Assembly: GCF_023055435.1 (NCBI RefSeq)
Contig: NW_025963791.1
Span: 29,016,001 to 29,080,000, forward strand
Direction of reading: 5' to 3'
DNA from: Haliotis rufescens
Taxonomy: Eukaryota
Length of the DNA stretch: 64,000 bases
Shown: positions 1 to 64,000 of the stretch, piece by piece
How positions within the stretch are numbered: position 1 is the first letter of the stretch
Layout: each line of letters opens with the position of its first letter
The notes under the pieces: model-generated
Databases searched by the model: none
What the model saw: only the letters and a program-made list of their open reading frames with translations
What the model was told of the DNA's origin: nothing
Made by a program: the position numbers and the translations under genes

Positions 1-34
1 TAACCAGCGCTCTTATTTCTGCCACTGCGACGGA

Positions 35-172
35 GGCGAGGTAGGCTTATAGATAAATTATTCGTTTTCCACGTCGAGGACACGCGTTCAGTTCCCCACA
101 TTTACAATTCTAAATCTGCTTCTGGTTTTTCTCGCCGTCATACTGCTGGAATACGGTAACAGTTCCCGCTCA
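35..172 (+). mobile_element. Degenerate SINE family A
   Basis: Residual similarity (TTCTGGT...CGCCGT.ATA.TGCTGGAATA). Confidence 0.5.
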
Positions 173-500
173 CCCCAATTCCTTGGCTTTCCCGTAAATA
201 CATGATGTTATTTCATTAATGAACGGGCCAAGTTAACTGATATTGTTACTTTTATAAATGTATTAGTTATTCTCATATTAAAGAATAAACATTATTAAGG
301 GGAAGTTCACACAAAAACTGAAACCTTCGTTCACTTAATGACGACAAAACAATTGAAATTTTTACAGTTTATGAAATACATATGTCAATATTTGTTTTAC
401 ATTTTACAAGAATGAAACCTGATTATAATGGCACAATTGGTTCCAAATGTGTACAACATGCATTTGTCAATTCCAGGCAAATAAAAAGACATTGCTTGAT

Positions 501-531
<31 letters not shown>

Positions 532-542
532 TCTCTCTCTCT
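501..542. repeat. Poly-C run plus (CT)n
   Basis: Direct reading. Confidence 0.9.
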
Positions 543-2440
543 TTCCCCGACCCCTGTTAATAAAATAAGAAAAACGTCCCCAGGGAATAACATGTGTTTA
601 GCAATTCGCCATTGCTACATCTAAACATCCTCATACTTGGAGCATAATGATGTCGTTTACAACTACAACCATTAAAACCACGACTGCGCCGACCGATTAC
701 ACGCTCAGCAACATCCTCCTTGTCGTCGTTGTGGGTTCAACATATAAATCCCTCTTCTGCTTCTACACACAGCTGTTTCATGTCTCAGATGACTGCTGAG
801 ATATATACAATGACATCAAGGTGGATGTGTCAAGTTTACATTTCACAGGTTGCTGATACAGGAATAAGTTTCCCATGTGTAATCTAGCATGTTATACACC
901 TGAATATGGTCACCACGGACTTATTTGTATAATCAAATCATACTACTCTAACACATATAACCTTTAAGGTTAAAAAGGACACATCCCGATCTCCAGTTAT
1001 CTTGTTCAACGCATTTCCCTTAAAGTGGGACTACGATCGAGCGAAGTGGCAGTCCACCAAGTTTTACTGAAGTTATATGGAATACGTGTTTGTTTCCGTT
1101 AGCTCCGGATTTATGATGAAGATAAAACAAACATATACTGATAACTTTATGACAAAGAGACAGTCTCGCAGGTTGACAAAGGACACCACTTACAACGTCT
1201 AGACACAAGGCCATGGAGCAACAGTCATAGCGTATACAATAACCAATAAAGATGGTTACGGATTAACTGAATTGCTTAGGTAGGGTACTGTATTTTATTA
1301 CTCATAGCACAATGTGGATTTATTAAAACCTTTCTTAAGTCATAACCCCTGAAGAAACCAAGACCTCTACTTGACTCTTTCAATCAAACCTCGCACCGAC
1401 CTTGGTTTTATATTCTTCAAGGTTCAGTGCAAACATTACTGGCTACTCAAGGTAAATACATGGAAATGGGAAACAATGTCATCAAAACCGTAGACACTAT
1501 AAGAAATAAAATATAGTTCATGTATGTGGAGTGTAATAATAATTGAGGTTCGTCACTCACGTATGTATTATACTGACATGTAGATGGCCTTTATTCTCAC
1601 AAGTACAAATCCACAGGCCCATGGGACATGTATCACAATGTATGTGCGCGAGGCTGTTCATACAGATTACTTTCTAACTGAGATATCATGATAAATAAAT
1701 ATTGATAAGTATATGACAATATCTGTATGGACTGATTTCATTAAGGCAAATTGATCTATATTTGGAAAACAAAATAGTACGGTTTTAGAAATGTGTTTTC
1801 TCAAGTTATTATTTTAAGAACAAACTAATAAAAAGTTATATTCATCCTCCACTGAATTTAAATAACATTGCATACACACCATCTAATTTATTACTGTATG
1901 CTAAAAGGCCTTGGTTATGGCGTACGTATTATGAAAGGAAAATAAACTTTTAATGTACAAACCCTATGTACTTGACGAAACAGCATTTTATGACCCAAAT
2001 GCCCTTTTGTGAATGTATCTATACTTTGATTGTCGACATGGAGTGGCTTAGTCAAGCTTTCTAAGCCTCGCTCTACGGCTGATGCTACACGTATCACAGT
2101 CCCGCCCGTTTCACGAACACCCGGAGGCGATACATTTATTGGTGATTTGTCAGTTTATTTTCTTGCGTTTGTTGTAAATTTTATGTGCATACCTTTACTC
2201 GTAGATATCGCCGAAACGGTAAACGTACAACATCTGCATTTTATATCGAGCTTCCAGCAAACACACCGTGATGTCAATGACCTACTGTTTATAGCGGCAT
2301 AAAACACAACCCACTCACTATTTTGTGTTTGTCTTTTGAAGCATCCATAACAGTATGCCACATATTAAATGTCTCAAGGGTATCCTTCGTGGGATTATTA
2401 AAACAAATGATTAAATCATAGTCTTTCATACATTTTAACC

Positions 2441-4615
2441 TGACAGCCATGTTACAGATCTGTTGACACAGTTGGTGTCCTGGCTCCGATCAATGCAACC
2501 AGTTCATGACAGCCATGTTACAGATCTGATGTCACAGTTGGTGTCCGGAATCAGATCAATGCAACCAGTTCTCCTGGCTCTGATCAATGCAACCAGGTCA
2601 TGACAACCATGTTACAGATCTGATGACACAGTTGGTGTCCCGGCTCCGATCAATGCAACCAGTTCGTGACAGCCATGTTACAGATCTGATGACACAGTTG
2701 ATGTCCTGGCTCCGATCAATGCAACCAGTTTATGACAGCCTTGTAACAGATCTGTTGACACAGTTGGTGTCCTGGCTCTGATCAATGCAACCAGTTCATG
2801 ACAGCCTTGTTACAGATCTGTGGACACAATTGGTGTCCTGGCTCTGATCAATGCAACCAGTTCATGACAGCCATGTTACAGATCTTTTGACACAGTTGGT
2901 GTCCTGGCTCTGATCAATGCAACCAGTTCATGACAGCAATGTTACAGATCTGTTGACACAGTTTGTGTCCGGAATCAGATCAATGCAGCCAGTTCATGAC
3001 AGCCTTGTTACAGATCTGTTGACACAGTTGGTGTCCTGGCTCTGATCAATGCAACCACTTCATGACAGCCTTGTTACAGATCTGTTGACACAGTTGGTGT
3101 CCTGGCTCTGATCAATGCAACCAGTTCATGACAGCCTTGTTACAGATCTGTTGACACAGTTGGTGTCCAGAATCAGATCAATGCAACCAGTTCTCCTGGC
3201 TCTGATCAGTGCAACCAGTTCATGACAGCCATGTTACAGATCTGATGACACAGTTGGTGTCCTGGCTCCGATCAATGCAACCAGTTCGTGACAGCCATGT
3301 TACAGATCTGATGACACAGTTGATGTCCTGGCTCCGATCAATGCAACCAGTTTATGACAGCCTTGTTACAGATCTGTTGACACAGTTGGTGTCCTGGCTC
3401 TGATCAATGCAACCAGTTCATGACAGCAATGTTACAGATCTGTTGACACAGTTGGTGTCCTGGCTCTGATCAATGCAACCAGTTCATGACAGCCATGTTA
3501 CAGATCTGTTGACACAGTTCGTGTCCTGGCTCTGATCAATGCAACCAGTTCATGACAGCCTTGTTACAGATCTGTTGACACAGTTAGTGTCCTAGCTCTG
3601 ATCAATGCAACCAGTTCATGACAGCCTTGTTACAGATCTGTTGACACAGTTGGTGTCCGGAATCAGATCAATGCAACCAGTTCTCCTGGCTCTGATCAAT
3701 GCAACCAGTTCATGACAGCCATGTTACAGATCTGATGACACAGTTGGTGTCCTGGCTCCGATCAATGCAGCCAGTTCATGACAGCCATGTTACAGATCTG
3801 ATGACACAGTTGATGTCCTGGCTCCGATCTATGCAACCAGTTTATGACAGCCTTGTTACAGATCTGTTGACACAGTTGGAGTCCTGGCTCTGATCAATGC
3901 AACCAGTTCATGACAGCCTTGTTACAGATCTGTTGACACAGTTGGTGTCCAGAATCAGATCAATGCAACCAGTTCATGACAGCCTTGTTACAGATCTGTT
4001 GACACAGTTAGTGTCCTAGCTCTGATCAATGCAACCAGTTCATGACAACCTTGTTACAGATCTGTTGACACAGTTGGTGTCCGGAATCAGATCAATGCAG
4101 CCAGTTCATGACAGCCTTGTTACAGATCTGTTGACACAGTTGGTGTCCTGGCTCTGATCAATGCAACCAGTTCATGACAGCCTTGTTACAGATCTGTTGA
4201 CACAGTTGGTGTCCTGGCTCTGATCAATGCAACCAGTTCATGACAGCCTTGTTACAGATCTGTTGACACAGTTGGTGTCCGGAATCAGATCAATGCAGCC
4301 AGTTCATGACAGCCTTGTTACAGATCTGTTGACACAGTTGGTGTCCTGGCTCTGATCAATGCAACCAGTTCATGACAGCCTTGTTACAGATCTGTTGACA
4401 CAGTTAGTGTCCTGGCTCTGATCAATGCAACCACTTCATGACAGCCTTGTTACAGATCTGTTGACACAGTTGGTGTCCTGGCTCTGATCAATGCAACCAG
4501 TTCATGACAGCCTTGTTACAGATCTGTTGACACAGTTGGTGTCCGGAATGAGATCAATGCAACCAGTCCATGACTGCAAGGTTACAGATCTGTTGACACA
4601 GTTGGTGTACGGAAT
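2441..4615. repeat. Minisatellite, 66-bp unit, ~32 copies, with three 28-bp partial units
   Basis: Unit TGACAGCCTTGTTACAGATCTGTTGACACAGTTGGTGTCCTGGCTCTGATCAATGCAACCAGTTCA. Confidence 0.97.
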
Positions 4616-5531
4616 TAAAAAAACATTATCGAAGGTTCCGTAAAATGATTGTCCCCATGTGTGACACTAATTCCTTTCATAATCAATGTAACTACCATCA
4701 CCCAGTGTCTTAAGCCAACGCGTTGCTCAGCATGTATTAAATATTGGATTGTATTGTGAATAACCACCAGTAGCTAAGTGATGACGTTAATCCTGCTGGG
4801 GTATTCTGCAGGAAGCTGAGGCACCGTAAGTTCCTATGACCACAAGCGAGGTGGTCCAACTTTGGTTGCTGGTGGCTTATAGTCCGTGTTTTAAACAGTT
4901 GTAAATGATATTGTTATGAGGAAATATGTTTGAAAAATTGTTTTTCAATATAACTTTGTATTTATGGCTCAATTGTTAAAAGATCAACTTGTTCTCGTCG
5001 CTTTCTGGCTGGAATAATGCCGATGCGACGTTAAAGTTTAACTCACTCACTCACATACCAACCCTTTTAAGAGCTGTTACCGTCAGAGTGTTTACCCCGG
5101 ACCAACTCCACCACCCAGCGCCACCTGCCACATATACAACACACGAGATATAACAGTGCCAAGGAGAAAGATCCCTGCAGAGCACACAAAGTAGACGAGA
5201 TCATGTATGATACATTGTACACTCTCGACGTTCCAGAACACTGTTTGCCGAGTCTAAACAATAGATAAAAATCCGCCAGCTCGTGGCATTTCACACCAAC
5301 GTCCAACATGGGACATACTCCAACTGTCACATTCATGTTCTTTATGACATGAGCTTAATCTATAGTTGATGGATATGGTTCAGGATGCTTTGAAGTTCGG
5401 GGACAGAGCTGTTTGTAACTACGTGTTTACTTGCCCAAACATTAATGTTCTACTATGAGTCTAACAGTTTAATACCTCCTCAACAATGACAGATGACGTT
5501 CAGGTGCTCGCGGCGCAGTCTTGGGGATATA

Positions 5532-5722
5532 CAGTCAGCTACGTTTGTAACGAACACGTTTGTAACGAACACGTTTATAACGAACTGACAGATATGACCA
5601 ACTTATGTTTTTGGTCACGGATATTTTCTGTATATATGCTGTACATATGCTTATAACGAACTACGGTTATAACGAACTAAAATCAGTGTCCCCTTTGAGT
5701 TCGTTATAACCATAGTTTACTG
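5532..5722. mobile_element. Same MITE family (left arm of the inverted repeat)
   Basis: TA-CAGT...ACTG-TA; internal 15-bp duplication. Confidence 0.8.
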
Positions 5723-5853
5723 TATACGATAACACATCGAATTATATCTTAATTTTACTGGGACAGACATATACCCTGGACCAATTCGGACAATATCCAT
5801 CTCTCCGTCACTTAACACAGCATGTCTCAAGCTCACGGCTGTCATTTTAATGA

Positions 5854-6015
5854 GGGGCGGTCGGGTAGCCTAGTGGTTAAAGCGTTCGCTTGTCACGCCG
5901 GTGACCCGGGTTCAATTCCCGACAAGGGTACAATGTGTGAAGCCATTTCTGGTGTCCCCTGCCGTGATATTGCTGGAATATTACTAAAAGCGGCGTAAAA
6001 CCATACTCGCTCACT
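5854..6015 (+). mobile_element. SINE family A (tRNA-Asp-like head, (ACTC)n tail)
   Basis: A box TAGCCTAGTGG, B box GGTTCAATTCC, TSD CATTTTAATGA. Confidence 0.9.
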
Positions 6016-7011
6016 CATTTTAATGAAGACTATTTATAGCGTCTTGTCTTTCGAATCGGGATCAAACCGAGGCTGTGATGTCGAACGGGTCCAGGGACGA
6101 AGGATACTCTGTACTGTAGATATAGTTATCTGCCCGCCTGTAGTGACATTGGAACTTGGTAAACTTTAATATAAATAGTTGTGTATTTACTATAAAATGT
6201 GCAAGGTGGACATTAAGTCTTAACATTATTCAAGTTTTTGCATGCCCTGACAGGTGTAGCCTTTGAGAGATGAGACATATTCGCGTCCAGTCCGCCTACT
6301 CGTGCTATCTTATATCTGCATCTCAGGTCGCGTTGTACACTCGACTGTAGCTCAAGCTATCACTGTTTCATACGACACCATCACCATCTAACTGAAATAG
6401 TTCTTCCATTGACTCTACCTAATCTCGCCTCATCACTTCTAATCCCCTACGTGAATCGTCGCCGGGGTCTTCTTTTTCGCCAATACTATTAAACAAGTAT
6501 GAGAGCAGTCACGCGTACTGATTGGCTGAGCGATAGAGGTGGCAGAGAGCAAATCAAGTTTGTCTTGGTTTTCAAGAAGAAGTCAATTGAAGTTGTAACC
6601 TACTTTTATTTCATACAAACATAAATACATTGCGTGTAATTGAATTTGTTAAAATGCTATACTTTCATATATTGCATGTTTTATTTCATGATACATGCAT
6701 ATTAATATTGATTACAGTACACATTTTGTGCAATAAGTATACATTTGCAGTACAATAAATATAAGTTATAGTTATATATCCATATCTATATCTATATCTA
6801 TTCCAATCATACATTGGCATACAAATTCATAGTCCCACAAAGTATGATACATCATTTGCATATAGGGTGGGGGTCTTAAGTTCAGCTAGTAGCTCTCTCT
6901 TCTGGTCAAGTTGGTCATCTAGGGTCTTACATATCATCTTTTCCCCCTCCAAATTGTCCCCCTCCAAATACTAACTTGCTTGTAAAGATTTCGCTGTGAC
7001 GTTGTTCCTGT

Positions 7012-7143
7012 TTCAAAACTCAGCCTCAGCCTCTTCCAGGGTATTCACCCATACAGCGTCGAAGTCTTGGGGTCTAACAAGGGGTGAGGCATAGGCTTGT
7101 CGAACAAAACTATTTCCTGCTGGATATGTCACAAATCGGGGAT
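7012..7143 (-). pseudogene. Possible Mutator-like (MULE) transposase relic
   Basis: Translates to ...NSFVRQAYASPLVRPQDFDAVWVNTLEE, resembling the FVRR..ALPLVP..V..VW...LE segment of MULE-domain proteins; short, recognised from memory only. Confidence 0.35.
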
Positions 7144-7297
7144 TTTAAAGTTTACCAAGTTCCAATGTCACTACAGGCGGGCAGATAACTATATCTACAG
7201 TACAGAGTATCCTTCATCCCTGGACCCGTTCGACATCACAGCCTCGGTTTGATCCCGATTCGAAAGACAAGACGCTATAAATAGTCTTCATTAAAAT

Positions 7298-7461
7298 GAG
7301 TGAGCGAGTATGGTTTTACGCCGCTTTTAGTAATATTCCAGCAATATCACGACAGGGGACACCAGAAATGGGCTTCACACATTGTTCCCATGTCGGGAAT
7401 TGAACCCGGGTCACCGGCGTGACAAGCGAACGCTTTAACCACTAGGCTACCCGACCGCCCC
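7298..7461 (-). mobile_element. SINE family A (inverted duplicate of the 5854 copy)
   Basis: Shares private variants with 5854-6015. Confidence 0.9.
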
Positions 7462-7594
7462 TTATTAAAATGACAGCCGTGAGCTTGAGACATGCTGTGT
7501 TAAGTGACGGAGAGATGGATATGGTGCGACTGGGTCTCAGGGTATATGTCTGTCCCAGAAAAAATTAAGATATAATTCGATGTGTTATCGTATA

Positions 7595-7770
7595 CAGTAA
7601 ACTATGATTATAACGAACTCAAAGGAGACACTGATTTTAGTTCGTTATAACCGCATTTCGTTATAAACATATGTACAGCATTTATACAGAAAATATCCGT
7701 GACCAAAACAATAAGTTCGTCATATCTGTCAGTTCGTTATAAACATGTTCGTTACAAACGAAGTTGACTG
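7595..7770. mobile_element. Same MITE family (right arm of the inverted repeat)
   Basis: TA-CAGT...ACTG-TA. Confidence 0.8.
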
Positions 7771-8091
7771 TATATCCTTAAGACTGCTCCGCGAGCATCC
7801 GAACGTCATCTGTCATTGTTGAGGAGTCCCCAAATCGTTGACTTCTGTAAATGGCTTGGCGGAAATGAAACATGCTTCCAGTCAGACGACTCTAGAATAC
7901 GTCATTGGCAGGTTTCTCGGTGGCAGTCTCAAAGTCGGTGATGACGAATGTGGGATCAAGGTGGTAGTCACGCCACTCTCACCTTGTCCATTACAGCCCT
8001 CTATCACATCTTATATAGTCCTTCATCTCTCCATCTTAATCCAACCCATCCCTCATTTTACCACATCACACCCTAACTCGTCCCTCATCTC

Positions 8092-8610
8092 GTCACACAT
8101 CTTAGTATATCACACCTCAACTCGTCACAGATCTCAGTATATCACACCTTAAATCGTCACACATCTCACTATATCACACCTCACCCTGTCACACATCTCA
8201 CTATATCTCACCTCAACTTATCACACATCTCACTACGTCATACTTCAACATGTCACAGATCTCACTATATCACACCTCAACTCGTCATTCATCTCACTAT
8301 ATCACACCTCACCCTGTCACACATCTCACTATATCATACCTCAAGCCGTCACACATCTCAGTATATCACACCTCAGCTCGTCACACATCTCACTATATAA
8401 CACCTCAACATGTCACACATCTCACTATATCACACCTCAATTTATCACACATCTCACTACATCACACCTCACCCTGTCACACATCTCACTATATCACACC
8501 TCAAGTCGTCACACATCTCACAATATCACTGCTCAACTCGTCACACATCTCACTACATCACACCTCACTCTGTCACACATCTCACTATATCACACCTCAA
8601 GTCGCACTTC
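8092..8610. repeat. Minisatellite, 32-bp unit, ~16 copies, decaying toward ~8760
   Basis: Unit GTCACACATCTCACTATATCACACCTCAACTC. Confidence 0.93.
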
Positions 8611-10708
8611 ATCACAGCATGTCAAAACTCACCTCGTGTTATTTCTCAACATATCACTTCTCAACTTCTCACTAATCTTATCGCATCACATCTTAACTCG
8701 TCACTTTTTTCAACACGTCACACTTCAACTCATTCCTTATCTCACCATATCACATCACAACCCGTCCATTACCTATTTATGACAAGTCTCTTGCCTTGTT
8801 CGGTACACAAAGCAACTGCACCTCTTTGTGTCTTATAAATATTTGTACTAACTTATTTTCTCAAGAAGCAGATGTAATATGACCAAGAAAGCTGCACCAG
8901 CACATATGAATCCAAGCTAGTTACATCGTGGAAGATGCATGCATAAGGTATACCTGTAACATAATTAGGTGTGCGGTAAGATACATTCATGAGAGACATG
9001 AGTTGATGTACTCTCTATGTTAGTTTATGCTCCCTGATCTTACGCATGCATGCTATGGTCCTACTCGGTAAGAATACCACAGTTAGGCATTTGTCCACTT
9101 CATTCCAAAGCATATGACAGAAATCAAGCTTAGGGTTATTCCCCAGACCTATTTCATAATACGTAAATATCCGGAGAATGGCGCATTACATAACTAATTT
9201 GAGACACAAAATTGCGGTAAATATGCTGCAAATGTAATGCCAACAGTTCGGCAATTCGAGCGAGGAACATGAGAAATGAACCTTACATGTTAGTGGGGTA
9301 CATTGAAAATAATATTTCTTTTTATGCATAAACTAGAGATACCCGTTCTTTATATTGAACATAACGAGTATTAACTCTATATGTTACATCGACAAGGATA
9401 ACACATTATAAAAAGCGTGTTTTTCTATCTCAGTTAGAAATCCTTAAATTGTTTGTTTTACCAACCAGGCTTGCTCGAAAGCACAAATAATCATGTTCCA
9501 CAATAAAGCAATCGTTAATTCGTGGATAATATACCATTAGTCGCTGAGGCGCCCAAACCAGTTCCACCATGCCACGTTGAATCTGTTCAAGAGGCTGACT
9601 TAGGCTTTAAGGGGTTAACGGACAATACATGGTCAATGCATGGCCATGATCGACAAACAATCCACCCATTTATGATAATTACAGCACCTAATGGAGACCC
9701 AGCGTTTGAGGGGCAATACCTACTTGAATATGACTTTATGAAGAGTTTGTGTACATACAATTGACGTTTGAAATATGACGATATCTAGGGTAAATCGTGT
9801 AAACATATTTTGCATAGCCTAAGCCGTGCCTACAAAAGTAATATCACACAGTATCTCCGGGTCTGATTACTGAAAGGTTTATTAGTTATTTGTGTAATTT
9901 CTCCTGACAAAATGATATATATTTACCTATTCAAATAATAAATGTCGAGGAGATATTTAACATGTAAACATGTTATACGAACCCATTTTGTATTTCAAAA
10001 GGGTAGAGACATTGTCAATGTATAAAACAGTAAACATGTCTACATTAAAATACCTTTATGTACGTGCACAAAGGAGAGCTTAGTTTTTTATATATTATGT
10101 TCATGATATAATATCTAACTTTTTGTACTGAATCTGAAGGCGAAAATACAAAAAATACAATTCGTACGTTGTTATTTTGACAACTATCGTGAAATAACTA
10201 GTTAACTATGAAATTATTTTTTCGCTTCTTATTACATAAATATGTTATACATAAACACATTTTATACAAGTGACAAAACCCTTGATTGTAAACAAGTAAA
10301 GATCCCAACACTAATTTATCCATGTACATAATAAACAACACGATAACAGCAATTGCAAACATAAACTGAGTGATAAAAGAGTTTGAATGAAAGAAATGTT
10401 GATGAATTTACTTATGTCTATTTAACCATCACTCATTCCCACAACGGTTTGTAAAAAGTAATTTGTGGCTGGGTAATTTTGTGTAAAACTAATTTGATTC
10501 AATGAAGGTGAGTGAAAGAAATTCAAATGAGTGGTATAGATTCATTTGTTCCTCTGTTTCTGATAAAATTAACTGAAAGGTATAGTTTCTGTTGCTGCTC
10601 AGTGTATGATAAAATATAGGGGAAGCCATAGTTTCTTTTGCTCCTAAGTTTGTATGTAAATTAATACTATACAATTGTATTCATTTGATCCATTGCACCT
10701 CAGGTTTT

Positions 10709-11850
10709 GATAAAATCAACTGAGAGCTCGGTATAATAGTTTCTGTTACTCCTCAGTTAATGATATGATCAAATGAGAGGCCATAGTTTCTTTACATCCA
10801 CAGTATATGATAAAATCAACTGAGAGCTCGGTATAATAGTTTCTGTTACTCCTCAGTTAATGATATGATCAAATGAGAGGCCATAGTTTCTTTACATCCA
10901 CAGTATATGATAAAATCAACTGAGAGCTCGGTATAATAGTTTCTGTTACTCCTCAGTTAATGATTTGATCAAATGAGAGGCCATAGTTTCTTTACATCCA
11001 CAGTATATGATAAAATCAACTGAGAGCTCCGTATAATAGTTTCTGTTACTCCTCAGTTAATGATTTGATCAAATGAGAGGCCATAGTTTCTTTACATCCA
11101 CAGTATATGATAAAATCAACTGAGAGCTCGGTATAATAGTTTCTGTTACTCCTCAGTTAATGATATGATCAAATGAGAGGCCATAGTTTCTTTACATCCA
11201 CAGTATATGATAAAATCAACTGAGAGCTCGGTATAATAGTTTCTGTTACTCCTCAGTTAATGATATGATCAAATGAGAGGCCATAGTTTCTTTACATCCA
11301 CAGTATATGATAAAATCAACTGAGAGCTCGGTATAATAGTTTCTGTTACTCCTCAGTTAATGATTTGATCAAATGAGAGGCCATAGTTTCTTTACATCCA
11401 CAGTATATGATAAAATCAACTGAGAGCTCGGTATAATAGTTTCTGTTACTCCTCAGTTAATGATATGATCAAATGAGAGGCCATAGTTTCTTTACATCCA
11501 CAGTATATGATAAAATCAACTGAGAGCTCGGTATAATAGTTTCTGTTACTCCTCAGTTAATGATTTGATCAAATGAGAGGCCATAGTTTCTTTACATCCA
11601 CAGTATATGATAAAATCAACTGAGAGCTCGGTATAATAGTTTCTGTTACTCCTCAGTTAATGATTTGATCAAATGAGAGGCCATAGTTTCTTTACATCCA
11701 CAGTATATGATAAAATCAACTGAGAGCTCGGTATAATAGTTTCTGTTACTCCTTAGTTAATGATTTGATCAAATGAGAGGCCATAGTTTCTTTACATCCA
11801 CAGTATATGATAAAATCAACTGAGAGCTCGGTATAATAGTTTCGGTTGCT
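10709..11850. repeat. Near-perfect 100-bp tandem array, 11 full copies plus a partial copy
   Basis: GATAAAATCAACTGAGAGCTC recurs at 10709, 10809 ... 11809. Confidence 0.97.
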
Positions 11851-12569
11851 CTTCGGTTTTATGTAAAGTACATAATTATATTCATCCCATCCATTCTGTT
11901 CACAGACCGTCGATACATACCGCCGGCTAGGTAGACACACATTGATTAATACTATTTGTTCTATTAATAAGGTGGTGACACATATACCTGACCCCTTAAG
12001 CTGATTTCAGGTGTTGATCTTCACATCATTTGAAAAGATTAGTTTGAAAACTAAAGTCGAGATTGATGAATATGCCTTTTGCTGTTGTAAAATTATTGCT
12101 AAGAATATCCAAGTCTCAGTTGCATGCAACAAAAATACAGTTCATGCAGTGAATAATTCATGATTGCTTTTCAAGATGCATCGTGATCGTTAAACCTGTG
12201 TGTTGCCTGACAATGAATACAATAAACAAGACTCAGGATACACATGTCATCACTGCGTGGTACGACTCAATGCTTGTACATGCAGTGTGATATGTGAGTA
12301 ACACCGAGAACCCGGATACTAACATAATTATATATTGTGTCACGGGTGGTGGGGGTTTATTACACTTAGTCATACGTGTACGTGGATTAGATACCGGATG
12401 CCAGTCCTATACGATGTAGCACATAAGTGTTCGCTGTTCTCTTTAACCCTCGGTTTTCTGGCTTGACGTGGGAAACGATTAATATGAAATGGGGGCTGTG
12501 TTGGGACAAGGGTGAAGTAGATGGTTGCTCTTGCTATTAACCACATGTTTGACATATTTGATATTATAA

Positions 12570-12716
12570 NNNNNNNNNNNNNNNNNNNNNNNNNNNNNNN
12601 NNNNNNNNNNNNNNNNNNNNNNNNNNNNNNNNNNNNNNNNNNNNNNNNNNNNNNNNNNNNNNNNNNNNNNNNNNNNNNNNNNNNNNNNNNNNNNNNNNNN
12701 NNNNNNNNNNNNNNNN
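12570..12716. other. Assembly gap (N run)
   Basis: Ns. Confidence 1.
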
Positions 12717-13006
12717 AACAAAATTCAGTCGTGATAGAAGATTCCAAAAGTGTGAGAACACAATCTCCTAAATCTGCATACACATATCAACATATGAAAC
12801 AGAAGAAGCGGTTTCACTGGTCTCTTTTCTTTCTAGAAAAGGTGGGTAAATCAGCGGAAGTGAATAGGCCAGTTTGACTGGTATTGAACTTTATGAGGCC
12901 TTGTGAAACTTTAGTATTTCGTTGTATGTGTGCCGATTGTTTAACCTAGTTATATAATCGGCAAAGGAATATATTTAGATATGATTGTCATTTATTACAA
13001 TATTGG

Positions 13007-13262
13007 TTTGGTTTGGTTGGTTTGTTGTTTAACGCCGCACTCAGCAATATTCCAGTTATATGACGGCGGTCTGTAAATAATCGAGTCTGGACCAGACAAT
13101 CCAGTGATTGATATTATGAGCATCGATCCACGCAATTGGGATCGATGGCATGCATCAACCAAGTCAGTCGCCTGACCACCCGATCCTGTTAGTCGCCTTT
13201 TATGACAAGCATAGTCACCTTTTACGGCAAGCATGGGTTGCTGAAGACCTATTCTACCCCGG
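13007..13262 (-). mobile_element. Family B retroposon (no tRNA head; tail shared with families A and C)
   Basis: Matches 40123-40383 and 18762-18977. Confidence 0.85.
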
Positions 13263-13499
13263 TACAATATCTGACGCTGTTGCTCGATTCTATCACACTC
13301 CATCACAGGATCTATGTACTGCATGCCCTCGTGTTATTTGATATCCACGTATATACAGTATAGAGAGTTATATTACATTAATGCCATGAAAATGCATACA
13401 GAGCAATACATTCTAGATAAACGAGAACCACTGAGGATGTTCCTCTGGAAATTGTGTTCACTTTCAGTTCCTGGTTGAGGACACAGTTGAGGCGGCGCC

Positions 13500-13720
13500 G
13501 TGACATAGTTGAGACGTTCATTATAATTGAAACGTCAACGTGACTTAGATAACACGTGACCCTTACATAGCTCAAACGTTACCATTATATAGCTGAAATG
13601 TCAAAGTGAGACAGCTGAAATATCACCGTACCACAGCTGAAACGACGTTGTAACATGTCACCATGTCCCAGTTGAAATGTCAATGTGGCAACCCTGAAAT
13701 GTCAACGAAATTGCAGTGGT
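13500..13720. repeat. Degenerate ~22-bp tandem repeat (CAGCTGAAATGTCA core)
   Basis: Recurrent (A/C)AG(C/T)TGAAA(T/C)GTCA motifs. Confidence 0.55.
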
Positions 13721-14477
13721 GACTGCCAATGTCCCACATGCAAAATGTCGACACAGCTGTAAAGTCCATGGTCAACTTCTGCAATGACCATGCTCTGATC
13801 TCGCTGTCTACGCTACAAAATCCCACACGCTCACTCCCTTATGCCATTATAATTACTTATACCATAAATGCCTGTATTCTATTCTATAAAACAGCAAGCA
13901 TAAAAGCTATACTAATAACCTGGACATTTGATGAACGATCAAGTCAAGATACATTACACATCCTTTCTCGTCATCTCTTGAATAAATTGTAAATCAAATT
14001 TAACTTCGCCCCTTTCAGATGAACCTCAGACTTCACATATACAACGAAACACACACGTGCCCCACATTCACGGCGTTCGCACTTCCTTCCCCCTTCCAGG
14101 AGCGACCCAGTTGCAAGCAGCATCTTCACCTTTGACATTACCAGTGATGCCAGAGATGCTGACACAGCTATCCTGGGAGCCCTGATGAACACAACCTGTC
14201 TATTGACCTGCTTTTGACATAGGTTGTGTATATCTGCTCTGGAAATCTGCTTTTAATACTCTCTGTATATTTAATCTATTTTCTGGGAAACATTTAGGGA
14301 TTTGGTTCCTCAAAGGTTAATGCGTGCAGATAATGTATCTGTTCACTAAAGAAGACCTATGCTCTATTATGCCTCGTTCCAGACATGGTAATTGGGGTTA
14401 AATATGTAATAATTATCTGTACTAAACAGAACTCGTTCAAGAAATATACCTGTCATTTGATTGTATAATTGTTTTGA

Positions 14478-14523
14478 TCAACAGCAGCAGCAGCAGCAGC
14501 AACAACAACAACAACAACAACAG
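14478..14523. repeat. (CAG)n(CAA)n microsatellite
   Basis: Direct reading. Confidence 0.9.
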
Positions 14524-14582
14524 AAACATTAAAAAGAATATTTTTCAGTAATAAGATGAATAGAAACAGCTTTTCACCTTTT

Positions 14583-14748
14583 GGGCGGTCGGGTAGCCTA
14601 GTAGTAAAGAGTTCGCTCGACACGCCGAAGACCCGGTTTCGAATCCCAACATGGGTACAATGTGCGAACCCATTTCTGGTGTCCCCTGCCGTGATATTGC
14701 TGGCATATCGCTAAATGCGGCGTAAAACCATACTCACTCACGCACTCA
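14583..14748 (+). mobile_element. SINE family A
   Basis: Family match; TSD TTTCACCTTT. Confidence 0.9.
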
Positions 14749-15014
14749 TTTCACCTTTGAGAATACACTGCTGAATGTGTCGTGGGGATTAAACTATTGT
14801 TGTTGACCGCGTCGACTAAATTAACTGAGTGCTAAACGACAACGCTAGATAACAACCAACCCCAATCATCCCCTTCCGAGGAAACAGCCCCCACTAGGCA
14901 CATATAAGGCAAAAACAGCCGTGAAAAACGTACGCATGGACGACCGAAAGTCAGTGATGGCACCAGAATAGCAAAATGCCAGCCACCATCACATTGGACG
15001 CCTCAGCGTTTAGA

Positions 15015-15183
15015 GTGAGTGATTGAGGGAGTTGGGTTTTACGCCGCTTTTAGCAACATTCCAGCAATATCACGGCGGGGGACACCAGAAATGGGCTTCA
15101 CACATTGTACCCATGTCGGGAATCGAACCCGGGTCTTCGGTGTGACGAGCGAACGCTTTAACCACTAGGCTACCCCACCGCCC
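15015..15183 (-). mobile_element. SINE family A
   Basis: Family match; imperfect TSD CCTC(A/G)GCGTT(T/C)AGA. Confidence 0.9.
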
Positions 15184-15593
15184 CTCGGCGTTCAGATGAT
15201 ATGTTTTGTGTATCAGTTTGTTTGATTATATTATTTCATTCGCCTGGTGACTTCTTTCACTTGTTTGTCGTCGTCCTTATCCGCAGCCAAAGAGTTTGAA
15301 CATATACTATCCATCCCCACCCTCATCACAAAACGTTAATACCCAGTAGTTGCGTAAAGTGGTTTTCATCCCTGTTAAATGGTTTACTTTACGTAACTAT
15401 TGCCACTCTCTGCCTCTGAGTATTTATATACCGGCCTGGAAATTATCAGCATAATATAATCAAATTACCAGCATAATATAGTATCGCAATAAGTGGCTGT
15501 TATTTGGCTTTGTTAAACATCCGGACCGCCAATAACAATTATAATAATAATGATTCATGTGACATATTGTAAGATACTTTTTCACAGTAATGA

Positions 15594-15759
15594 GTGAGTG
15601 AGTGAGTTTGGTTTTACGCCGCTTTTAGCAATATTCCAGGAATATCATGGTGGCGGACACCAGAAAGCGGCTTCACACATTGTACCCATGTCGGGAATCG
15701 AACCCGGGTCTTCGGCGTGACGAGCGAACGCTTTAACCACTAGGCTATCCGACCGCCCC
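15594..15759 (-). mobile_element. SINE family A
   Basis: Family match; TSD TTCACAGTAATGA. Confidence 0.9.
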
Positions 15760-16726
15760 TTCACAGTAATGAACAGTTTATTCTTGGTCAGGCGTGCTGA
15801 GAGACAATATACTTTGTAATGCAGTAATCCAACAGTACGATGGCACCATGGTACATAATGATATCAAAACAATCCCAGTGTCATAAGGAATGTTCAATAG
15901 AGTACCCCTTATACAAAGTCTCCGAACAAAGACACTCTACAGTGCGTCCTCCATCACTTGAATGTCTTTCAGGTCTACAAAACCTCCATGTCACCTAATT
16001 CACCCGCCCCGACAAAGTAGGTCAACATTGCTCAAAAGAAATTGAAATAAGGACACACTATGTACACACTGCACAAAAAACAAGTCTTAAAAAGGTTTTC
16101 GTGGGTTGGTGTTATCAAACAGTTTAGCTGGTGGTTGGGTGGCTTTTAGCTGCCTGGACAAACAGGTAGAGTGCCTATAGGTCTCATGTCTGGTCAGCGT
16201 GTATTATACTCAGTGTGCCAAGTTGTGATCATTATCATCTATCAACAATGACAGCGGAGGAAGATTTCGAAGTCACCATGCTCATGAGATCGTGAGAGCC
16301 AGATTTATCGTTTCGAGGGACATTATGAAGATTTACAATGTTTGACACACTGATGTATTCATATGCTTGTATTGACATACAATGACTTCTTCTTAACTCG
16401 AAGTATCCCAGACCATTTCATTATGTGTTTATCCGTAGTTCGAGACAACAGAATGCCGATATTAGACCATAGGGCCGAGTCTACACATTTACATCGTCTT
16501 ATGCAATATATGTGGGGTAAAACTTGTTCGAGTAAACAGGGTTGTATCATATGTACATCATTGATATGATGGTTCCCGAAACCTGGTATCATCATTTTTT
16601 GATAGTGTTTTGATAGGGATTCATAAACACATGCTTATGATATTGTCGGAATCGTGCAATGAAATCTCCATTTTACAGCTATAATTTCTTATGATATTGG
16701 ACATGTTTTTAGTTATTATTACCCGG

Positions 16727-17003
16727 AGGGGGCACGGGTGGCCAAGTCGTCTAAGGCGCCGCGATTCGCTGTGCAGAGTTGCGTCCCTTGGGCACACCAG
16801 AAACCTATGATTGTGGGTTTGAATCCCGGTTCGCCCCGATTATGTTTCTAGGTTTGTCAGCACCATACCCGTGCTCGTGGGTTTCACCGAAATGGTAAAT
16901 GTCTGAGACCTGCATCACTTCGGGCTTTCCTCCCACATTAAGCTGACACGCCGTGATATAACTGGAATACTGATAAAAGTGGCGTTAAACCCGACTCACT
17001 CAC
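16727..17003 (+). mobile_element. SINE family C (tRNA-Leu-like head, V-domain-like core)
   Basis: GTGGCC.AGT.GTCTAAGGCG head; CCCGTG..CGTGGGTTTC...CGGGCTTTCCTCCCACA core resembles V-SINEs; TSD TATTAT(T/C)ACCCGG. Confidence 0.85.
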
Positions 17004-18235
17004 TATTATCACCCGGTTTTATTGATTATTATGTCACATAAAACAACGCTCTAATATGATGGTAAGTTCATTCTTTAGTTGGTGCATGCGAACACGTTGA
17101 ACGTGTTTGATCGTTCAATAAAAGTGTACATTAAGAGCATGAGCATTTATTCATGTAAACATCCAAGCTTTAGATGTAATGACAATTAAACAGTTTTCTA
17201 TCAGCACAAATATGTGGCGAACATAAACAAGGTACTATAATGAACCCAGTGTATCACGGTAACGTTTCAACTGCATACATTGGTCAATAAACAACAACAA
17301 ACAATTGCAACTCACTCGCTCTGTCGACATGGCAGTATAGCAGAAAATATATTAAACTTGACACTATGTCTCCTGATAGCATCGGATATTGTGACCCAGG
17401 CCGACGGATCAGTCAGCATGCGAATTGCATTATCAGCTCCCTGGGGAGTATACCAAATACGAGTATACGTGTACTTAACATCGACGATAGGGTAAACAAT
17501 GTCATATGAGTATAAACTAGGCATGCACTATTGTGTGTTTCATGCAGTTCGTTGTATCTCTCATCCAACAACAGTTATTACTTAATCCTTGCAGTTTACA
17601 TTTCAATACTGATCAGTTTTTTTAAACGTCCCTTAACCTCGGTTACACACACCCGTACATAGCTATCCTTACATTTTAATGACATTTTACTAAAGAAATA
17701 AACGACGTCTATCGTACCATAAAACACTACAGGGAGAATAACCACTCGGGGCTGCGATATGAGATATCAACATTATGTACAGCCTATTTAAAGACGTTGA
17801 TAAAATGTACAAGCTTTAAAACTATTTACCCGTATTTAAATAATGATGACTCCCTGAATACAATCCGACCCCTGCAATATTGGACAAGTCTATTGAACAA
17901 ACAGGTGGGTAAAGGTCGGTATCTTCCGCATAAATACACTCCTCACGTCAAACATCTATACCTTTTCTTCTAATACCGATTGTCATATCTGATCGTTCGG
18001 CCACTGCGTTTATCTGCGTAGACCAGCTACGTATTTGGGGAACTACTTACAAGACACCTCCCTCTCAAAAATAACGTCGTCAAATATATTAGCACATATT
18101 AGAATCTCCAGAAATGACTTCATGATAGAACAATGTTTTATCGTGAAATAAAACACGCTTGGTTCTTCATTGTTCTTTGCGATTTATCGCATAGCTATCT
18201 TATATTATTGTGTAATCAACACTGTACTGTATCAA

Positions 18236-18305
18236 GTCTTTGAATTGCATCAGGAAGTGATGCACATAAGAGGGAGAATCTATGGATGTCAACTTCGTTA
18301 TTACA
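18236..18305 (-). mobile_element. Short fragment of the same PLE pseudo-LTR family
   Basis: GTCTTTGA...AAGAGGGAGAATCTATGGATGTCAACTTCGTTATT matches the arm end of the 38.2 and 42.2 kb elements. Confidence 0.5.
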
Positions 18306-18413
18306 ATGTTCTGTAGATTCTGTAGATTCTGTAGATTCTGTAGGAGATTCTGTTCTTCTTGTTGAGTATCTTTGTTCGCATTGCAGTTACGTTTGGTTAT
18401 AGACTGAAGTGGT

Positions 18414-18690
18414 CATCTTTTCGAGGCAAGAGGGTTAACTGACTATTAAAGTCCAGTTTCCACCCTTGCCGAACTAGGCTGGTATTATGGAGTAAGTTAC
18501 AATTCGGCTGGACTAACGAGTCTATGCATAGTCCAATCAAATTCGCGCAACGAAATCGAAATCCGGTTCCTAAACTCTTGCAGATTTCGGTCGATTGCAG
18601 GATTTGCAAAGCATGTGCACCGCTAGCTCGTTGGCAAGGGTGGAAACTGGACTTTTAATAGTCAGTTAACTCGCTTGCCTCGGGAAGATG
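18414..18690. mobile_element. MITE-like element with ~57-bp terminal inverted repeats
   Basis: CGAGGCAAG..GTTAACTGACTATTAAAGTCCAGTTTCCACCCTTGCC and its reverse complement. Confidence 0.8.
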
Positions 18691-18761
18691 GAAGTGGTAG
18701 GGTAGTCTTGTGATTGAAGTGTGAACTGGAATGATTCCCAAAGCAATGTGTTCCTGTAATG

Positions 18762-18977
18762 TTTGTGTGTTTGTTGTTTAACGCCCCACTCAGCAATATT
18801 CCAGCTATATGACGGTGGTCTGTAAATAGTCGAGTCTGGACCAGGCAATCAAGTGATTGATATTATGAGCATCGATCGACGCAATTGGGAAAGGATGACA
18901 TGCAGCGAGCCTGCCCACACGATCCCGTTCGTCGCCTCTCACGACAAGCATGGGTTGCTGAAGACCAATTCTAGTTC
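18762..18977 (-). mobile_element. Family B retroposon
   Basis: Family match. Confidence 0.82.
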
Positions 18978-19649
18978 TACAACGCTACCAAGGTACCCCA
19001 TATTTGCCACTGTGTCTTTTAAGACCTACTGCATGTTTCCTCGTCATCAAAGATACAACAATGTTGCATCTCTTCATATACCAGCGAAATAGTGGAAGTT
19101 AAGAACAAACGGTACACACACCCAAGCACATATGTAGGTATCACACATTAACCGTCTGTAAGGAAGAATGACATTTGGGATACTTACTGTCCGACAAAAT
19201 GACAAATAATTAGCAGTGAGTGAAGGTGGGTACAGTCTAGTAAATACATTTTAGTAATAATCTCGAAGAATATCCAATTACATCCCTCCTTTGTCGTTAA
19301 AGAATCACCTTTTCCAAATTATTATAAATATATCACAAATTCCTCACTATTGTCATCCTACAGACCATCTAATTTCACGTTCCTATCCACGCAACGCTGT
19401 CCAGAAGGCGGAACAGTGTTGTGTTTGGTGGAACAGTGTTTAAGTGTTTAGGCCTGGGACACCTTCATTTGAACGAGGATTATACCTGGTTCGATTGCAC
19501 TTCAAATTCAAGGTCCCTGAATAACTTACTGCAAGTTATGCATTTACCAGATCGTGATGACCCTGAAATGGGCGGAAAGACGTAAACGATGTTGTCCTTT
19601 GAAATTGTCTGATGAATCAGGATATTGAATAACGCCAACTCACGGTTAC

Positions 19650-20110
19650 GTGTAGTGCATGGTCCTCCCACGAATATAAAATTAAACAAGCCTTTGTTAA
19701 AATGCATTCAAAGAGAATTGACATTGTCTGCTGACGGTTTTATTTGCAGACTAGAAATGATCTATCTTATGAGGCAATCTGCCTACCTATCGTGAGATGG
19801 CACGTTGCTTTTTAAACATATACCGTTTTAATGACAATATCTACTTCAGCGTGTGTAGGAAATGTGGAATTTAGTCCTATAAGACCAGCGTCTTCAGTAA
19901 AAGTTGAAGTGCTTAATCTCCTTTGAAAGTATACATTCAAACACTTTAACAGGAATTGAGCACATTGGTTAATTCGATAAGAGATACTTGAAAGCACATA
20001 TCCTCTAGGCTGAGATGGGTTTACGAACGTTAATGACAATATGATATCGACATGAGTAAGAACACGCGGACATTCAGTTCCCATGTACTATGGTCTTCCC
20101 ACCTGCAGGA
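19650..20110 (-). pseudogene. Highly degraded Penelope-like RT remnant
   Basis: MGTECP, VDIILSL, C..FL..LNVYF..RLSTS and FP.H in the expected order of PMGTNCAP / YIDDILS / FLDL / FP. Confidence 0.4.
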
Positions 20111-20972
20111 TATTAGACATTAGACATAGGTGAAGGCGAACTTATATCGGTGTTCAGAAACAGCCGGAGGTCTACCTTGAAACTGAGATGTTTATCTTAA
20201 TGGCCGTGAACACCAGACCACAGGGATGTAACATCAAACACGAACATCCCTTAGGTAAGAATTTTAGAATAGCAGAGTACAATGTTTATGTTTGATGAAT
20301 CTTGAAATGATTAACAAGAGAGATAAGTTCCCGTTTTCTGCGTTCAAAACCACAACGGAATTAGGAAGATTGTGAAATTACACACTTGACTCTCTGACAA
20401 ACGTGTGTACATGCTTTCCTCACAAGTAGGATTTGAATGTATGAAGTTTAATATTCAATTACTCAACGACCTTGGGGGATATTGGCCTTCAAAATGAATC
20501 AGGCATTTAACCGTGGGCTAGGTAGACCCTCATACGGAATACATTGTAAACCGAATGTATAAAGTACATGTTTATGTCCTTTCAAGGAGCTTGCAGTGAA
20601 TGAGGTAAAGGACATGGTATAAACTTTATGACAGGTAAATATAATACATATACACACATTCCTTAAATGATTATTCAAGGAGTTAGTCATTCCATTCAAA
20701 GTCCGTGTACAGCTGTTTGAAGGCAGAAGCATTCAGATACAAATATATACACGCGTCATCTGGTGACTGGTGTGTGGGTAGTTTCGGAACATGTCTTTCC
20801 TGTTTCTGACACGGACATGTTACGCTCACTGTTGCATCGTAAATTACTGAATGGTCAACCTACCAACAATTCAAAGGATATGTACCTGGCTTAGTATATT
20901 CATATTTGTTTTCATATATTTAATGATTTGCTACGAATATTGTTATGATAGTGATACTTAATATGATAGAAA

Positions 20973-21123
20973 CGATTATATCGCAGCGTGTCAGCTTAAT
21001 GTGGGAGGAAAGCCCGAAGTGATGCAGGTCTCAGACATTTGCCACTTCGGTGAAACCCACGAGCACGGGTATGGTGCTGACAAACCTAGAAACATAATCG
21101 GGGCGAACAGGGATTCGAACCCA
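20973..21123 (-). mobile_element. SINE family C internal fragment
   Basis: Family match; flanked by TAATATGATAGAAA. Confidence 0.8.
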
Positions 21124-21460
21124 TAATATGATAGAAATGTAGTTATTGTTCACTGATGGAATATCAATTATTAACATCGGTTTCATTTGGTTATATACTA
21201 TTACCACATATGGATAATATTTGACGAAACTAGACCGTTTTCATGTAATTGTGTTATCTTCAATTGAATTTTGATAACTATCAGAAAAATGTAAAATTAT
21301 ATAGTGTATCAGTTAACATAACATTTCATTGTATATGTTCTGTTAAACAATGGGTGAGTGTTTAGAAACCGGTGTCGAATGGACAGTGCATGTTTAAAAC
21401 ACATTCAAATTAGAACACGTCCTCCGTCTAATATCGAGGGATAATCCTAACTGTACTTAC

Positions 21461-21654
21461 CATTTCCACTCGATGCCCTCTTTCTTCACAACCACGTATA
21501 TTCCTTCTATAATGAAAGGCACTGTGGCCAGTGTCAGTAGCCAGAACTGGTCATTCTGCCAGACATCGGTCACTCTCCAGATGGCCACAATAGTGTGCAA
21601 AAACAATACCAATCTAACGGTCACCGCCTTGATTATATTCATCGTGGCCATCAT
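21461..21654 (-). CDS. TMEM26: Transmembrane protein 26-like, first coding exon; remaining exons not found in the window
   Basis: MNIIKAVTVRLVLFLHTIVAIWRVTDV...FWLL...EG...K.GIEWKW matches the TMEM26 N-terminus (A..TRLLF.LH...VWRV...YWLL...E....G..YKW); perfect donor TG|GTAAGT at 21460. Confidence 0.85.
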
Positions 21655-21819
21655 GCATTCGTAGGATTAAACCCAGGTGCCCAGTTTGTCTATACACACG
21701 TTCTACACGAGGACGACTCAGCGCGGCCGACCTGTTTCAGTACAAACGGAGGGACTGCTGTTGAATGTAGGTGAGCACCTTGTCTCACCCCTCGAGATTT
21801 AGTTCCGCATAGATTCGGT

Positions 21820-21935
21820 CTCCCGCCCCTGAAGTAAGGTATTGGGAGCCGGTACCCACTAGTCGGGTATTTATCCTAGTTTACCCATTGGCTTGTAACA
21901 CGATGCTACATCTAGGCTCTTAGCCCCGCCTCGTA
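21820..21935 (-). promoter_or_regulatory. Candidate TATA-less promoter of TMEM26: two CCAAT boxes and two GC boxes
   Basis: Minus-strand GGGGCGGGAG (~21820-21829), CCAAT at 21841-21845, AGCCAATGGG around 21887-21891 and GAGGCGGGG (~21924-21932), all 170-280 bp upstream of the ATG in a locally GC/CpG-richer patch. Confidence 0.45.
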
Positions 21936-22476
21936 GCTACCCTCACACCGGGGCGCTCTTGTGGCTGTTTGGTGCATGCGAGGGCCAGTTGGGGCCATGT
22001 GATTATATATTGTGAAAGTATTGGATCTTTTATCTGTCCTATATGACATCCTCTATAGATCCTAGCATGCTCGTTGTCAATACACTTCATTGTGTGGAAG
22101 TAACGCACGACATGGTCCTTGGCGATTGTCCGAAGCTTTTATCATCAAGCGACACTAGCCATTTTATTACTTTATATAGGTGGTAATGTCATGTTTTTGA
22201 AAGAACGGATGATATATTATTTGAATATATTCGCACGTCATTTGAAAAGGCATGCACTAGCAGGCACGACGTACGGGATGTCATGGCAAATAGGGAATCT
22301 GCATTCCAGATGTGTGACTTTTTTTAACTGTGTCCCATATTCCACTTACATGGCGGTTTTATGTCGCAGGGACATTCAATGTAGTGTTTCACGTCAACAG
22401 GTTTCGTTTGCTTAGTCTCACAAAGCATTATACGTTCACGATATAAAAGGGATCGTATATGTTTGTATATGCAGTG

Positions 22477-22644
22477 GGGCGGTCGGGTAGCCTAGTGGTT
22501 AAAGCGTTCGCTCGTCACGCCGAAGACCCGGGTTCGATTCCCGACATGGGTACAATGTGTGAAGCCCATTTCTGGTGTCCCCCGCCGTGATATTGCTGGA
22601 ACATTGCTAAAAGCGCCGTAAAACCATACTCACTCACTCACTCA
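22477..22644 (+). mobile_element. SINE family A
   Basis: Near-consensus copy; TSD TTGTATATGCAGTG. Confidence 0.92.
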
Positions 22645-22947
22645 TTGTATATGCAGTGAATACAAATATCCACTTGCATTCCCGTGCGGAATCTGATCCT
22701 GGAGCATTACACCCTACTCAGTCAATGTTAGTCTGCGTACCCAAACGACGCTGATCGCAACTTAAGCTATCAGCCATTGGTGTGTCTGGTCCATGATCGA
22801 TTAATACGAAACCACTGATAAAAGAAACGTTTGCACTGTGTGGCTGAAAAACCCGATTATCTGTTTCATGTATTCTGAAAACTAAGTTTTACATTAGATG
22901 ACAGTTCTAATAAATAGATGGATAGAGGAACCGGTCTAAACAGGATT

Positions 22948-23151
22948 TGAGTGAGTGAGTGAGTGAGTGAGTGAGTGAGTGAGTGAGTGAGTGCTGGAGT
23001 ATGGTTTCATGCAGCTTTTAGCATTATACCATTAATATCACTGCGGGGGGCATTAGAAATGGGCTACACACATTGTACCCATGTGGGGAATCGAACCTAC
23101 GTCTGCGGGGTGACGAGCGAACGCTTTAACCACAAGACAACCCCACCGCCC
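22948..23151 (-). mobile_element. SINE family A, diverged, with an expanded (GTGA)n tail
   Basis: Family match plus ~11 GTGA units. Confidence 0.85.
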
Positions 23152-23663
23152 AGGGTGTGTGTGATATTGGAGCCCAGTATAACCAGTACATGGTTATCGA
23201 AACCGTATCATCGAATATTAGAGCTTACGCTTCAATCTCTAGACTACCCCAATATCTCTAGATGGTAATTATTAAAACATATGAAAAATCGCTCATATAT
23301 TACATTTTTGTATCGGGGACTGTGAGTAGCGTGACGAGATCAAATGATCTGCATGTACCTTTGGTCACGTTTAATAACAGTACGTTCCATTTCCTCTAAT
23401 GTATCCTGCTAAACTTAGCATCAATAGAACAATCAGCAAAGCGTTTAATTGTTAGGAAATGTTGGTCACATCCTGTTAGAAGAGTTTGTCACATGTGGTG
23501 GCTGTGTCTATGTACACAATGTGAATTATTACCCATAGGATGTAAAGGCTGGAAATATTAATCATCCATAAATTTGTCACTGCAATTTGCAATATATATA
23601 TATATAATTATCGGATAGGAACACATATTCTGATTGTTATCTTAACATATCTTTCTTATATAG

Positions 23664-23997
23664 GTGAGGTGAGGTGAAATGGGGTTTAACGTCGCTTCCA
23701 GGATTATTGTACTTATATAGCGACGTACATGTACGTGTGTGTGTTTGTGTGGCTGCTTGTACTAGTCCGGACTGATGCCGATTTATAGTGCTAGCTCACT
23801 GAGATACCATGCCGCAGTTTAACATGAATATCCCACTCAGACGCAGTATACTGACTCCGAGCCGACAAGTCCTTGTTTTAGCCCCTTAATGCCGAGCGCC
23901 ACACAGGGTAACAACAAGTACCATCTTTTAACGTCTTTTGGTATGACGCGGCTGGGGATCCGGGCGGACGCTCTACCACAAGACCGCGTAGGCGGTC
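23664..23997 (-). mobile_element. SINE family D (MetaSINE-like core, (CACCT)n tail)
   Basis: GGTAGAGCGTCCGC head; CATACCAAAAGAC.TTAAA..ATGGTACTTG...GGCGCTCGGCATTAAGG core; TSD TTATATAG. Confidence 0.8.
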
Positions 23998-24383
23998 TTT
24001 ATTATATAGTAATTCATAAACACATTGTGATTCATAAACACATGCTCATGATATAGTCGGAATCGTACAATCGACTCTGCTTTATGCAGGGATTTCTATT
24101 GGATATGGAAAGGGTTTGTGGGTTTATTTAATTAATTATAAAACATTTTAAAAACATACAATTACATTAAATCTGTTACATTCAGTACCCACGTTTTGAT
24201 AGATTACAGGACATCAACAGGACAATTAAGAAAATCTGTTTCCTTTCATTTAACATTTGATTAAAACCCCATTTAAACATGAATTCTTTTGGTGATATTA
24301 GATGGGGAATTCCTTTTCGTTAACACAAAATATTCAAGCGATACATATATAAGCGTTATTAGTATATATAGACAGATTAAATA

Positions 24384-24660
24384 GGGGGCACGGGTGGCCC
24401 AGTTGTCTAAGGCGCGTCCCTGTGCAGAGGTGCGTCCCTTGGGCACACCAGAAACCTATGATTGTGGGTTCGAATCACGGTTCGCCCCGATTATGTTTCT
24501 AGGTTTGTCAGCACCATACCCGTGCTCGTGGGTTTCACCGAAGTGGTAAACGTCTGAGACCTGCATCACTTCGGGCTTTCCTCCCACATTAAGCTGACAC
24601 GCCGCGATATAACTGGAATACTGTTAAAAGCGGCGTTAAGCCCAACTCACTCACTCACTC
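24384..24660 (+). mobile_element. SINE family C
   Basis: Family match; TSD ATTAAATAG. Confidence 0.88.
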
Positions 24661-26922
24661 ATTAAATAGTTTTATTTGACGACATCAATTTAAGACCAAT
24701 AAGAGTAATATATTTCCAATATCTCAGGTATACAATTGACACAGCATGATATACCTCATCCCTTTTTCGAAAAAATAATCATATTTCTCTTCAAGCTGTG
24801 CGTCGGGTAAACCCGTTCATTTCGGTTGAACAAAGAAACGTGCTTCTGTTCGTTAATACGTTGACTCTTGACCCTGGACGAGAAACCATCTTTTGTAGGC
24901 GAATACCGAAGATGGCGTATTACCTTGGCCATGAATTTAACCATTGTCAGTTGAGAGAGATAAGCCTTGAGTTTGAAATGAGTTTCTTTATTACATTTTA
25001 GCCTTGAACCCTGGTTTACACAAACTGAATTGCAAACATTTCAACGTCAGTGTCGCTACAATATATCTACACCAATGGTAAATAAGTCTTGTTCATGCAT
25101 CATTGCAGACTTCGTTAAGTTCATTCTTTCAGAGTCATCTAGGATGAAAATGTAATAAGGCACACCACACACTGGCATAGAGGTTTATTCTTCTTGGTGT
25201 ACATTGGGAATCAAGGGTTGGTGGTTAACAGAAATGTGAAAATAAGAAACGATATAGCTTGCATAAATGATGTGATGGGCCGTTTTAGACCTGTTTCAAT
25301 GACCGAGATAAATGCTTTAATTCTAACCCTTGGGTGAGTGAGTCTCAACATCATTTCAATTATATTCGACGCGTCACCTTGACGTGGGAGGAAAGTCGTA
25401 GACGATGACCAAAATGTAGCGATACAAATTATATGAATGGATCACCGAAATCAGTGATGACACCGGGTGTTTGCGAAATGGGTTCACGTTATCCTGCTCT
25501 ACCGGTAGCACCCGGTACTCACACATATTTTCATGAAAAAGTAGTCGTTTATTTGTTGCCTAACGCCGCACCCAGCAATAATCCTGCATAGTTACGGCGG
25601 CGGCCTGTTAACAATCGAGTTCAGACAACCCACAGGCAGGTATGGTGCTGAGAAACCTACAAACATTATGAGGGTGAATTCCAACACTGTTACCATATCT
25701 GTCTAGGACAATATTTGACGAAACTAAATCGTTATTATGTAAATTTATTTCGCTCGCATTTTCGATTTATTTTTCATAGATAACAGAAAAATGTTGAATT
25801 ATACAGTGCATCAGTTAACTGGATAATTAACAATCCAATGACACCGGTCCCCTTTAAAACTTTGAGATAAGTGTACATATGTAGATTTATTTCCTCTGAT
25901 TTCAGGAACCATCCAATTACGTTCGCCGGACTGTGATTCCGACATCAAGGAACATGCTGAAACGTTCTCATAATGTTATAGTAAGCGTTTAGAGTAACAT
26001 AATATATACGTTGCACCGATTGTCTTAATAATGGAATAAATTTGGACCGTGGGAACTTAAACTGCTATACGAGCTTGTGAATTAATACCAGATGGGCTTT
26101 CAAGACGTTGTCCCAGCCATGTGCAACGTTTCTGTCTATTAATTAGAGGGCATCACATCATCCAGAGACACATCTTCCGAGCTGGCTAGCGATAGACATT
26201 TCCACAAATAGTTCGCGAACACCCGGTGTCGTGTGAGAGTATAATCTCACTGATTAACAAATGGAAAACTATGGGAATTACGAGGTACAATATGTTCCTA
26301 CATGTACTATTACGAATACACATTTTCAAAATACTTAGTTTCGTTTTTGGTGATAAATATGGTTGTTCGAGTATGGCGTACGTATATCATTAACTGTCGT
26401 GGAAAGATTTATTCGTGCTGATTGAAAGCTAGTCTGTTTCACAGTCCCTGAACCATATTATTATCCCTTTCGCCCAGCCCTTTCTATTATACAAAAGTCC
26501 AAATGGAGGAAGTCTAGATTTTCCTCTGGTTCAGGCGGAACAGTTGCTCACTTCTCTCTCATGCATGTCACCCAGCTTCCGCAACCCCCACTCCCTCCTC
26601 CCCCATCCTGTATCCGTTCCTGGTTGTGTTACTGTACATTTAAACCAGTGGGTGCACGTGATAGGCATGGCCTCAACTGCAGTGAATTACTCAGAGCCAG
26701 GCCATTCGAATAAGCTCAGCTATTACCGACTGCATTTATCATAATATTACATGCATTCACTAGGTTAGGATAATATCATTGTATGCTTTAGTCTTCTGCA
26801 TGATCATAGAATGGATTTTGAATAACTTTGAAATTTCTTGATAATGACTATGTCCATAACATGCATTATTCTAAAGTGTAAATATGATGATGTCGATCTA
26901 AGTATTTAAAGCCAGTGTTGAT

Positions 26923-27295
26923 AGATACCATGCCGCAGTTTAACATTAATAGTGAGTGAGTATGCTTTTACACCGCTTTTAGCAATATTCCAGCAATATC
27001 ATGGGCTTCACACTTTGTACCCATGTCGGGAATCGAATCCGGGTCTTCGGCGTGACGAGCGAACGCTTTAACAACTAGGCTACCCGACCGCCCCTTTAAC
27101 ATGAATATCCCACTCAGACACAGTATACTGATTCCGAGCCGACCAGTCCTTGTTTTAGCCCCTTAATGCCGGCACCAGACAGGGTAACAAGAAGTACCAT
27201 TGTTTAATGTCTTTTGGTATGACTCGGCCGGGGATCGAAGCCCAGACCTTCCGTTCTCCCAGCGGACGCTCTACCACTAGACCACGGAGGCGGTC
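26923..27295 (-). mobile_element. SINE family D, 5' portion, interrupted by a family A SINE
   Basis: Matches 23800-23997. Confidence 0.8.
26952..27093 (-). mobile_element. SINE family A nested in a family D SINE
   Basis: TSD TTTAACAT(T/G)AATA taken from family D sequence. Confidence 0.85.
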
Positions 27296-27591
27296 TGATG
27301 GTTTTGAATAATGATAGTGATGATGAATATGATGATGATGATGAATATGATGATGATGATGATGATGATGAATGTGATGATGATGATGAATATGAATATG
27401 ATGAATATGAATATGATGATGGCGTTGGTGTTTGAGGCGAAGTGACGGAGGACTGATGAAGGTAGTGCGGAGGCGGTCTGATGGTTTTGGACAATGACGG
27501 CGATGATGATAATGATGATGATGATGATGAATATGATGATGAATATGATGATGATGAATATGATGATGATGATGATGATAATGATGATGGC

Positions 27592-27637
<46 letters not shown>

Positions 27638-27682
27638 GCGTTGGTGTTTGTGGCGAAGTGACGGAGAACTGATGAAGGTAGT
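27284..27682. repeat. Two tandem copies of a cassette, each containing a (GAT)n microsatellite
   Basis: CGGAGGCGGTCTGATGGTTTTG-(GAT)n-GGCGTTGGTGTTTG.GGCGAAGTGACGGAG.ACTGATGAAGGTAGT occurs twice. Confidence 0.9.
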
Positions 27683-28163
27683 TCTGACACAGGTTGGGAG
27701 TGGTTGTGTTGTGTTGTGTTGTGTGTGTTATATGACATTCCGTTATATGTGTCGTGTCTTACACTATTACCAACCATTATCTAAATACCCATTGTATTAC
27801 ACAGCAATGTGACACATTCCTTAATGCTACATTATCAATCAGATGCACAAACATGATAAAGTTTACCTTTCTTTCGTCTTCCGAATTTCAATGTAAAATG
27901 GGTAATCCTAGTACGAAAACCAGCAGGGCCATAAGGTGTGAGTGTCTTATTTCTTCAATTACACATGTCATTCTTTGAGTTATGTAAAATCTACATGACT
28001 GGCTCCATTATAAGCTAAACTAGGAGACAAAATGAATAAGAAGAAAAAACCCTTGTCACTGTGATGTTGACACCAGATCCCACGGTTACTTAACATCAAC
28101 AATGGTCAACCATCCGCACAGCCTCTGAACACAGCCAGCCACCAATCACACGCCATGAAGACA

Positions 28164-28568
28164 ATATACTTTAGTGATGAAGGCCGCTGAAGGTATAACT
28201 ATGTCACGTTTTGCTAACAGCAAACGAGTTTAAAGAAGATGCTTTGTGATATCATTCTTACGGTGACAGTATCTTTTGTTGCCAATGGAATATTATATCC
28301 TTCTAACATAATACCTCATATACATCTTCCTTACCCCGTGGGACATAACGATGACACATTAGAGGGCGTTGTTTAGGGGTATATGATTTGTTTCTCAATT
28401 CTCAAGGTACGTTACATCGCTATTGCAATCCTGAGAGTATCAAATTAGAGATGAACATTGTGTTTTCAGACTTACGAGTGTTGTTGAGAATTTGATGCCT
28501 GGAAATTCCATGTAATTATGACGGCGTTAGCTTGGGCTTTCAAAAGTTATTATTGTCATATATCTATA
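28164..28568. repeat. 405-bp direct repeat, left copy
   Basis: No mismatch seen against 29875-30279 (offset 1711). Confidence 0.93.
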
Positions 28569-29874
28569 GTAACCTACAAATTTGGCGATGCAATAATTGA
28601 CACTTCCGACTCCGTCAAATATGGCGGAATAATCATAAACAATAATTTATCCTGTAAAGAAAGAATCATGACATGTTGCTCAAAAGCAAGAAAAAGTGTT
28701 AATTCACTACGATCACTCGGCCTCAACGACTCAGACCTCCACCCAGTTGCATGTGTCAATATATGGAAAAGAATGATTTTATCTACAAGTTTTTATGGAT
28801 GTGAATTGTTACCAGCCTTTTACGGTAAAGAACTTGAAATGATTGAATGTACACAACGTTACTTTGCTCGTCATATACAAGGATTTGGTAAAAGACATCC
28901 AACCGATTCGTCTATTTCTAACTTGGGAATGTGGTCAATGAATGGCTACATTGATAAATGTAGACTACAATTATTAGGAAGGCTCTGCAATAACGATTGT
29001 AACTCAATAACAAAAGACCTATTTTGTGCTCACATTGCTACCAACGCTTTTGTCAATATTAGCCGTCCAGTAAGCATATGTAACATCCTTCTATATACTG
29101 CTAAAAAATACCATTTGGATAACTATATAAAGGGATACACTGATAGCGGTTCGTTCCCAACAAAATCGGCTTGGCGAGCTCTTGTAATCAGACGTCTATC
29201 AGAGAATGAACAGTACATCTGGAGAGAGAGACTAGCACAGAGACCGGATCTTTCACGATGCCATAAAATTCATAAACGGTTACAAATGCATGTTCTTTAT
29301 AATGTAATGTATCTCTATCCACATCTAAGACAACCCCTGCAACTTTGTATTAAAATCGGATCAAGAGCAAAAGTGTCGAAAGAATGTAACCATTGCAATA
29401 GACATTGCTATGACTATGATTGCCATATTATTTTGCACTGTGAAATGTTTATGCCTGACAGAAATAATTTCTTCTCATGCCTAATTGATAAACTTGATGT
29501 AGATGTATACGTGAAAATAGATATGCTTGACGATGATGATATGCTTTCATTCTTTCTCGGTGCAGATGTCCATGACTTGACAAACGAACTTGATTACGAT
29601 ACTTGGCAAAGCATCATACTGTCTTTCTGCCACTTCATATGGAATTTAAAGAATTACCTTATGTATATCTACTAGATACCTTTCTGCTATCAAAATGTAC
29701 ATTGTAAATTGTTTATTCATAGCAGTGTATAACATCATTTCTTTGTATATAGTCAAGTAATTTCATTGATGTATTGTAAATAATGTACTTGCCCATGTAA
29801 AATCTTCGGATTCAACTCTGGAGGAAATAAAGAAATTCATTCATTCATTCATTCATTCATTCATTCATTCATTC
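28569..29874 (+). mobile_element. 5'-truncated non-LTR retrotransposon (LINE; RTE-X-like, clade tentative): post-RT C-terminal ORF, 3' UTR, AATAAA and (TTCA)n tail
   Basis: Uninterrupted ORF to 29675 with KYGGI, YGCEL, QRYFARHIQG and a CxxC...H....C knuckle; AATAAA at ~29826; (ATTC)n 29835-29875. Confidence 0.88.
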
Positions 29875-30279
29875 ATATACTTTAGTGATGAAGGCCGCTG
29901 AAGGTATAACTATGTCACGTTTTGCTAACAGCAAACGAGTTTAAAGAAGATGCTTTGTGATATCATTCTTACGGTGACAGTATCTTTTGTTGCCAATGGA
30001 ATATTATATCCTTCTAACATAATACCTCATATACATCTTCCTTACCCCGTGGGACATAACGATGACACATTAGAGGGCGTTGTTTAGGGGTATATGATTT
30101 GTTTCTCAATTCTCAAGGTACGTTACATCGCTATTGCAATCCTGAGAGTATCAAATTAGAGATGAACATTGTGTTTTCAGACTTACGAGTGTTGTTGAGA
30201 ATTTGATGCCTGGAAATTCCATGTAATTATGACGGCGTTAGCTTGGGCTTTCAAAAGTTATTATTGTCATATATCTATA
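29875..30279. repeat. 405-bp direct repeat, right copy
   Basis: Begins immediately at the end of the LINE (TTCA)n tail. Confidence 0.93.
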
Positions 30280-30830
30280 AACTAATAAACCGTAATGTTA
30301 ATTGACATTGTAACAATATAAAGACATTAAATTCCGTTGCACTCTCTCGTCACGTAAGCGAGAGCATTATTAGACAGACATGACGTCAATCTGGAATGCA
30401 ATAACGTCATCGATGACGTCATATACTTCCGTGACGACTGAACTCGCTTCGTAAGAGGAAGAACATACAACTAACTTGAGGCAGTTATGACAAATATAAT
30501 TCATGTATAGTTTAGGTGGAATCCATTGGCTGAGGCGAATGGCATGCTTATTGAAATTTGGAAGAAACATTGATACTAATAAAAACGTAATCATGCGCAG
30601 TCCAGACGAACTTCGGGATCTCATTCCATTTGACGAACCTTTTCATTCATCCCGAAATGTGTGTAGAGGACTGAAGTCACAGTTCACGAAGCGATAGAGT
30701 AATACATTACCTAGCTTAATGAAACAGATCATCTTTTGAACGATAGTGAGAGAATTCGATATCCTCTGGCGGAAGACGGTACCTGACAATCAAAGGGTTT
30801 CCCGATGGTTCGATATCAAAATATCGTCAC

Positions 30831-32725
30831 ACATTACATACAGACAATTCCCCTTACGGGTACGCATTTTACAGCTGGACAGATCGGGTAGGTGTAGAGT
30901 ACCCTTATACATGATATACAGCCAACTCCCCCTTACGGGGACGCATTTTACAGCTGGACAGATCGGGTAGGTGTCGAGTACCCTTATACATGACATACAG
31001 CCAACTCCCCCTTTCAGGTACGCATTTTACAGCTGGACAGATCGGGTAGGTGTAGAGTACCCTTATACATGACATACAGACAACTCTCCCTTACGGGTAC
31101 GCATTTTACAGCTGCACAGATCGGGTAGGTGTAGAGTACCCTTATACATGACATACAGACACCTCCCCCTTACAGGAACGCATTTTACAGCTGCACAAAT
31201 CGGGTAGATGTCGAGTACCCTTATACATGACATACAGACAACTCCGCCTTACGGGTACGCATCTTACAGCTGGACAGATCGGGTAGGTGTAGAGTACCCT
31301 TATACATGACATACAGACAACTCCCCCTTACGGGTACGCATTTTACAGCTGGACAGATCGGGTAGGTGTAGAGTACCCTTATACATGACATACAGACAAC
31401 TCCCCCTTACAGGAACGCATTTTACAGCTCGACAAATCGGGTAGATGTCGAGTACCCTTATACATGACATACAGACAACTCCGCCTTACGGGTACGCATC
31501 TTACAGCTGGACAGATCGGGTAGGTGTAGAGTACCCTTATACATGACTTACAGACAACTCCCCCTTACGGGTACGCATTTTACAGCTGGACAGATCGGGT
31601 AGGTGTCGAGTACCCTTATACATGACATACAGCCAACTCCCCCTTACGGGTACGCATTTTACAGCTGCACAGATCGGGTTGGTGTCGAGTACCCTTATAC
31701 ATGACATACAGCCAACTCCCCCTTACGGGTACGCATTTTACAGCTGGACAGATCGGGTAGGTGTAGAGTACCCTTATACATGACATACAGCCAACTCTAC
31801 CTTACGGGTACGCATTTTACAGCTGCACAGATCGGGTTGGTGTGAAGTACGCTACACATGACATACAGCCAACTCCCCCTTACAGGAACGCATCTTACAG
31901 CTGGACAGATCGGGTAGGTGTAGAGTACCCTTATACATGACATACAGCCAACTCCCCCTTACAGGAACGCATCTTACAGCTGGACAGATCGGGTGGGAAA
32001 AGAATACCTTTATACATATTACATACAGCCATCTCCTCTTTACGGGTAGGCATCTTACAGCTGGACAGATCGAGTAGGTGTAGAGTACCCTTATACATGA
32101 CATACAGCCAACTCTACCTTACGGGTACGCATTTTACAGCTGGACAGATCGGGTTGGTGTGAAGTACGCTACACATGACATACAGCCAACTCCCCCTTAC
32201 AGGAACGCATCTTACAGCTGGACAGATCGGGTAGGTGTAGAGTACCCTTATACATGACATACAGCCAACTCCCCCTTACAGGAACGCATCTTACAGCTGG
32301 ACAGATCGGGTGGGAAAAGAATACCTTTATACATATTACATACAGCCATCTCCTCTTTACGGGTAGGCATCTTACAGCTGGACAGACCGAGTAGGTGTAG
32401 AGTACCCTTATACATGATATACAGCCAACTCCCCCTTACGGGTACGCATTTTAAGCTGGACAGATTTGTAGGTGTAGGGTACGCTAAATATGACATACAA
32501 TCAACTCATGTTTACGGGTACGCATTTTCAAGCTGTGCAGATCGGGTAGGTGTCAAGTATGCTAAACATGACATACCGTCATCATTCTTTACGGGTAGGC
32601 ATTTTACAGCTGCACTGATCGGATAGATGTACATCACGCTACACATGACATACAATCAAGTTCTCCTTTCGGGAACGCATTTTCCATCTGTGCAGATCTA
32701 GTAGGTGTAAAGTAACATTATACAT
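30831..32725. repeat. Minisatellite, 79-bp unit, ~24 copies
   Basis: Unit CATGACATACAGCCAACTCCCCCTTACGGGTACGCATTTTACAGCTGGACAGATCGGGTAGGTGTAGAGTACCCTTATA. Confidence 0.96.
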
Positions 32726-34044
32726 GTATCATTTGAGAATATAACGAAGTTGGATATAACGAACAATAAATGACATTATTTATACGAATGATGGACGTCA
32801 TTAAGACGAATTGATTTCAATTTCGTTACGCCAGGAGCTGACAGATTAATACGTTTTAGGCTAGTTTATGACCGTTTATGATCGGAAGAAAATTATTGGA
32901 TGGTTATCATTTTTTTGCATGATTATTGTGAGTTCCCTTTAAGGTATTTCAGCGAGTCGGGGCTTTAACTTTAACTTTTAACTTTAGTATGAGTTCATTT
33001 TATGGCGCTTCTGCTTTCAACAAGATATAGGTCACACATGTCATTGAACTTAAATCAGTGCATCAATGCGCATGTTGTATTTTACTAGAAATACATATAA
33101 TAATTCAGCTGTGTGACATTACCGTTATACACACATAATATGATCCGAAAAACGACGTTGTAATGTCCTTCACGTCAACGGCTAAAGGCGCGGAGGAATT
33201 ATTTACGAGTGCTTCTAGAATACAACTTTGGGGGGAAACAGCGATGAAGGCATGGGTAAATGTAAGGAATGTGTTTGCCGCTTCATTTAACTTTTACAGC
33301 AAATGCTCAGTACGACTCACACTTACAGCACATTTATCATGCAAACCGACATCTTCAACAAGAGAAAAATAGGTAACGTAACAACGGCTATGACAACTCG
33401 GCATTTGATTGGCTGGTATGCGAAGTTTGACCTTTCTTGTACTACTTTTCATAACTTTACAAACGTATATACGTAATCAGGAATTGCTGTGGGATTATTG
33501 TGCAAAACAAAACTGTATACATGTGGCATTTACATTGGAACATACATGTATCAGCGGTTACATGTACGTTCAATATAAACTGGCAATTTCCAGGTCTAGA
33601 TAGATGTTAAAATACAGGTTTCATTTAGAATCGCCTGTTGGCTGAACAACTGTAAGCCAAATGGCCGAGCAAAGTGATTTCAATGGTGCATTTAAAAATT
33701 CTTGGACACAAAATCAGTATAGACGAACACTGGCTTACAGTGTTTTAGATCGAATAAATTAGCAAATATGAGGAAATTAAACTCCGAAGATTTTCCCCTT
33801 GAAAAAAGAACATATTTGTATACGTAAGCTATAATTAAGGTAACTCACAGATGCTAATGAGGTTGTCATGTCAACTGAATAATATGGTCTATCGTGTATG
33901 AAATACAGCCAAAATTTATATTTGAATCTCACACAGGCTACACGCTGCAAATGTGGGCGTGTCAAATGACTCAGCTGGCTGATATGCAGTGTTGAGATTC
34001 GTCATCAATTTGAATTTGCTTTTTATCCAAACATGTTTGTAAAC

Positions 34045-34330
34045 TCCTTGTCAATTGTAAAGAGTGTGTGGAGCATGACTATCATAACTTGTTACACTGC
34101 CCTCTTTATAATGAAATTAGAGCGTCATTATTAAGAAGATGTACTCAAGTCTGTGATATTTTCAATGATTTTTCTGATGTCCAACCCAGATGTACTGTTC
34201 TTAGCTGCCAAGACCTGCCAAAAAATATTCCAACAACGCAAATCTATTTAATACCATGGCGTTTAAATTGCGGTTGCCTGTTTTAGAATGTGTGTTGGAT
34301 TATGTAATGTTTCATGCGCCTTTTAGTAAA
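34045..34330 (+). pseudogene. LINE ORF2 C-terminal zinc-knuckle remnant
   Basis: CKECVEHDYHNLLHCPLYNEIR. Confidence 0.55.
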
Positions 34331-34655
34331 TAGTTATATGCAAGTCGCAATTGTATTTTGATAGTCTTTCATAAGTAAGGATAAGATTTATGGATGAACA
34401 ACGTCTTTATTACAATCAAGTGCGACGTTTCGGTGTAGGTTCTAACACCGTTGTCATTTATCTTAATATGTAAACAGAGGTGAGACTGTAATAAACAACC
34501 TGTCTGTCTGTATGTCATGACATTTGAAACTGACGCACTCAATGAACACAATCCTGACGTAAACCTGTCTTTCCAGGCATCACACGTATTGAAATTAGCT
34601 TAATGTATCTGCGATAACTGTGTGCATACTAATTTGATAGTACTGATGCAATGTA

Positions 34656-34831
34656 CAGTAAACTACGGTTATAACGAACACGCTTATAACGAACTGACGG
34701 ACATAACGAACTTACTTTTTTGGTCCCGACTATTTGCTGTTGTTATACTGTATATATGTTTATAACAAACTACGGTTATAAAGAACTAAAATTAGTAGTC
34801 CCTTTGAGTTCGTTATAACCGTACTTTACTG
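34656..34831. mobile_element. Tc1/mariner-pogo-type MITE
   Basis: TIR CAGTAAA(C/G)TACGGTTATAACGAAC, TA on both sides. Confidence 0.85.
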
Positions 34832-35932
34832 TATTATAATTATTGTATTCATAAAAAAGTTCTTATGTGTTTAATTTATTCTTTTCATGGAGTGTAGTAT
34901 ATCTTTATGGTAACATACAATGTATGAAGTGAATATAACAACGGGAATGAAATATAACATAAATACGACCCTACCCAACCGTAAGGCGTAACTTGCGAAA
35001 ACACATGCACTTCTTATTGTGTCATTATTATTTTATTGTTTTTACTAATGTCTGCAAAGCGGGGTATTTGTGGGCGATGCCGGTTCAATGGAGAGGTAGC
35101 AAGGTAGCAAATTGCAGTACATTCAATCTTGTCTTTTGTTTGCATAAGCTGTCTGCAAAATGGGGAGGCACCACTCTCATTAGGTGCCTTCGATTATTAA
35201 AACTTGAGTGACCTGAGTAAACCGAGGTTACCACATTTCTAGCAATCAGGGCTGACTAGATTCAGTCGGAGTTATAACTACTGTTAATCAGTCGTAACCT
35301 AGAGCAATATCCGAAATATAACGCATAAAATGCAACCTTAGCCATAATACAAAATGGCCGCCAGGAGAGGGAAACACACAAAAGCCATGATTGTGTATTA
35401 CTATAACATGCAACTATGAGAAGTGAAAAAGTGTTACATTTCATGACAACGTTGTCATTGTACCTTTTCTATTTAACGCACATTAGACCAGAAAGTTCAA
35501 ATTAACGCGAAGAACATGAAACAGAGATTCAAAATTTCATAATTGTCTTTAAAGTTGTTATGTCAAAAATCGAAAGTTAAATCACCCTGAAGCATATCAG
35601 ATTACATATTATATACTATCAATACAGAGTTAATCATATTCATTAAAATACCTTTGTTCATAATTGAATCAATAAATGCAACGAAATAGCTTTAACGATG
35701 TCACTTTGTGGCTGCTGAACGGAGCACTGCACCCAGTGGTTTTGTGAAGAACAAAGGTCATCCGAAGAACGACGTGAATCATTCAACATGTGTTAACACT
35801 GGTTAACCGATGTTTCGAAATCGAACGCAAGCATTGTTTATGTCACTTTGACAGGGGAGAAATTCGCAGGAAGCGGATTAGCCACCGGGTACTATGTTGT
35901 TACACCCAATGAAAAGTCGCCTTCGAGCGAAT

Positions 35933-36096
35933 GAGTGAGTGAGTGTGGTTTTACGCAGCGTTTAGCAATATTCAAGCAATATCACGGCGGGGGTCACTAG
36001 AAACGGGCTTCACACATTGTACCCATGTCGGGAATCGAACCCGGGTCTTCGGCGTGACGAGCGAACGCTTTAATCACTAGGCTACCCGACCGCCCC
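35933..36096 (-). mobile_element. SINE family A
   Basis: Family match; TSD TCGAGCGAATGA. Confidence 0.9.
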
Positions 36097-36118
36097 TCGA
36101 GCGAATGAACCCTTACCT

Positions 36119-36123
36119 CCCCC

Positions 36124-36154
<31 letters not shown>

Positions 36155-36163
36155 ACACACACC
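36119..36163. repeat. Poly-C run plus (CA)n
   Basis: Direct reading. Confidence 0.9.
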
Positions 36164-36801
36164 CGATACAACCACATGTAATCAACCAAGCGCGAAAAAC
36201 CAGTTTGGGAAGAGACGGGGCAATGTTGGGGAGGATAACGTTAAACAAGCAAACGATAAAATAGATTATTCGATTAGCGTTTGTTAAAATATAATGAGTT
36301 GGTTTATATTTTAGTTGCAAACATGTCACCAATGATTTAGTTACATGGTTTTAATTCGTTAACATGATTTCTATACTTTGAAAAGTTGGGCTGCGCTTTA
36401 CCGCACCCCCTCCTCTGTGGCCGCGTCTTTATTGCCAAAGACAGGGTCAAGGCCAGTTGAATAGGGTCGATATAGACTTGTACATATAGTCTGCCTGGTT
36501 GAGCAAAGGTTGTTGGGATCTGGGGTACTAGACGGGGATGTTTTAACGGTCATGCTACATTGGTTTGGCAGTTCACTCGTGACTTGATGGCGGTGCTCGG
36601 GCCCCCGGCGGCCATTGATTAGTGAAGCTGCGGACTGTATCGTGTATTTTATATATGAGTATATAGACGTCCTGGTTATGCTTACATGTAAATGTATTCA
36701 TAGATATTATCTTTTCTAATGAATCAGATGCATATGCACCCATGTGAAACCATACAGTCATATACATACAGTCGTATGAAACAGGTTGCTCTTCCCTCCA
36801 T

Positions 36802-36883
36802 GTTTTGCCCTGAACTATTATAGTATAAGCAAGATAACGCTTGCATCCGTGTGCTTTGACGTTTTAATAGTTCAGGGCAAAAC
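36802..36883. repeat. 19-bp perfect inverted repeat (hairpin or mini-MITE)
   Basis: GTTTTGCCCTGAACTATTA ... TAATAGTTCAGGGCAAAAC. Confidence 0.75.
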
Positions 36884-38188
36884 TATACTTTGACACACTA
36901 CACATGTGAGAAGAGCTAACTTTATTACTTTTCTAAGATGCCGAATTTAAGACTGACCTTGTGTTTTATTGGTGCTGGGTTTATCTGACGGGCTCTTCTA
37001 CCTTATTGCATGCACCCATACCTTTAAAGACATTTACATCAAGTAATACAACACCACTGAAAAATGTTTTTGTTTATTAAAAACACTAGTAGATACTATT
37101 TCGTTAACCGACCAGTGTGTGGTTATTCATAATCCCATGCAGCATTAAGTAGGATATAAACTAAAGTTTTTATATTAACTTGCTTCAATTGAATCATGTG
37201 ACTCGAAACATCCACAGGTGCATTGCGGGGCCGAGCTGACATGACCTGTGCAGAAGTGCAGTCACGCTTGTTATAGTGAGTTGAGGTGTTTTCTGTCGTA
37301 CAAGTTGCAACCAGAGACGTATATACGTCTTTGTTGCATCTTTTTGTCCGCCACAAATGTGAACAGACTGCAGCAACCGCAATCCATAAAACAGTGTGCT
37401 TATCGAGTTGGTTGCTACATGAGACATACCGTAACCGACGTCATCGACGATATGGCGTCGTCGTGGGACGAACATCACAGGGGAAGAGTAACATCGGTCG
37501 TTTTGTTCGGCTGCCGTACATTGGTAAAAAATGAGTGACTGAGTGAGGTGGGTTTAACGCCGCTTTTAACAGTATTCCAGTAATATCACGGCGTGTCAGC
37601 TAAGTGATGCAAGTCTCAGACGTTTACCTCTTCGGTGAAACCCACGAGCACGGGTATGGTGGTAACAAAGTAATATGCAATGTATTGCAAATATCATTCA
37701 ACGTTTGTTGTGGGTACATGTTGCAAAGTTGATGAAGGTTAAAACAATCCATTCCCTTCATTATTGGTACGTATTGCATTCATTATTGCAGTGAATTCCT
37801 CTCAATATCAATTTGAATGAACAAATATGAAATCATGTGTTTGTGTACAACACATATATCATGATGAGTTAGTGTGATCAGATATATTACGTTGATATAT
37901 ATATTAACTGTTTAAAGTTTCCAATATACAGCTGAAATATTTGTAGGTAATACATGTTAATACAATCCGTCTAGTGTGTATAATCTCTATACATTAAACT
38001 CTAGACATCGAAGGTTATAGGAGAAGGTTATGTCCACAGTATGTGATTGTTTTTTGAAAATACCGGGCAAAAGAAAGTATACACTTGAAAATTGGATTTG
38101 ACCACAAATTACAAACGTTGCCAAGCGTTACTAGGCTGACAACAGTCGCCGACCCTCGCAAACTGCAGGTCCAATGATGGACAATATA

Positions 38189-38392
38189 AGGTCTTTGAAA
38201 GGTGATTCCCGTAAGGAAGAGAATGTATGGATGTCAACTTCTTTATAATGAGGAACACAACGTTTCGGAGTATATGCTTACTCCTTCATCAGGTGAAAGA
38301 GTAAGCATTCACGTGATGAAGGAGTAAACATATACTCCGAAACGTTGTGTTCCTCATAATAAAGAAGTTGACATCCATATATTCTCTTCCTT
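38189..38392. mobile_element. Second copy of the palindromic PLE/hammerhead insert, carried along by the segmental duplication
   Basis: Same arms; TSD ATGGACAATATA; minus motif 38256-38295 intact; plus motif has C->G in the core at 38313. Confidence 0.8.
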
Positions 38393-38790
38393 ATGGACAA
38401 TATATAAAATAACACGCAAGTAACTCGAAATAACGGATTATCTGTACATGGCGCGGCACTTTTAATATCAATTCACTCGGGCCAGATCATCCGTGATTTC
38501 TTGTAGCTCGTTGGTTGCATATGTAATAACATCCGTGTATGAATGACATAGTGTCTTGCTAACTACGTAGTGAGTAGGATATGCTCACCGAATCTCAAAG
38601 TGCCATTCATTGTGTACTAATAATCATTGAAAAACCATAAAGTGTATGTTAAATATACGTACATGATTGTATCGCCTAGCAAAGACATAACTACCCAAGC
38701 GCATATAGTTGTTTTACGTAATGCAGAACTTGAGATAATTACAATCAGGATGTGTTGTGGTTATATGAACAATCAATTGCAAGCGAGTGT

Positions 38791-38875
38791 CTACAGTCTG
38801 GTCACAGTCGACAGGGGTCTCTTAGCTTCAAATTCCCCGTTATTTCCCAGCTTGTGTGATTGGGCCGGCTGTGGT
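38791..38875 (-). pseudogene. Duplicated copy of the last ~28 codons of SLC5A7 ([27 protein letters not shown])
   Basis: Aligns to 42744-42828 with a few substitutions; frame and stop retained. Confidence 0.8.
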
Positions 38876-39859
38876 AGCAAAGTAAAAATAAAATTGTTAT
38901 CTCTTATCAAGGTTTTTTCTCTCAGTCTGTCATAGTGGGAGAGTCCATTCATACTGAAAGTAATGGGAGCTCATTGGAGACAGCGACTGGTGCATAACAT
39001 TGTTTCGATAATACTGTAGGCAATGTGCGCTGTAGGCGATAGTAGACCTAACCATGTGGACAGACTGCAGCAACTCTAATCCATAAAACAGTGTGCTTAC
39101 CAAGTTGGTTGCGCTACATGAAATGATACCGTAACCGACGTAAATCGACGGCCTAGGGCGTGATATGGCGTCGCCGTGGGACGAACATCACAGGGGAAGA
39201 AAAACATCGGTCGTTTTGTTCGGCTGCTGTATATTGCTAAATGCCATACGCTAATCAACATGACTTATGTACATGTGATCATGAGGCAAAAACGCCCGCC
39301 TCGGACAATTTTATGACTGCTGTGGCTAGGACACAGTGGTTTGACTATGTTTAAGATAAGCCTGCGGCACGAGAGATGGTTAACATAATCGTGACGTAAT
39401 TCCTCCCCACGTAATAATATTCAACTTTTCGACAAATTTAAAGGAACTACTTCACCGAAAATTGATATTGATGTGCCATCTTGCTTGACAGTAATGAAAT
39501 AACGATGTTCCCAAGAATACGTTATATCACCGGGGAGGAAGTTTGAACAGCGCCATGACACCAGTCCATGTAACATAACTTAAAAAGTGGACTATATGTC
39601 AGGATAAACTACAGTTGGTGCCTTTGATCTTTTAGCGAAGCATTTTAGAATTCCTGATACAGGCATAAGAATATGATTGCAAGTAAATGCATCTTATCTC
39701 TTGCAGTTTTTGAAGATACTTCTATCTTGCATTTAGTCGGCCTATTGTTTAGATTATTGCATATTAGATAGAAGATTAACGAACGTTTCATTGACACATA
39801 TGTTTTAGTTTGATAACGATGTTGGATGTTTTTCTGAATATTTTGCTGTATGATGGAAC

Positions 39860-40050
39860 ACGGGTGGTCCACTTGTTTAAGGCACCGAATTTTAGAGATC
39901 GTGGGTTCGAATCCAACATTCGCCCTGATTATGTTTCTTTTGGTTTTTCTGCAACATTCCCATGCTCGTGGGCCTGCATCACTTCAAGCTTTCCTTCTTA
40001 AAAAAATACTGACACGCCGTGATATAACTAAAATACTGTTCACACACTCA
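39860..40050 (+). mobile_element. SINE family C, diverged with deletions
   Basis: Family match. Confidence 0.65.
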
Positions 40051-40122
40051 ATCATCCCTCTAATGCCACATATAAATAAATACAGTGAGGATTATATGAA
40101 TTAATGGTGGGAGTGGCAGTTG

Positions 40123-40383
40123 GACCCGTGAAGATCCGGGTTAGAATAGATCTTCAGCAACCCATGCTTGCCATAAAAGGCGACTATGCTTGTCGTAAAA
40201 GGCGACTAACGGGGTCGTGTGGTCAGGCTCGCTGACGTGGTTGATGCATGTCATCGATCCCAATTGCGTGGATCGATGCTCATGATGTCACTCACTGGAT
40301 CGTCTGGTCCAGACTCGATTATTTACAGACCGCCGTCATATAGCTGGAATATTGCTGAGTGCGGCGTTAAACAACAAACTAAC
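40123..40383 (+). mobile_element. Family B retroposon, apparently full length
   Basis: GACCCGTGAAGATCCGGG...GCGGCGTTAAACAACAAAC; TSD AGTGGCAGTTG. Confidence 0.88.
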
Positions 40384-41011
40384 AGTGGCAGTTGACGAAA
40401 ATAAACATCGCGGTTATAAATTGACAATGGACCCGAATCAGATGTAGGGCAAAATATTTATAAGCAAGCCAAGATTGAAAAATCAAAACAAGGTTGACTG
40501 AAATATTGAACGCAAAAATACCCCAAATGCTCGAGAGTATATTTATGCGGTAATAGCATGTGGTATCGATGAAGATACAGACACATGAATTACAGATACA
40601 TCAGGAACACATGTATTGAACACACCATGGATAAAAAAAATCATTTCTACTTTGCAATAATTCATCAAACATCCATGACAATAAATGACATAATTGATGT
40701 AGATTAAAAACAGCAGCGTCTGGAACGATAGGCGATGATGGTGGCGTATATCTCGCAGTGCATGTAGGAAAAACTTTGGGTAATACTGGATACAGTTTTT
40801 AACACAAGCTTTAACACCCAATACATACTGTTAAGCACAGTGTATTAGTCACCACGACAGCCATTCATAAGAAAGCATTTTCTTCCTCTTTACAAATTCA
40901 AAGTTGTGTTTAAAGTCTACAGTGAATGAGTTTATTCCGTAAAGGGGCCACCGGCCCATTAAACAATGTACAGTGGTTTGATCAGTTCATCGTACATAGC
41001 GCTGACTATTA

Positions 41012-41270
41012 GTGAGTGAGTTGGGTTTAACGCCGCTTTTAACAGTATTCCAGTAATATCACGGCGAGTCAGCTTAATATGTGTGGAAAGCACGAAGTGA
41101 TGCAGGTCTCAGACGTATACCACGAGCACGGGTATGGTACTGACAAACCTTTTAACATAATCGGGGCGAACTGGGATTCGAACCCACAATCATAGGCTTC
41201 TGGCGTGCCAAGGGACGCAACTCTGCACAGGGAATCGCAGCGCCTGAGGCGACTGGGCCACCCGTGCCCC
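41012..41270 (-). mobile_element. SINE family C
   Basis: Family match; TSD CGCTGA(C/T)TATTA. Confidence 0.87.
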
Positions 41271-42208
41271 TCCGCTGATTATTACATCAGGGGACCGATT
41301 AACAAAGGGGACCCGCAAGCCACGAACGTTCTTGAGTCTAGTTCGTGGTCAATACTCATCGGAGTGCTGAGAAGGATGCACAAACGGTTATTAAGACCCT
41401 AAGTGCAGCCTTTGGATGCACATAGGTATTTGGAGTATAAAGATTGCAGAGTGCAATTCCCGTGCTTACTTGTATGCTAGGATGACAATAGTTGTAGCAA
41501 CGATGTCATTGTAATAGTGGACCAACATTTATCGTTGGCCTCTCGATGTATGTTGTACCCTGGAAAATGTTATCCACATGTATGTCACTTTTTTAATTCA
41601 TAGACAACAGATACCCTGCAAGTCACAAAGTAGTATGCAATGTATTGCAAATATCATTCAACGTTTGTTGTGGGTACATGTTGCAAAGTTGATGAAGGTT
41701 AAAACAATCCATTCCCTTCATTATTGGTACGTATTGCAATCATTATTGCAGTGAATTCCTCTCAATATCAATTTGAATGAACAAATATGAAATCATGTGT
41801 TTGTGTAGAACACATATATGATGGTGTGTTAGTGTGATCAGATATATTACGTTGATATATATATTAACTGTTTAAAGTTTCCAATATACAGCTGAAATAT
41901 TTGTAGGTAATACATGTTAATACAATCCGTCTAGTGTGTAGAATCTAAACTCTAGACATCGAAGGTTATAGGAGAAGGTTATGTCCACAGTATGTGTTTG
42001 TTTTTTGCAAATACCGGGCAAAAGAAAGTATACACTTGAAAATTGGATTTGACCACAAATTACAAACGTTGCCAAGCGTTACTAGGCTGACAACAGTCGC
42101 CGACCCTCGCAAACTTCAGGTCCAAAACTATGGACAATATAAGGTCTTTGAAAGGTGATTCCCGTAAGGAAGAGAATGTATGGATGTCAACTTCTTTATA
42201 ATGAGGAA

Positions 42209-42248
42209 CACAACGTTTCGGAGTATGTGCTTACTCCTTCATCAGGTG
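42209..42248 (-). ncRNA. Minimal type-I hammerhead ribozyme motif on the SLC5A7 sense strand
   Basis: Reverse complement reads CACCTGATGAAGGAGTAAGCACATACTCCGAAACGTTGTG, core intact. Confidence 0.65.
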
Positions 42249-42262
42249 AAAGAGTAAGCATT

Positions 42263-42302
42263 CACCTGATGAAGGAGTAAGCATATACTCCGAAACGTTG
42301 TG
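42263..42302 (+). ncRNA. Minimal type-I hammerhead ribozyme motif (PLE-type)
   Basis: Core CUGAUGA and GAAA; helix II GGAGUA/UACUCC; helix I CAC/GUG; palindromic ACGU helix III; putative GUU cleavage triplet. Confidence 0.65.
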
Positions 42303-42743
42303 TTCCTCGTAATAAAGAAGTTGACATCCATATATTCTCTTCCTTATGGACAATATATAAAATAACACGCAAGTAACTCGAAATAACGGATTATCTGTAC
42401 ATGACGCGGCTCTTTTAATATCAATTCACTCGGGCCAGATCATCCGTGATTTCTTGTAGCTCGTTGGTTGCATATGTAATAACATTTGTGTATGAATGAC
42501 ATAGTGTCTTGCTAACTACGTAGTGAGTAGGATATGCTCATCGAATCTTAAAGTGCCATTCATTGTGTACTAATAAACATTGAAAAACCATAAAGTGTAA
42601 TACTATGTTAAATATACGTACATGATTGTATCGTCTTGCAAAGACATAACTACCCAAGCGTATATAGTTGTCTTACGTAATGCAGAACTTGAGATAATTA
42701 CAATCAGGATGAGTTGTGGTTATATGAACAATCAAACAAGTGT

Positions 42744-43418
42744 CTACAGTCTGGTTACAGTCGACAGGGGTCTTTTAGCTTCAAATTCCCCGTTATATCC
42801 CAGATTGTGTGATGGGGCCGGCTCTGGTTGGAAGACTGGGTTGTCGTGTCCCCTTTTACTCAAGTTGACCTTTCTCTCATGGAGGTCATCGGCGATGTAC
42901 GGTTGGTAGCCAGCGGGCACGTCTGATGGCAGTTTGGCTACCTCAACTGGCGTTGTCGCAGAAGTGGCCAGAATTGTCCTCGGCTTGTCTGAGAAACTGT
43001 TGAAGATGTCGTATTCAATCGGTATAAAACCATTCTTGAAGAGTACGTGGAACAGGTATGAACCTCCTATTACTGTCACAAGGCTGATCAGCATGGACAA
43101 AGCTCTAAAGGGAAAGCGTTGACCGGCATCCTCGTCGTACCACGGGTAGATAATTGTTGGTGGCAAGCCAAGCCCCGGTTCCCCACCCAGCAGTCGGAAG
43201 ATCAGACCAATGAGGAAGCCGAGCAAGGACCCGTATGCGTTAGTGTCGCGAAGGTACACTGCGCATGTTAGTTGAGGGAAGAGGATGACGAACACGAGGT
43301 CTGAACACAGGTAGAAGAGATAGTAGATTGATTTTACTCTTATTGCCATGGCGCATGCGCAACATGCCATGGCAAACTGGGTAAATCGCATAACCCAAAT
43401 TGTCATACGATCGGAAGT
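42744..43418 (-). CDS. SLC5A7: SLC5A7 last coding exon ([11 protein letters not shown]...STVTRL*)
   Basis: CTTTCAG| acceptor; TAG at 42746-42744. Confidence 0.93.
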   Translation of the reverse strand, partial: TSDRMTIWVMRFTQFAMACCACAMAIRVKSIYYLFYLCSDLVFVILFPQLTCAVYLRDTNAYGSLLGFLIGLIFRLLGGEPGLGLPPTIIYPWYDEDAGQRFPFRALSMLISLVTVIGGSYLFHVLFKNGFIPIEYDIFNSFSDKPRTILATSATTPVEVAKLPSDVPAGYQPYIADDLHERKVNLSKRGHDNPVFQPEPAPSHNLGYNGEFEAKRPLSTVTRL

Positions 43419-46400
43419 CTGAAAGATGAAAAAACGTTATGTAAATTATTAAGAATTGACTTTCACACATTGGAGTATGAACGTTCATAGAGTGAGGGCC
43501 AAACTGTACGAACGTCGCAGCTTGCAGGTTCATACTCCAATGAACTCATACAAATGAACTCAATGAACTCATACAAAGTGAAAGTTATTATGATAATCAA
43601 TCACTATTGTTTACCTCGAAGGAGGTAGCGGTAGATCTATACACAGTTGTATTACAGTGGCGCGTGTGACTTCATGTTTACACTGACAGCCATAAAACAA
43701 ACAGCTGTGTCGCGGAATAAAATAGTTCCACAAAAGAGTGGTGACATGAGCGTACATATGGTCCACGGGTTCGTTCCCCGCATGTGTACAATGTGTGAAA
43801 CGCATTTCTGGTGTTCCCCGCCGTTATATTGCTGGAATAGTGCTGAAAGCGGCGTAAAAAAATATTCACTCCTCACAATCGAAATACCATATGACCTAAA
43901 TCTAGCTAAACTGATAGATTTGAATTATTCACGAAGTTTATACAAGTTATGTCGAAATGAAACCATGATATATAGTACGAACTGATGGCAAGACATGATA
44001 ACATAATTTAGCATCATGTTACTTCGATTACCCTGACTATACAAAGGTTAGGCTCAGGGTCATTAATTAGGGACACTCGGTAATAAAAAATATAAAACGG
44101 CTAAACATTAAGACTTAGTGTATGGCCACGAGCTAAATAATCTCCTATTACCGTACCTTCTTCTTGGTGCATCTGGCGTAGACAACGCCGAAGACGTTCC
44201 TGGCGAACATGGAGCTGGCGGAGAGGAGGGAAGAGTCAGTGGACGACATGACGGCGGCGGAGACAGCACCCAGGCCAATAAACGAAACTGCGTCAGGTGT
44301 CAGATAGCGAAGGACTAGGGGCAGCGTTAGTCCCAACTCATCCGACGGAATGGAACCATTTATTTGCTTGTCATAAGCAGTTTGATTCCAGTCTGAAAAT
44401 ATATCCAAAAAGGATCATATTTTTTTACGGAATAAATCATTTATAACATCAGGAACAATAGATAAGGCGAGATTATTTTTTATGACAGGGTAGAATATAC
44501 ATTTTAATTGTTTCTGATTTGAGTTGAGGCGTTCCGTCGCTCCACAGGTTCCTGTGTTGGGATAATTCCCGAAGTGGAATGAAACTAACTGACCAAAACT
44601 AAACAAAATTAAATTGCAATAGAGATACAATGAAAAAATGTAAGTGGCGAGTGATACCGGTAGAATAGGACACGTTTACCCTTTTCGGAAATACTTTGCG
44701 TCATCACTAATGTTCAGTAATCCATTCATAATAATTTCCATTACTACTTTGCCTTTTAGGCCCTATGGTGAGTGAGTGAGTGAGTATGGTTTTACGCCGT
44801 TTTTAACCACAGGAGTCCGTATCTAAAAATAGACGCCCTCGTGCATATTCATGACCATCTTCACACGCGAGCCCGAAGGGAGTCCGTATCTAAAAATAGA
44901 CGCCCTCATGCATATTCATGACCATCTCCCACACGCGAGCCCGAATGAATATGCATGAGGGCGTCTATTTTTAGATACGGACTCCCCTTCGGGCTCGCGT
45001 GTGGAGATGGTCATGAATATGCACGAGGGCGTCTGTTTTTAGATACGGACATCTGTGGCTTAACACCTTGTACCCATGTCGGGATTCGAACCCGGGTCTT
45101 CGGCGTGACGAGCGAACGCCTTAACCACGAGGCTACCCGACCGCCCCTTAGGCCCTATGGAATTTGTATTGGCAAATATTCAAGGCTGGTCATTCTCTGG
45201 CGTTGACGTTTTGAAATAATAATAAGGCCACGGAATCTAACAAATTCATTGACATTCGGCCAAATTTGAGAATATTTTTTATATAACATTTTATATTACT
45301 TTATTGCTCTTGCACCTACCTGTGTTGGCTGCGATGGCTCCGATCAACACTGCTGGTACAGCCATAAACATGCATCCGAACCCTCCCACGAAGGACAGAA
45401 TACGGGCCACCTTCACCGTTCTCGCGGACAGCACACGTTGGAAATATACCTGATATAAGACATATACATCAATAAATAAATTGCAAGTAATACCATGCCA
45501 TTTGATTGGCTAACCAAGCTATTCTTTTTCCGAAAAAGAAACTAGGCCATCCCCACTAACGGGCTACTGTTTCTTGATTATAATATAACGTTCAATTGTT
45601 TATTTTGTAATTATTGACTTAAATATGTTTTTGCGTGTATGGAGTTATATATGTAAAAAAAACTTATGCGCACACTTTGCGTTACACAGTTCCCATCCAG
45701 GTTTTTACGTTTACCCTTCCATAAACGCAAAACAATATTGAAGTAATTTTTTTAAATGAACACAACCTTATCTCTCAAAGGTTTGTTTTAATATAACATT
45801 GTAAAAGAATTAAAATAAATACAAATTTAATAGAGAACAGCTGTTCGATTGAGCTGAGGTGAACTTGACTTCAATTGACCATGAAAAATCGTCCGTCGTT
45901 TTGCTTCGAAGCGGGGTATAAGAGATTTATTCTGCCTCTCAGAAATTCGCGTGAAGCTTGCCTTGTTCGTGGCGGGGTATAAGGGATTTATTTTGTCCCG
46001 CTGAGACATTAATTTCCCAACGTGGGATACATAGTATTTTCTCAAGATCACTGGGACTAATCTGATCATTCTGACATGGAGGTATGAGAACGGCGTTTTG
46101 TCCTATGCTTCTTGACTTGGAAAGGGTTTAGTTTTACGCAAAACGGTAAGACAACAGAGCAACTTCAAAACAAATTTCGGTATTGCAATATCGGCATTGC
46201 TGTATAAAAGAAGTTGCGCATGTTCTGGTACAACAGATCCACTGAGCTTATATATAATCTCACGGATCATGTGTGCAAACTCGAACTATTTATCAAAACA
46301 TTTGTGAAAACACACTATTTACTTGGAGAAATGGTCTAATAAGTATATAAAATGGTATGATCGGAATGGTGAATCAGGTGAAATGGTGTTAAATGGATGT

Positions 46401-49400
46401 CAATGGAAATCAAGGTTTTTACCAATTTTATTTCATTTGTTTTGCTGCAGGTACATTACGTCGTCCTGTATAAGATCGAGTATGTGAGTTAGTGAATGGA
46501 TGAATATTGGTGTTCGCCGCATTTAGTAATATTCAAGTAATATCACGGCCGGGGACACCAGCGAAAGGCTTCACACATTGTACCCATGTTGGGAACCGAG
46601 CCTGGGTTTTCGGCGTGAAAAGCAAACGGTTTAACCATTAGGCTACCTACCGCCCCATTATGGACCAGACGAACCAGTGACTGATATGAGCATAGTTAAA
46701 CGCCGTCAGTGTACAATGACACGCAACAAATCAAGCCACAGCTCTTCACAACCTGATCCTTTCATTCACTTCTTACGACAGACATATGACGTATTGTAGA
46801 CCAACCCTAGCCGGTCGGGTAGCTTAGTGGTTAAAGCGTTCGCTCGTCACGCCGAAGACCCGGGTTCGATTCCCGACATGAGTACAAAGTGTTAAGCCCA
46901 TTTCTGGTGTCCCCCGCCGTGATATTGCTGGGATATTGCTAAAAACGGCGTAAAACCATACTCACTCACTCACTCACCCTCGAACCCTAGCCCGGAATCT
47001 CCACTGGATGTTTCTACATAGATTATCACAAGCACAGCAATGTTCTTTGTTGGAATGTCACGAGAAGCGTTAGTTCGGTGGTGGTCGTACCTACCTGCCA
47101 AGGAATACCCCCGAAAATGAGCAGTAAAAAGGTGTCCATGTAGATCCCTATATCAGTCGTAGCGACCTCTCCGATCCACGACGACGACGACGACGACGAC
47201 GATGAAGACGACGAGGAGTCGACGATGATGGACCTTGAAGCCGGGTTGGTCATAGCAAAGGGTACGCTCACCCACTGGACCACAAAGCAAACGTATTTAC
47301 AAGCAGACAAATTATACATAGATTATTTGCCGAGTGTGCTTCCCCTGGTAATACGATCGTAAATATCTACATGTTTATATGGAATGTGAGCCTATGGTGA
47401 AATGCAAAATACATACTTTTTATTCCTAATGTGGGATATTTACGTTATGGAAACAAACAAGGGTGATAGCCACTTTATCATTCAATGTCAATCTTAAAAT
47501 CATAGATGGTTTAGATAAGGCTTGTTAATAAGCTGCTATCAACCTCCAGGCTAGTTTATCGTAATACAGTAAACTACGGTTATAACGAACTCAAAGGGAC
47601 CACTAACTTTAGTTTGTTATGACCGTAGTTCGTTATAAGCATATATACAGTATAACAATAGCAAATAGTCGGGACAAAATAATCAGTTCGTTATATCCGT
47701 CAGTTCGTTATAAGCGTGTTCGTTACAAACGTACTTTACTGTAGTTAATTGCGTATCCACTTATTATAATAAACGTATCAACGTCTTGGTAAATGTGAAT
47801 ATATTCGACATGTGCCTCACCAAATTACAATCTTAAGCGTTCATTCCATGTATCAGCTAGAGAATATATTTTCTGTCATTTTCATGATAAGGAAATATTA
47901 TGACTGTAATATGTTTTTCTAATCTTTCATTCCGAATATGCTCAGAATGGCCGCTTGTGAAAATCGGTGTACTGTCATTTCGCACAATTGCATCGCATTT
48001 TACTTCTTTTACTTACAAGCCCCACAAAAATGCAGATGAGTTGAACTACATCGGTGTAAGCCACGGAATACAGTCCCCCGACCAGCGTGTACATCAGGGA
48101 TATGCCAGCCGAGATGATGATGGAGATGGTCGTGTCAATGTCAAGGATAACGGCAAGTGTTGCCCCTTAAAAGGCAAGGTCGCATCGGCTAGAAAGGACA
48201 TTCTTAAGTGACACGAATACAAATATATGCTGACTGAGATTGTATTGTATTTGTTTCCAAGGCGCGGTGGACGGTAACTACCAGACTCACATCTAGGCTC
48301 TGAAATGACCATATCTTACGGAAAAAAACCAGTTGTGAAATTATCTTAATAAAAATATAATACAAAGGGGCACAGAGACTCTCTTCATTTTCGGATACTG
48401 CAGTAATCTATACTTGCCAATATTCCAGCAATATAAAAAAAAGTCGTGTCCATAGGAATATTGGATGTAACATATGTTTATCAGTGTCGTGTCATTGTCC
48501 GGATAACGTGGAAGTAAAGATTATCAAAAGCTTAAGCAATGAACAGGAAAAATTCGGAATTCACTTGGTAAGAGGTGAGTTGAAATGGGGTTGAACGCCG
48601 CGTTCAAGATTATTGCACTTTTAAAGCGACTTGCGTGCGTATGGCTGCTTGTATTTGTCCGGGCGAATGATACCATGCCGCAGATCGAACCCCCGACCTT
48701 CCAATCTTGCGGCAGACGCTCTACCACTATCACGGAGTCCGTCTCATTTGGTAAGATAGCGAATATTATTTAGTTGGAGTTGATCGATGCTAAAGTACGT
48801 CATGTTACGAACCTAAGGCAGACAATATAGCAGCTGACCAGAACATCTCTCCCAACAAGGCGGGAATGTACAACAGCGCCCCCATCAAGTCGCCGTACTT
48901 CCGGTTGAAGGGATCCAACATGGTGTTGTACCTGCTTCGTCTCATTTTGTCGGCAAAGAAAATCCCTCCTGTCAGATAAACAAGTGCGTGAGTGTGTTCA
49001 ACAGCATTTCGCATATTTCACGGTGAGTCAGCTAGCTTAATGTGGGCGAAGATCGTTAATATGTACCACTTTGAAGAAAGCCATGAATATGGATATGAAG
49101 CTGACAAACAAAGGATCATTATGATGTCAAATCAGTAGAACCCACCACGATCGGATCCTAACATAGCGACGGGGTGGAACTCTAGACAGCCAATAGAGCC
49201 CCCTTAGTTTGAATCCATGAAATTAGAATAATTTTATTCTTTTTTTCAAAATGATATATTTCTTTGCTTTGCAGTCTCATATTAACATCAACGGACATGC
49301 ACAAGTACGTGGATTTTGATATCTGTATAGATGCATGACCAGACTTACCAAATACCAGGGAGAGCCCATACCCCATCGGTGCCTGGCACCACACGAGGCC

Positions 49401-50909
49401 GCTCAGGACGATGATCTCCGAGGAGCCGTTGATGAATCCTCCCCCGACCCAAGTAGCTGGAGCCAGATTGATTGCAATGCAGATATGATATACATCACGA
49501 ACAACACAAACATATAAAATCTTGTATAATCACATTACCTTGTACCCTCCATGTATTCTTCAATAAAAAAGGTCACGTCACTTGCCTGATAACGGTGTAA
49601 GTACCGACACCGAAACGTCGCTCCTAATTGTAAAGAAGTTGTTCATCCATCTTATCCTTACTCAGTACTCCAACTTCTAAATGCCTCTCAAAGACGTTAA
49701 TGGTCATATCCATCAATACCGTCTTAATTGTATGACGACAGTCATGTCACAACAGATTTCTAAATATGATAATTTGTATCAAACACTGGCTTCATTTGTC
49801 AAGGTAGACATCTTGTCATCCGTCAACTTCTAAGTAATGCCTATCAAACAATTGGCGTCATTTGTGTCTATATACATATGTGTGTCATGTTCTCCCATCC
49901 AATCATTCACCATGTTTCTAGGTTTGTCAGCACCATACCCGTGCTCGTGGGTTTCACCGAAGTGGTAAACGTCTGAGACCTGCATCACTTCGGGCTTTCC
50001 ACCCACATTAAGCTGACACGCCGTGATATAACTGGAATAATGTTAAAAGCGGCGTTAAACCCAACTCACACACACACACAATCATTCACCTGAAGAAAGG
50101 GCAAGAAGTAACCCTGAGAAGTTGTTTTCCCTAATGATATTCCTTGTCATGAACATAAAGGTTATTGGTAAGACACAGACAACACATACATGACAAGCAT
50201 CACAAACGTCACTCACATAGCAAAATACGTAATAGACACAGAGACACCACACTGGTCAATGATCACATATGTACAAAGAGAATAATGACATAAGTATGGA
50301 ATACTGTTAGGGACATTCTCGCGATCTCGCATTCTCGCGATCTCGACCTTGGGAAACGAGCTAAATATGCCAAAAACACCAGAATGCGAGATCGCGAGAA
50401 CGCGAGATTTGGCTAACATCCCGCGTTCTCGCATTCTAGTGTTTTTGGCATATTTAGCTCGTTTAGGTCGAGATCGCGAGAATGTCCCTGACAGTATTCC
50501 ATACATAAGGCAGTTCACCAGCATTTGTGTCAACACACATTCCGACATTATGTGTCTGTGATGGAAGACAAAATCCTCCCCATCACCAAGTCTGAATTTC
50601 TTTTGAACATATGCTACCCATAACAGTTATTAATTATTTTCCAGAATAGTAGATTCTGATGGTGCAGTTACTAGGGCTTGGAGGGCGCCCTTGTCCCAAC
50701 AGTTTGTATGATCCGTCCTTAAGCTGTCACTGACCTGTGATGGTGAAGCTGCCAACAAGTAGCCCGATGTCCCTCCCGGCCAGCATGACCTCTTCAGAGT
50801 TGGACTGACCCTTCTTCAGGCCAGTCTTGCGGGCTGCCCACAAACCCACACCCAGAATGAGAAGGTAGAAGACAATGATAGCAATCAGCCCGGGAATGTG
50901 GATCGCCAT
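42744..50909 (-). CDS. SLC5A7: High-affinity choline transporter 1 (sodium:solute symporter), 8 coding exons, 602 aa: join(50735-50909,49349-49456,48813-48968,48017-48165,47095-47274,45320-45449,44157-44392,42744-43418)
   Basis: Exon translations give CHT1 hallmark peptides ([107 protein letters not shown]). Exon lengths 175+108+156+149+180+130+236+675=1809 nt, with consistent phases and GT-AG at every junction. Confidence 0.96.
43755..43875 (+). mobile_element. SINE family A, partial and diverged
   Basis: B box and 3' half recognisable. Confidence 0.7.
44157..44392 (-). CDS. SLC5A7: SLC5A7 coding exon 7 (DWNQTAY...ARCTKKK)
   Basis: TTTTCAG| acceptor, |GTACGG donor. Confidence 0.92.
44769..45147 (-). 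mobile_element. SINE family A interrupted by a foldback MITE
   Basis: TSD TTAGGCCCTATGG on both sides. Confidence 0.88.
44807..45058. mobile_element. Foldback MITE built from 67-bp subrepeats
   Basis: Two direct units followed by inverted units; ends TTAA-CCACAG ... CTGTGG. Confidence 0.8.
45320..45449 (-). CDS. SLC5A7: SLC5A7 coding exon 6 ([12 protein letters not shown]...GAIAANT)
   Basis: ATCAG| acceptor, |GTAGGT donor; hand translation. Confidence 0.93.
46485..46656 (-). mobile_element. SINE family A, diverged; followed by a degenerate family B fragment to ~46800
   Basis: Family match. Confidence 0.75.
46812..46976 (+). mobile_element. SINE family A
   Basis: Family match; flanking repeat AACCCTAGCC. 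Confidence 0.9.
47095..47274 (-). CDS. SLC5A7: SLC5A7 coding exon 5 (WVSVPFAM...poly-Ser...IFGGIPWQ)
   Basis: GTCCAG| acceptor, |GTAGGT donor, 180 nt, phase 0/0. Confidence 0.92.
47567..47741. mobile_element. Same MITE family, opposite orientation
   Basis: Same TIRs, TA TSD. Confidence 0.85.
48017..48165 (-). CDS. SLC5A7: SLC5A7 coding exon 4 ([10 protein letters not shown]...[14 protein letters not shown])
   Basis: TTTAAG| acceptor, |GTAAGT donor; translated by hand because it is absent from the ORF track in this frame. Confidence 0.93.
48575..48742 (-). mobile_element. SINE family D with internal deletions
   Basis: Head and tail match 23664-23997. Confidence 0.7.
48813..48968 (-). CDS. 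SLC5A7: SLC5A7 coding exon 3 (GIFFADKMR...AILSALG)
   Basis: GACAG| acceptor, |GTTCGT donor, 156 nt. Confidence 0.93.
49349..49456 (-). CDS. SLC5A7: SLC5A7 coding exon 2 ([14 protein letters not shown]...LSLVFG)
   Basis: CTCCAG| acceptor, |GTAAGT donor, phase 1/1. Confidence 0.93.
49584..49695 (+). mobile_element. Diverged PLE pseudo-LTR fragment with a degenerate hammerhead
   Basis: GC-CTGATAA-C-GGTGT..ACACC-GAAACGTC-GC followed by TAAAGAAGTTG..CATCCAT, like the 42.2-kb element. Confidence 0.55.
49912..50078 (+). mobile_element. SINE family C, 5'-truncated
   Basis: TSD CAATCATTCACC. Confidence 0.87.
50294..50504. mobile_element. Palindromic MITE with 4-bp TSD (ATAA)
   Basis: GTATGGAATACTGT.AGGGACATTCTCGCGATCTCG... 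and reverse complement; ATAA on both sides. Confidence 0.85.
50735..50909 (-). CDS. SLC5A7: SLC5A7 coding exon 1 ([15 protein letters not shown]...GSFTIT); acceptor at 50928-50929 implies an upstream non-coding exon
   Basis: ATG at 50909; donor G|GTCAGT at 50734; acceptor GTTACAG| 18 nt upstream of the ATG. Confidence 0.93.
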
Positions 50910-51184
50910 GTTGAATGTGCATGAAACCTGTAACACACACGTATGACGGATACAATTGAAACAAGCACAGCATTCAACATTGAAGGTGGATGACTCATTT
51001 GAAGCATTTGTTTTGTCACGATCCTCACGTGATACCCCAAGGCTTATCAGGTCGACTGGTCAGTGAAACATATTGTCCAGTTGTCCACCGTTATGTAGGT
51101 CGTGTCCTCAAATGTGATTTGTCATTTGAGACCCAGCATCCAGTGACCTTGAACAGCAGGCAGGTGAGATTGGCGTATCATGTT

Positions 51185-64000: not shown

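What the first reader, a model, noticed from the sequence alone, without database searches (positions are those of the whole stretch)
28164..30279. Young LINE flanked by an apparently perfect 405-bp target-site duplication
Seen: 28164-28568 is repeated with no visible mismatch at 29875-30279. The copies abut exactly the 5' truncation point and the (TTCA)n tail of a 1306-bp LINE with an unbroken ORF. Known: LINE TSDs are usually under ~20 bp, as for the SINEs in this window. Inference: a very widely staggered second-strand nick or break-repair-coupled integration, showing retrotransposition can duplicate host DNA. An assembly join of filled and empty haplotypes is the alternative.
Basis: partly seen in the sequence, partly recalled or inferred. 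Interest (0 to 1): 0.75.

Follow-up and report, generated by a model that had tools for sequence, protein, structure and literature searches.

The report
LINE insertion with 405-bp target duplication
A very young, truncated jumping gene (LINE) in this mollusc genome is flanked by a perfect 405-base copy of the host DNA it landed in, a rare but already known outcome of LINE integration that also recurs in older copies of the same family.

Summary
28164-28568 and 29875-30279 are identical (405/405). They abut the 5' truncation point and the (TTCA)n tail of a 1306-bp LINE fragment.

- **Not part of the element.** The 405 bp occurs only at these two places in the genome. Other LINE copies continue into LINE sequence at the 5' side and into unrelated flanks after the tail.
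- **Empty site exists.** Contigs of three runs from three studies, one labelled as another organism, carry flank, one 405-bp copy, flank. A fourth run shows a graph branch exactly at the first base of the repeat. No contig shown carries the repeat-to-LINE junction, and no long read was available.
- **Long duplications recur.** Of 29 other insertions with both junctions resolved, two older ones have TSDs of about 168 bp (97% identical) and about 190 bp (96%). Three have 17-45 bp and 24 have none.

Best reading: a real, recent, polymorphic target-primed insertion whose second-strand break lay 405 bp away. L1 TSDs over 100 bp are published for cultured cells, so this is a natural example of a known kind. 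An earlier unchecked note of this scan (s1-807674) reports a kilobase-scale case elsewhere in this genome.

The parts
28164..28568 (+). Upstream copy of the 405-bp target-site duplication (host DNA)
   Evidence: Identical to 29875-30279. Present only at these two places in the genome. Present once in the empty allele.
28569..29874 (+). 5'-truncated copy (1306 bp) of a 5609-bp LINE with an apurinic/apyrimidinic-type (APE) endonuclease, corresponding to about positions 4310-5609 of the full-length copy
   Evidence: It is 99.85% identical to the full-length copy L039:947-6555:-. The 5' junction has 1 nt of exact microhomology.
28569..29675 (+). Open C-terminal 368 codons of ORF2 plus the stop codon (the part after the reverse transcriptase)
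   Evidence: No Pfam hit for this piece alone. The full ORF2 has the APE endonuclease and RT domains.
29676..29834 (+). 3' UTR of the LINE
   Evidence: Conserved in all copies up to the tail.
29835..29874 (+). (TTCA)n tail, about 10 units
   Evidence: Other copies have tails of about 3 to more than 12 units, each followed by unrelated flank.
29875..30279 (+). Downstream copy of the 405-bp target-site duplication
   Evidence: It starts directly after the tail. In the empty allele it is the only copy.

Best explanation
This is a real, recent and still polymorphic insertion of an active LINE with an APE-type endonuclease, made by target-primed reverse transcription (TPRT). The proposed steps are as follows.

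1. The bottom strand was nicked between window positions 28163 and 28164 of the empty site. Its 3' end primed cDNA synthesis on the (UUCA)n-tailed LINE RNA.
2. Reverse transcription stopped or was cut off about 1.3 kb in, which gives the 5' truncation.
3. The top strand was broken not a few bases away but 405 bp downstream, after the base that is now 30279.
4. That top-strand end was joined to the cDNA end with 1 nt of microhomology.
5. Fill-in of the two 405-nt single-stranded stretches left the host segment on both sides of the insert.

Shown: the anatomy, the single-copy empty site, the uniqueness of the 405 bp, the youth of the element, and the recurrence of long TSDs in the family. Inferred: the order of the nicks, and what made the distant top-strand break. 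In this family 24 of 29 resolved insertions have no TSD and the rest range from 17 to 190 bp. I therefore infer that the second-strand break is not placed by the element at a fixed offset. It is more likely supplied by the host (a stray nick, a repair intermediate or a replication end), as has been proposed for large L1 TSDs.
For: 1. The repeat is perfect and abuts both element ends.
2. The repeat occurs twice only in the genome, both times here.
3. The element is 5'-truncated and ends at the tail.
4. Contigs of X5, X6 and X16 (three studies; X16 carries another organism label and differs at about 2.5% of sites) run from flank through one copy of the repeat to the other flank (table 8: record pieces 27734-28173 joined directly to 29885-30750).
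5. In X1 one contig ends at 28193 and the next begins at the first base of the repeat. They overlap by 30 nt, as expected where a second sequence enters the graph at that base.
6. The element family is active-looking. Two full-length copies are 100% identical over 5609 bp, with intact ORF1 (560 aa) and ORF2 (1230 aa, APE endonuclease plus RT).
7. Two older insertions of the same family have the same anatomy. L052 has a TSD of 168-174 bp with 5 mismatches. L054 has about 190 bp with 8 mismatches. In L054 the TSD holds 86 bp of unique DNA plus the first 104 bp of an interspersed repeat that runs on intact only behind the downstream copy.
8. Microhomology at 5' junctions (1, about 6 and 8 nt) fits end-joining of truncated cDNA.
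9. L1 TSDs over 100 bp are documented (PMC5223499, PMC2912911, bioRxiv 10.1101/2024.12.14.628481; passages read).
Against: No read or contig shown contains both repeat copies, the repeat-to-LINE junction or the tail-to-repeat junction. Only short Logan contigs were available, the tail region was skipped by the tool, and 46 loose ends and 737 contig pieces were not listed. The four positions where this copy differs from the bulk of the family were not seen in any of the four runs (table 3). That is expected if contigs drop rare variants, but it gives no support. In X1 the contig is broken at the start of the repeat but not at its end, where a second branch would be expected. The enzyme or process that made the distant break is not identified. 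With three long TSDs, no rule for their length can be drawn.
Confidence: 0.8

Rival explanations
1. Assembly artefact. The individual carries an ordinary insertion or none, and the assembler produced a false 1711-bp near-tandem duplication.
For: The two copies are 100% identical. Three of four runs show only the empty form. No contig with the repeat-to-LINE junction was shown. The copy-specific LINE variants were not seen in any run (table 3).
Against: The assembled sequence contains two junctions, repeat end to LINE and tail to repeat start. Neither exists in an empty allele, nor would both exist in an insertion with a short TSD at one end of the 405 bp. A simple join of filled and empty haplotypes therefore cannot make this structure without reads that carry both junctions (inference from the sequence). 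There is no N gap within 15 kb. X1 shows a branch at exactly the first base of the repeat. The same anatomy, with diverged repeat copies, exists at two other loci.
Confidence: 0.1
2. Endonuclease-independent or repair-coupled origin. A break or stalled fork at this site was repaired with a 405-bp tandem duplication, and LINE cDNA was captured as filler at the duplication junction.
For: [quoted passage not shown] The 5' junction has only 1 nt of microhomology.
Against: The insert has a complete 3' end and a full-length tail joined directly to host DNA, as in all other copies. That is the mark of priming at the tail. Two of the three long-TSD sites have a CATT match between target and tail. This rival differs from the best explanation only in what made the second break.
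Confidence: 0.08
3. The LINE landed exactly at the joint of a pre-existing tandem duplication of the 405 bp, or the 405 bp was duplicated after the insertion.
For: None specific. The genome is rich in tandem repeats.
Against: The only pre-insertion allele seen, in 3 of 4 runs including one labelled as another organism, has one copy. Both element ends would have to coincide to the base with the duplication boundaries. Two other loci show the same coincidence.
Confidence: 0.02

Closest known systems
Large TSDs (over 100 bp) of human L1 insertions recovered in cultured cells (Gilbert 2002/2005 and Symer 2002, as cited in PMC5223499), and their excess in excision-repair-deficient cells (PMC5223499)
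   Same: A direct repeat of host DNA hundreds of bp long abuts the tail and the 5' end of a 5'-truncated insert. It is a minority outcome: no more than 10% of events in HeLa according to PMC5223499, and here 2 of 29 other resolved copies, or 3 of 30 with this one. PMC2912911 states the association of extremely long TSDs with 5' truncation, and all three long cases here are truncated (1306, 533 and 598 bp).
   Different: This is a natural germline insertion in a mollusc, not a cell-culture event, and it is still polymorphic with the empty site on record. The element is not L1: it has a (TTCA)n tail instead of poly(A), and its ORF2 RT is only distantly similar to L1 ORF2p (E 1e-24). The family's usual outcome is no TSD at all rather than about 15 bp.
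Target-site alteration classes defined for L1 and zebrafish L2 in DT40/HeLa cells (long TSD over 20 bp, short TSD, blunt, truncations; PMC4245944)
   Same: There is a spectrum from no duplication to long duplication within one element, and 5' joining uses microhomology.
   Different: In that work TSD length peaks at an element-specific value (15 bp for L1, 5 bp for ZfL2-1, from the abstract). No peak is visible here: 24 insertions have none, and the others have 17, 32, 37, about 168, about 190 and 405 bp.
L1-associated tandem duplications of 1-10 kb in experimental clones and cancers, regarded as large TSDs (bioRxiv 10.1101/2024.12.14.628481)
   Same: A host segment is duplicated in tandem with the retroelement at the joint.
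   Different: Those are larger, somatic events ascribed to break-induced replication. Here the size is 0.4 kb and the insertion is in the germ line.

Membership tests
LINE (non-LTR retrotransposon) with an APE-type endonuclease | ORF2 with an apurinic/apyrimidinic-type (APE) endonuclease domain followed by a reverse transcriptase domain | tested here: met
   on the full-length copy: PF03372 at residues 90-315 (E 1.2e-8) and PF00078 at 634-885 (E 1.2e-29); the RT matches L1 ORF2p and R2 structures (E 1e-24 to 1e-11). The window copy itself holds only the last 368 codons, after the RT.
LINE (non-LTR retrotransposon) with an APE-type endonuclease | Copies share a 3' end and are truncated at variable 5' positions | tested here: met
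   5' ends fall at many different positions of the 5609-bp copy, and all copies end at the (TTCA)n tail.
LINE (non-LTR retrotransposon) with an APE-type endonuclease | No terminal repeats belonging to the element; a simple-repeat or A-rich 3' tail | tested here: met
   (TTCA)n tail. The flanks differ between copies.
TPRT insertion with a large TSD | The direct repeat abuts both ends of the insert and is not part of the element | tested here: met
TPRT insertion with a large TSD | The pre-insertion (empty) site carries the repeat once | tested here: met
   contigs of X5, X6 and X16 run from flank through one copy to the other flank.
TPRT insertion with a large TSD | Both repeat copies and the insert lie on one DNA molecule in the individual | tested here: inconclusive
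   only contigs were available. X1 has a branch at the first base of the repeat, but no junction contig was shown. Read laying is capped at one call.
CR1/L2/Jockey-group LINE clade | Placement of the RT in a phylogeny with reference elements of the named clades | not tested
   No reference clade sequences are on hand. only shows closest relatives in bivalves (57% identity or less), and remoter hits that carry the automatic names 'jockey-like' and 'X-element'. I do not file the element under a clade.

The most novel reading that the evidence does not exclude
In this LINE family the element does not place the second-strand break at all. The top-strand end would come from host chromatin or replication, and the long TSDs (about 168, about 190 and 405 bp) would fall at roughly one and two nucleosome-repeat or Okazaki-fragment lengths. 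The inserts would then record where the nearest host-made 3' end lay. A corollary is that such [repeat]-LINE-[repeat] structures, together with the family's apparent liking for minisatellite arrays, could seed new long-period tandem repeats by unequal exchange.
Probability: 0.1. Interest if true: 0.7.

Novelty: new member of a known kind. Interest (0 to 1): 0.4.

Why it matters
Large TSDs have mostly been described for human L1 in cultured or repair-deficient cells. PMC2912911 (passage read) notes that they were thought to be a HeLa peculiarity and that longer TSDs in vivo needed study.

This locus is a clean natural case in a distant animal and a different LINE lineage. The insert has zero mismatches between its repeat copies, the empty allele is on record, and two older fixed-looking cases exist in the same family. 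Together these show that LINE integration duplicates hundreds of bases of host DNA in germ lines at a measurable rate, about 1 in 10 to 15 resolved copies here.

It also offers a polymorphic locus where the structure can be checked by PCR. The young active family (two 5609-bp copies are identical) could be used to study how the second-strand break is chosen.

Tried and rejected
- **The 405 bp as part of the element or of another repeat.** Rejected. It has only two genomic copies, and other element copies have different flanks.
- **Pfam on the window's ORF piece.** No hit. The domains lie upstream in the full-length copies.
- **Clade assignment.** Not achieved. Pfam, NCBIfam, PDB and one protein search gave only generic LINE RT and endonuclease matches and automatic names.
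- **L021.** A 635-bp direct repeat lies on both sides but at offsets of 114 and 774 bp, so it does not abut the element. I read it as a long-period local repeat, not a TSD.
- **L024.** A 37-bp match links the upstream flank end with a site 820 bp behind the tail, with diverged arrays on both sides. Left unexplained.
- **L018.** An 87% match of 204 bp abuts both ends, but it lies in a 45-bp-unit array. Counted as unresolvable.
- **Short TSDs in the 24 copies without one.** The longest end-anchored exact matches are 0-5 nt, no better than mismatched pairs of flanks (observed mean 3.6, null mean 3.3).
- **A second round of copies to enlarge the sample.** 8 loci, of which 5 had no TSD, 1 lay in an array and 2 were unresolved. 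No further long TSD.
- **Literature.** Three full-text searches. I read passages only, not whole papers, of PMC5223499, PMC4245944, PMC2912911, bioRxiv 10.1101/2024.12.14.628481, PMC9996862 and PMC12633430. The last two concern Alu TSDs of ordinary length and added nothing. Those three searches listed no paper on large TSDs of LINEs in molluscs, but none of them used a mollusc term, so this is no claim that none exists. The supplementary tables of PMC5223499 (Tables S1 and S2, TSD sizes) were not seen and bear on the figure of 10% or less.

Full report
**Observation.** Window 28164-28568 and 29875-30279 are identical over 405 bp. The identity stops at once on both sides. The 1306 bp between them (28569-29874) has an open frame of 368 codons ending at 29673-29675, a 3' UTR and a (TTCA)10.5 tail. 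There is no N within 15 kb; the window's two N stretches are at 12570-12716 and 63530-63706.

**What the insert is.** The 1306 bp has at least 364 candidate relatives in the window's own 1.33-Gb assembly, many of them 99-100% identical.
- Two copies on different contigs (L039, L040) are 100% identical over 5609 bp, so that is the full length.
- The full-length copy has an ORF1 of 560 aa with no Pfam domain and only weak coiled-coil-type hits.
- Its ORF2 of 1230 aa has an APE-type (apurinic/apyrimidinic) endonuclease (PF03372) and a reverse transcriptase (PF00078). The RT is distantly similar to L1 ORF2p and R2 structures.
- The closest proteins in the large database are from bivalves at 57% identity or less. 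Remoter ones carry the automatic names "jockey-like" and "X-element". I could not assign a clade.
- Earlier notes of this scan call the genome red abalone (s1-818167). I did not verify that.
- The window copy corresponds to about positions 4310-5609. Other copies continue upstream into element sequence, and all end in (TTCA)n followed by unrelated DNA.

**Is the 405 bp host DNA?** Yes. It occurs only at these two places in the genome; a 60-90-bp piece has weak matches elsewhere.

**Reads.** Only Logan contigs were on offer. I laid four of the 24 listed runs, from four studies.
- In X5, X6 and X16 one contig runs from the left flank through a single copy of the repeat into the right flank. The record pieces 27734-28173 and 29885-30750 are adjacent in the record. 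This is the empty site with one copy.
- X16 carries a different organism label and differs at about 2.5% of sites, so the single-copy state is the older one.
- In X1 the left-flank contig ends at 28193, and the next contig begins at the first base of the repeat and runs on through it into the right flank. The two overlap by 30 nt. That is what a de Bruijn graph with 31-letter words gives where a second path enters at that base. The word size is recalled, not given by the tool.
- This fits a tail-to-repeat junction in X1, but the tool skipped the tail region and showed no junction contig.
- All loose ends shown at 28568 are the element's own upstream sequence, from longer copies.
- The four sites where this copy differs from the bulk of the family were not seen in any run.
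- The filled allele is therefore supported only indirectly outside the assembly.

**Do other copies do the same?** I examined 51 other insertions, all of those for which I fetched sequence (52 loci: L010-L038, L049, L050-L063, L066-L073; L036 and L037 are one duplicated event).

| Class | Insertions | Loci |
|---|---|---|
| In minisatellite arrays on both sides, TSD cannot be read | 12 | L010, L012, L013, L018, L020, L022, L027, L049, L051, L059, L061, L067 |
| Unresolved or complex | 10 | L019, L024, L028, L032-L035, L060, L070, L073 |
| Both junctions resolved | 29 | see below |

Of the 29 resolved insertions:
- **24 have no TSD.** The longest end-anchored matches are 5 nt or less, no better than mismatched flank pairs.
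- **3 have TSDs of 17-18, 32 and 37-45 bp** (L030, L036/37, L031).
- **2 have long TSDs.** L052, a 533-bp fragment, has a TSD of 168-174 bp with 5 mismatches. L054, a 598-bp fragment, has about 190 bp with 8 mismatches.

In both long cases the repeat abuts the tail and the truncation point.
- The L052 repeat belongs to an old interspersed family. Its two local copies are 97% alike, against 80% or less to any other copy.
- The L054 repeat holds 86 bp of unique DNA plus the first 104 bp of a young interspersed element. That element runs on intact only behind the downstream copy, which is the picture expected if the LINE landed inside it and duplicated 190 bp.
- The divergence between repeat copies (3-4%) is about 1.5 times that of the LINE fragments from the young master (2-3%), as expected if both date from the insertion.
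- These two cases cannot be assembly joins, so they raise the prior that the perfect 405-bp case is real.

**Mechanism.** The anatomy is that of target-primed reverse transcription. The tail is joined at the first nick (between 28163 and 28164 of the empty site). The truncated 5' end is joined to the far end of the duplicated segment with 1 nt of microhomology; the equivalent figures are about 6 nt in L052 and 8 nt in L031. Two of the three long-TSD targets have CATT just before the nick, matching the tail phase. The second-strand break lay 405 bp downstream. This family mostly leaves no TSD, and otherwise leaves anything from 17 to 405 bp. I therefore infer that the element does not fix the position of the second break and that the host supplies it. 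This step is inferred, not shown.

**Comparison with what is known.**
- PMC5223499 (passages read) states that typical L1 TSDs are 5-30 bp, that events over 100 bp were seen in HeLa at no more than 10% of recovered inserts, and that they form the majority in excision-repair-deficient cells. It proposes a distant, unrelated second nick.
- PMC2912911 (passages) notes that extremely long TSDs go with 5'-truncated inserts, were thought to be a HeLa peculiarity, and needed study in vivo.
- PMC4245944 (abstract and passages) defines long TSDs (over 20 bp) as a class for L1 and zebrafish L2.
- bioRxiv 10.1101/2024.12.14.628481 (passages) regards 1-10-kb tandem duplications at L1 inserts as large TSDs.

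The present case is thus a natural, germline, polymorphic example of a known kind of event, in a mollusc LINE of another lineage. An unchecked first-reader note of this scan (s1-807674) reports a LINE with an apparent kilobase-scale TSD elsewhere in this genome. I could not locate or test it.

**Rivals.**
- An assembly artefact is unlikely. The assembled sequence holds two junctions that neither an empty allele nor an insertion with an ordinary short TSD at either end of the 405 bp would contain together. X1 branches at the right base, and the same anatomy exists in diverged form elsewhere. It is not excluded without a spanning read (confidence 0.1).
- Repair-coupled capture of cDNA at a break differs from the main reading only in the source of the second break (0.08).
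- A pre-existing tandem duplication hit exactly at its joint is very unlikely (0.02).

**Verdict.** It is a new member of a known kind, of moderate interest.

Noticed in passing
Loci L010, L012, L013, L018, L020, L022, L027, L051, L059, L061 (both flanks); L015, L017, L024, L034, L050, L058 (one flank): Copies of this LINE family sit in minisatellite arrays (units of 20-69 bp) more often than expected. Of 38 copies, 10 have an array on both sides and 6 more on one side only. Array cover in 82 kb of comparison DNA is 9.6% (binomial p = 0.003 and 0.001). The comparison DNA is mostly this one window, so the baseline is rough. Arrays on one side only, starting right at the tail or at the 5' end, are hard to explain by random insertion. 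They may mean large target deletions or later recombination.
   Followed up: partly
L049 (G000:C47:102600-107900): A 658-bp 3' fragment of the LINE plus about 420 bp of a short-unit array is repeated head to tail as a 1077-bp unit, with two full units at 97% identity and a third with a shorter fragment. The LINE piece has become part of a higher-order tandem repeat.
   Followed up: partly
L036/L037 (G000:C594, about 32.02 and 32.05 Mb): Two near-identical copies lie 32 kb apart, so the segment was duplicated after the insertion. The insert is flanked by a 32-bp TSD, but its 5' 1266 bp is not LINE sequence apart from a 30-bp inverted match. This could be a chimeric insert or a later insertion.
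   Followed up: partly
L054 and L064, L065: The LINE in L054 landed in a young, very abundant interspersed element: at least 411 candidates, many 97-98% identical over the 104 bp tested, and at least 274-305 bp long. I did not classify it.
   Followed up: no
G000:C35, 38.18-40.06 Mb (four copies; L068 is one): Four LINE fragments on one contig all start at the same element position (query 432). They lie hundreds of kb apart, which suggests they are parts of a larger repeated segment rather than four insertions.
   Followed up: no
window 2441-4608, 8083-8604, 10708-11858, 27318-27637, 30831-32726, 58473-59763: Six tandem arrays (units of 66, 32, 100, 3, 79 and 90/270 bp) cover about 11% of the window. 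The 79-bp array begins 550 bp behind the downstream repeat copy, and the TGA-rich array ends 530 bp before the upstream one.
   Followed up: no
window 28518-29675: An ATG inside the upstream 405-bp copy is in frame with the LINE ORF, giving a 385-codon chimeric open frame. I take this as chance. No evidence of expression was sought.
   Followed up: no
L024 with L047 (G000:C594, about 54.05 Mb): The 37 bp just before the LINE's 5' end recur 820 bp behind its tail. An array starts directly at the tail, and a related array (about 70% alike) lies upstream. No simple insertion model fits.
   Followed up: partly

What the first reader, a model, noticed from the sequence alone, without database searches (positions are those of the whole stretch)
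42142..42344. Palindromic double-hammerhead insert in the probable 3' UTR of the choline transporter
Seen: about 400 bp past the SLC5A7 stop codon is a ~200-bp insertion with a 13-bp TSD. It consists of 86-bp inverted arms, each holding an intact minimal hammerhead (helix I CAC/GUG, CUGAUGA, 6-bp helix II, GAAACGUU). Known: Penelope-like element pseudo-LTRs carry such minimal hammerheads, proposed to act as dimers through the palindromic helix III, and often form inverted copies. Inference: if the UTR spans this insert, the mRNA contains a ribozyme masked in a long hairpin. It could be cleavable only co-transcriptionally or after unwinding or editing, and would also be a Dicer/ADAR substrate. 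That would make it a possible mRNA-stability switch.
Basis: partly seen in the sequence, partly recalled or inferred. Interest (0 to 1): 0.8.

Follow-up and report, generated by a model that had tools for sequence, protein, structure and literature searches.

The report
Penelope-type hammerhead stub in transporter UTR
The 200-bp palindrome behind the choline-transporter gene is real and is transcribed as part of the mRNA's 3' UTR. It is an ordinary back-to-back insertion of an abundant Penelope-type retroelement, and its small hammerhead motif is almost certainly inert there, not a built-in mRNA switch.

Summary
A 203-bp insert (42142-42344) is flanked by a 13-bp target-site duplication. It has 89-nt inverted arms, and each DNA strand carries one intact minimal (Penelope-type) hammerhead.

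It is one copy of a young, SINE-like, ORF-less family of up to about 330 nt. A 55-nt motif of the family has 1,105 near-exact hits in the 1.33-Gb genome. The family shows the known hallmarks of Penelope-like element (PLE) insertion:
- variable TSDs of 8-14 bp;
- heavy 5' truncation;
- head-to-head inverted partner copies with a different junction filler in each copy;
- a tail of about 32 nt on exactly one arm.

RNA contigs from three studies show that the choline-transporter (CHT1/SLC5A7-like, minus strand) 3' UTR runs through the insert at undiminished or mildly reduced depth. So the mRNA does carry the hairpin.

The "double hammerhead" holds only at the DNA level. The mRNA has one sense hammerhead. 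Its complement is transcribed first, the duplex is about -143 kcal/mol, and this ribozyme class needs a dimer and is weak or protein-dependent in vitro. The core is no better conserved than its flanks.

A switch role is unsupported. Three clustered A>G differences in one run hint at ADAR editing but are unproven. The insert predates a 3.95-kb tandem duplication, which carries a second copy at 38189-38391. The scan has already found the same kind of element elsewhere in this genome.

The parts
42129..42141 (.). Left copy of the 13-bp target-site duplication TATGGACAATATA
   Evidence: family D2, 100% identical to 42345-42357
42142..42161 (-). Remnant of the element's 3' 'tail', the stretch between the two reverse-transcription start sites. 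About 20 nt of the roughly 32 nt remain, with an internal deletion. It marks the minus strand as the sense strand of the tailed arm.
   Evidence: Alignment with 22 other copies that carry the full tail ...TATCACTTCTAAATGCCTTTCAAAGACC. Mapped on a natural full-length copy as ref207-305.
42162..42250 (-). Tailed arm. It is sense on the minus strand, which is also the mRNA strand, and holds the only hammerhead that is sense in the CHT1 mRNA: CAC 42248-46, CUGAUGA 42245-39, bulged A 42238, helix II 42237-32 and 42225-20, GAA 42219-17, ACGU 42216-13, U17 at 42212. Predicted cleavage is between 42212 and 42211.
42251..42260 (.). Junction filler AGAGTAAGCA between the two arms. It is a near-repeat of the adjacent helix-II sequence GGAGTAAGCA, which suggests a template switch. 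The filler differs in every copy of the family.
   Evidence: (D1), (20 loci with fillers of 0-28 nt, nearly all different)
42261..42344 (+). Tail-less arm. It is sense on the + strand and antisense in the mRNA, and ends at the inner reverse-transcription start site (...CTTCCTTA). The + strand hammerhead is at 42263-42302, with predicted cleavage between 42299 and 42300.
42345..42357 (.). Right copy of the target-site duplication
42744..43418 (-). Last coding exon of the CHT1/SLC5A7-like gene, with the stop codon at 42746-42744. The splice acceptor at 43418 is joined to 44157 in RNA contigs, and the intron ends are GT..AG on the minus strand.
   Evidence: ORF; human CHT1, PDB 8j74, E 5.4e-37; joint 43418/44157 in X1 and X7
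41209..42743 (-). Transcribed 3' UTR that contains the insert. It probably continues through a SINE to at least 40500.
   Evidence: exact-match contigs cover 41421-42043, 41361-41450 and 41209-41390 at exon-level depth. Contigs from both sides enter the insert (42303-, 42334-, 42341- and -42194, -42250, -42297).
38189..38391 (-). Second, 98%-identical copy of the same insertion with the same TSD. It was carried along by a 3.95-kb tandem segmental duplication (37662-38880 matches 41622-42833). Its + strand arm has C3>G (CACGTGATGA).

Best explanation
The insert is a routine integration product of a young, abundant, non-autonomous Penelope-like (PLE-type) retroelement.

The family. The full element is about 330 nt and has no ORF. 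It carries a minimal type-I hammerhead about 45 nt upstream of the first of two reverse-transcription start sites, which lie about 32 nt apart.

How the palindrome arose (inferred from anatomy plus published PLE biochemistry). The PLE endonuclease/RT nicked both target strands with a 13-bp stagger and copied the element RNA from both nicks. One cDNA started at the outer site, so it carries the tail. The other started at the inner site, so it has none. Both cDNAs stopped just 5' of the hammerhead, at a hot spot that is probably the RNA's 5' end downstream of a TATA/Inr-like promoter. The two cDNAs were joined head-to-head with a short template-switch filler.

Its place in the gene. The insertion landed 400 nt past the stop codon of the minus-strand choline transporter gene, in sense orientation. 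It was later duplicated with its surroundings. It is transcribed as part of a 3' UTR of at least 1.5 kb (shown).

What it does in the mRNA (inferred from folding, order of transcription, published weak and dimer-dependent activity, and unchanged RNA depth across the site). It forms an 89-bp hairpin. The single sense hammerhead is locked against its complement and has no partner for the obligatory dimeric helix III, so it does not act as a ribozyme.

Any effect on the mRNA would come from the long double-stranded stem, for example ADAR editing, and not from self-cleavage.
For: Family and copy number:
- At least 2,060 first-look candidates.
- 1,105 hits of a 55-nt motif against 0 in the control.

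Anatomy across copies:
- The centre is variable, the tail is on one side only and TSD lengths vary.
- In a sample of 43 loci plus the window copy, taken in list order, about 24 of the 44 are head-to-head pairs, and every pair has the tail on exactly one arm.
- The 3' ends are bimodal, at ref 293-301 (35 arms) and ref 323-333 (30 arms). Of 70 arms, 32 have 5' ends at ref 200-218 and only 2 lie near the ribozyme cleavage site.
- Exact TSDs of 8-14 nt occur in 30 of 65 loci.
- 20 loci have an exact hot-spot junction, with fillers of 0-28 nt, nearly all different.
- Long forms share about 330 nt and have no ORF.

Published PLE biology:
- An inverted 5'-truncated copy, a 30-40-bp tail at one end and TSDs of 8-10 bp are described PLE hallmarks (PMC8557442 and PMC3846280).
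- A PLE protein nicks and extends both strands, and reverse transcription starts at two adjacent internal sites that define the tail (PMC11167929).
- The motif meets all sequence criteria of the PLE min-HHR (PMC4209133).
- PLEs with GIY-YIG endonuclease are present in this genome, with at least 44 matches.

Transcription through the insert: spliced RNA contigs and equal depth on both sides in three studies.

Inertness of the hammerhead:
- The mRNA-sense hairpin folds at -142.9 kcal/mol, and even the isolated sense arm does not fold into helix II at minimum free energy.
- Core divergence is 4.2%, against 4.4% elsewhere in the element.
Against: - No autonomous PLE with this pLTR/hammerhead was found. 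None of 30 GIY-YIG loci carries the unit within 1.5 kb, so mobilisation in trans by a PLE is inferred, not shown.
- The twin-nick model is taken from in vitro work on a lizard PLE. That study saw no strand difference in RT start site, whereas here the tail asymmetry is strict.
- Snap-back self-priming is an alternative way to form the junction.
- Contigs cannot show single molecules, RNA ends or the strand. A 17-30% lower depth distal to the insert in two runs could reflect some proximal polyadenylation (ATTAAA at 42419, minus strand) or some cleavage.
- Ribozyme inactivity is inferred, not measured.
Confidence: 0.85

Rival explanations
1. The masked hammerhead is a conditional mRNA-stability switch: unwinding, editing or co-transcriptional folding exposes the ribozyme, which then cuts the CHT1 3' UTR at 42211/42212.
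For: The 3' UTR includes the insert. The sense-strand core is intact. Depth distal to the insert is 17-30% lower in X2 and X7.
Against: - The mRNA has only one sense hammerhead, and helix III (ACGU) can form only between two molecules.
- The complement is transcribed first.
- The stem is worth about -143 kcal/mol.
- In published tests, PLE min-HHRs were inactive as single motifs, showed only low activity as dimers or trimers, or needed the PLE protein.
- X1 shows no loss of depth across the insert.
- There is no extra conservation of the core.
- The same structure occurs at many unrelated loci.
Confidence: 0.03
2. The 89-bp stem acts as a double-stranded RNA element in the CHT1 3' UTR. It would be a substrate for ADAR editing, and possibly for Dicer or Staufen-type factors, and so influence the fate of the mRNA independently of the ribozyme.
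For: A perfect long hairpin lies in a transcribed UTR. In run X1, a contig anchored in the unique flank shows T>C at 42224, 42226 and 42231. That is A>G in mRNA sense, at 51.4 of 72 depth, and these are the only listed changes private to that contig.
Against: - The A>G changes are seen in one study only.
- There is no matched DNA, so an allele or a chimeric contig from another family copy is not excluded.
- The small-RNA run gave no usable reads (untrimmed 50-nt reads, so no test).
- No functional consequence is shown.
Confidence: 0.12
3. The palindrome is a MITE or foldback DNA transposon, or a hairpin-RNA/miRNA gene, and only looks like a hammerhead by coincidence.
For: Hairpin shape. There are sub-threshold Rfam miRNA matches (MIR6425 at 42 bits against a gathering score of 142, and others).
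Against: - TSD length varies from 8 to 14 nt.
- The ends are asymmetric, with the tail on one arm only.
- Solo, 5'-truncated and tandem forms of the same sequence exist.
- The centre differs in each copy.
- All miRNA matches are far below the gathering scores.
Confidence: 0.02

Closest known systems
Minimal hammerhead ribozymes (min-HHR) of Penelope-like element pseudo-LTRs (Cervera & De la Pena 2014, PMC4209133)
   Same: - Type-I order of strands and a CUGAUGA/GAA core.
[quoted passage not shown]
- A very short helix I (3 bp).
- No closed helix III, but a palindromic ACGU that can pair only between two copies.
- Thousands of dispersed copies, including pairs on opposite strands.
   Different: The carrier here is a short ORF-less element, and no autonomous PLE with this motif was found. 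Self-cleavage was not tested.
Canonical PLE insertion architecture: inverted 5'-truncated copy plus one-sided tail (Arkhipova 2013, PMC3846280; Craig 2021, PMC8557442; Frangieh 2024, PMC11167929)
   Same: - A head-to-head inverted partner.
- A tail of about 32 nt at one end only.
- TSDs of 8-14 bp.
- Two RT start sites.
- A TATA/Inr-like motif upstream of the frequent 5' end.
   Different: Both arms are extreme stubs of about 90 nt, so the whole insertion is only a palindrome. In this family the tail asymmetry is strict (24 of 24 pairs), whereas the in vitro study saw no strand bias.
Metazoan non-LTR retrozymes (Cervera & De la Pena 2020, PMC7229834; Li et al. 2026 preprint, 10.64898/2026.07.22.740005)
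   Same: Non-autonomous, PLE-related and hammerhead-bearing. The preprint reports that exon-overlapping copies in Xenopus sit mainly in 3' UTRs.
   Different: Retrozymes are tandem repeats of 150-450 bp with canonical hammerheads that yield circular RNAs. Here tandem junctions are rare (5 hits at 3 loci), the tandem unit is 83 nt, the hammerhead is the minimal type, and the window copy is inverted, not tandem.

Membership tests
PLE minimal hammerhead (min-HHR) | Conserved core CUGANGA ... GAAA with an H17 cleavage nucleotide, in type-I strand order | tested here: met
   Read from the sequence on both strands. The coordinates are given under parts.
PLE minimal hammerhead (min-HHR) | [quoted passage not shown] | tested here: met
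   GGAGUA/UACUCC with A 42273 (+ strand) or A 42238 (minus strand) unpaired. The criteria are from PMC4209133.
PLE minimal hammerhead (min-HHR) | No closed helix III, with palindromic positions 15.2-16.2 that allow a dimer | tested here: met
   ACGU directly follows GAA.
PLE minimal hammerhead (min-HHR) | Self-cleavage, as a dimer | not testable with these tools
   This needs in vitro transcription. Contigs cannot show RNA ends.
Rfam hammerhead families | Score at or above the gathering threshold of a hammerhead covariance model | tested here: not met
   There is no hammerhead match, even when matches with E-values up to 10 were listed. This is expected, because the Rfam models require a closed helix III.
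Penelope-like element insertion (non-autonomous derivative) | Variable-length TSD and 5' truncation, as expected for target-primed reverse transcription | tested here: met
   13 bp here, 8-14 nt across the family, and a range of 5' ends.
Penelope-like element insertion (non-autonomous derivative) | An adjacent inverted 5'-truncated copy and a 30-40-bp tail at one end only | tested here: met
   About 24 of 44 loci are inverted pairs, all with exactly one tail. The 3' ends are bimodal, about 32 nt apart. In the window copy the tail is partly deleted.
Penelope-like element insertion (non-autonomous derivative) | A cognate autonomous element encoding RT plus GIY-YIG endonuclease | tested here: inconclusive
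   GIY-YIG PLEs are present (at least 44 matches), but none of the 30 fetched loci carries this unit.
Non-LTR retrozyme | Head-to-tail tandem repeats flanked by hammerheads that can release a unit-length (circular) RNA | tested here: not met
   The window copy is inverted. Tandem junctions are found at only 3 loci, for example 4 units of 83 nt in L031.
MITE / foldback DNA transposon | Fixed-length TSD and symmetric terminal inverted repeats | tested here: not met
   TSDs are 8-14 nt. The ends are asymmetric and solo forms exist.
High-affinity choline transporter CHT1/SLC5A7 (host gene) | Sequence homology of the exons to CHT1 and the sodium:solute symporter family | tested here: met
   The last exon matches human CHT1 (PDB 8j74) at E 5.4e-37. 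Pfam SSF matches two exons, one above the curated cut-off (27.3 bits) and one below it (17.8 bits against 22.8).

The most novel reading that the evidence does not exclude
The 89-bp hairpin, fixed in the CHT1 3' UTR and kept in both duplicated copies, may be a working double-stranded RNA element. It could be hyper-edited by ADAR, or processed into small RNAs, and so tune the amount or localisation of choline-transporter mRNA in cholinergic neurons. In the most exotic version, a PLE protein would assist a trans-dimer between this hammerhead and family transcripts, coupling retroelement activity to decay of the transporter mRNA.
Probability: 0.05. Interest if true: 0.55.

Novelty: new member of a known kind. 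Interest (0 to 1): 0.22.

Why it matters
Mainly as a correct annotation. Palindromes with "twin hammerheads" in this genome are by-products of Penelope-type integration, not designed ribozyme switches, and the scan will meet hundreds more.

Two points have modest wider value:
- The family gives clean genomic statistics for PLE mechanics: two RT start sites about 32 nt apart, a strict one-tail-per-pair rule, a 5'-end hot spot just upstream of the ribozyme, and almost no copies that begin at the ribozyme cleavage site. These agree with, and slightly sharpen, the in vitro model of internal initiation.
- This is a documented case of a long perfect hairpin inside the mature 3' UTR of a neuronal transporter mRNA. 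That makes it a convenient natural substrate for testing ADAR or Dicer action in this animal.

Tried and rejected
- Rfam. No hammerhead model matched. The only matches were sub-threshold miRNA hairpins, rejected as shape matches.
- Autonomous partner. Among 30 GIY-YIG (PLE) loci, none carries this unit. They carry a different min-HHR (CACUGAAGAGCUGUC...GAAAGUACU). The loci with 5.9-kb and 9.3-kb spacing of the motif (L032, L033) turned out to be segmental duplications of host genes, not full-length PLEs. The upstream extension of long copies ends at about 330 nt with no ORF.
- Retrozyme reading. An 83-nt tandem array exists, but tandem junctions are rare.
- Selection on the ribozyme. There is no difference in divergence between the core and the rest.
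- Small RNAs. The miRNA-seq run laid no reads anywhere on the stretch. Its 50-nt reads were probably untrimmed, so this is no test.
- Proximal polyadenylation. Between the stop codon and the insert on the minus strand there is no canonical AATAAA. There is one ATTAAA, at 42419, and one AATGAA variant, at 42564. RNA depth shows that most transcripts read through.

Full report
**1. The observation**

The sequence at 42142-42344 is as described.
- The repeat finder reports the 13-bp direct repeat TATGGACAATATA at 42129-42141 and 42345-42357, and inverted arms at 42162-42250 and 42261-42349 (89 nt, 94% complementary).
- The + strand folds into one hairpin of -159.7 kcal/mol (z = -28 against shuffles). 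The mRNA-sense strand folds at -142.9 kcal/mol.
- Each DNA strand carries one motif in the order CAC / CUGAUGA / A / GGAGUA-loop-UACUCC / GAA / ACGU / U / GUG.
- Rfam finds no hammerhead family there, even when matches with E-values up to 10 were listed. It finds only sub-threshold miRNA-shaped matches. That is expected for a motif lacking a closed helix III.
- The motif is not a chance match. A 55-nt stretch (hammerhead plus downstream sequence) has 1,105 hits at up to 2 mismatches in the 1.33-Gb assembly, against none for the reversed control.

**2. The gene and the strand**

The transporter gene is on the minus strand.
- Stop-to-stop ORFs give a first exon beginning MAIHIPGL... (about 51059-50730) and a last exon at 43436-42747, with the stop codon at 42746-42744.
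- The last exon matches human high-affinity choline transporter 1 (PDB 8j74) at E 5.4e-37.
- Two other exons match Pfam SSF, one above the curated cut-off (27.3 bits) and one below it (17.8 bits against 22.8).

The hammerhead that matters for the mRNA is the minus-strand one, with predicted cleavage between 42212 and 42211.

**3.

The segment 41622-42833 is repeated at 37662-38880 with 90-98% identity.
- The repeat includes the last 27 codons, the proximal 3' region and the insert with the same TSD. The second copy is at 38189-38391.
- The insertion therefore predates a 3.95-kb tandem duplication.

**4. What the element is**

A whole-genome search gave at least 2,060 first-look candidates. An alignment of 23 copies shows three features that a foldback transposon would not have:
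- the centre between the arms differs from copy to copy;
- one arm, and only one, is extended by a conserved tail of about 32-35 nt (...TATCACTTCTAAATGCCTTTCAAAGACC);
- the TSDs differ in length.

I then took 43 loci in list order from the pattern search and mapped them on a natural full-length copy of 333 nt. On that copy the hammerhead core is at ref 215-251.
- The family is a SINE-like element of about 330 nt without an ORF.
- About 24 of the 44 loci (the 43 sampled plus the window copy) are head-to-head inverted pairs. Of the rest, 16 are solo copies with or without the tail, 3 look like snap-backs, and there are two loci with tandem 83-nt units (L031 with 4 units plus a tail; L035).
- In all 24 inverted pairs exactly one arm has the tail.
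- The outer (3') ends of 70 arms fall into two classes, ref 293-301 (35 arms) and ref 323-333 (30 arms). The 5' ends cluster at ref 200-218 (32 arms), just upstream of CUGAUGA. Only 2 arms begin near the ribozyme cleavage site.
- Exact TSDs of 8-14 nt are detectable at 30 of 65 loci.
- Twenty loci have the same hot-spot junction as the window copy, with fillers of 0-28 nt, nearly all different.
- In the window copy the filler AGAGTAAGCA nearly repeats the neighbouring helix-II sequence (D1), as a template switch would produce.

**5. Comparison with what is known**

All of these features are described hallmarks of Penelope-like elements:
- heavy 5' truncation, an adjacent inverted 5'-truncated copy, a 30-40-bp tail often present at only one end, and short variable TSDs (PMC8557442 and PMC3846280);
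- a TATA box plus Inr-like motif in the pLTR (PMC3846280). The family has TATATAT about 25 nt upstream of the 5'-end hot spot. That this hot spot is a transcription start is my inference.

Frangieh et al. (PMC11167929) showed in vitro that:
- a PLE protein nicks and extends both DNA strands;
- reverse transcription starts at two adjacent internal sites whose spacing defines the tail;
- the hammerhead is not needed for insertion;
- the hammerhead cleaves only with the protein present.

The hammerhead itself meets every sequence criterion of the PLE min-HHR of Cervera & De la Pena (PMC4209133):
- long helix II with G10.1-C11.1;
- an unpaired base after position 9;
- short helix I;
- palindromic 15.2-16.2.

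That paper already noted pairs of min-HHRs on opposite strands 100-700 bp apart. It also found no detectable self-cleavage of a single motif and only low activity in dimeric and trimeric constructs.

PLEs with GIY-YIG endonuclease are present in this genome (at least 44 matches). None of the 30 loci I fetched carries this unit, and they carry a different min-HHR. The autonomous partner is therefore not identified.

**6. Is it in the mRNA?**

Yes. I laid RNA contigs from three studies on 40500-44500.
- A spliced contig joins 44157 to 43418 (GT..AG on the minus strand). It continues through the last exon and the proximal UTR to 42341 (X1), 42303 (X2) or 42334 (X7), that is, up to or into the insert.
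- Exact-match contigs resume in the unique flank (42026 onwards into the insert, and 41421-42043).
- Depth on the far side is close to that of the coding contig:

| Run | Far side | Coding contig |
|---|---|---|
| X1 | 95.2 | 93.8 |
| X2 | 14.3 | 17.3 |
| X7 | 30.9 | 44 |

- Unique intron sequence (43984-44117) has a depth of 0-3.
- The UTR therefore spans the insert and reaches at least 41209, probably 40500.
- Contigs break inside the insert because it is repetitive. The summed depth there (up to 8,338) comes from many family copies.
- Between the stop codon and the insert on the minus strand there is no canonical AATAAA. There is one ATTAAA, at 42419, and one AATGAA variant, at 42564. At most 17-30% of transcripts could end there.

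**7. Does the ribozyme work there?**

Almost certainly not.
- An RNA contains only one sense hammerhead, because the reverse complement of a hammerhead is not a hammerhead.
- In the mRNA the antisense arm (42344 down to 42261) is made first. The sense hammerhead therefore meets its complement as it emerges.
- The duplex is worth about -143 kcal/mol. Even the isolated sense arm does not adopt helix II at minimum free energy.
- Helix III can form only with a second sense copy.
- Depth does not drop across the site in X1.
- Among 50 arms not selected for the motif, core positions diverge by 4.2% and the rest by 4.4%. The intact core therefore reflects youth, not selection.

**8. What remains open**

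- In X1, a contig anchored in the unique flank shows T>C at 42224, 42226 and 42231. That is A>G in mRNA sense, in loop II and the 3' strand of helix II, at 51.4 of 72 depth.
- This is what ADAR editing of a long stem would look like. An allele or a chimeric contig would look the same, and there is no matched DNA.
- The miRNA-seq run gave no reads at all, probably because its 50-nt reads were untrimmed, so it is no test.

**9. Verdict**

- This is an ordinary Penelope-type head-to-head stub, a new member of a known kind.
- The ribozyme-switch idea is unsupported.
- Earlier follow-ups of this scan reached the same reading for similar palindromes elsewhere in this genome. I reached it independently here.

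Noticed in passing
window 37662-38880 and 41622-42833: A tandem segmental duplication of about 3.95 kb carries the last 27 codons of the transporter, its proximal 3' region and the hammerhead insert. The copies are 90-98% identical.
   Followed up: partly
window 42224, 42226, 42231: Three clustered T>C differences, which are A>G in mRNA sense, occur in one RNA run (X1, 51.4 of 72 depth) inside the hairpin. They could be A-to-I editing, an allele or a chimeric contig.
   Followed up: partly
L031 (G000:C1:5865200-5866500), positions 438-808: A direct tandem array of four 83-nt units, each with the minimal hammerhead, is followed by one tail and flanked by a 9-bp TSD. The unit is much shorter than described retrozyme units (150-450 bp). 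Such junctions occur at only 3 loci in the genome.
   Followed up: partly
L038, L045, L053, L063 (GIY-YIG loci of G000): A second Penelope-type family has a different minimal hammerhead (CACUGAAGAGCUGUCAUGAGACAGCGAAAGUACU, with palindromic AGUACU). It is also found on both strands near the endonuclease domain.
   Followed up: no
window 40902-41303; also 46813-46884, 55224-55295, 5865-5923, 7392-7450, 22481-22552, 45071-45142: The six named intervals are tRNA-derived SINE copies, which Rfam matches as tRNA just above threshold. A highly repeated stretch at 40902-41303 lies inside the 3' UTR, probably the same SINE, and collects very high summed RNA depth (up to 2x10^5), which shows that the repeat is abundant in transcripts.
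   Followed up: no
window 42014-42055: A short repeated motif in the 3' UTR breaks the RNA contigs, with loose ends at 42014, 42024 and 42055 in all three runs. It is probably the edge of another dispersed repeat.
   Followed up: no
L032 (G000:C57:533500-542500) and L033 (G000:C112:62473500-62483499): Copies of the element recur every 5.9-9.7 kb because the host segments are tandemly duplicated. In L033 the duplicated segment holds an ORF that, from its sequence alone, looks like a sulfatase gene. This suggests that tandem gene duplication is frequent in this genome.
   Followed up: no
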